Source: Deltaproteobacteria bacterium (GTDB taxonomy: Bacteria; Desulfobacterota; Desulfomonilia; UBA1062). From it: a DNA stretch of 37,510 nucleotides. Under the pieces are notes generated by a model. It worked only from the letters and a program-made list of their open reading frames with translations. It had not been told where the DNA came from and did no database searches. Of the stretch, positions 1 through 37,510 are shown piece after piece. The translations under genes were made by a program, and so were the position numbers. The DNA lies in contig JAKQBR010000080.1 in assembly GCA_029574005.1 (NCBI GenBank), forward strand, positions 1 through 37,510, read 5' to 3'. Position 1 is the stretch's first letter; each line of letters begins with the position of its first letter.

Positions 1-551
1 GTGTCCGGGATGGCGGCCAGGTTGATGCCCACATAGGGGCCGGCGGCGCGTTTGCTCTTGCCGTGGATATAGCGCGCGATCACCTCCTTGCCCGTGCCCG
101 ATTCGCCCTGGATCAGGACCGGGGACTGGGTCGGCGCGACCTTGTCCACCACCTCCATGACGCGCTGCATGGCGGGGTCGGCGATCACGATCGAGCGCAG
201 GTCCTGGACCTTCTGCGAACGGCCGTGGCGCAAGAGCACCTGCAGCGCGGACTGGAGGTCTTCGGCCTTGAAGGGCTTCTTCAGGAAGTGGGTGGCCCCC
301 ACGCGGGTGGCGGTCGCGGCGTCGCGCGTACCGATCGCCACGATCTCGATCTCGGGATACACCTGTTTGGTGCCCTCGATCACCTCCAGGAAGTCGTCGG
401 CTATGATCGCCAGGGCATGCTGCTTGGGATTGATGACGGCCAGGAAGCGTTCCTTTTCCGTGAAGGGGACCGGCACCTGTGCGATGCCCTCCACCACGGC
501 GGCCATGACGTTGACGGTTTCCTTATCGGGATCGAGTATGGCGATAGCCAT
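1..551 (-). CDS. sigma-54-dependent response regulator (NtrC/FleR/FlbD-like), 5' part; runs off the left edge
   Basis: Not in the ORF track. Manual translation from ATG at 551 (purine-rich GGAGGAGG upstream): MAIAILDPDKETVNV...HFLKKPFKAEDL (receiver-like), then ADPAMQRVMEVVDKVAPTQSPVLIQGESGTGKEVIARYIH...INLAAIPD (AAA+ Walker A of enhancer-binding proteins). Confidence 0.9.
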   Translation of the reverse strand, partial: MAIAILDPDKETVNVMAAVVEGIAQVPVPFTEKERFLAVINPKQHALAIIADDFLEVIEGTKQVYPEIEIVAIGTRDAATATRVGATHFLKKPFKAEDLQSALQVLLRHGRSQKVQDLRSIVIADPAMQRVMEVVDKVAPTQSPVLIQGESGTGKEVIARYIHGKSKRAAGPYVGINLAAIPD

Positions 552-579
552 CGGCTGCTTCCTTCCTCCTCCGTGTCTC

Positions 580-3500
580 TTACGGCGCTTCGGTCGGCGG
601 GCTGAGCGGTATGACCGGCGCGGGGGCGCTCTCAGCCGCCGGGGCGGTTGTCTGTCCGGCCTGTGCCGCGGGGGTGTCCCGCTCCGGCGTAACGCCGGAA
701 GGCGCGGTCTCGGGCGCAGGGGCGACGCTCGGAGCCGACACCGACGGGGCCGGGGTTTGAGCCGCGGACGGCGCGGCGGTCGGGGCCGGGGATGAGGGCG
801 CTTGAACCTTGTCCGGGATGACCGGCGGCGAGGTCTTCACCGTCTCCGCGGGCGATATCCGTGGCGTCTGCCGAGGCCTCGTGGGCTGGGTGGGCCTGGA
901 CACGCGGCGCGCCGGCGCCTCGGTGGACTGGGGCGCGGGGGCCGTTGCCTCCATGCCGGGGACGGATACGGGTGGCTCCGCTCTATCCGTCACGGACGCC
1001 GCCGGGGCCTCCGGCGGGGCCTGAATCTCACCGCGGACGGCCTCGGGCTTGAACTGCGCCACGCTGCCCTTGAGGTCCATCTCGGACAGATACGACCTGG
1101 CGGCCCTGATCAGGAGCGGGTCGCCGCTGTTCTGGACGATCCTGTTGAAGAGCGGCACCGCCGCGTTGATGTCGCCCTGGCGCATCATGATCCTGGCGAT
1201 GTTGAAGCTGGCGCCCCAGTGGTAACGCGACTGCGGATAGGTTTTCTGGAGCCTTTCGAACAGATACCTCGCGGCCAGGGGGTCCTGCGACATCTGGCGG
1301 CCGGCCCGCAGATACATGGCCCATGCTATGGTCGGCGACCTGAGCTGGGGAGACAACGCGATGATGCGATCGAGGCTGCGGTCCTCCCCGGCGCCGTCTC
1401 CCAGCGCATGGTAGCAGTCCACCAGCGTGGTCAGGGCCGGGAGCGCGCGTGCGTCCTGGGTGCCGGCCGCGTACTCCAGATAGGGAACGGCCTCCTTGAA
1501 ATAGCGCAGGCGATACAGCACCATGCCGCGGCCTTGCCTGACGCGGAAGGCGGCCGGACCGTTCGGATACTCGCTCAGATAAAGGTTGTTCCAGCGCAGG
1601 GCATCGTTCATGCGGCCCAGGGTGTAGTCCACGCCGAAGAGCTCCGCCAGGGCGGTCTCCCGAAAATCCGACGGCCGTTTCACACAGTTCACCAGGAGGG
1701 CCCGGGCATTGGCCACCTGCCCCTCCTTGACCAGGGCCTGCGCCAGGATCAGCATGACCTCGGGGTCGCGGATATCGGCCAGGAAGCTGGCGCGGTACTT
1801 GGCATAGATCTCGAGCATGGCCTTGGCGTCCCCTGCGGCCGCCAGGACGCGCAGGCGTGAGGCCAGGCTTGTGATGGCCTCCGAGTAGGCGTACTTGTGC
1901 AGCGGGTCCTCGGGCTTGGTCTCGCGCCAGCTCTGGTCGAAGGCGGCGAAGGCCTGGTCCCAGTCGCCGTGGCGGGCATAGAGCTGGGCGCGACGGATCT
2001 TGACGATCGGCGCCAGCGCGCTCTCCGGCGTGTTGGGCGCGATCTCGATGCCGTCATAGATCCCGAGGACCTCGTAGAAGGTCTTGTTGGCGAGCTTGCC
2101 GTCGTCTTTCAGGTCGTTGTCGATCAGGATGGAGGCCTTGCGCAGCTTGGCGATCACGATGTTCTCGCCCTGCACCGGCAGGTTGCCCACCTGGGAGTAG
2201 ACCTCAACGGCCTGCTGCATCTGCCCCAGCTTGTACAGACAGTCGCCCAGCCTGAGCATCTGCATCGTCTTGGCGCGCGGGTCGCCGAGATTGATGGACA
2301 GGAGCATGTAGGTACGCGCCTTCTCCATATCCCCGATCTTGAAGGCGGCGTCACCCAGGCGGGCGTAGAGGCCCAGGTCTTTCTTGAAGATGCCCTGGTC
2401 ATTGGCCGCGGCCTTGGCATACTCGTCCAGGGCCTTGGCGTAGTCGTTCAGGCCGAGGTAGGCATCCCCCAAGGCCGCATGGTAAGCCCCTTTTTCGCCG
2501 GCGGGGATGATCGCCTCCGGGAAGGTTATCAGGAGGCGTTTGTTGGCGGCGAAGGCGTCTTCGAACAGGGCCTGTTTATTGAGCAGGTCCATCTCCTTGA
2601 TGCGGGCGCTGATGGCGATGTCGTCCGACGGCGAGTCCTTGAGGAAGCGGATATACTTGCGCGCCTCGTCGAGGTTGCCCATGGCCAGGAGCATGCCGGC
2701 ATACGCCAGGATGGCGCGTTCGCGCTCCAGACCGGGGGTCATGCCGGACAGGCCTTGGGCCATGAGCTGCAGCGCATCCCCGGAAAGGGCGCTATCGCTG
2801 GGATAGGATATCCTCCACCAGGCGCTGGCCAGCAAGACGGCCGCCTCCGGACTGAGACTGGCGCGGTGGGGTCTCAACAGATTGATGACCGTGGCCATGT
2901 CGTCCCGGGCATAGGCCTCGCGGGCCATGGACAAGAGCTTGGCCATATCGATGGTCTCGGTGGTGCTCAAGTCGAGTACGACCTCGCGCCTCTGCGGAAG
3001 CTCCCGGATCGTCACGCCTTTGGCGTCCGGAGAGATGACGAGCACCACCGCGCTGCCTCCCTGCATCTTCATCATGCCGCCGTAGCTCACGAAAGGCACG
3101 TTCTCGACGCGGCCCTTCACGTCATCGCACCCCACCGACTGATCAAAGACCAGATAGACCCGTCCGGCCGACTTGGCGTTGAGTATCCGGGGCCAGACAT
3201 CCGGGGCGATGTGGATGGAGACACTGAAGCCCGCGGCGCGGGCCGTGGAATCGATGGAGGTGATCGGGCAGGGCGTGGGGGCTGCCTGGCCGGTGGTGAT
3301 ATCGATCACGAACCGCTCCGGCCTGCTTAAAACCGAGGTCTTGTACTGGTATGGGCCGCTCATGGTGATGCGCGCCACGCTGCCGTCAAAGGTCAGTTCC
3401 TTGATGCCGAAGAAGTCGCGGTAGGTGGAAGGCGTCCCGATGATGTCGGGAAAATTGACGATCAGTGACTGTTCATCCCTCAGGATATCGGGGGTCAACG

Positions 3501-3660
3501 GCTCCTTGAGATTGAAAACAATGCGAACCCTGTCGGCCGTTCCGCCGACCTGGAGCGCCTCGGCAGCGGCGGCCGGGCCGGGCCGGAGCATCAGCGCCGC
3601 CGCCGTCAGGGCGAGGCACAAAAGGCGCAAACAAAAGCGTGAGTGCGAATATCCCTTCAT
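580..3660 (-). CDS. Large exported tetratricopeptide-repeat protein with N-terminal AMIN-like beta region and Pro/Ala/Thr-rich C-terminal tail
   Basis: ORF 580..3684. Signal-peptide-like LLCLALTAAALML..AAAA, RIVFNL...PERFVIDI (AMIN-like), many TPR-like helices (LGDAYLGLNDYAKALDEY, LGDCLYKLGQMQQAVEVY). Start uncertain; ATG 3660 preferred. Confidence 0.8.
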   Translation of the reverse strand: MKGYSHSRFCLRLLCLALTAAALMLRPGPAAAAEALQVGGTADRVRIVFNLKEPLTPDILRDEQSLIVNFPDIIGTPSTYRDFFGIKELTFDGSVARITMSGPYQYKTSVLSRPERFVIDITTGQAAPTPCPITSIDSTARAAGFSVSIHIAPDVWPRILNAKSAGRVYLVFDQSVGCDDVKGRVENVPFVSYGGMMKMQGGSAVVLVISPDAKGVTIRELPQRREVVLDLSTTETIDMAKLLSMAREAYARDDMATVINLLRPHRASLSPEAAVLLASAWWRISYPSDSALSGDALQLMAQGLSGMTPGLERERAILAYAGMLLAMGNLDEARKYIRFLKDSPSDDIAISARIKEMDLLNKQALFEDAFAANKRLLITFPEAIIPAGEKGAYHAALGDAYLGLNDYAKALDEYAKAAANDQGIFKKDLGLYARLGDAAFKIGDMEKARTYMLLSINLGDPRAKTMQMLRLGDCLYKLGQMQQAVEVYSQVGNLPVQGENIVIAKLRKASILIDNDLKDDGKLANKTFYEVLGIYDGIEIAPNTPESALAPIVKIRRAQLYARHGDWDQAFAAFDQSWRETKPEDPLHKYAYSEAITSLASRLRVLAAAGDAKAMLEIYAKYRASFLADIRDPEVMLILAQALVKEGQVANARALLVNCVKRPSDFRETALAELFGVDYTLGRMNDALRWNNLYLSEYPNGPAAFRVRQGRGMVLYRLRYFKEAVPYLEYAAGTQDARALPALTTLVDCYHALGDGAGEDRSLDRIIALSPQLRSPTIAWAMYLRAGRQMSQDPLAARYLFERLQKTYPQSRYHWGASFNIARIMMRQGDINAAVPLFNRIVQNSGDPLLIRAARSYLSEMDLKGSVAQFKPEAVRGEIQAPPEAPAASVTDRAEPPVSVPGMEATAPAPQSTEAPARRVSRPTQPTRPRQTPRISPAETVKTSPPVIPDKVQAPSSPAPTAAPSAAQTPAPSVSAPSVAPAPETAPSGVTPERDTPAAQAGQTTAPAAESAPAPVIPLSPPTEAP

Positions 3661-3676
3661 CACCGTGACGCATTCA

Positions 3677-3692
3677 TACAACATTCATGCCA
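3677..3692 (-). promoter_or_regulatory. Possible sigma-54 (-24/-12) promoter of the TPR gene
   Basis: Minus strand TGGCAT-GAATG-TTGTA versus consensus TGGCAC-N5-TTGCW. The -12 GC is GT here, so the match is imperfect. Confidence 0.35.
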
Positions 3693-3820
3693 TTGCAAAG
3701 CAAGGGATGTGGTGAAAGGGAACGGCCGCCAAGAAGAAAAGCCATGAGGTGTGCGGTGAAGGCATGTCGGAACCAGGCCTCCTCGATGGCGGTTCCGCCA
3801 TCTCCCCTGTGCCTGGTATC

Positions 3821-5224
<1,404 letters not shown>

Positions 5225-5316
5225 GCGCGTTTGGCCTCATGCAGGTGCGAATAGCATACAAAGAGGGGAGCGTCAATATATAGACGCTCCCTCCATAACA
5301 AACCGGTTACCAGGCC

Positions 5317-5592
5317 CTATTCATTGACCCGATCGCGCATGTCCTTGCCGGTCTTGAAGAAGGGGAGTTTCTTGGCCTTGACCTTGATCTTTTCGCCGCT
5401 CTTGGGATTTCTTCCGGTGTAGGGTTTGTAGGAACGCAGCATGAAGCTCCCGAAACCCCTGATCTCCACCCGTCTGTTCTCCTTCATGGCCTTGGTGATG
5501 GAACCCAGGATGGTGTTGACGACCGATTCCGCCTTCTTGGGGTGCAGGGCTAAGCGCATGGACAGTTCTTCGATCAATTGTGACTTATTCAT
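5317..5592 (-). CDS. ihfB: Integration host factor beta / HU-family DNA-binding protein
   Basis: MNKSQLIEEL...RVEIRGFGSF...GRNPKSGE..V..K..PFFKTGK signature. Confidence 0.88.
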   Translation of the reverse strand: MNKSQLIEELSMRLALHPKKAESVVNTILGSITKAMKENRRVEIRGFGSFMLRSYKPYTGRNPKSGEKIKVKAKKLPFFKTGKDMRDRVNE

Positions 5593-5648
5593 CTACTGCC
5601 TCCTGGTCTAAGGAATTACATTAAAATATAAGCACCTACGCATACAAG

Positions 5649-6371
5649 TCAAGTAACTTTCGGTTTTTTTAACATCTTATCCAGCAATTTCCTTTCAGAA
5701 GCGCTTAATTCCCGGATTTGTCCGGGGCGCAAATCCTTGAGCCTGACCGGCCCGACCGCCACCCGCTTGAGCGATGCGACCGTTAATCCGACACTGGCGG
5801 CCATGCGTTTGATCTGATTCTTGAGGCCCTGCTTGAGGACGATCCTCACCCAGGTCCCCCCGGTATCGTCCCTGATACGCTCGACCTCGGCCGGCCGCGT
5901 CTTGCGCCCGTCCAGGACCACCCCGTGCGCCATCTGTTCCAGCGCCTCCCGGCTCGCCACGGGCGTGAGCCTGACGATGTACTCCTTGGGCACACCGTAA
6001 GAGGGGTGATGGATGGCATTGGCCATATCTCCGTCATTGGTGAGGATGAGGAGCCCCTCGGCATCGAAATCGAGCCGACCCGCCGGGAAAACCCCCTGGT
6101 ACTTCTTCGGGATGAGGGCACGGATACAGGGACGGCCCTCGGGATCGGACAGGGTGGTAACGACGAATCTCGGTTTATTGAGCGCCAGATACCATTTGCG
6201 GCCCGTCCGCACGGCCAGTCCGTCGATGCACACGCGGTCCACCTCCGGGTCGAGGGTGTCCCCTAAGACGGCCCGGCGGCCGTTGATGGTGACGCGTCCG
6301 CTCTCAATGGCCGCGTCCGCCGCGCGCCGCGACAGGCTGCCCGATTGCGAGATGTACCGGTTGATGCGCAT
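5649..6371 (-). CDS. rluB: RsuA/RluB-family rRNA pseudouridine synthase
   Basis: S4 domain MRINRYISQSG..SRRAAD..I..GRV, NKP, GRLDFDAEGLLILTNDG. Start moved to ATG 6371. Confidence 0.88.
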   Translation of the reverse strand: MRINRYISQSGSLSRRAADAAIESGRVTINGRRAVLGDTLDPEVDRVCIDGLAVRTGRKWYLALNKPRFVVTTLSDPEGRPCIRALIPKKYQGVFPAGRLDFDAEGLLILTNDGDMANAIHHPSYGVPKEYIVRLTPVASREALEQMAHGVVLDGRKTRPAEVERIRDDTGGTWVRIVLKQGLKNQIKRMAASVGLTVASLKRVAVGPVRLKDLRPGQIRELSASERKLLDKMLKKPKVT

Positions 6372-6538
6372 CAGCAGGGTATATATAACCAAATCTCCGT
6401 GGATCCAAGCACGAAAAGCGGGGCGCGCCACCATGCCCCCGGCCGCTTAACCCGGCGCGGGGAAAATGCCGATAGGGTGCAGGAGCAGACGGTATACGCC
6501 AAAGCGATATGCGCCCGGCGCCTGGTCCCCGGGAAAGG

Positions 6539-8191
6539 ATGGCTGACATGCAGGCACATACGAAAAGACTGTTCGTAAAGCCGCTTCTGTATCAGGAACT
6601 GGTGGTCAGCGCGGTCCTCTTGCCACTGATCCTGGTGGTCATGACCCAGAACATCGTGGGCCTGGAAAAATACAAGACGCTCCTGGACGCCTTGAACGCC
6701 TTTGTCATTCTGACCGGCATCAGTCTGAGGATCGCGGTCAAATACCTCTGCGTCAGACCGGCCATCCGCATCATGGGGCAGGAGCGATGCGAACCGCAGG
6801 AGGCCCGCCATGCCCTGCGGCTGACCTCCATTCAACCCATGGCCGAATCCATCGCCATAGCCATGAGCTGGTCGGTCTTTGCCTTTTTCCTCTCAATCCT
6901 CGTCCCCTACGTCATGGGCTATTCCCAACTCCCCGACCTGATCTTCTCGACCATCACCTGCTGCATGATTGCGCTCCTGGTCATGCCGTTCTACTACCTC
7001 TTTGTCGAGAACAGCCTGGTGCCCTTTTACCGTCGCATCAGCGAGACGGGCCTCGTCGACATGGAGTCGCGCATCTTCCGCCTGAGCCTGGGCCGCAAGG
7101 TCCTCTTCACCATCTTCTTCACGGCCATACCGCCCATCGGCATGATCAGCGGCCTGATCTACTACGCCGTTGCCATGCACTTGGATATCGCCACGCTGAA
7201 AGGCGCCTTCGGCCTGATCATGGTCATGATCGTAATCATGACGGGCATCAACAGCTATTTGCTGATCAAGAATCTCTCCGTCTCCCTTGGGCGCATGTCC
7301 GGGATGCTCAAGGACATGGCCAAGGGCCAGGGCGATCTCACCAAGCGTTTGGAGATCACAGGCTTGAACGAGGTCGGCGAACTGGCCTACTGGTTCAACG
7401 CCTTCATGCACGACCTGGAGGAACTGGTGGCCAATGTCCGCTCCATATCGCTCGGACTCCATCAGATCATCGAGGAGGTCAGCGCGGGATCCCAGGGGCT
7501 CTCACAGGCCACCCAGGAACAGGCCGCCTCCCTGGAGCAGGTCTCGGCCTCCGTCGAGGAGATAAACGCCACCATCAGGCACAACGCCGATCTCATCCAC
7601 GAGGGGCAGGACGCCTCGCATACCGTCACCACGATCATAGAGCAGAACAAGTCCGGGTTCGACCAGCTCGCCAAGGCCATTGCCGGGATCACCCAGGACT
7701 CCCGGAAGATTGGAGACATCGTGCAGACCGTCAACGAGGTGGCCTTCCATACCAACCTGCTGGCCTTGAACGCCGCGGTCGAGGCCGCCCGCGCTGGGGA
7801 GCACGGCAAGGGGTTCGCCGTGGTAGCCGCGGAGGTGCGCGCCCTGGCGCAGCGCTCGGCCCAGGCCGCGGGCGAGATCCGCTCCTTGATCGAGGGCACG
7901 GTCGACAAGATCCAGCAGGGCGACGCCATGATGTCCAAGACCTCGGTCTCGCTGGAGGAGATGCTCTCACGCCTGGAGGTCCTCTTCCAGATGATGGATG
8001 TCATCGGCACCTCCAGCACGGAACAGATCCAGGGCATCGAAGAGCTCAACCGCGCCATCGTCCAGATCGACGGCTCCACCCAGAGCAACGCATCAACGGT
8101 CGAGGAACTGGCCAGCGTCATGGATAACCTCAAGGCCGAGGCCGAACATCTGGCCGAGAACGTGCGCAAGTTCAAGGTGCGCGACAGCTAG
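6539..8191 (+). CDS. Methyl-accepting chemotaxis protein with multi-TM N-terminus and HAMP domain
   Basis: About six hydrophobic segments, HAMP GDLTKRL...[11 protein letters not shown], signalling hairpin [37 protein letters not shown]. Confidence 0.93.
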
Positions 8192-8234
8192 AAAAAAGGA
8201 GGGTCGCCGCGCCTGCGACGCGGCGACCCTCCTT
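8192..8234 (-). terminator. Intrinsic terminator of the tRNA operon (possibly also serving the convergent MCP gene)
   Basis: 16-bp stem aaggagggtcgccgcg/cgcggcgaccctcctt, 7-nt loop, T-run on the minus strand (a-run 8192-8197). Confidence 0.85.
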
Positions 8235-8242
8235 CCGGTGAC

Positions 8243-8318
8243 TGGTGGGCCATCTAGGGCTCGAACCTAGGACCTACGGATTAAGAGTCCGGTGCTCTAC
8301 CAGTTGAGCTAATGGCCC
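8243..8318 (-). tRNA. tRNA-Lys(CTT)
   Basis: GGGCCATTAGCTCAACTGGTAGAGCACCGGACT-CTT-AATCCG...GGTTCGAGCC...CCA. Confidence 0.96.
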
Positions 8319-8393
8319 ATATCCTTGTATCTGATCCCCTGTATCCTTTATCCCTATACTACACTTCTATCAAAACTTCCATACCCTGGTGCA

Positions 8394-8470
<77 letters not shown>

Positions 8471-8484
8471 ACGGCCGTAAAACC

Positions 8485-8561
8485 TGGGGTGAGTGATGGG
8501 GTTCGAACCCACGGCCACAGGAGCCACAATCCTGTGCTCTGCCAGCTGAGCTACACTCACC
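8485..8561 (-). tRNA. tRNA-His(GTG), including encoded G-1
   Basis: GGTGAGTGTAGCTCAGCTGGCAGAGCACAGGATT-GTG-GCTCCTG...GGTTCGAACCC...CCCCA. Confidence 0.95.
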
Positions 8562-8569
8562 ATATCCGT

Positions 8570-8646
<77 letters not shown>

Positions 8647-8664
8647 ACACCCTTTGCCTTGTCC

Positions 8665-8742
<78 letters not shown>

Positions 8743-8751
8743 TGTCCGTGC

Positions 8752-8780
8752 TCTATAGCAGAGGGTTTCCGGCATGGCAA
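8752..8780 (-). promoter_or_regulatory. sigma-70-type promoter of the tRNA operon
   Basis: Minus strand TTGCCA-17 nt-TATAGA with TG extension (tgcTATAGA), ending 9 nt upstream of tRNA-Pro. Confidence 0.6.
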
Positions 8781-8841
8781 GCCTTTTTTTCAGGGGCCGA
8801 ATTGCCTGCAACCAATCGTTTTTAAAGACGTTATACGACTT

Positions 8842-9282
8842 CTAACCTCGACCGAGCTTGTCCAGGATGCCCTGTTCCACACCCTCCATCTCTAAGGCGC
8901 GCCCTGCGTTTTCACCCTCATGGTCGAACCCGCACAGGTGGCAGATGCCGTGCACCAACAGCTGCATCAGACGCTCGTCGAACGTCATACCGGCCTGGCT
9001 TGCCTCGTCCTCGGCGCGCTCGACCGAGATGACGATATCGCCCAGGTGCGCGCCGTAACAACCTTCGCCTTCCTGCTGGGGAAAGGAGATCACGTTCGTG
9101 GCCCGGTCGCGCCCCAGGTACTGCTTGTTCAGGCGCCTGATGTAGCGGTCATCCACAAACACGATCGAGAGCTCGGCCTCGTCGCGGCCCAGTTCCACGA
9201 GCATGGCCTCGGCCCACCGGCGGACCAGCTCTTCGTCCAGCGCGATCTTTTCCTGCAAGTCCTGCACGTCGACAATGATCAT
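8842..9282 (-). CDS. ybeY: rRNA maturation endoribonuclease YbeY
   Basis: LNKQYLGRDRATNVISF, LGDIVIS, HGICHLCGFDH metal-binding motif. Confidence 0.95.
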   Translation of the reverse strand: MIIVDVQDLQEKIALDEELVRRWAEAMLVELGRDEAELSIVFVDDRYIRRLNKQYLGRDRATNVISFPQQEGEGCYGAHLGDIVISVERAEDEASQAGMTFDERLMQLLVHGICHLCGFDHEGENAGRALEMEGVEQGILDKLGRG

Positions 9283-10223
9283 TCCCCCCCCCGGTCATAG
9301 GCCTTGATGATCTCGGAGACAAGCCGGTGCCGCACGACATCGTCCTCGCTGAAGGTGATGAAGCTCAAGCCCTCGACGGACTTCAGGATGCGCGAGGCCT
9401 CAATGAGTCCGGACCTGGTCGTGTTCGGCAAGTCCACCTGGGTGACGTCGCCGGTGATGACGGCCTTGGAATTGAACCCCAGGCGCGTCAGGAACATCTT
9501 CATCTGCTCCGAGGTGGTGTTCTGCGCCTCGTCCAGGATGATGAAGGCGTCGTTCAGGGTCCGCCCGCGCATGAACGCCAAGGGCGCCACCTCGATGGCG
9601 TCGCGCTGCAGGAGCCGCATCACATGGTCGTGGTCCAGCATGTCGTAGAGCGCGTCGTACAGCGGCCTTAGATAGGGATTGACCTTCTGCTCCAGGTCGC
9701 CCGGCAAGAACCCCAGCCGCTCGCCCGCCTCGACCGCCGGCCGGGTCAGCACGATGCGCTCCACCTTTTTCTTGAGCAGGAACGAGATGGCCATGGCCAT
9801 GGCCAGATAGGTCTTGCCCGTGCCGGCCGGGCCGATCCCGAAGACCACGTCCTTGTCGCGCATGGCGTCGATGTAGAGCTTCTGCTGCAGGCTCTTGGGC
9901 ATGACCACCTTCTTGGTGGATGAGATGTAGATCGTGTCCATGAAGACGTCCTGCAGGTTGATGGTGCGGTCCTTGGCGAGCATGCGCACGGCGTACCAGA
10001 CATCCGAGGGATAGAGCGGGAAGCCTTCCTTGAGGAGCTTGTACAGATCGGACAGGACATGCCGGGCCAGCTCTATATCGTAGTCCTCGCCCATGAGCTC
10101 AATGGTGTTGCCCTTGAGGGCGCAGCGCACGCCGATGTGCTCCTCCAGGATCTTCAGGTGCGAGCAACTGTCGCCCGCCAACTGCCGCAGGACATGCGTA
10201 TCGGGAAATTCCATGCTTGCCAT
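9279..10223 (-). CDS. phoH: PhoH-family ATPase (YbeZ-like)
   Basis: [46 protein letters not shown]; overlaps the ybeY start. Confidence 0.95.
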
Positions 10224-10385
10224 GTACGCTAAACGCGCCTCTTATATTTATTATAGTGCCTGACTATAGGATCTCTTGCTAAGAGCCTTATACCAAAAAC
10301 GCCGCGCATACAAGCCTGCGTGCGGCGGTCAAGGGCAGTTTTTTAAGCCCTTGCGGATCGGCAAGGGTTGTATTATGAAGTGCCC

Positions 10386-10751
10386 ATGTTTAAGGCCAAG
10401 ATTCGTGACAGCTTCAGCGCCGCGCACTGCCTGCGCGGGTATCAGGGCGACTGCGAGCGTCTGCACGGGCACAACTACCGCGTCGAGGTCACGGTAGCGT
10501 CCGCCACCCTCGACGAGATCGGCATCGTCATGGATTTCCGCGAACTCAAGGCGTCCCTCAAGGAAATCCTCTTTGAGATGGACCACCACTACCTCAACGA
10601 CCTGGCCGCCTTCGAGAACCGCAACCCATCGGCCGAACAGATCGCCCGGCATATCCATGCGCGCCTGAAAGGCATGCTGCCTTCCGGCATTGCCCTATCC
10701 GAAGTGGCGGTATGGGAGAATGAAAACTGCTGTGCCCTGTACAGCGAATAG
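10386..10751 (+). CDS. queD: 6-carboxytetrahydropterin synthase
   Basis: FSAAHCL...CERLHGHNY, MDF, DHHYLN, NPSAE, WEN; ATG at 10386. Confidence 0.92.
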   Translation: MFKAKIRDSFSAAHCLRGYQGDCERLHGHNYRVEVTVASATLDEIGIVMDFRELKASLKEILFEMDHHYLNDLAAFENRNPSAEQIARHIHARLKGMLPSGIALSEVAVWENENCCALYSE

Positions 10752-11528
10752 GTGGACATCGTGAAAGACGTTCAGCGCCAGCGGCCGGACAATCCGCTCT
10801 ATATCCAGAAGGTCGGCGTCAAAGGCATCGCCTACCCGATCGTGGTGCTCGACAAGAAGCGCGGCACCCAGCATACCGTGGCATCCATCAATTTGTACTG
10901 CGACCTGCCCATGGAGTTCAAGGGCACGCACATGAGCCGCTTCATCGAGGTGCTCAACGACTACCGCGAGGAGATCCATATCAAGAAGTTCGAACACATC
11001 CTGAACGAGATCCGCTCGGCCCTGGAAGCGGCCAGCGCCCACATGGAGATCGAATTCACCTACTTCATGGAGAAGCAGGCCCCGGTCACGGGCGCCGTCG
11101 GTTTGATGGGCTACCAGTGCTCGCTCTCCGGCATGGTGGGGGCCAAGCGCGAGTTCACGGTGGGCGTCAAGGTCCCGATCCAGACCCTGTGCCCCTGCTC
11201 CAAGGAGATCAGCGTGGCCAGCGCCCACAGCCAGCGCGGCATGGTCAGCGTCGTGGTGCGTTATGAGCGTTTCTTCTGGATCGAGGACCTGATCGAACTG
11301 GTCGAGGGCTGCGGTTCCAGTCCCGTCTACGCCATCCTGAAACGGCCGGACGAAAAATTCGTCACCGAACACGCCTACGCCCACCCCATGTTTGTGGAGG
11401 ACGTGGTCAGACAGGCGGCCTCCGAGCTCGCCAAACATGACGAGTTCTCCTGGTTCTCGGTCGAGGCCGAGAACAACGAGAGCATCCACAACCACAACGC
11501 CTATGCCTATATCGAGGGCGGGGAATAA
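10752..11528 (+). CDS. folE2: GTP cyclohydrolase IB
   Basis: IQKVGVKG, KGTHMSRF, TLCPCSKEIS...AHSQR, KRPDEK.VTE.AY..PMFVED, ESIHNHNAYA. Confidence 0.95.
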   Translation: MDIVKDVQRQRPDNPLYIQKVGVKGIAYPIVVLDKKRGTQHTVASINLYCDLPMEFKGTHMSRFIEVLNDYREEIHIKKFEHILNEIRSALEAASAHMEIEFTYFMEKQAPVTGAVGLMGYQCSLSGMVGAKREFTVGVKVPIQTLCPCSKEISVASAHSQRGMVSVVVRYERFFWIEDLIELVEGCGSSPVYAILKRPDEKFVTEHAYAHPMFVEDVVRQAASELAKHDEFSWFSVEAENNESIHNHNAYAYIEGGE

Positions 11529-12535
11529 TGGCCGATACCGTCCTGCCCCTGGGCAAGCTGCCCGTCGAGCTCCTGGAAACCCTGCTCAAAGGCATCGCCG
11601 CCCACGACCCTAACCTCCTCGTCGGACCCAAGGTCGGCGAGGACGCGGCCGTGGTCAGGGTGGGCGATTCCAGGCTCATCTTCAAGACCGACCCCATCAC
11701 CTTCTTAAGCGAGGACCTGGCCTGGTATCTGGTCACGGTCAACGCCAATGACATCGCCTGCATGGGCGGCACCCCGCGCTACCTGCTGGTCACCGTGCTC
11801 CTGCCGCAGGGCACCACGGAAAAGGCAGTTGCAGACCTGTTCGGCGACCTGCAGAAGGCCAGCGCGGCCATGGACGTCACGTTGATCGGCGGGCACACCG
11901 AGATCACGTACGGGATCGATCGGCCGATCGCCATCGGGTTCATGATCGGCGGTCTGGATGGCCCTGTCATCGGCGCATCCGGGGCCAAACCCGGGGATGC
12001 GATCCTTTTGTCCAAGGCCATCCCGCTGGAGGCGACCTCTATCCTGGCGCGCCAGATGCCCGAACGACTGGGGCTCGAGCAAGACGTCCTGCGACAGGCG
12101 CGCGACCTCATCTTCACCCCCGGGATCAGCGTGGTCAAGGAGGCAAAAATCGCGGCGGCCATGGGAGCCACGGCCATGCATGACCCGACCGAGGGCGGGC
12201 TCGCCACCGGGTTGAGCGAACTGGCGCTGGCCTCAGGGTGTGGCGTGGAGGTGGAGGCCTCCAAGATCCCGGTCCTCCCCATCGCGGCCTCGCTCCTGCC
12301 CTCTCTGGGGATCGACCCCTTGGGCGCCATTGCCTCGGGGACGCTGATCGCCTGCTGTCCGCCTGAAAAGGCCGCGCCGATCCTCAAGGCCTGGCGGGAC
12401 GCCGGCATCGGGGGAGAACTGATCGGCCGCATGACCTCGGGCGGCCTGCGCATGCTCAAGGACGGGGCCGCCATGCCCCTGCCCCGGTTTGAGCGCGATG
12501 AGCTGGCGCGCTTCATGGAAGAGAAGGCAGGCTGA
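11528..12535 (+). CDS. AIR-synthase-related (PurM/HypE/ThiL superfamily) protein
   Basis: GKLP..LL, GP..GEDAAV, KTDPITF, NANDIA..G, GGHTE, MHDPTEGGL; TAATG stop/start overlap with folE2. Confidence 0.85.
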   Translation: MADTVLPLGKLPVELLETLLKGIAAHDPNLLVGPKVGEDAAVVRVGDSRLIFKTDPITFLSEDLAWYLVTVNANDIACMGGTPRYLLVTVLLPQGTTEKAVADLFGDLQKASAAMDVTLIGGHTEITYGIDRPIAIGFMIGGLDGPVIGASGAKPGDAILLSKAIPLEATSILARQMPERLGLEQDVLRQARDLIFTPGISVVKEAKIAAAMGATAMHDPTEGGLATGLSELALASGCGVEVEASKIPVLPIAASLLPSLGIDPLGAIASGTLIACCPPEKAAPILKAWRDAGIGGELIGRMTSGGLRMLKDGAAMPLPRFERDELARFMEEKAG

Positions 12536-12596
12536 AAAACCGCCCGCCTAAGAAAGCGGCCGCGGACTCCGGGCGGCTCGCCCGGCATAAGGACGC

Positions 12597-13043
12597 ATGG
12601 AGATACGTGAACTCACCAGAGGAGAACTGGACGATCTGCTCGGGCTCTACCGGCATTTGCATACCAGCGATGATCCCCGGCCGCCCAGGGTGGAGGTGGA
12701 ATCCCTCTGGAACGCCATCCATAAGAATCATGACCTGAGATATTTCGGGGTGTTCGTGCAGGGCAGGCTCGTATCCTCGTGCACCCTCGCGGTTGTCCCC
12801 AATCTGACACGCGGCTGCCGGCCGTACGGCGTGATCGAGAACGTGGTCACGCATGCCGAGTTCCGGCGCCAAGGCTACGGCATGGCCGTGCTCCGGCATG
12901 CCCTGGCCTGGGCCTGGAGAAAAAACTGCTACAAGGTCATGCTGCTGACCGGTCGCACGGACAAAGGGACATTGGCCTTCTACAAGAAGGCAGGCTTCGA
13001 CCCGGAGGCCAAGCAGGCCTTCCTGGCAAAGCCGCCCGCATAA
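12597..13043 (+). CDS. GNAT-family N-acetyltransferase
   Basis: IENVVTH..FRRQGYG acetyl-CoA motif, CYKVMLLTG, FYKKAGF. Confidence 0.9.
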   Translation: MEIRELTRGELDDLLGLYRHLHTSDDPRPPRVEVESLWNAIHKNHDLRYFGVFVQGRLVSSCTLAVVPNLTRGCRPYGVIENVVTHAEFRRQGYGMAVLRHALAWAWRKNCYKVMLLTGRTDKGTLAFYKKAGFDPEAKQAFLAKPPA

Positions 13044-13115
13044 GGCTCTGCCGCCCCATTTTGTCCCTGCGTATCGGCGCTTGACCCTGCACGGTTTTAC
13101 GGCTATAGCGAGCGC

Positions 13116-14267
13116 ATGCCGATCGAAACCGCCGCAATCCATGACAAGGAGGTCATCCTGGTGGGCACGGCCCATGTCTCGCATACCAGCGTGGATGAGG
13201 TCAGGCACGCCATCGCGGAGCACAAGCCCGATGTCGTGGCCGTGGAGCTCTGCCAGGCCCGCTCCGATGTCCTGAACAACCCGGCCGTCTGGCAGGAGAT
13301 GGACATCGTCAAGGTCGTGCGTGAAAAAAAGGCCTCGCTGCTCTTCGTCAATCTGCTCATGTCGTCGTTCCAGCGCCGCCTGGGCGCCAAGCTGGGCATC
13401 CGGCCGGGCGAGGAGATGCGCGCCGCCATCGAGGCCGCCCAGGCCGGCGGCATCCCCGTGGCTCTCATCGACCGTTCGATCCAGGTCACCCTGCAGCGCG
13501 CCTGGCAGGGACTCTCATTGACCGAGCGCCTGCGGCTGCTGTTCTCTTCCCTGGTCTCGATCTTCGCCGCCGAGGACTTGAGCGAGGAGGACGTCGAACA
13601 GCTCAAACAGCAGGACATGCTCTCCGCGGCCCTGGAAGAGGTCGCCAAGAAGACCCCGGTCATCAAGCAGGTGGTCCTGGACGAACGCGACATCTACATG
13701 GCGAAAAAGATATCCGACCTGGAAGGCAGGAAGGTCCTGGCCGTGGTCGGCATGGGGCATGTGCCGGGCATCGTGCCCCTTTTGGGCAAGGATGCCGATC
13801 TGGCGGCCCTGGAGTACGTCCAGCCCAAGAAGAAGAGCCTCTGGGGCTGGCTGTTCCCGGCCGTCATCGTGGCGTTCATCGCCCTGGGATTTTCCATGGG
13901 CAGCCCGCAGCAGGGCTATGCCATGGCCAAGTGGTGGATCATCTGCAATGCGGCCTTCGGCGCGCTTGGCGCGGTCATCGCCCTAAGCCATCCCATCACC
14001 ATCCTGGTGGCCGCGGCGGTCTCGCCCTTGACCACCTTGCACCCGGCCCTGGCATCGGGCTGGTTCGCGGGATTGAGCGAGGCCTACCTCAAGAAACCGA
14101 AGGTCAAAGACTTCGAGAACATCGCGACCGATATCATGAGCGTACGGGGCTTCTGGCACAACACCATCACCCGCATCCTCATGGTGGTCGTGCTCACCAA
14201 CCTCGGCAGCACGGCCGGGGCCTTGGTGGCCCTGCCCATCCTGACCAGGATCATGATCGCAGGCTAA
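13116..14267 (+). CDS. TraB/PrgY (pheromone-shutdown) family membrane protein
   Basis: LVGTAHVS, VAVELC..R, PGEEM, IDR.I..TL.R, LDERD.YMA, VVGMGH; C-terminal TM helices. Confidence 0.9.
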   Translation: MPIETAAIHDKEVILVGTAHVSHTSVDEVRHAIAEHKPDVVAVELCQARSDVLNNPAVWQEMDIVKVVREKKASLLFVNLLMSSFQRRLGAKLGIRPGEEMRAAIEAAQAGGIPVALIDRSIQVTLQRAWQGLSLTERLRLLFSSLVSIFAAEDLSEEDVEQLKQQDMLSAALEEVAKKTPVIKQVVLDERDIYMAKKISDLEGRKVLAVVGMGHVPGIVPLLGKDADLAALEYVQPKKKSLWGWLFPAVIVAFIALGFSMGSPQQGYAMAKWWIICNAAFGALGAVIALSHPITILVAAAVSPLTTLHPALASGWFAGLSEAYLKKPKVKDFENIATDIMSVRGFWHNTITRILMVVVLTNLGSTAGALVALPILTRIMIAG

Positions 14268-14896
14268 TCCAGCCGGTAAAAGTCCGCGCCCTGCCCCTCA
14301 ATGCCCAGATAAACGGCATGATCGGCGAAGGCCGGCACCACGATCAGCTCCGGAGACATGCACGCGCGGTGCAGATGGCCGCAGATGACGGTATCCACGC
14401 CTTTGGCGCGGGCGATGCCGGGGGATATGGAGCCGTGCGGCGGCCTGATCACGGCCGATGATCTCACCAGATATTCGGCCAGGCCGCGCTTGAGCCCCGG
14501 CTTCACGCACCGGTCGAGCATGCGCAGAAGCGGCCACCCCAGGGCATGCAGGCACTTGAACCCGATATCGCCCCGCAGAAGCATGTGGCCGTGGGTCAGC
14601 AGGAAGCGCCGGCCATCCATCTCTATCCGGAGCTCTTCACCCTCGATCAGGCCGGGAAAGGGGGGCGAAAGCAGAAAGTCACGGTTGCCGCGCATGACAT
14701 GGACGCCCGGATCGGTCAGGGCCGCGGCCACGTCCCGCACCTCGGCCTCCATCCCGGTATACCAGTATTCAAAGAGATCGCCCAGGATATAGATCTGTTC
14801 GGCGCGGGCCTTCAGCCTTTCCAGACAGGCGAGAAACCGACGCCGGTCACGAGCGTTCAATGGGCGCAGGTGGACATCCGCTAAGAAGGCGTACAT
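14264..14896 (-). CDS. lpxH: UDP-2,3-diacylglucosamine hydrolase (metallophosphoesterase)
   Basis: ADVHL, ILGDLFEYW, GNRDFL, THGH, GHLH; start moved to ATG 14896. Confidence 0.8.
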   Translation of the reverse strand: MYAFLADVHLRPLNARDRRRFLACLERLKARAEQIYILGDLFEYWYTGMEAEVRDVAAALTDPGVHVMRGNRDFLLSPPFPGLIEGEELRIEMDGRRFLLTHGHMLLRGDIGFKCLHALGWPLLRMLDRCVKPGLKRGLAEYLVRSSAVIRPPHGSISPGIARAKGVDTVICGHLHRACMSPELIVVPAFADHAVYLGIEGQGADFYRLD

Positions 14897-15046
14897 GCGA
14901 TCATTCAAACAGAAAAAGCTTGATCTATCAATGCCCAGCTTATATATAAAGACAACTTTGCCGAAACCTGCGGCAGCGTAGATATGCGACGCCGCATAAA
15001 GGCGCACCGGCCAAGGATTTGGTCAGGACGGAGGGGGTTGCAGGGC

Positions 15047-16786
15047 ATGGATTGGAAAGAGCACGGGCAAGCATTACGAACGGCACTGCTCTTCATCATC
15101 CTGTATGCCGCCATCTTGGGCGGATCCTGGCTGTATCTGAAGAGCGACGACCTGCACGCCGAGATCGTGAAGCCCGCCCCGGTTCAGAAGGTACGCCATG
15201 CGGCCCCGGCCGCCAGGCAGGCCTCCGAGGAAAGCTCTTCCAGGCTCATCCGCAAAGAGTATACCGTGGACAAGGGCGACTCCTTCTTCGAGATCCTCAA
15301 GGAGAACGGCGTCTCCGGCGAAGAGGCCCTGGATATCATCCGCGCGGTGAGGCCCGTGTTCAATACCGCCAAGATTCATCCCGGCAACACCATTACCCTG
15401 GTCTTCTGCCCCGACAACGAAAGCCTGTGCGAATTGCAGTACGAGATCAGCGACCTCAAGAGGCTGGTCGTAAGCGTCAAGGGCGACAAGATCCGCGCGC
15501 GCCGCATGGATGTGGAGCAGGAAGAGCATGTCGTGGCCGAGGATGACGCCCAGCCGCCCGAAGGCAAGGACCAGACGGCGGCCGTACCCGCCGCCCCGCG
15601 CGCGCCGGCTGAAGAAAGGCTGGCGCATGGCTTGCGCCAGGTCGAGGTGAAGATCAAGAAAGGACAGAACCTGTTCGATATCCTGCGCAACCGCGGGGTC
15701 AGCGCCGCCGAGATCGACGCCTTCGCCAAGGCCACCAGAAAGGTGTACAACCCGCGGGGCATCCGCCCCGGCAATACCATAACCGCCTGGTTCACGCTGG
15801 AAGCGCCGACCCACGTCAAGCGGCTCACCTATGAGATCGACGACCGCTCCTACCTGGATGTCCGCTCCGAAGGCGACTCAGCCTTCAAGGCCCGCATCCG
15901 CACGCTGGAGCTCGATACCGTCATCGAACACGGCAGCGGCACCATCACCAACAGCCTCTATGAATCGGCGCGCGCCGAAGGGATCAACCACGAGGTCGTG
16001 ATGGAACTCGTGGACATCTACGCCTGGAACATCAATTTCTTCAACGACATCCAGCCGGGTGACACCTACAGCGTGCTCTACGAAAAGTACTACGTCAAGG
16101 ACCGCTTCAAGGGTTTCGGAAGGGTCCTGGCCGCCAATTTCGTCAACCAGGGCGAGAGTCATGTCGCCATCTACTACGAGAACGAGCGCCGGGGCATCCG
16201 GGGCTACTATGATGAGAACGGCAAACCCTTGAAGAAGATGTTCCTCAAGGCCCCGCTCAACTACCGCCGCATTTCCTCAGGCTTCACTCACAGCCGCAAA
16301 CATCCGATCTTCAACGTCAACCGGCCGCATCTGGGCGTGGACTACGCCGCGCCGACCGGCACGCCGGTCTGCGCGCTCGGTGCGGGAAAGGTGGCCTTCC
16401 GCGGCTGGATCAGAGGCTACGGCAACACCATCCGCGTCAAGCACCCGGAGGGCTATGTCAGCCACTACGCGCATCTCTCGCGCTTTTCCAAAGGCCTGGC
16501 CGTGGGAAAAAAGGTCGATCAGGGCGACGTGATCGGCTATGTCGGTTCGACCGGCTATTCCACCGGGCCGCACCTGGACTTCCGCGTCAGCCGTCACGGC
16601 ACGTTCGTCAACCCGCTGGCATTGAAATCAGTCAACGGCCCGGCCCTGCACGGCAAGGCCCTGGCCGAGTTCAAGCGCATGTCCGCCCAGCGCATGGCCA
16701 TGCTCTCGGAACCGAGTATGAGGGTGGCTCTCGACCATCTGGACAGGCCGGAGCAGGCGGGTCCCAAGATCGCCGCAGGGAGGTAA
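15047..16786 (+). CDS. M23-family peptidoglycan DD-metalloendopeptidase (MepM/Csd3-like) with N-terminal TM anchor
   Basis: HLGVDYAAPTGTP, GYGN, YAHL, VGSTG.STGPHL; two LysM/OapA-like repeats. Confidence 0.92.
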   Translation: MDWKEHGQALRTALLFIILYAAILGGSWLYLKSDDLHAEIVKPAPVQKVRHAAPAARQASEESSSRLIRKEYTVDKGDSFFEILKENGVSGEEALDIIRAVRPVFNTAKIHPGNTITLVFCPDNESLCELQYEISDLKRLVVSVKGDKIRARRMDVEQEEHVVAEDDAQPPEGKDQTAAVPAAPRAPAEERLAHGLRQVEVKIKKGQNLFDILRNRGVSAAEIDAFAKATRKVYNPRGIRPGNTITAWFTLEAPTHVKRLTYEIDDRSYLDVRSEGDSAFKARIRTLELDTVIEHGSGTITNSLYESARAEGINHEVVMELVDIYAWNINFFNDIQPGDTYSVLYEKYYVKDRFKGFGRVLAANFVNQGESHVAIYYENERRGIRGYYDENGKPLKKMFLKAPLNYRRISSGFTHSRKHPIFNVNRPHLGVDYAAPTGTPVCALGAGKVAFRGWIRGYGNTIRVKHPEGYVSHYAHLSRFSKGLAVGKKVDQGDVIGYVGSTGYSTGPHLDFRVSRHGTFVNPLALKSVNGPALHGKALAEFKRMSAQRMAMLSEPSMRVALDHLDRPEQAGPKIAAGR

Positions 16787-16789
16787 GAT

Positions 16790-17536
16790 ATGAGTCCGTA
16801 TGCCGTTATCACCATCGTCGTCATCATCCTGCTTTTTCTCTTCGCCTCCATCAAGATCCTCAACGAGTATGAGCGCGCCGTGGTCTTCCGCCTGGGCCGC
16901 GTGATGTCCGCGCCCAAGGGGCCCGGCATCATCATCATCATCCCGGTCATCGACCGCTTCGTGCGCATCAGCCTTCGCACCATCGTGCAGGACGTCCCCA
17001 AGCAGGACGTGATCACGCGCGACAACGTCACGGTCAAGGTCAATGCCGTCGTCTATTTCCGCGTCATCGAACCGCTGAAGAGCGTGATCGAGGTCGAAAA
17101 CTATCTCTACGCCACCAGCCAGCTGAGCCAGACCACCCTGCGCTCGGTCTGCGGCCAGGCCGAGCTGGACGAGCTGCTGGCCAAGCGCGAAGAGGTCAGC
17201 TCGCATATCCAGGACATCCTGGACCGCCAGACCGAACCGTGGGGCATCAAGGTCAGCGCCGTGGAGCTCAAGCACATCGACCTGCCCGAGGAGATGCAGC
17301 GCGCCATGGCCAAACAGGCCGAGGCCGAACGCGAACGCCGCGCCAAGGTCATCCATGCCGAGGGCGAGTCCCAGGCCGCCCAGATGCTCTTCGAGGCCGC
17401 CCAGGTCCTTTCCAAGGACCCGGCCGCCCTGCAGCTGCGCTTCCTCCAGACCATCCGCGAAATATCGGCCGAGAAGTCCACCAACACCATCATCCCTCTG
17501 CCGATCGATATCATCTCGCCGTTTTTGAAAAAGTAA
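16790..17536 (+). CDS. SPFH/stomatin (slipin) family protein
   Basis: [45 protein letters not shown]. Confidence 0.94.
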
Positions 17537-17543
17537 GCCTGGC

Positions 17544-18293
17544 ATGAGAAGCTCGGACGAGCTGATCATCACCAGCAGGCACAACCCTCATTTCAAGGCT
17601 CTCGCCCGGGCACGACAGGACAAGGACCTGCTGGCCCTGGAGGGCCGCCGGCTGGTCGAAGAGGCGCTCTCACGCGGGTTCACCCCGCACCTGTGCGCCG
17701 TGACGCCTGAATACCTCGCGCTCAACGGGCCGCCGGCCGCACCGTATCAGGTGCTGAGCGAGGACCTCCTGGCCAACCTGAGCGACACCCGCACGCCGCA
17801 GGGGATCATGCTCTTCGTGAACCGCCCCTATGCCGCGCTCTCGGAGGCCGCCCGCCATGACAGACTGATCATCTTGGACGGCGTGCAGGACCCCGGCAAT
17901 GTCGGCACCATCGTGCGCACCGCCGAGGCCTTCGGGTTCGGCGGCCTCATCATCACGCCGGGTACGGCCTCGCCGTATTCGGACAAGGCCGTACGCGCAT
18001 CCATGGGCTCGTTCCTGGGCGTCGCGATCGCAAAGGCCGATTATGCGGGGCTTTCCACCCTTGACCACCGGCTCATCGGCCTGGCCGCGCAGGCCCCCAC
18101 CCCGCTGAGGAGCGGCCTTTTCACCGGCCGCTACGCCATCTGCCTCGGCCAGGAAGGCCGGGGCCTGAGCCCCTCGCTGCTGGCGCAAACGAAGACCTTG
18201 GTCTCCATCGCCATGCCGGGCCCCACGGAATCGCTCAATGTGGCCGTGGCAGCCGGCATCGTCATGGCCTGCGCCGCCGGTGCAGTCTGCTGA
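17544..18293 (+). CDS. TrmH/SpoU-family RNA 2'-O-methyltransferase
   Basis: LDGVQDPGNVGTIVRTA, GQEGRG, ESLNVAVAAG. Confidence 0.92.
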   Translation: MRSSDELIITSRHNPHFKALARARQDKDLLALEGRRLVEEALSRGFTPHLCAVTPEYLALNGPPAAPYQVLSEDLLANLSDTRTPQGIMLFVNRPYAALSEAARHDRLIILDGVQDPGNVGTIVRTAEAFGFGGLIITPGTASPYSDKAVRASMGSFLGVAIAKADYAGLSTLDHRLIGLAAQAPTPLRSGLFTGRYAICLGQEGRGLSPSLLAQTKTLVSIAMPGPTESLNVAVAAGIVMACAAGAVC

Positions 18294-18393
18294 ACGGAAA
18301 CGGAAACACCCCCCTGTAATCCTGGCTTCAAGAAAGACCGATATACACCCTCAGACACCCACAACCGCAAGAGAGAAGGAACGGAAAAGAACC

Positions 18394-19659
18394 ATGCTGC
18401 AGCCAGAACGATATTCGCAAGCGGAGATCCGGAAGATCCAGCGTGCCTGCTGCCGCGTCTTCATGAGCGAGAAGGCCATGCGATCGGTGGTGGTCTCCGA
18501 GAACCAGCGCAAGGTCCTGCGCTACCCATTTCTGGAACAGCTTACCTATGAGGAGGTCAAGCGGGCCTACCGGTCGAACGTCATGGCCTACCACCCGGAC
18601 CGCCATCAGGACAAGCGTCCCGAGGATATCGACTTCTTCGCCCGTCATCTCGAAGGTCTCAATGATTCCTATGAACTGCTGACTACGGTTTTCAAGGGGA
18701 AAAGGCCGGAGGAGACCGCTACCCATCAAGGCCGAAGCCGTATCATCGCGGTCGGGGGAGCCAAGGGCGGGATCGGCAAGAGCATCTTCGCGGCCAACCT
18801 CGGCATGCAACTCAGCTCGCTGGGGTTCAGGACCGCCGTGGTAGACCTGGATCTGGGCGGGTCGAACATCCACATCTATCTCGGCCTCAACCAGATCCCG
18901 GAAACGACACTCAACGACTTCATGAATCGCAGGATCGCATCCTTAGCCGGGGCCGTCGTCCGTCCGGCGCACGGCCCCATGCTTATCGCCGGGAACAATG
19001 GCGAGCTCGGGGCGGCCAATATCCCCTTTCAGACCAAGATGCGCCTGATCGATAACATCGCCAAACTCGACGCCGATTATGTGATCCTCGACCTCGGCGG
19101 CAGCACGGATTTCAACACCCTGGATTTTTTCCTTGCCGCGGACCTCGGGATCGTCCTAACCACGCTCGACCAGCCGGCCTACCTGGAGGCCTACGCCTTC
19201 ATCAAGACCGCCCTGCAGCGCAAGCTCAACCGACTCTTCGGCGCCGATTCCCCCTTCCCGGCCCGCAGCAATGCAGTGCTCAAACAGATCGTACAGGACG
19301 GAACCCGCCCGCCCGACAATGACCATCCCCGTACCATCCAGGACCTGCTCGCGGCGGTGGCGCATGAGGACCCGGTCAGCCTGCCGCTCATCACGGACGA
19401 GATCCTGAACTTCTCGCCCTGCCTGGTGATCAATCGCTGCTTTGACCGCCAGGCCGCCCTCAAAGTGGCCGCGACCCTGCGCTCCGTGGCCTGCCAGCGC
19501 CTGTCCATCGATATCAACCATGTCGGCACCATCTCCAAGCACCCCTTTATCGAGCACAGCACCTCGTATCTCCACCATCCCCTTGTCTTGCGGCCGGGCG
19601 CAGAGCGATTCAACGACGAGATGAGATCCATCGCCGGCACGCTGGGTCTGATACGCTAG
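18394..19659 (+). CDS. J-domain (DnaJ-like) / MinD-FlhG-family ATPase fusion protein
   Basis: EEVKRAYR...YHPDRH J-domain; IIAVGGAKGGIGKS deviant Walker A; VDLDLGGSN, ILDLGG; ATG at 18394. Confidence 0.85.
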   Translation: MLQPERYSQAEIRKIQRACCRVFMSEKAMRSVVVSENQRKVLRYPFLEQLTYEEVKRAYRSNVMAYHPDRHQDKRPEDIDFFARHLEGLNDSYELLTTVFKGKRPEETATHQGRSRIIAVGGAKGGIGKSIFAANLGMQLSSLGFRTAVVDLDLGGSNIHIYLGLNQIPETTLNDFMNRRIASLAGAVVRPAHGPMLIAGNNGELGAANIPFQTKMRLIDNIAKLDADYVILDLGGSTDFNTLDFFLAADLGIVLTTLDQPAYLEAYAFIKTALQRKLNRLFGADSPFPARSNAVLKQIVQDGTRPPDNDHPRTIQDLLAAVAHEDPVSLPLITDEILNFSPCLVINRCFDRQAALKVAATLRSVACQRLSIDINHVGTISKHPFIEHSTSYLHHPLVLRPGAERFNDEMRSIAGTLGLIR

Positions 19660-19665
19660 CAACCC

Positions 19666-20322
19666 ATGGACATGAATATCGATGGAGAGGGGATGAAGCC
19701 TCAGCGCATTCTTGTCTTCCAGCAGGAAGGAAGCGCAGAGAGTAAGATCCGAGGGATCCGTCAATACGGCGGGGAACGTTTCATCATCGAGACGTACGAT
19801 ATCGACGCCCCGCTGCCCTCCTTCATCGAGGACGGCTGCGCGTATCTCCCGGACACCCTTGCCGCTGATCTCGTCCTTGATTATCTGAGACGGCTCGATC
19901 TTTCCCATGACCTGTGGTCTTTCTGCGAGAGGAACGCGGTGCCGGTGGTTGCGTCAAGCAAGAAGGGTGCCGGCGCCTGGGCTGTCACACCGCGGACCTG
20001 CTGCGCCTTGCCCAAGATGGAAAAGCTGGGTGCCTACGGCAGGCTCTTCGGCGCCCCGGAGCTGGAGGTCACCGTGACAGACGGCAGGATTGCCGGGATC
20101 TCCGTGCGGCGCGGCGCTCCCTGCGGGGCGACCTGGGATGCGGCGAGGCGGGTGATCGGGGTGAGGGTCGAGGAGGCGCCCGCCGCCATCGGCCTCACGG
20201 TGCAGTACCATTGCACCGCCGATCCATCCGGGTGGGACGTGATGCACGGCAGAAGCGCGGTGCATATCGCGGCCGAGCTCCACTCCTCCGCGCTGAAAAA
20301 GGCCATCGATCAGGCATCGTGA
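19666..20322 (+). CDS. DUF166-family protein
   Basis: TPRTCCAL...FGAPELEV...RGAPCGATW..A...YHC.A.......IAAELH pattern recalled for DUF166. Confidence 0.75.
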   Translation: MDMNIDGEGMKPQRILVFQQEGSAESKIRGIRQYGGERFIIETYDIDAPLPSFIEDGCAYLPDTLAADLVLDYLRRLDLSHDLWSFCERNAVPVVASSKKGAGAWAVTPRTCCALPKMEKLGAYGRLFGAPELEVTVTDGRIAGISVRRGAPCGATWDAARRVIGVRVEEAPAAIGLTVQYHCTADPSGWDVMHGRSAVHIAAELHSSALKKAIDQAS

Positions 20323-20336
20323 CAGGGGGGCGGGGT

Positions 20337-20864
20337 ATGTCAAGATCGAGAGCCAAGCATCTGGACACGGTTTTTTACGAGAAGGACAAGACCAACCATC
20401 CCGGACGGTTCGTCCGGCGCAGATTCAGGGACCCCCTGCATTTTCTGCACAACCTGATCGATCTGCTCAAGTACACGCCCGATCTGATCCGCGTCTACCT
20501 TTTGAGGGCCATATCGCCCCGCTTGCGCGAGAAGCTCATGTTGACGGTAGCGATGACGAACGATTGCCCGTCCTGAACCTGCGCCCATCAGCGATTCGGT
20601 CGAATCGCGGGTTTGAACGACAACGAGATGCAGCTCTTAGGCCCCCTTAGAAAGGACGACTTCGACGAACGGGAGTGGGCGGCGTTGCAGTGGGCCCGCA
20701 CCATTGTCCTCTTTGAAGGGGCCTTCCCAGACCCGCGCGTGGACGCGGAGTTCCGTAGCAGCTATGCCTTCGGCGAGCGGAAGGCCATCTTCGCCACCGT
20801 CAAGCTGATGCTCTTCTTCAACATGCTCGCCAACAGCATGAACAGCCAAGGTCAACCCCGCTGA
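20337..20864 (+). CDS. AhpD/carboxymuconolactone-decarboxylase-like protein, probable selenoprotein (CxxU; TGA at 20574-20576)
   Basis: ORFs 19914..20576 and 20613..20864 share a frame, separated only by one TGA: LREKLMLTVAMTNDCPS-U-TCAHQRFGRIAGL...EREWAALQWAR matches the AhpD core RE...V...NxCxxC..H....GL. Hairpin follows the TGA. Confidence 0.85.
20577..20612 (+). promoter_or_regulatory. Putative bacterial SECIS element
   Basis: Perfect stem GCGATTC/GAATCGC (20591-20597/20602-20608) with apical loop GGTC, 21 nt after the UGA. Confidence 0.75.
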
Positions 20865-20931
20865 AGAATACCCGTCGGTCCAGTGAGGGCGTGCACAGCC
20901 TGAGCCCTTTGAGGTCGGTCGCGGTCGTCTT

Positions 20932-21951
20932 TCAGGCCCCTAAAGCCATCTGGCAGAGGTCCGGCATGAGGATGGGCGTCATGCCGATGGCGCGCACGCT
21001 CTCCTGCAGGGTGAAGAGGCACATCGGGCAGTTGTAGACGCAATGGGTCGCGCCGCTTGACTGCAGGTCCTCCAGGATCCTCCGGCGGGTATCCCTGGCC
21101 AGCTCGGTGCGCTGCTGGGCATCGAGGCTGAGCCCGCAGCACAGGGCATTCTGGTCCTCGTACCTTCTCTTAACCCGCTCCACCCCGATCAGCGCGAAGA
21201 TCTCGTCCACCAGGGCATGGGTCTCAGGTATGAGGCGGTTCGAGCAGTTGCGGTGGTAGGCGGCCGTGATATTCAGGGGCCTGATCCTGTCTTTCATCTG
21301 GGCCAGGCGGCCGAGGATGTAGTCGTAGAGGTGGACCGGCTTGAAGGGAACCTCGATACCGTAGGCCCTGGCAAAGACGGTAAAGGTGGCGTAGCATTCG
21401 TCATGGTAACAGACCAGTTCGTTGATATGATTTGGCTCCAGGCAGAACTTGCGGATGTTGTCGATGATGAGGGGGAGCCGTTGCTTGGTGATGGATACCT
21501 TCCCGAAGTGCAGATAGATGAGGTTGCAGAAGACGTCCGTGCCCCAGAACAGGGAAGCGTTCTCGAAAAGCGGGCCGCGGATGGATTCCTTGAGCATGGG
21601 AAAGGTGCACAGATCGATGAGGGGGGCATGCATCTCGCGGTATTGGATCTTTTCCCTCGGGGCGAGCGAGGTAATCTGATGCTCCTCGATCTGGGGCGGG
21701 ACCGGGTGAATCCCGTGCCTCTCCTGGAGCTCCACGATGCGGTAGAACGGGTGGCCGCCGTAGGGGCAGTACTCCTCGCATGCATAGCAGGTGACGCAGT
21801 CCTCGAGCACCTGGGATTTTCCGCCCTGGACAAGCACATCCCGTTCGCTTAAGGCGCGCGAAAGGTCGAACCCCAGGTATTGACACCTCATAAGGCAGTC
21901 AACGGTCTCGCAGCGCGTGCACAGCGATGGATCGAACCTTAGTTCCAACAT
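20932..21951 (-). CDS. Fe-S binding protein with CCG domain (HdrD/GlpC-like oxidoreductase)
   Basis: CTRCETVDC...C, CVTCYACEEYCP, YHRNC, LCCG, NCPMC. Confidence 0.85.
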   Translation of the reverse strand: MLELRFDPSLCTRCETVDCLMRCQYLGFDLSRALSERDVLVQGGKSQVLEDCVTCYACEEYCPYGGHPFYRIVELQERHGIHPVPPQIEEHQITSLAPREKIQYREMHAPLIDLCTFPMLKESIRGPLFENASLFWGTDVFCNLIYLHFGKVSITKQRLPLIIDNIRKFCLEPNHINELVCYHDECYATFTVFARAYGIEVPFKPVHLYDYILGRLAQMKDRIRPLNITAAYHRNCSNRLIPETHALVDEIFALIGVERVKRRYEDQNALCCGLSLDAQQRTELARDTRRRILEDLQSSGATHCVYNCPMCLFTLQESVRAIGMTPILMPDLCQMALGA

Positions 21952-22019
21952 GATCTCCTCCTTTCATAAGAAACTCACGCAGGCAATCACGCCTGTCACA
22001 TCAAATCCCGGCTGGGTTC

Positions 22020-22047
22020 ATAATATCCTCTAGCGAGGAGATGTCAA
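22020..22047 (-). promoter_or_regulatory. Putative sigma-70 promoter of the Fe-S protein gene
   Basis: Minus strand TTGACA-16 nt-TATTAT. Confidence 0.45.
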
Positions 22048-22122
22048 TGAATACGGCATCGCCATGCCGCGGCGCCGGCAAACTGCCTCTTGGGATGAGA
22101 CCTGCGTGCCTGGACAGAGACG

Positions 22123-22153
22123 ATGAGCCCCCGTGCGGATCAAGGGGGCTCAT
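22123..22153 (-). terminator. Hairpin downstream of secG (terminator or stabiliser)
   Basis: 10-bp stem atgagccccc/gggggctcat with an 11-nt loop; no clear U-tract. Confidence 0.5.
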
Positions 22154-22183
22154 GGGAAATCGAATGTCTGACGGTGTGGGGTG

Positions 22184-22564
22184 TTACTTGGCTGCGGCAG
22201 GGGCCTGAGCCGGGGCTGAGGGTGCCGCCGGCGCCGGTGCGGCTTGCTGTTTCACCGGGGCCTTGCCAGCGGGTGCGGCCGGGGTGGTCTGAGTGGTCTG
22301 GGCCTTGGTCTCCATAACGCTCCGGTTGGGGCGATCGAAGGTGACATAGCCCAAGGTGAGCGAGGTGAGCATGAAGATCACCACCATGACGCGCGTGGCC
22401 TTGTTGAGGAAGTCGGCCGGACCGGCGCTGCCGAACAGGGCCTGCGAACCGGCGCCGCCGAAGACGGCCCCGATATCCGAGCCTTTGCCGGACTGCAGCA
22501 GGATGGCGACCACCAACAGGAGCGATACCAGGATGTGAAGCGTAAGCACTATACCATGCAGCAT
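22184..22564 (-). CDS. secG: Preprotein translocase subunit SecG
   Basis: ILLQSGKGSDIGAVFGGAGSQALFGS...FLNKAT; follows tpiA. Confidence 0.95.
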   Translation of the reverse strand: MLHGIVLTLHILVSLLLVVAILLQSGKGSDIGAVFGGAGSQALFGSAGPADFLNKATRVMVVIFMLTSLTLGYVTFDRPNRSVMETKAQTTQTTPAAPAGKAPVKQQAAPAPAAPSAPAQAPAAAK

Positions 22565-22569
22565 AATCG

Positions 22570-23325
22570 TTATCCTTTGAATTTTACTATTCTCTCGAAT
22601 GAGGCGGCCTCGAGACTGGCGCCGCCTACCAGGGCGCCGTCCACATCGGGCTTGGCCATCAGCTCGTCGATGTTGTCGGGTTTGACGCTGCCGCCGTAGA
22701 GGATCGGGGTGTTATTGGCGATGGACTCGCCGAACAGGTCGGCGATGATACCGCGGATATGGGCGTGCACCTCCTGGGCGATCTCGGGCGTGGCGGTGCG
22801 GCCCGTGCCGATGGCCCAGACCGGCTCGTAGGCGATGATCACGCCGGCGGCCTGTTCCTGGCTCAGGCCCTTGAGCCCTAACCGCACCTGGGTGTCGATC
22901 ACGGACATGGTATGGCCGGCCTCGCGCTGTTCAAGGGTTTCGCCCACGCACACGATGGGTATGAGCGCGCTCTTCAGGGCCGCCAGGACGCGCTTGTTCA
23001 CGGTGGTGTCGGTATCGCCGAAATACTGGCGCCGTTCCGAGTGGCCGACGATCACGAAGGTGATGCCCAGGGACTTGAGCATGGGCGCGCTCACCTCGCC
23101 CGTAAAGGCGCCCTGGTCTTCCCAGTAGACGTTCTGCGCCCCCACCTTGATCGCCGTGCCCTTGAAGGCCTGGGCCAGTCGCTCAAGGTAAATGAAGGGC
23201 GGACAGATAACGACGGCGCGTCCGGTCACGCCTTCGACGGCCCCGGCGAACGCGGCCGCGAACGCATCGACATCCGCGAGCGTCTTGTACATCTTCCAGT
23301 TGCCGGCGATCAGCGCCCTGCGCAT
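22570..23325 (-). CDS. tpiA: Triosephosphate isomerase
   Basis: IAGNWKM, GHSERR, AYEPVWAIGTG, YGGSV, LVGGASL; start ATG 23325. Confidence 0.97.
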   Translation of the reverse strand: MRRALIAGNWKMYKTLADVDAFAAAFAGAVEGVTGRAVVICPPFIYLERLAQAFKGTAIKVGAQNVYWEDQGAFTGEVSAPMLKSLGITFVIVGHSERRQYFGDTDTTVNKRVLAALKSALIPIVCVGETLEQREAGHTMSVIDTQVRLGLKGLSQEQAAGVIIAYEPVWAIGTGRTATPEIAQEVHAHIRGIIADLFGESIANNTPILYGGSVKPDNIDELMAKPDVDGALVGGASLEAASFERIVKFKG

Positions 23326-23341
23326 AAAACCCTCGATCCCC

Positions 23342-24526
23342 TTATTTGTCGAGCACGGCCACGCCGGGCAGGACCTTACCCTCCAGCATCTCCAGGAAGG
23401 CGCCGCCGGCGGTGGAGACAAAGCTCACCTTGTCATACACCCCGCTCTTGTGGAGTGCGGCATCTGTATCACCGCCGCCCACAATGGTCAAGCCCTTTGA
23501 TGAGGCGATGGCCTTGGCGACGGTCATGGTGCCCGACGCAAAGGCCGGGATCTCGAACATGCCCATGGGGCCGTTCCAGATGATGGTTGCGCAGTCGGCC
23601 AAGGCCTCGGCGAAGAGGGCCTCGCTGGCCGGGCCGATATCCAGACCCATGAGGTCCTGTTTGAGCTCCTGGATGGTCACGATCGAGCTCGGCGCGCCGT
23701 CCTTGGGCTCCGCGGCGCACACGCAGTCCACCGGCAGATACAGCTTCACGCCCTTGGCCTTGGCCTTTTCCATGACCGTGCGGGCCGTGTCGATCAGATC
23801 TTCCTCGACCAGGGACTTGCCGATCTCCTGGCCCAGGGCCTTGATAAAGGTAAAGGCCATGCCGCCGCCGATGATCAGCTTGTCGACCTTGTCCAGGAGG
23901 TTCTCCAGGATCTCGAGTTTGCCCGAAACCTTGGCGCCGCCGACCACGGCCGCCATGGGCCGCTTGGGGTCCTTCAGCGCCTTCTCTATGTTCAGGACCT
24001 CCTCGAGCATCAGAAACCCGGCCGCCGTTTCACTGATGAACGCGCACACGCCGTGCGTGGAGGCATGCGCGCGGTGGGCCGTGGCAAAGGCGTCGTTCAC
24101 GTAGCAGTCCGCCAGGACGGCCAGCTCCTTGGCAAAGGCCGGATCGTTCTTCTCCTCCTCGCTATGGAAGCGCAGGTTTTCCAGCATCAATACCTCGCCG
24201 GGCTTGAGTTCCGCCACCATGGCCTGCACATCGCTGCCGATGCAGTCCGGCGCCATATTGACGCTGATGCCCAACAGTTCGGAGAGCCGACGCGCGATCG
24301 GCATCAGGCTCTGCGCCTTCACCACCTTGCCCTTGGGTCGGCCCAGGTGCGACATGAGAATGACCTTGGCCTTGGCGTCCACGGCATGCTTGATCGTGGG
24401 GATCGCGGCCCGGATGCGCGAATCGTCGGTGATATTCAAGGCCTCATCCAGGGGGACGTTGAAATCCACCCGGATCAGAACCCTCTTGCCCGCCATGTTC
24501 AAATCCTTTATGGACTTGATCGCCAT
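23342..24526 (-). CDS. pgk: Phosphoglycerate kinase
   Basis: RVDFNVPL, SHLGRPKG, LENLRF, GGAKVS.K, WNGPMG.FE, GGGDT. Confidence 0.98.
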   Translation of the reverse strand: MAIKSIKDLNMAGKRVLIRVDFNVPLDEALNITDDSRIRAAIPTIKHAVDAKAKVILMSHLGRPKGKVVKAQSLMPIARRLSELLGISVNMAPDCIGSDVQAMVAELKPGEVLMLENLRFHSEEEKNDPAFAKELAVLADCYVNDAFATAHRAHASTHGVCAFISETAAGFLMLEEVLNIEKALKDPKRPMAAVVGGAKVSGKLEILENLLDKVDKLIIGGGMAFTFIKALGQEIGKSLVEEDLIDTARTVMEKAKAKGVKLYLPVDCVCAAEPKDGAPSSIVTIQELKQDLMGLDIGPASEALFAEALADCATIIWNGPMGMFEIPAFASGTMTVAKAIASSKGLTIVGGGDTDAALHKSGVYDKVSFVSTAGGAFLEMLEGKVLPGVAVLDK

Positions 24527-24641
24527 TGCATTACCTCCTTACCAGGGATAGAACGTGGAGTGATCACGTACTTTTTATGGGACAGACCGTGGGGTGTTCC
24601 TTTTTCCGGTAGACGCCACTTCTGTAAAGTGCCTGTCCCCT

Positions 24642-24689
24642 TTGCTAATGCATAGTAAATTGTATATAATCACTTATTACCGCTGTCAA
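24642..24689. promoter_or_regulatory. Overlapping divergent sigma-70 promoters (pgk operon and the EcsC-like gene)
   Basis: Plus strand: TTGCTA(24642)-17-TATAAT(24665). Minus strand: TTGACA(24689-24684)-17-TATACA(24666-24661). Confidence 0.6.
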
Positions 24690-25369
24690 TGGATTTTCAG
24701 GACGGCACGAGACACGAAAGGTTGGCCATGGCGCTATTGGAACACGTGGGGGCCCGCTTCGGGGCCCTGGTACACCACCTCGTTCAAGGCAACACCAGAA
24801 AGGCCAGGCGCCTGGCCGATAAGGCGCGGCGCGGCCAGGACCGGCCGGACCCCGGCATACTATCGCAGAACCTGATCGAATCACTGGCCCAGGAGCAGGC
24901 CCTCAAGAACGGCGGCGTCAACCTGCCCAGCATCTTTCCGGGCCTCGGCACCCTCGTTTCGTTCCTGCTGGCCGGCGCGGAGAACTTCCTGATCCTCGAT
25001 CAGAGCGTCACCGTCATACTCACCCTCTGGCACCTGCACGGGAGGGATGATGACCGCGAACAGCAGGAGGCCTTCGTGATCCGGGTCCTCGGCGAGGCCT
25101 ATGAACTCATCGACGAGTCAGGCGAAGCCAACGCCCAGGACATCACCCGGCGCTACATGACCAGGGAGCTGCCCCAGCGCTACCTCAACGTGGGATTCAA
25201 CCGCGTCCTGAACAGGCTCTTTCCGCCGCGCAGCCGCTTGCGGCTCGTACCGGTCCTGGGGGTGTTCGTCTCGGCCTTTGACGGATATCGGACCGTTGTC
25301 AGCGCCGGCCGGATCGCCCTGAACCATCTCCAGAAAAAACACGATCAGGCCGCGGGACGCGCCAGATAG
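24689..25369 (+). CDS. Hypothetical protein, EcsC-like
   Basis: Typical codon usage; GGVNLPSIFPGLG and RLVPVLG...SAFDGY resemble EcsC-family helices. Confidence 0.55.
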   Translation: MDFQDGTRHERLAMALLEHVGARFGALVHHLVQGNTRKARRLADKARRGQDRPDPGILSQNLIESLAQEQALKNGGVNLPSIFPGLGTLVSFLLAGAENFLILDQSVTVILTLWHLHGRDDDREQQEAFVIRVLGEAYELIDESGEANAQDITRRYMTRELPQRYLNVGFNRVLNRLFPPRSRLRLVPVLGVFVSAFDGYRTVVSAGRIALNHLQKKHDQAAGRAR

Positions 25370-25773
25370 ATGGCCTCCTGCGGGCAGGCCTCGGCGCACA
25401 GGTTGCAGCCCACGCACGCCTTTTCCTCCTTCAGGAACGCGCTTGAGGTCAGATCGCGCGGGAAATCCACCGGCATCGAGATCTCAAGGCATTGAAACGG
25501 GCAGGTATCCACGCAGATGCCGCACGAGGAGCAGATCGAGCGGATCACCACCGGCTTGGGCCATTCGGACCTCTTCATCCGCTGGCCGGGTTGGCCCTGG
25601 GCGTTCAGCACGGCCCCATCGTTCGGACAGATGCGCGCGCACACCCCGCAGGACAGGCATCTGCCGCCGTCGATGACATGCCACTGTTTCTTTTCTCCGG
25701 AAATGGCGCCCACCGGGCACACCTTGACGCAGGCGCCGCACCCCTTGCACATCTCAGTAATGCGGTATGGCAT
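25345..25773 (-). CDS. Polyferredoxin (4 x [4Fe-4S])
   Basis: Four CxxCxxCxxxCP motifs. Confidence 0.92.
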   Translation of the reverse strand: MPYRITEMCKGCGACVKVCPVGAISGEKKQWHVIDGGRCLSCGVCARICPNDGAVLNAQGQPGQRMKRSEWPKPVVIRSICSSCGICVDTCPFQCLEISMPVDFPRDLTSSAFLKEEKACVGCNLCAEACPQEAIYLARPAA

Positions 25774-25812
25774 AGAAAAGACCCCTCCACCTCAGGGAAT
25801 TTATTGCAGAAG

Positions 25813-26241
25813 CTACAACTTGTACACGCCCTTGTCCCAGATCTTCACCCAGTTGCGCTTGAGCACCTCCGTGGCCTTCTTGAGATGGTCCACCTCGAGG
25901 ATCATGACCGGGTTGGAGGCCCGGCCGATATAGGGATACAGGGTGATGACATTGATGCCGGCGTCCTTCAACGGGCGCAGCACGGCGTTCATGCCGCCGG
26001 GATGGTCGGGCATCTCGACCGCCAGCACATCGGCCTCCTCGAACTCGATCTCCTTGGCCGATAATGCGTCCTTGGCCTTCTTGGGGTCATCAACCACCAC
26101 ACACACATCGCTGATCTCGGTCGACTCCTGGCTGACGGAGATGGCCCGGATATTGACCCCCTGCTCTCCCAGGACATTGCTCAGGTGCGAGAGCTTGCCG
26201 GAGATGTTCTGGGTCTTGAATCGCAGCTGTTTGATGCTCAT
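25813..26241 (-). CDS. Tandem ACT-domain protein
   Basis: N..GKL....VL...GVNIRAIS; LAVEMPDHPGGM..VL..L..AGINV..LY. Confidence 0.85.
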   Translation of the reverse strand: MSIKQLRFKTQNISGKLSHLSNVLGEQGVNIRAISVSQESTEISDVCVVVDDPKKAKDALSAKEIEFEEADVLAVEMPDHPGGMNAVLRPLKDAGINVITLYPYIGRASNPVMILEVDHLKKATEVLKRNWVKIWDKGVYKL

Positions 26242-26244
26242 GCC

Positions 26245-26793
26245 CTACCTCCCCTTCTGGGAAAAATAGTCGATACCCGCCTTGAGCGCCTCGATGTTGG
26301 CGGATCTGAAGCGGTCTTTGCCCTTGCCCAGGATCGCGGCCATATGATCCATGATCGTGGCCGGCTTGACCAGGCGGGTCCTTCCGACGAAGGCCCCCAG
26401 CATGACCATGTTGGCGTAGCGGATACCCACGCCCGCCTGCGCGATGTCGTTGACCGGGATCTCCAGGACCTCGATATCGCCCCGCACCGGCCGGTCGGTG
26501 ACCATGTTGCTGTTGATGAACACCTCGCCGCCCGAAACGGTCTGGTTCTGGAGACGCAACAAGGACTGGTTGTCCATGATCACCAGGTAGTCCGGTGAGG
26601 AGGCCACGGGCGAGGCGATCTCCTCGTCCGAGATGGCGACCGTGCAGGAGGTGATGCCGCCGCGCATCTCGGCGCCGTAGGACGGCAGGTAGGTCACGTA
26701 ATGGCCTTCCTCCATGGCGGCCCAGGCAATGCATATGCCCGAGAAGAGGATGCCCTGCCCGCCGATCCCGCTCATCATGATTTTCTGCAGCAT
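26245..26793 (-). CDS. 2-oxoacid:ferredoxin oxidoreductase gamma subunit
   Basis: SGIGGQGIL, PSYGAEMRGG, NMVMLGA. Confidence 0.93.
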   Translation of the reverse strand: MLQKIMMSGIGGQGILFSGICIAWAAMEEGHYVTYLPSYGAEMRGGITSCTVAISDEEIASPVASSPDYLVIMDNQSLLRLQNQTVSGGEVFINSNMVTDRPVRGDIEVLEIPVNDIAQAGVGIRYANMVMLGAFVGRTRLVKPATIMDHMAAILGKGKDRFRSANIEALKAGIDYFSQKGR

Positions 26794-26801
26794 GACTGTT
26801 C

Positions 26802-27551
<750 letters not shown>

Positions 27552-28616
27552 CTACAGCTCCTTCTGCAGCCAGTGCCGCTCGATGATGCGCTGGATCTCC
27601 TGCGGGGCCGGCACGACGCCGCCCGGCCGGCCGTAGAACTCGCACTCCACGCTGCCGCCCACGGCCAGCCTGACGTCGTCGATCATCTGGCCGGTGCTCA
27701 TCTCGAACACCAGGAACAGCTTGGCCTTCTTGGCGATCGCCTGCACGGCATCGTCCGGGAACGGCCAGAGCGTGATCGGGCGCAGGAGCCCGACATTCAG
27801 ACCCTCGGCCCGGGCGCGCTTCACGGCGCCCTTGGCGATGCGGGCCGCCGTGCCGTAGGCCACCACGACCATTGTGGCGTCGTCGGTCATGAACTCTTCG
27901 TGGCGCGGCAGGGTCTGGCGCATGAGGTCGTACTTGCGCTTGAGCTTCCAGTTGTGCTCCTCCTCCTCCGGCGGGTGCAAGATGAGCGAGCGCAGGATCC
28001 GCGAGGGGCGCCCCTGGGCGCCGTCCAGGATATAATCCTTGGGCGGCAGGTCGGCCGGCGGCGGGGTATGCATGACGATGGGCTCCATCATCTGGCCCAT
28101 CATACCGTCGCCCACGATCATGACCGGCGTGCGGTAGATGTCGGCGATATCGAAAGACTCCATGGTGATGTCGTAGAGTTCCTGGATGGAGGCCGGGGCG
28201 AAAACCGGCATGCGGTAATCGCCGTGCCCGCCGCCACGCGTGGCCTGGTAGTAGTCGCCCTGGCTGGGGGCGATGTTGCCCAGTCCGGGTCCGCCGCGTA
28301 CGATATTGACGATCACAGCCGGCAGCTCCTGGGCCGCCAGGAAGGAAAGCCCTTCCTGCTTCAGGCTGATTCCGGGCGAAGAGGAGGACGTCATGGCGCG
28401 CGCTCCGGTGGCGGCCGCGCCGTGCACCATGTTGATGGAGGCTATCTCGCTTTCGCCCTGGAGAAACACGCCGCCGACCTCGTCCATGCGGCGCGACATG
28501 TATTCCGGTATCTCGTTCTGGGGGGTGATCGGATAGCCGAAGTAGCAGCGGCAGCCAGCCTGGATGGCGGCCTCGGCGATGGCGTCCGTGCCCTTCATCA
28601 AGACCTTAGCGCTCAC
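27552..28616 (-). CDS. vorB: 2-oxoacid:ferredoxin oxidoreductase alpha subunit (VorB-type)
   Basis: FGYPITPQ, QGESEI, TSSSSPGISLKQE, RGGPGLG.I..SQGDY.QATRGGGHGD. Confidence 0.88.
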   Translation of the reverse strand: MSAKVLMKGTDAIAEAAIQAGCRCYFGYPITPQNEIPEYMSRRMDEVGGVFLQGESEIASINMVHGAAATGARAMTSSSSPGISLKQEGLSFLAAQELPAVIVNIVRGGPGLGNIAPSQGDYYQATRGGGHGDYRMPVFAPASIQELYDITMESFDIADIYRTPVMIVGDGMMGQMMEPIVMHTPPPADLPPKDYILDGAQGRPSRILRSLILHPPEEEEHNWKLKRKYDLMRQTLPRHEEFMTDDATMVVVAYGTAARIAKGAVKRARAEGLNVGLLRPITLWPFPDDAVQAIAKKAKLFLVFEMSTGQMIDDVRLAVGGSVECEFYGRPGGVVPAPQEIQRIIERHWLQKEL

Positions 28617-28821
28617 GGAAGACCTCGATGGCCACCTCGGGACACATCAGCGCGCACAGGGAGCAGCCCTTGCACCGTTCCTTGATGAACTCCGCCGGAT
28701 GGTAGCCCTTGGGGTTGATCTCGTCCGAGAGCTGGATGGCCCCCTCGGGACATACGGATATGCACAGCTCGCAGGCCTTGCACAATGTCTTATCGATCGT
28801 AATCGTGCCGTTCATTGCCAT
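28606..28821 (-). CDS. 2-oxoacid:ferredoxin oxidoreductase delta subunit (2 x [4Fe-4S])
   Basis: CKACELCISVCP, NPKGYHP, CKGCSLCALMCPE; ATG 28821. Confidence 0.92.
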   Translation of the reverse strand: MAMNGTITIDKTLCKACELCISVCPEGAIQLSDEINPKGYHPAEFIKERCKGCSLCALMCPEVAIEVFRER

Positions 28822-29091
28822 TTGCCTTCCCTCTCGTTGCATCGAACGCATTTTTTAGCATCAAAATACCTGTCTGTACAGGGAGTTTTTTCGCTTCCCC
28901 GGCGTCCCGGAAGGCCTGCGGGGTCTCCATAGAGACGACGATACGGCTGCCGCCGGGCGCTCAAGGTTTATTTTGCCTGCCGGACCCTTGCCCCGGCAAT
29001 TGTTTCTCCCGGGCCAGAGGCGGCAACGCGGCGATGCCCAGGTCCCGGGGATGTTCATCTCGTGCCCTGCGAAAGCAGCAATCCAGGCTTT

Positions 29092-29305
29092 CCTTCGTGG
29101 TCTTCGTGGTGCACGTGCTTTTCGCGTCTTTTCACGCCTTTGTTGGGCACATCTCTTATATCACCACGAAGCCCACAAAAAAGAAAGTCGTTGGAAAAAG
29201 GCGGGAGAAAACATCTCTGGATACCGGCAGGTTTTCAAGCCTGACCCGGAAGCGTTGATGAGTGGGGCGGAACCCGGGAGTTTCTTCGTGATCTTCGCGC
29301 CCTTA
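29092..29305. repeat. Degenerate ~9-nt-periodic TTCGTG/CACGAA repeats in inverted arrangement
   Basis: cttcgtggtc-ttcgtggtg-cacgtgctt-ttcgcgtct; cttcgtggtg (29102) is inverted against caccacgaag (29162); ttcttcgtgatcttcgcgccc at ~29282. Confidence 0.5.
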
Positions 29306-29379
29306 GCACTCAACGGCTTTAAAAGCCTAACCTTGTCACAAGGGGCATGCGCTTGAACGTTGACCGGCCCGCGCAGGGA

Positions 29380-31329
29380 TCAGCGGTTCTCGGTGATCTC
29401 GAGCCCTATGGTGGTGTCCCCGGTGGCGCGGAACTTCAGGTCGCAGCGCCGCTCGACAGGGGGGGCGGCCTCGCCTTTCCAGACCCGGATGATGTTCACC
29501 TTGTCGCCGACACGCTGCAGCACCTCATAGCGGTCGTTGTTGGAGAAGTAGGCCGCCGTGGCCCTGGTCTCCGCCTGGGTACGGATCCACAGGTCCGGCA
29601 TGACCTCGCCTTTCTTCAAACGGAAGATATACCGGCCGGGCTTGTAGATGGCATAATCCGTGGGCACATCGCCGAACTTGGCCGCCAAGCCTCTCCAGTG
29701 CTGGATCTCCTTCTCCTTTTCCGGCGGCAGGGCCTTGGCGTTGTCCATCATCTGCTTGAAGATCGTATTTCTGGTACGCGGGCTGTACCTGGCGGCGGTC
29801 TCATAATAGTACATGCGGTACTTGTTGTCGGCCTTGGGGGCCTGTGCGAGGATTACATCGCCGATGGGGTCGCCCAGCTTGGCGTTGATGGCCACCGCAA
29901 CGTCGAAGTACTTGAGCGCCGGGTCCAGCGCGCCCGCCTTGACCGACTCGGCCCCCTTGTCGAAGGGCCGCTGGGCGATCGCCCCGGTGGCGCCCAGGAA
30001 ATAGTCGGCCTTGAGGTAGTTTTCCTTGGCGGTGTCGACCGCGCCCTTGTCCAGCGACATGAGCGCGATCTCGCCGGCGTTCTCGTAGATCTGCGCAATG
30101 CGCGGCCCCATCTTGGGCTCGAGCTTGTAGGCGCTGAAGAACCGCTCCTGGGCGCGCTGGAGATCGCCGCGCTGATAGTAGTACTGCCCGACGATGAAAT
30201 GGTTCTCGGCGTTCTCCGGGTCCTGCATCAAGGCCAGGTCATAGGCCTGGTCGGCCTCGGCGAACTTCTTCTCACGCGCGAAGCCGCGCGCGGCCTTCAT
30301 ATAATCCTTGCCCTCGATCGGCAGGTCCTCCGGGATGACCTGGGTATCGAGCACGGCCAGGTTGACTTTGGGCGGCATGTCGCGGGTGATGCGCACGCGC
30401 ACGGCGATGTTCTTGCGGCGCTTGAAACGCATCTGGAAGGCCGAACCGGCCGGCACCTGCTCGATCACCAACCCGTAGAAGCCGTTCGTGGTCGTGATCC
30501 ATCCGGGCTCATAGGACTGGCCGGTATGCAGGCCGATCTCCAGGTCCTTTTCGAAGCGCGCCTTGCCGGGCAGGACGCCGACCACGTCGAGCCGGTCGCC
30601 GTTCTTGATCTGGGCGTCCCATTTGAAGACCGTTATGGTCCCGCTGTCCCGGTCGATATCGGCATCGGTGAACGTGCGGTCGAAGACCACCTCCGGGGCC
30701 GTCCTGGGGAAGGCCTTATCCACCAGCTCGGGCCCGGCGACCTGGACGGCCTTCTGGCGGTAGGTCTGCCGCAGCGCGGGCGTGGCGAGCGCCATCTGCA
30801 GATACAGCTTGGCCACCGCATGGCGGTCCGATTCCGTGACGGCATATTGCAGCGCCTTCTCGGCGTAGTCGATCTTCCTGGTCTGGTCTGTGGCCTTCTG
30901 GGCCAGCCTCAGGTAAAAGCGCTGGGCGCCCCTGAGGGTGGGGTCATACTGCATGGCCTGATCAAAGGCCTGCCGGGCCTCCTCCAGGCGGTTAATTTCA
31001 AGCAGGGCGCTCGAGGTCTTCTTATAGAGCGCCACGACCTCCACCTTCTGCGCGGGCTTGAGCCTGATGACGGCATCGAAGCCCTGTCTGGCTTTTTCAT
31101 AATCGCCCTGCTCCAGGCAGAGTGTGGCCAGCAGCCAGTTGGCGTCGAAGTCATCCGGGTTGCGGCTCAGCCAGTTCTCAAGGGTGTTGACGGCCAGCGC
31201 GCGTTTGCCGGCCTTGGCATAGGCATTGGCCTTCTGGACCTCTTTGCCGGCCGCCCAGACGACTGGCGCGCCGACACAAAGAGACAGGGCCAAAAGCAAC
31301 AGGACCATGCGTGACATCAAAGCCTTCAT
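29380..31329 (-). CDS. Exported TPR-repeat protein with a central and a C-terminal beta-rich domain
   Basis: ORF 29380..31347 (start uncertain). Signal peptide MVLLLLALSLCVGAPVVWA; TPR-like LATLCLEQGDYEKARQGF and VGQYYYQRGDLQRAQERF. Confidence 0.78.
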   Translation of the reverse strand: MKALMSRMVLLLLALSLCVGAPVVWAAGKEVQKANAYAKAGKRALAVNTLENWLSRNPDDFDANWLLATLCLEQGDYEKARQGFDAVIRLKPAQKVEVVALYKKTSSALLEINRLEEARQAFDQAMQYDPTLRGAQRFYLRLAQKATDQTRKIDYAEKALQYAVTESDRHAVAKLYLQMALATPALRQTYRQKAVQVAGPELVDKAFPRTAPEVVFDRTFTDADIDRDSGTITVFKWDAQIKNGDRLDVVGVLPGKARFEKDLEIGLHTGQSYEPGWITTTNGFYGLVIEQVPAGSAFQMRFKRRKNIAVRVRITRDMPPKVNLAVLDTQVIPEDLPIEGKDYMKAARGFAREKKFAEADQAYDLALMQDPENAENHFIVGQYYYQRGDLQRAQERFFSAYKLEPKMGPRIAQIYENAGEIALMSLDKGAVDTAKENYLKADYFLGATGAIAQRPFDKGAESVKAGALDPALKYFDVAVAINAKLGDPIGDVILAQAPKADNKYRMYYYETAARYSPRTRNTIFKQMMDNAKALPPEKEKEIQHWRGLAAKFGDVPTDYAIYKPGRYIFRLKKGEVMPDLWIRTQAETRATAAYFSNNDRYEVLQRVGDKVNIIRVWKGEAAPPVERRCDLKFRATGDTTIGLEITENR

Positions 31330-31467
31330 CAGTTCCACCCCTCGCAAAATCTGTATCGTGCCGCAATATCCGCATCGTCATTTTAGCGCCGGGAAATAAG
31401 AGTTTGGCGGAATTTTGACGGAAAGAGGGGGCCCTCTGCGAAACTGAAAAGATTGATGGCAAAGCGG

Positions 31468-31740
31468 CTAGGGGCGATAAACCTTGCTTCGATGTCTGAT
31501 GCGCAGGACCAATATCGTTATTACCGTATCCTCTATCTTACAGATTATACGCCAGTCGCCGACGCGATATTTCCAGAACTCACCCAATCTGGAACCATGC
31601 AAAGCCTGGCCGATCTTGCGTGGATCATCAAGTTGAGCGACTCTTTCATGTAAGAAACTGAGAATCCGATGGGCAACCGGCTTATCGAGCCGGTCTAGGT
31701 CCCGCACGGGTGCAGGATCAAACTCAATCTTCCATGCCAT
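31468..31740 (-). CDS. relE: RelE/StbE-family toxin
   Basis: WKIEF....RDL.RLD...DDPR.IG.AL.G..LGEFWKYRVGDWRII..I.D....ILVLRI.HR..VY. Confidence 0.92.
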   Translation of the reverse strand: MAWKIEFDPAPVRDLDRLDKPVAHRILSFLHERVAQLDDPRKIGQALHGSRLGEFWKYRVGDWRIICKIEDTVITILVLRIRHRSKVYRP

Positions 31741-31948
31741 GACGTTTCATTACGTCTTCTAGTGAAATGGTTTTCTTACTGCCTTTCCGGATTTCTTCCA
31801 GACGTTTTTCAGCCAGGTAAACATCTTCCAGGTCGTCAATATATTCCAGGATTGCCTGCCTGGCATAATAGGTTTTCGTACGTCCGGTAGCTTTAGCCAG
31901 GGCTTCAAGCCGGTCTTCAATTTCTGAGGGAAGTCGGATAGCAAGCAT
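31724..31948 (-). CDS. relB: RelB-type ribbon-helix-helix antitoxin
   Basis: MLAIRLPSEIEDRLEALAKATGRTKTYYARQAILEYIDDLED; overlaps the toxin start; GGAGG RBS. Confidence 0.9.
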   Translation of the reverse strand: MLAIRLPSEIEDRLEALAKATGRTKTYYARQAILEYIDDLEDVYLAEKRLEEIRKGSKKTISLEDVMKRHGMED

Positions 31949-31960
31949 AATCTACCTCCG

Positions 31961-31997
31961 TGATATATGTGTATAGCATATCGGGAGAAAGCGTCAA
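31961..31997 (-). promoter_or_regulatory. relBE promoter with overlapping palindromic operator
   Basis: Minus strand TTGACG-16-TATACA; imperfect palindrome TGATATA-tgtg-TATAGCA (31961-31978) covers the -10 box. Confidence 0.6.
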
Positions 31998-32081
31998 TCC
32001 CGAGAACGGTAGGGTTTGCCAATGGAGGTTATTCTTTGCCTACTTGACAGCCGCCAAGCGCTATGGGAGGTTCCAGGGCAC

Positions 32082-33524
32082 ATGGCTAAGCTACAGGGTT
32101 TCAAGCATCGGTGGGATTCTCAAGGCGGATACCGCGAGTTTTTTGTCCTGGCCTTCCCCCTGATCCTGAGCACGGCCTCGTGGTCGATCCAGAACTTCGT
32201 GGAGCGCATGTTCCTGACCTGGTACTCGCCCGAGGCCATCGCGGCCGCCACCCCGGCCGGCATCCTCAACTTCACGCTCATGAGCCTTTTCATCGGCACG
32301 GCCAGCTACGTGGGCACCTTCGTGGCCCAGTACCACGGCGCCGGGGCGCAGCAGCGCATCGGTCCGGCGGTCTGGCAGGGCATCTATGTCTCGCTCTTAG
32401 GCGCTGTGCTGATCATGGCCTGCATCCCGCTGGCCGCTCCGGTCTTCACCTTTATCGGCCATGACGAGATCGTGCGGCGCTATGAGATCGAATACTTCCA
32501 GATCCTGTGCCTGGCGGCCTTTCCGGTCATCGCCTCGTCGGCCATGGCCGGTTTTTTCTCCGGCCTCGGGCGTCCCTGGCCCGTGATGTGGATCAACACC
32601 CTGACCACGGGGGTCAGTCTGCTGAGCGGCTATACGATGATCTTCGGCCGCTGGGGCAGCCCTGAACTGGGCATCCGCGGCGCGGCCATCGCCATGATCA
32701 TATCCGGCACCTTTTCATTTCTGTGCTACCTGGCCTTGATCCTGCGCCGCGCTGAGGCACGGGAATATGATACCCGGTCAGGCTTCCGCTTCGACCGGCC
32801 GCTCTTTACCCGCATCCTCAGGTTCGGCTTTCCTTCCGGCCTGCAGTTCTGCCTGGACATGGCCGGGTTCACCATATTCGTGCTCCTGATCGGCCGGCTC
32901 GGCACCGCGGCCCTGGCCGCCACCAATATCGCCTTCAACATCAACACCCTGGCCTTCATGCCCATGCTGGGTTCCGGGGTGGCGGTCTCGGTGCTGGTGG
33001 GGCAGTACCTGGGCATGGACCGGCCCGACCTGGCAAAGAAGAGCACCTATACGGGGTTGAAGATCACCGTGGTCTACATGGGGTTCATCGCCGCACTCTA
33101 CGTGCTGGTCCCGCATGTCTTCGTGGATGCCTTCACCCATCGTTCCCAGACCGCCGAGATGGCGGCCATCGGTGACTTGACCGTGGTGCTGCTGCGCTTT
33201 GTGGCCCTGTACTCGCTCTTTGACGGGCTGAGCATCATCATTGCCTCGGCCTTGAAGGGCGCGGGCGATACGCGCTTTGTCATGCTGGCCAATGTTCTGC
33301 TCTCCGGCCTCATGGTGGTCCCCACCTATATCATTGTCATGCACCTCAAGGGCGGCATCATCCCCTGCTGGAGCATTGCTACCGCGTATATCATGGGCCT
33401 GGGCAGCATATTCTTCCTGCGCTTCCGGGCCGGCAAATGGATGAGCATGCGCGTGATCGAACCGCACGTCGCGGCCCTGCCGCCCGGCTGCGCCGAATGC
33501 CCGGATGCGCGGATCGAGCTGTGA
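32082..33524 (+). CDS. MATE-family efflux transporter
   Basis: LAFPLILS, VAQYHGAG, PELGIRGAAIA, RFGFPSGLQ, VGQYLG, ALKGAGDT; ATG 32082. Confidence 0.93.
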   Translation: MAKLQGFKHRWDSQGGYREFFVLAFPLILSTASWSIQNFVERMFLTWYSPEAIAAATPAGILNFTLMSLFIGTASYVGTFVAQYHGAGAQQRIGPAVWQGIYVSLLGAVLIMACIPLAAPVFTFIGHDEIVRRYEIEYFQILCLAAFPVIASSAMAGFFSGLGRPWPVMWINTLTTGVSLLSGYTMIFGRWGSPELGIRGAAIAMIISGTFSFLCYLALILRRAEAREYDTRSGFRFDRPLFTRILRFGFPSGLQFCLDMAGFTIFVLLIGRLGTAALAATNIAFNINTLAFMPMLGSGVAVSVLVGQYLGMDRPDLAKKSTYTGLKITVVYMGFIAALYVLVPHVFVDAFTHRSQTAEMAAIGDLTVVLLRFVALYSLFDGLSIIIASALKGAGDTRFVMLANVLLSGLMVVPTYIIVMHLKGGIIPCWSIATAYIMGLGSIFFLRFRAGKWMSMRVIEPHVAALPPGCAECPDARIEL

Positions 33525-33758
33525 AGCGCATAGCGCGCATGCAACCCTGTACGAAACTCATCCAGGAGCGCCCCATGCAGCCGCAACCAGCCACTGGTTG
33601 TCATGTATTATCCAGATATCTTTGGTGATAGAGCCAATCATGGCATTATTTTGCTTACCATGGAAAACATTTCCCTATCTTGTTCTAGAAAAACCCTGTA
33701 AGTTGTCTTCTGTTTTATTACAAGGCAAGGGGAAAAAATCGATAACACCATAGGCCTT

Positions 33759-33842
33759 GATGGAGATCCCCTTGGCCTTAAAGAAATCGATTGCCGGGCG
33801 GTAACCAAGGCGGGCGGCCTGTTCGAGATCTGCAACGGCCTC
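33759..33842 (-). pseudogene. 84-bp orphan copy of the 3' end of the GSU3473-TPR gene (direct repeat of 35816-35899)
   Basis: 77/84 identical by manual alignment; encodes EAVADLEQAARLGYRPAIDFFKAKGISI; an in-frame TAA lies just upstream and there is no start codon. Confidence 0.9.
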
Positions 33843-33885
33843 GATTTATTTTCAGAAGGAATCATGCATCAGCAGGCGCCAGTCA

Positions 33886-33960
33886 TCGAGGACATGGCCC
33901 GCGCCTACGATGGAATGGGGCGTTTATGGATTGTAACGTAGGAGCGGTCCATGCCCGCGA
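33886..33960. repeat. REP doublet (REPIN-like), degenerate copy
   Basis: tcgaggacatggcccgcgcCTAC (33886-33908) ... GTAGgagcggtccatgcccgcga (33938-33960): inverted GTAG-type REP units. Confidence 0.8.
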
Positions 33961-34017
33961 CATATCGTTCTCTGCCGGGGATAAAAACCTTGTTCGCACA
34001 AAATACGCTTATTTGAT

Positions 34018-34064
34018 TTTTATGCATGCTATGTCGATAAATATTCGACATAGCATGCATAAAA
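34018..34064. promoter_or_regulatory. Perfect 20-bp inverted repeat, likely AbiEi autoregulatory operator
   Basis: ttttatgcatgctatgtcga-taaatat-tcgacatagcatgcataaaa, 75 nt upstream of abiEi. AbiEi antitoxins are known to repress via long promoter inverted repeats. Confidence 0.75.
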
Positions 34065-34138
34065 TGCTAGACAGATAACACACCAACCTTGGGTGCAACG
34101 TTTTTCAGCCGCTGCGATCTACAAAGACAGGAGGCAGA

Positions 34139-34810
34139 GTGCTGTCAACGATCGAACAGATCAGGAAGGGTATAGATCGGGAAGAGTTCGACTATCAGGT
34201 GCTCATTACCACCCTGAAGGGATACTCCCGGCCTAGAGATAAAATAACTGCTCTCCTGAGGGCGGGACAGATCATACGGGTCAGGAAGGGCCTGTACATC
34301 TTTGGTCCTGACTACAGGAGAAGACCATACTCACGGGAAATCCTGGCGAATCTGATCTATGGTCCTTCGTACATCTCCCTGGAATATGCCCTGTCCTACC
34401 ACGGTCTCATTCCGGAACGGGTCGAAACCCTGACCTCTGTTACCACAGGACGGACAAGGACATTCACATCTCCTGTCGGGGTGTTCACCTACCACATGAC
34501 ACCGCTCCCTGCATTCCAGACAGGCATGACAAGAGTCGAGCTGGATGATGGAGGGGCCTTCCTCATGGCCACTCCGGAGAAGGCACTTGTAGACAAGATA
34601 TTCGCTGATCGCACATCGGAGATACGAACCATCAAGGGACTCGAAACATACCTATTCGATGACCTTCGTATAGATCAGGACCTCTTCGACAAGCTCAACC
34701 GGAGCGATATGAACGATTATGTGAATCGCTACGCATCATCCAAGCTGCAACTCCTGGGCAGCCTTCTCCGAAGGCATCAAAGACAGGAGCGTGAGGAAAA
34801 TCATGCATGA
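34139..34810 (+). CDS. abiEi: Type IV TA antitoxin, AbiEi family
   Basis: IIRVRKGLY, PSYISLEYALSYHGLIPE, TSVTT, ATPEKALVD; GTG start after AGGAGG. Confidence 0.85.
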   Translation: MLSTIEQIRKGIDREEFDYQVLITTLKGYSRPRDKITALLRAGQIIRVRKGLYIFGPDYRRRPYSREILANLIYGPSYISLEYALSYHGLIPERVETLTSVTTGRTRTFTSPVGVFTYHMTPLPAFQTGMTRVELDDGGAFLMATPEKALVDKIFADRTSEIRTIKGLETYLFDDLRIDQDLFDKLNRSDMNDYVNRYASSKLQLLGSLLRRHQRQEREENHA

Positions 34811-35669
34811 AGCCGTAATACAGATGCTGCGGAAGTATCCTTTAAACAGGCTTGAGGACTACACCAAGGCACTTCGGGAAATAATCCAGGAGATCGCCCT
34901 ACTGGGCCTGTGGAGGGGCAAATTCTTCGACAAGGCGGCCTTCTATGGAGGTACGGCACTCAGGATTCTTTATGGCCTAGACAGGTTCTCGGAGGATCTC
35001 GATTTCACTCTCCTCCAACCCCTGGATGATTTCGATCTAGGTTCATTTGGATCACATCTGGAGAAGGAACTGAAGGGATTCGGGTTCGAAATGTACGTTG
35101 AACAGAAGAATAGAGCCGCCAAGAGCCCCGTGCAATCGGCCTTCCTGAAGGCTGAAACCTTCAGTCAGATGCTTGTTATCGAGACCGGAGAGGAGATCCT
35201 CAGGCAAATCCCCAAAGGGCAAATGATCAAAATCAAGCTGGAGGTAGACACGAACCCTCCACCGGACTTCTCCACGGAGACGAGATATCTGCTGACACCT
35301 GTACCATTCCCGGTGCGAACCGTTACCTTGCCGGATCTCTTTGCAGGCAAGATGCATGCTGTACTGTTCAGGAGATGGCAGACACGGGTAAAGGGGAGGG
35401 ACTGGTACGATCTGGTGTGGTACCTATCTCATCATCCCGAGTTGCACCTCCACCATCTTGAGGAGAGAATGAGGCAAACAGGCGACTGGGACAGCACCGA
35501 GGAACTGACCGAGCCGGAATTCTTCAGCGTTCTGCATTCAACTATTGATGCCCTGGACATAAACAAGGCCCGAAAAGAGGTAGCACCTTTTGTCAAGGAC
35601 CCGGAAATGCTGTCGATATGGTCCAGGGAATTTTTTCATGATATCGTTTCCAGGATAAAGGTGGCATGA
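34803..35669 (+). CDS. abiEii: Type IV TA toxin, AbiEii-family nucleotidyltransferase
   Basis: FYGGTALR...RFSEDLDF, KLEVD, GKMHA, KGRDWYDL; ATG 34803 overlaps the abiEi end. Confidence 0.92.
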   Translation: MHEAVIQMLRKYPLNRLEDYTKALREIIQEIALLGLWRGKFFDKAAFYGGTALRILYGLDRFSEDLDFTLLQPLDDFDLGSFGSHLEKELKGFGFEMYVEQKNRAAKSPVQSAFLKAETFSQMLVIETGEEILRQIPKGQMIKIKLEVDTNPPPDFSTETRYLLTPVPFPVRTVTLPDLFAGKMHAVLFRRWQTRVKGRDWYDLVWYLSHHPELHLHHLEERMRQTGDWDSTEELTEPEFFSVLHSTIDALDINKARKEVAPFVKDPEMLSIWSREFFHDIVSRIKVA

Positions 35670-35729
35670 TCTGGCGATTGGAATAGCAGAAGACGCCAGA
35701 CAAAAATCATCGCGGATATGGCTAAATCG

Positions 35730-35808
35730 TCGCGGGCATGGCCCGCTCCTACAATGATTGGGATTAGGCGTTTATGGTTCTTGGCGTAGGAGCGGGCCAT
35801 GCCCGCGA
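35730..35808. repeat. REP doublet (REPIN-like), perfect copy
   Basis: tcgcgggcatggcccgctcCTAC (35730-35752) and its exact reverse complement GTAGgagcgggccatgcccgcga (35786-35808); partial third unit atcgcggatatggc at ~35709. Confidence 0.88.
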
Positions 35809-35812
35809 CAAA

Positions 35813-36463
35813 CTAGATGGCGATGCCCTTGGCCTTGAAGAAATCGATTGCCGGGCGGTAACCCAGGCGGGCGGCCTGCTCAAGATCTGCAATGGCCTCA
35901 TCCTCCTGGCCGAGACGTTTGCGGGCCATGCCGCAGAGATAATAGAGCTTGGCGTCGCGCGGGGCCAGGGCCATGGCCTGGCGATAATCATCGATGGCCT
36001 GGTGCAGGTTGCCGATTTTTTCGTAAGTGATGGCTCGATTCAGGTATGCCCGCTCGTTGTCGGGATCGAGGCTGATGGACCGGGCAAAGGCACGCAGGGC
36101 TGCCCTGTCGTCATCTCCATTGTCGGAATGCAAGGCCAGAAACCCACGCTCGAACCACTCATGGGCTGTCAATACCTTCTGGGGTGCGGTGTTCTGCTTG
36201 CGGCGCAGCATTTTCGAAAGCAGGCCGCGAGGCTTCCGGCCTGACCGGTCCGCATCTTCTTCATCAAAAGCACGCCTTTCAGGCCCGCCGTAGTGGTCCA
36301 TCCGCAATCTGATCGGCCCGGTTTCCACGTCGACCCAGGCATCTTCAGAAGGGCGGTAGAAGCGTTTTACTTTGCGCAACCGGATCAGCTCGTCAAGCGT
36401 GACATCATCGACGAGGCCCTCATGACTGTTCCCGTATTGGACACGAACCAGGGTATATTCCAT
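35813..36463 (-). CDS. GSU3473-like N-terminal domain fused to TPR repeats
   Basis: VRVQY.....LV....LDELI....VKRFYR....WV......IR.....YGGPERR; TPRs AYLNRAITYEKIGNLHQAIDDY, LYYLCGMARKRLGQEDEAIADL. Confidence 0.75.
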   Translation of the reverse strand: MEYTLVRVQYGNSHEGLVDDVTLDELIRLRKVKRFYRPSEDAWVDVETGPIRLRMDHYGGPERRAFDEEDADRSGRKPRGLLSKMLRRKQNTAPQKVLTAHEWFERGFLALHSDNGDDDRAALRAFARSISLDPDNERAYLNRAITYEKIGNLHQAIDDYRQAMALAPRDAKLYYLCGMARKRLGQEDEAIADLEQAARLGYRPAIDFFKAKGIAI

Positions 36464-36676
36464 AGCAGTTACCGCCCATTATTCAATAACACTATAATAA
36501 TAACCGCTTGCCCGGAGTCAAGGATAAATTTTACTATGACACTGGAGGAGTTATGCAATTGCCTCGTAACTTACTTTCTCTTATGACTGAACTTGATTTC
36601 CAGCCGCATGCCTCTATACAATCATCACGACATGTACCAAGGCCCGGCAGCTCCATCCGATGCCTTGGCAAGGGAG

Positions 36677-37195
36677 ATGAAGATGAAAACGCTGTGCGCC
36701 TGGTGTAAGACCGAGATGGTCGCCGGCGAGAACAGGGCCGATGAACCGATCAGCCACGGGATCTGCGCGGCCTGCGCCCAGGAGATCCTCCACCTGGAGC
36801 GCGAACCGCTGCGCACCTTCCTTGGCCGTTTTCATGGGCCGGTGCTCCTGGTCGACGCCGACGGCCGGGTCATTACAGCCAATCAGGAGGGCTACGCCGC
36901 CCTGCGCAAAGCTCCTGAAAAGACCGACGGCAACCTGGGCGGCGATGTCATCAACTGCACCCATGCCCGCAAACCCGGGGGCTGCGGCAAGACCGTGCAC
37001 TGTAAGACCTGCACCATCCGCCTGAGCGTGAATGACACCCTGCTGACGGGGCGGGCGCATGTCAAGGTCCCGGCCTACATGGACCTCTACCAGATCACCG
37101 GCGAGACAACGGTCCGCTTCTTGATCACCACCGAAAAGGTCGGCGATACCGTGCTGCTGCGGATCGATGAAGCCAAACCGGAAGACAAGGAATGA
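36677..37195 (+). CDS. Stand-alone Cys-rich PAS-like protein with N-terminal CxxC...HGICxxC motif
   Basis: CAWC...SHGICAAC; PVLLVDADGRVITAN (PAS start); GGDVINC.HA...GCG....C..C.IR. Confidence 0.75.
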   Translation: MKMKTLCAWCKTEMVAGENRADEPISHGICAACAQEILHLEREPLRTFLGRFHGPVLLVDADGRVITANQEGYAALRKAPEKTDGNLGGDVINCTHARKPGGCGKTVHCKTCTIRLSVNDTLLTGRAHVKVPAYMDLYQITGETTVRFLITTEKVGDTVLLRIDEAKPEDKE

Positions 37196-37414
37196 GCGAT
37201 GGAAAAAAGATTTGTTTCACCACCGCGCCACGGAGGGCACAGAGAAAGACAAAGCAGTCTCTGTTCCCGGCATGGCCGGGAAGCATAAATGCCTTCTCTC
37301 GTAGTCACCCACTGTGTGATTCGGTGCATCCATGCACCTCACCCTAAAGGGTGCACTGATGAGCGACGCGAAAAGTCAGCGCGAAATGTTGAGAAAAGTG
37401 GCCGCCAAAAAGTG

Positions 37415-37491
37415 TTTGACAGGGTCAAAGTATTTTTGAAAATAACAGCTGCGCCGGTGTGTTTTTGACATCAAACTATTTTTGAAAATAA
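37415..37491. repeat. Tandem duplicated operator-like box
   Basis: tttgac-agg-gtcaaa-g-tatttttgaaaataa (37415-37445) and tttga-ca-tcaaa-c-tatttttgaaaataa (37464-37491). Confidence 0.6.
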
Positions 37492-37510
37492 ATGGCGCAG
37501 AGGTGTTATT

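What the first reader, a model, noticed from the sequence alone, without database searches (positions are those of the whole stretch)
20337..20864. Hidden selenoprotein: AhpD/CMD-like oxidoreductase with a CxxU motif and SECIS hairpin, split by ORF callers
Seen: two ORF fragments share one frame, separated by a single TGA (20574-20576). The TGA sits exactly where the second Cys of the AhpD motif NxCxxC..H is expected (NDCPS-U-TCAH). A perfect 7-bp stem with apical loop GGUC follows 21 nt downstream. Established: bacterial SECIS elements lie just 3' of the UGA and have G at the start of the apical loop; E. coli fdhF has GGUC in its loop; AhpD-like CxxU selenoproteins are known. Inference: a 175-aa Sec protein. 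Its extra Cys two residues after Sec (C-x-x-U-x-C-x-H) and its long basic N-terminal extension look atypical and may define a distinct subfamily.
Basis: partly seen in the sequence, partly recalled or inferred. Interest (0 to 1): 0.85.

Follow-up and report, generated by a model that had tools for sequence, protein, structure and literature searches.

The report
AhpD-like selenoprotein gene split by UGA
This is a real but ordinary-in-kind gene for a small redox enzyme of the AhpD family that carries selenocysteine at its active site, so gene callers wrongly cut it in two at the UGA codon.

Summary
Window 20337-20864 (+) is one 175-codon frame with a single TGA at 20574-20576. A GCGAUUC-GGUC-GAAUCGC hairpin lies at 20591-20608.

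- All 18 related loci that cover the site keep TGA at this column (14 distinct sequences, 57-66% protein identity).
- 122 of 124 more distant homologues that cover the column have Cys there.
- The frame after the TGA is under purifying selection (median dN/dS 0.18, against 0.14 before it).
- The read-through protein passes the Pfam CMD threshold.
- It models as an all-helical AhpD fold (pLDDT 90.3).
- It carries the E-x11-C-x-x-U-x-x-x-H catalytic signature.
- The hairpin core is sequence-invariant, down to the codons used.
- Its GGUC loop resembles the loops after the TGA of two FdhA genes in the same genome.

Caveats:
- This 87%-complete genome has selA and selB, but no selD or tRNA-Sec was found.
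- Three of three relatives with the gene have both.
- The hairpin is not more stable than shuffles and shows no compensatory changes.
- The extra Cys is unique to this sequence, so it does not define a subfamily.

AhpD/CMD-like CxxU selenoproteins have been known since 2005. This is a new, lineage-restricted member of a known kind.

The parts
20337..20864 (+). Coding sequence of the AhpD/CMD-like selenoprotein: 175 codons including Sec80, plus the final TGA stop.
   Evidence: Pfam CMD 28.8 bits (cut-off 23) over residues 58-121, spanning the TGA. Orthologues align over the full length.
20325..20335 (+). G-rich ribosome-binding-like run (GGGGGGCGGGG) just upstream of ATG 20337. It lies 3 nt after the stop of the upstream DUF166 gene.
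   Evidence: Read from the sequence. That it acts as a ribosome-binding site is inference.
20529..20531 (+). Glu65 codon, 12 residues before Cys77. It sits at the position of the proton-relay Glu of AhpD.
   Evidence: Nearly invariant (90% or more) in the 82-sequence alignment A4. Aligned with the RE..T.A.TN.C..C..H motif of PDB 6e8l. The catalytic role is recalled knowledge of M. tuberculosis AhpD.
20565..20567 (+). Cys77 codon (TGC), the first residue of the C-x-x-U motif and the presumed resolving thiol.
   Evidence: Same TGC codon in all 14 distinct orthologues. Nearly invariant in A4.
20574..20576 (+). In-frame TGA read as selenocysteine (Sec80).
   Evidence: TGA at this column in 18 of 18 loci covering the site. 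'1 TGA' inside the match in 6 of 6 species genomes of the class that have the gene. Cys in 122 of 124 homologues covering the column.
20586..20588 (+). His84 codon of the C-x-x-U-x-x-x-H signature.
   Evidence: The only invariant column of alignment A4.
20591..20608 (+). SECIS-like hairpin: stem 20591-20597 / 20602-20608, apical loop GGUC 20598-20601. It lies inside the codons for (Q)RFGRIA.
   Evidence: The 6-bp core CGAUUC-GGUC-GAAUCG is kept in 13 of 13 aligned orthologues, with one G-U change. Codons +7 to +10 use one codon each in 14 distinct sequences. Similar GGUC(U) loops follow the TGA of two FdhA genes of the same genome.
19666..20322 (+). Upstream neighbour, a DUF166 (PF02593) protein, probably co-transcribed across a 14-nt gap. 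Its link to the selenoprotein is uncertain.
   Evidence: Pfam 128.5 bits. Adjacent to the orthologue in L022/L044, L050, L051 and, in two pieces, L045. Not adjacent in L023/L046, L024/L047/L055/L056, L043, L052 or L057.

Best explanation
The region encodes one 175-residue protein of the AhpD/carboxymuconolactone-decarboxylase (CMD) superfamily. The second residue of its C-x-x-C active-site pair is selenocysteine, encoded by UGA at 20574-20576.

Proposed decoding (inferred): during translation, SelB carrying Sec-tRNA(Sec) binds the GGUC-loop hairpin whose loop starts 21 nt downstream. It delivers Sec instead of terminating.

Proposed chemistry, by analogy with AhpD (inferred, not shown):
1. Glu65 and His84 activate the selenol of U80.
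2. U80 attacks a peroxide, a sulfenic acid or a disulfide on a partner.
3. Cys77 resolves the intermediate as a selenenylsulfide.
4. An unknown reductant recycles it.

Shown here: the conserved TGA, the Sec/Cys pairing, selection on the downstream frame, the fold and motif, and the conserved hairpin sequence.

Inferred: actual Sec insertion, SelB binding, the substrate and the reductant.
For: 1. TGA conservation. TGA sits at the same column in 18 of 18 loci that cover the site. 21 loci were examined; L048 and L059 are distant Cys paralogues and L058 lacks the site. 14 distinct full sequences were recovered. In the class sample, 6 of 122 species genomes have the gene, each with exactly 1 TGA inside.

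2. Truncated gene calls. Independent gene calls in public data end exactly before this column: 7 N-terminal fragments ending NDCxx, namely P0003, P0007-P0011 and the window's own P0005.

3. Cys in homologues. Homologues without a stop have Cys there: L041 and L042 (35-37% identity), L025 and L026. Of the 149 best library representatives, 122 have C, 1 W, 1 F and 25 do not cover the column.

4. Selection. Median dN/dS is 0.18 downstream of the TGA (78 pairs) against 0.14 upstream (81 pairs).

5. Family and fold.
- Pfam CMD 28.8 bits against cut-off 23, spanning the TGA.
- The profile hits PDB AhpD 6e8l at E 1.3e-5 over query positions 31-169.
- The AF2 model has pLDDT 90.3 and pTM 0.86 and is all-helical.
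- Most of the listed Foldseek PDB matches, including the whole top of the list, are AhpD/CMD proteins, with TM about 0.5-0.64.
- E65, C77, U80 and H84 are nearly invariant or invariant in 82 sequences.

6. Hairpin.
- The core is identical in 13 of 13 aligned orthologues, apart from one A-to-G change that keeps a G-U pair.
- Codons +7 to +10 (F, G, R, I) use a single codon each in 14 distinct sequences. Only 14 of 64 amino-acid-invariant degenerate columns do so.
- Base rate of such a hairpin after a TGA triplet: 2 of 1212.
- Two FdhA genes of the same genome have an in-frame TGA followed by stems closing GGUCU loops.

7. Sec machinery. selA (517 bits) and selB (339.6 bits) are intact in this genome. 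The three relatives searched that carry the gene (G001, G031, G036) all have selD, itself with 1 TGA, and tRNA-Sec at 72-77 bits.

8. Genetic code. TGA is the commonest ordinary stop here. It ends 868 of 1809 open frames of 350 codons or more, and it ends the neighbouring genes. The genome therefore does not read TGA as a sense codon generally.
Against: 1. Missing Sec genes in this genome.
- No selD over cut-off (best 81.5 bits against 125).
- No tblastn match at E 1e-6 or better to the same-genus selD.
- No tRNA-Sec. The one Rfam hit over cut-off is a tRNA-Trp.
- At the place syntenic with the same-genus selD locus the flanks are joined without selD (C370 4428/4490).
- The genome is 87% complete, in 417 contigs.

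2. Hairpin energetics. The hairpin is not thermodynamically exceptional: z -0.02, -1.48, -0.02, +0.86, +0.22 and -0.67.

3. No covariation. 0 of 9 consensus pairs show a compensatory double change. Support for the structure is conservation, not covariation. The conserved RFGRIAG peptide could account for part of it.

4. No Rfam family matched.

5. Trp in records. Three database proteins show W at the column: P0002, its cluster mate P0164, and P0030. Their DNA could not be read.

6. The NCBIfam ahpD_dom score of 24.1 is below its cut-off of 27.8.
Confidence: 0.9

Rival explanations
1. The Sec trait is decaying in this strain. The gene is a selenoprotein gene in relatives, but this organism has lost selD and tRNA-Sec. 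Here the UGA terminates and only a 79-residue fragment, or nothing useful, is made.
For: selD and tRNA-Sec were not found. selD is absent from the site syntenic with the same-genus genome G001, where the flanks are joined. tRNA-Sec is not next to the gene that flanks it in G001.
Against: selA and selB are full-length and open. Two FdhA genes keep an in-frame TGA in 905-916-aa open frames. The frame downstream of the TGA in the window is intact and is 86% identical to the near relative P0006. The genome is only 87% complete, and G001 is diverged (80-85% nucleotide identity in the flanks), so the synteny argument is weak.
Confidence: 0.05
2. Nonsense pseudogene, or two separate small genes of 79 aa and 83 aa. 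The hairpin is a chance or terminator-like feature.
For: Table-11 ORF callers give two pieces. The hairpin energy is not better than shuffles.
Against: The TGA is kept at one column in 14 distinct sequences that are otherwise 57-66% identical. dN/dS downstream is 0.18. The CMD domain and the AhpD fold span both halves. Cys homologues are continuous.
Confidence: 0.02
3. The UGA is read as Trp or another standard residue, through codon reassignment or near-cognate read-through, not as Sec.
For: P0002, P0164 and P0030 are recorded with W at the column.
Against: TGA ends most long frames in this genome and ends the neighbouring genes. The column is Cys in 122 of 124 homologues that cover it, within a CxxC redox motif where Trp would abolish chemistry. 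All 18 loci whose DNA could be read have TGA, never TGG. The W records sit on contigs of about 1 kb. There a metagenome gene caller may have chosen a TGA=Trp model. That is my inference and is unverified.
Confidence: 0.02

Closest known systems
AhpD-like and CMD-domain CxxU selenoproteins of bacteria. Sources: Sargasso Sea selenoproteome, PMC1088965; GOS, PMC2398784; 2026 review table, PMC13188914. I read passages found by term search in each.
   Same: CMD/AhpD domain (PF02627). Sec is the second residue of a CxxU motif. Cys homologues are widespread. A SECIS hairpin lies just 3' of the UGA, with G in the apical loop.
   Different: It does not reach the cut-offs of the curated (seleno)protein models it touches: NF041047 14.7 against 110, TIGR01926 14 against 81.8, and no hit to NF053654. 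The orthologue group was found only in two genera of one family, and no Cys orthologue above about 37% identity was seen. I could not check whether this exact group is already listed in BSepDB or in the papers' supplements, because supplements are closed and the database is not on hand.
Solved Cys-type AhpD proteins: Streptococcus pneumoniae AhpD (PDB 6e8l), Pseudomonas aeruginosa AhpD (7xw1), Atu0492 (2gmy).
   Same: All-helical AhpD fold: TM 0.54-0.64 normalised to the query, sequence-profile E 1.3e-5 to 6e8l. Same RE-x10-C-x-x-C-x-x-x-H signature in the alignment.
   Different: Sec replaces the second Cys. Sequence identity is 16-24%. There are about 30 extra N-terminal residues, modelled with low confidence (pLDDT 49-63 for residues 1-20).
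Mycobacterium tuberculosis AhpD (PDB 1knc, 1gu9).
   Same: The Glu / Cys-x-x-Cys / His catalytic arrangement. That the second Cys is the nucleophile in M. tuberculosis AhpD is recalled, not tested here.
   Different: Weak structural match: Foldseek E 0.74, TM about 0.5, 12% identity. The M. tuberculosis AhpD partners (AhpC, lipoamide system) were not sought here.
Escherichia coli fdhF SECIS (recalled: apical loop GGUC about 20 nt after the UGA), and the FdhA SECIS elements of this same genome.
   Same: A GGUC apical loop starting 21 nt after the UGA. The two FdhA genes on C39 and C125 have stems closing GGUCU loops after their TGA.
   Different: The upper stem is short, 6-7 bp, with no bulged U seen. 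The lower stem differs between the window and its orthologues. SelB binding was not tested.

Membership tests
Bacterial selenoprotein gene (UGA decoded as Sec) | In-frame UGA conserved at one column among orthologues | tested here: met
   18 of 18 loci covering the site, 14 distinct. 6 of 6 species genomes with the gene show 1 TGA.
Bacterial selenoprotein gene (UGA decoded as Sec) | Cys in homologues at the aligned column | tested here: met
   122 C, 1 W, 1 F and 25 not covering, among 149 representatives. tblastn alignments of L041, L042, L025 and L026.
Bacterial selenoprotein gene (UGA decoded as Sec) | Coding constraint continues downstream of the UGA | tested here: met
   Median dN/dS 0.18 downstream against 0.14 upstream. 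62 invariant residues across A2, many of them after the TGA.
Bacterial selenoprotein gene (UGA decoded as Sec) | Stem-loop just 3' of the UGA with G in the apical loop, at a SECIS-like distance. The 16-37 nt criterion is recalled from bSECISearch. | tested here: met
   Present and sequence-conserved. Codon-level invariance. However, there is no compensatory change, energy is not better than shuffles, and there is no Rfam match.
Bacterial selenoprotein gene (UGA decoded as Sec) | selA, selB, selC and selD in the genome | tested here: inconclusive
   selA and selB are over cut-off. selD and tRNA-Sec were not found in this 87%-complete genome. Both were found in 3 of 3 relatives with the gene. 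Two FdhA genes with TGA are in the same genome.
Bacterial selenoprotein gene (UGA decoded as Sec) | Selenium in the protein | not testable with these tools
   Needs 75Se labelling or mass spectrometry.
AhpD / CMD superfamily (Pfam PF02627) | Score over Pfam's gathering cut-off | tested here: met
   28.8 bits against 23, residues 58-121, with C in place of U.
AhpD / CMD superfamily (Pfam PF02627) | NCBIfam ahpD_dom (TIGR00778) over cut-off | tested here: not met
   24.1 bits against 27.8. Several Cys homologues pass it.
AhpD / CMD superfamily (Pfam PF02627) | E-x11-C-x-x-C-x-x-x-H catalytic signature | tested here: met
   E65, C77, U80 and H84: H84 invariant, the others 90% or more in 82 sequences. 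Aligned with the motif of 6e8l.
AhpD / CMD superfamily (Pfam PF02627) | All-helical AhpD fold | tested here: met
   Model pLDDT 90.3 with eight helices. Most of the listed Foldseek PDB matches, including the whole top of the list, are AhpD/CMD entries, best E 2.3e-3, TM 0.60-0.64.
AhpD / CMD superfamily (Pfam PF02627) | Peroxidase or disulfide-reductase activity | not testable with these tools
   Enzyme assay needed.
Curated AhpD-type (seleno)protein equivalogs and subfamily models: NF041047 GSU3128 family, NF053654 YciW-related, TIGR01926 peroxidase-related | Score over the model's cut-off | tested here: not met
   NF041047 14.7 against 110. TIGR01926 14 against 81.8. NF053654 not listed at E up to 1.

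The most novel reading that the evidence does not exclude
This is a Sec-only, lineage-restricted AhpD subfamily with no close Cys orthologue. It acts as a selenol redox helper for its recurrent upstream neighbour DUF166. In Methanococcus maripaludis a DUF166 protein is required for CODH/ACS-dependent autotrophy and sits next to a CooC-type P-loop NTPase (bioRxiv 10.1101/2024.03.05.583561, passages read). In the window a ParA/CbiA-type P-loop NTPase precedes DUF166. On this reading the selenoprotein would serve metal-centre maturation or repair rather than peroxide detoxification.
Probability: 0.08. Interest if true: 0.55.

Novelty: new member of a known kind. Interest (0 to 1): 0.3.

Why it matters
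Practical value is in annotation. In public protein sets this gene appears only as fragments of 76-107 aa ending before the TGA, as C-terminal pieces, or with W at the site. The selenoproteome of these syntrophic anaerobic-digester bacteria is therefore undercounted.

Biologically it adds a narrow, apparently Sec-only branch to the AhpD/CMD selenoproteins. It also gives a clean example of a SECIS core written into an invariant peptide (RFGRIA). It does not change what is known about Sec decoding or about AhpD chemistry.

Tried and rejected
- Rfam scan of 20450-20750 at E up to 10: three chance-level hits (E 0.85-1.4), none a SECIS.
- RNAalifold on 13 orthologues: 9 pairs, no compensatory change. 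No covariance model was built.
- Folding-energy z-scores give no support.
- tRNA-Sec search in this genome: ARAGORN found 38 tRNAs and no SeC. The only Rfam RF01852 hit over cut-off is a tRNA-Trp of 76 nt.
- blastn, tblastx and tblastn with the same-genus selD and tRNA-Sec loci found only flanking genes.
- Conserved operon: apart from DUF166 in some lineages, neighbours differ (penicillin-binding transpeptidase, TetR, Usp, NifB/X-like, radical SAM). The window's P-loop NTPase, CCG/Fer4, TIM and PGK neighbours had no match in the orthologous loci.
- Expression: no RNA holder is listed among the sequencing runs. The one 'RNA?' run laid (X20) is probably DNA and covers only 20633-20821.
- The Trp records P0002, P0164 and P0030 could not be resolved.
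- The search of earlier findings returned nothing for this genome.
- A whole-phylum sample of 401 genomes gave only two Cys homologues at E 1e-20 or better besides the window.

Full report
**1. Observation**

The sequence is as described.
- ATG at 20337 opens a frame that runs to TGA at 20862-20864. It has one internal TGA at 20574-20576.
- Under table 11 the frame is listed as two pieces, 19914..20576 and 20613..20864.
- The peptide around the stop is TNDCPS-U-TCAH.
- A perfect 7-bp stem, GCGAUUC (20591-20597) with GAAUCGC (20602-20608), closes a GGUC loop (20598-20601).
- The stem begins 14 nt after the UGA. The loop begins 21 nt after it.

As a base rate, only 2 of 1212 TGA triplets in the window (both strands) are followed at 16-37 nt by a perfect stem of 7 bp or more with a 4-nt loop starting GG. 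The 16-37 nt range is recalled from the bSECISearch description.

Folding energy is not exceptional: z -0.02 for 67 nt and -1.48 for 45 nt.

Contigs from runs of two other studies cover the TGA with no differing letter (X5 20412-20900, X8 20334-20708). The stop is therefore not an assembly slip.

**2. Is the TGA a conserved coding position?**

*Protein searches.* Word-based protein searches returned only fragments and one read-through form.
- Seven N-terminal pieces all end at NDCxx, directly before the column: P0003, P0007-P0011 and the window's own P0005.
- C-terminal pieces were also found: P0006, P0012 and P0013.
- One 142-aa protein, P0002, has W at the column.

*DNA of relatives.* DNA was fetched from species genomes and metagenome contigs.
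- 21 loci were examined.
- 18 carry the motif, and all 18 have TGA at the column.
- The other three are two distant Cys paralogues (L048 and L059) and one contig that lacks the site (L058).
- Seventeen loci cover codons -66 to +90. They comprise 14 distinct sequences.
- Protein identity to the window is 57-66%.

*Taxonomic spread.*
- In a sample of all 122 genomes held for the class, 6 have the gene (two genera of one family). Each shows exactly one TGA inside the match.
- In a 401-genome sample of the phylum, the only further matches at E 1e-20 or better are two Cys forms at 35-37% identity.
- Record titles name Thermodesulfobacteriota and Syntrophaceae MAGs.

**3. Sec/Cys pairing and selection**

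- Homologues without a stop align Cys to the TGA: NRCRAC-MAVH in L041 and L042, and CKYC and CRYC in L025 and L026.
- An exhaustive profile search found 665 proteins at E 0.001 or better.
- Among the 149 best, the column is C in 122, W in 1 (P0030) and F in 1 (P0035). It is not covered in 25, which are mostly halves of split genes.
- Nine representatives lack the first Cys but keep the second (ESCH and EACH patterns). This fits the second position being the essential one.
- Nei-Gojobori dN/dS among pairs with pS above 0.15 has a median of 0.14 upstream (81 pairs) and 0.18 downstream of the TGA (78 pairs). The downstream frame is therefore translated.

**4. What protein is it?**

- With C for U, the protein passes Pfam CMD (28.8 bits against 23) over residues 58-121, which span the TGA.
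- It misses NCBIfam ahpD_dom (24.1 against 27.8). It is far below the curated AhpD-type (seleno)protein models NF041047 and TIGR01926, and NF053654 is not hit. Some Cys homologues touch these models weakly.
- A profile of five orthologues hits the PDB chain 6e8l (S. pneumoniae AhpD) at E 1.3e-5 over positions 31-169. The RE-x10-C-x-x-C-x-x-x-H motif aligns.
- An AlphaFold2 model built on an 82-sequence alignment has pLDDT 90.3 and pTM 0.86, with eight helices. Residues 1-20 are poorly defined.
- Most of the listed Foldseek PDB matches, including the whole top of the list, are AhpD/CMD proteins: 2gmy, 7xw1, 2ijc, 6ohi (the debrominase Bmp8), 3lvy, 6k40, 6e8l, and more weakly 1knc and 1gu9. The best E-value is 2.3e-3 and TM is 0.5-0.64.
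- In the 82-sequence alignment H84 is invariant. E65, N75, C77 and C/U80 are conserved at 90% or more.
- The spacing E-x11-C-x-x-U-x-x-x-H equals the catalytic Glu/Cys/Cys/His arrangement that I recall for M. tuberculosis AhpD. There the second Cys is the nucleophile.

**5. The hairpin as a SECIS**

- The core CGAUUC-GGUC-GAAUCG is identical in 13 of 13 aligned orthologues, except for one lineage with CGG. That change keeps a G-U pair.
- The core lies in the codons for R-F-G-R-I-A, an invariant peptide.
- Codons +7 to +10 use one codon each in all 14 distinct sequences, and +6 varies only between CGA and CGG. Across the gene, only 14 of 64 amino-acid-invariant degenerate columns are single-codon. 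The Ala codon just outside the stem (+11) uses all four codons. This points to an RNA-level constraint on top of the protein constraint.
- The seventh pair and the lower stem of the window's hairpin are not shared by the orthologues.
- Against: no compensatory double change (0 of 9 pairs), no energy signal and no Rfam match.
- In the same genome, two FdhA genes carry an in-frame TGA at the canonical ...CAR(L/T)-U-H... site. Each is followed by a stem closing a GGUCU loop. The putative SelB-binding loop is therefore of the local type. The likeness to the E. coli fdhF loop is recalled, not tested.

**6. Sec machinery**

*This genome* (87% complete, 6.4% contamination, 417 contigs):
- It holds selA (517 bits) and a full selB (339.6 bits), plus a partial selB-like frame on the 2.1-kb contig C307.
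- selD was not found over cut-off. The best hits are AIR-synthase-type paralogues at 79-82 bits.
- No tRNA-Sec was found.
- tblastn with the same-genus selD found nothing at E 1e-6 or better.
- At the place syntenic with that selD, the flanks are joined without it.

*Relatives that carry the orthologue.* Three were searched (G001 same genus, G031, G036). All have selD, each itself with one TGA, and tRNA-Sec at 72-77 bits.

*My reading.* This is an assembly or binning gap, given intact selA and selB and three TGA-bearing genes. Trait decay in this strain is not excluded (about 5%).

*Genetic code.* TGA is the commonest terminator of long frames (868 of 1809). It also ends the adjacent genes, which rules out a general TGA reassignment.

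**7.

- The extra Cys (U-x-C) is present only in the window's sequence among 15 distinct orthologues. The others have N, K or D. P0012 has G and P0002 has N. It does not mark a subfamily.
- The N-terminal part is conserved among orthologues (F-Y-E-K-D-K..P-G-R-F-V-x-R-x-F-x-D-P). Only about 30 residues precede the region that aligns with solved AhpD proteins.

**8. Context**

- The gene follows a DUF166 gene (19666-20322; Pfam 128.5 bits) after a 14-nt gap that holds a G-rich run.
- A convergent CCG/4Fe-4S protein lies downstream, at 20932-21951.
- DUF166 is also the upstream neighbour in L022/L044, L050, L051 and, in two pieces, L045. It is not the neighbour in L023/L046, L024/L047/L055/L056, L043, L052 or L057.
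- Other neighbours differ between lineages.
- A preprint reports that a DUF166 gene next to cooC2 is needed for autotrophy through CODH/ACS in M. maripaludis (10.1101/2024.03.05.583561, passages read). In the window a ParA/CbiA-type P-loop NTPase precedes DUF166. That neighbour is not conserved in the orthologous loci. I treat this as a lead only.

**9. Comparison with what is known, and novelty**

- AhpD-like and CMD-domain CxxU selenoproteins were described from the Sargasso Sea data (27 and 4 sequences; PMC1088965).
- They were described again from GOS (AhpD-like 1 and AhpD-like 2; PMC2398784).
- A 2026 review table lists several AhpD/CMD selenoprotein families, among them 'CMD-like protein, PF02627, CxxU' (PMC13188914).
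- I read only the passages found by term search. Supplements are closed, so I cannot say whether this exact orthologue group has been listed.

By the tests above the window's gene belongs to this kind. It is a separate, narrow branch that the curated equivalog models do not capture, and it is stored in public protein sets as fragments.

**Verdict:** a real feature, correctly interpreted in its core, and a new member of a known kind. Interest is modest.

Noticed in passing
own genome, contig C370 around 4428-4490 (compared with L061 140-2547): In the same-genus genome G001, a 397-aa gene and selD lie between two genes. In this genome those two genes are directly adjacent, so selD is missing from its syntenic place, not just from the assembly list. 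The 397-aa gene has paralogues elsewhere (C405, C348).
   Followed up: partly
own genome: C39:15012-17018, C125:7445-9451, C246:1770-3779: There are three full-length FdhA genes. Two have one in-frame TGA at the CAR(L/T)-U-H site followed by GGUCU-loop hairpins. One has no stop, presumably a Cys form.
   Followed up: partly
own genome: C307:850-1929 (L002), with tRNA-Leu at 12-98: A second selB-like frame (299.5 bits, model positions 1-354) lies on a 2.1-kb contig beside the full selB on C248. It could be a fragment from a contaminating or co-binned organism (contamination 6.4%), or a paralogue.
   Followed up: no
window 18238-19659 and 19666-20322: A ParA/CbiA/NUBPL-type P-loop NTPase, with a weak DnaJ-like stretch, directly precedes a DUF166 gene. 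This recalls the cooC2-DUF166 pair needed for CODH/ACS-dependent autotrophy in M. maripaludis (bioRxiv 10.1101/2024.03.05.583561). The NTPase is not conserved next to DUF166 in the orthologous loci.
   Followed up: partly
L060, L061, L062 (selD of G031, G001, G036): selD of the relatives is itself a selenoprotein gene, with one TGA. In G001, the only one translated here, it sits in a GAG-U-ACK motif and is followed by a strong hairpin with a GGU loop.
   Followed up: partly
proteins P0002, P0164 (about 1-kb contigs) and P0030: These public protein records show Trp exactly at the Sec column of this family. P0030 is only about 34% identical to the orthologues. If its W is a mis-read TGA, a second and more distant Sec-bearing branch exists.
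   Followed up: partly
L045:3482-3930: The DUF166 gene upstream of the orthologue matches the window's DUF166 in two pieces (residues 10-64 and 131-216). This suggests an internal deletion or a broken copy in that genome.
   Followed up: no
window 11528-12535: This open frame gives a sub-threshold hit to the selD model (81.5 bits against cut-off 125). It is therefore an AIR-synthase-type paralogue (HypE/ThiL/PurM-like), not selD.
   Followed up: no
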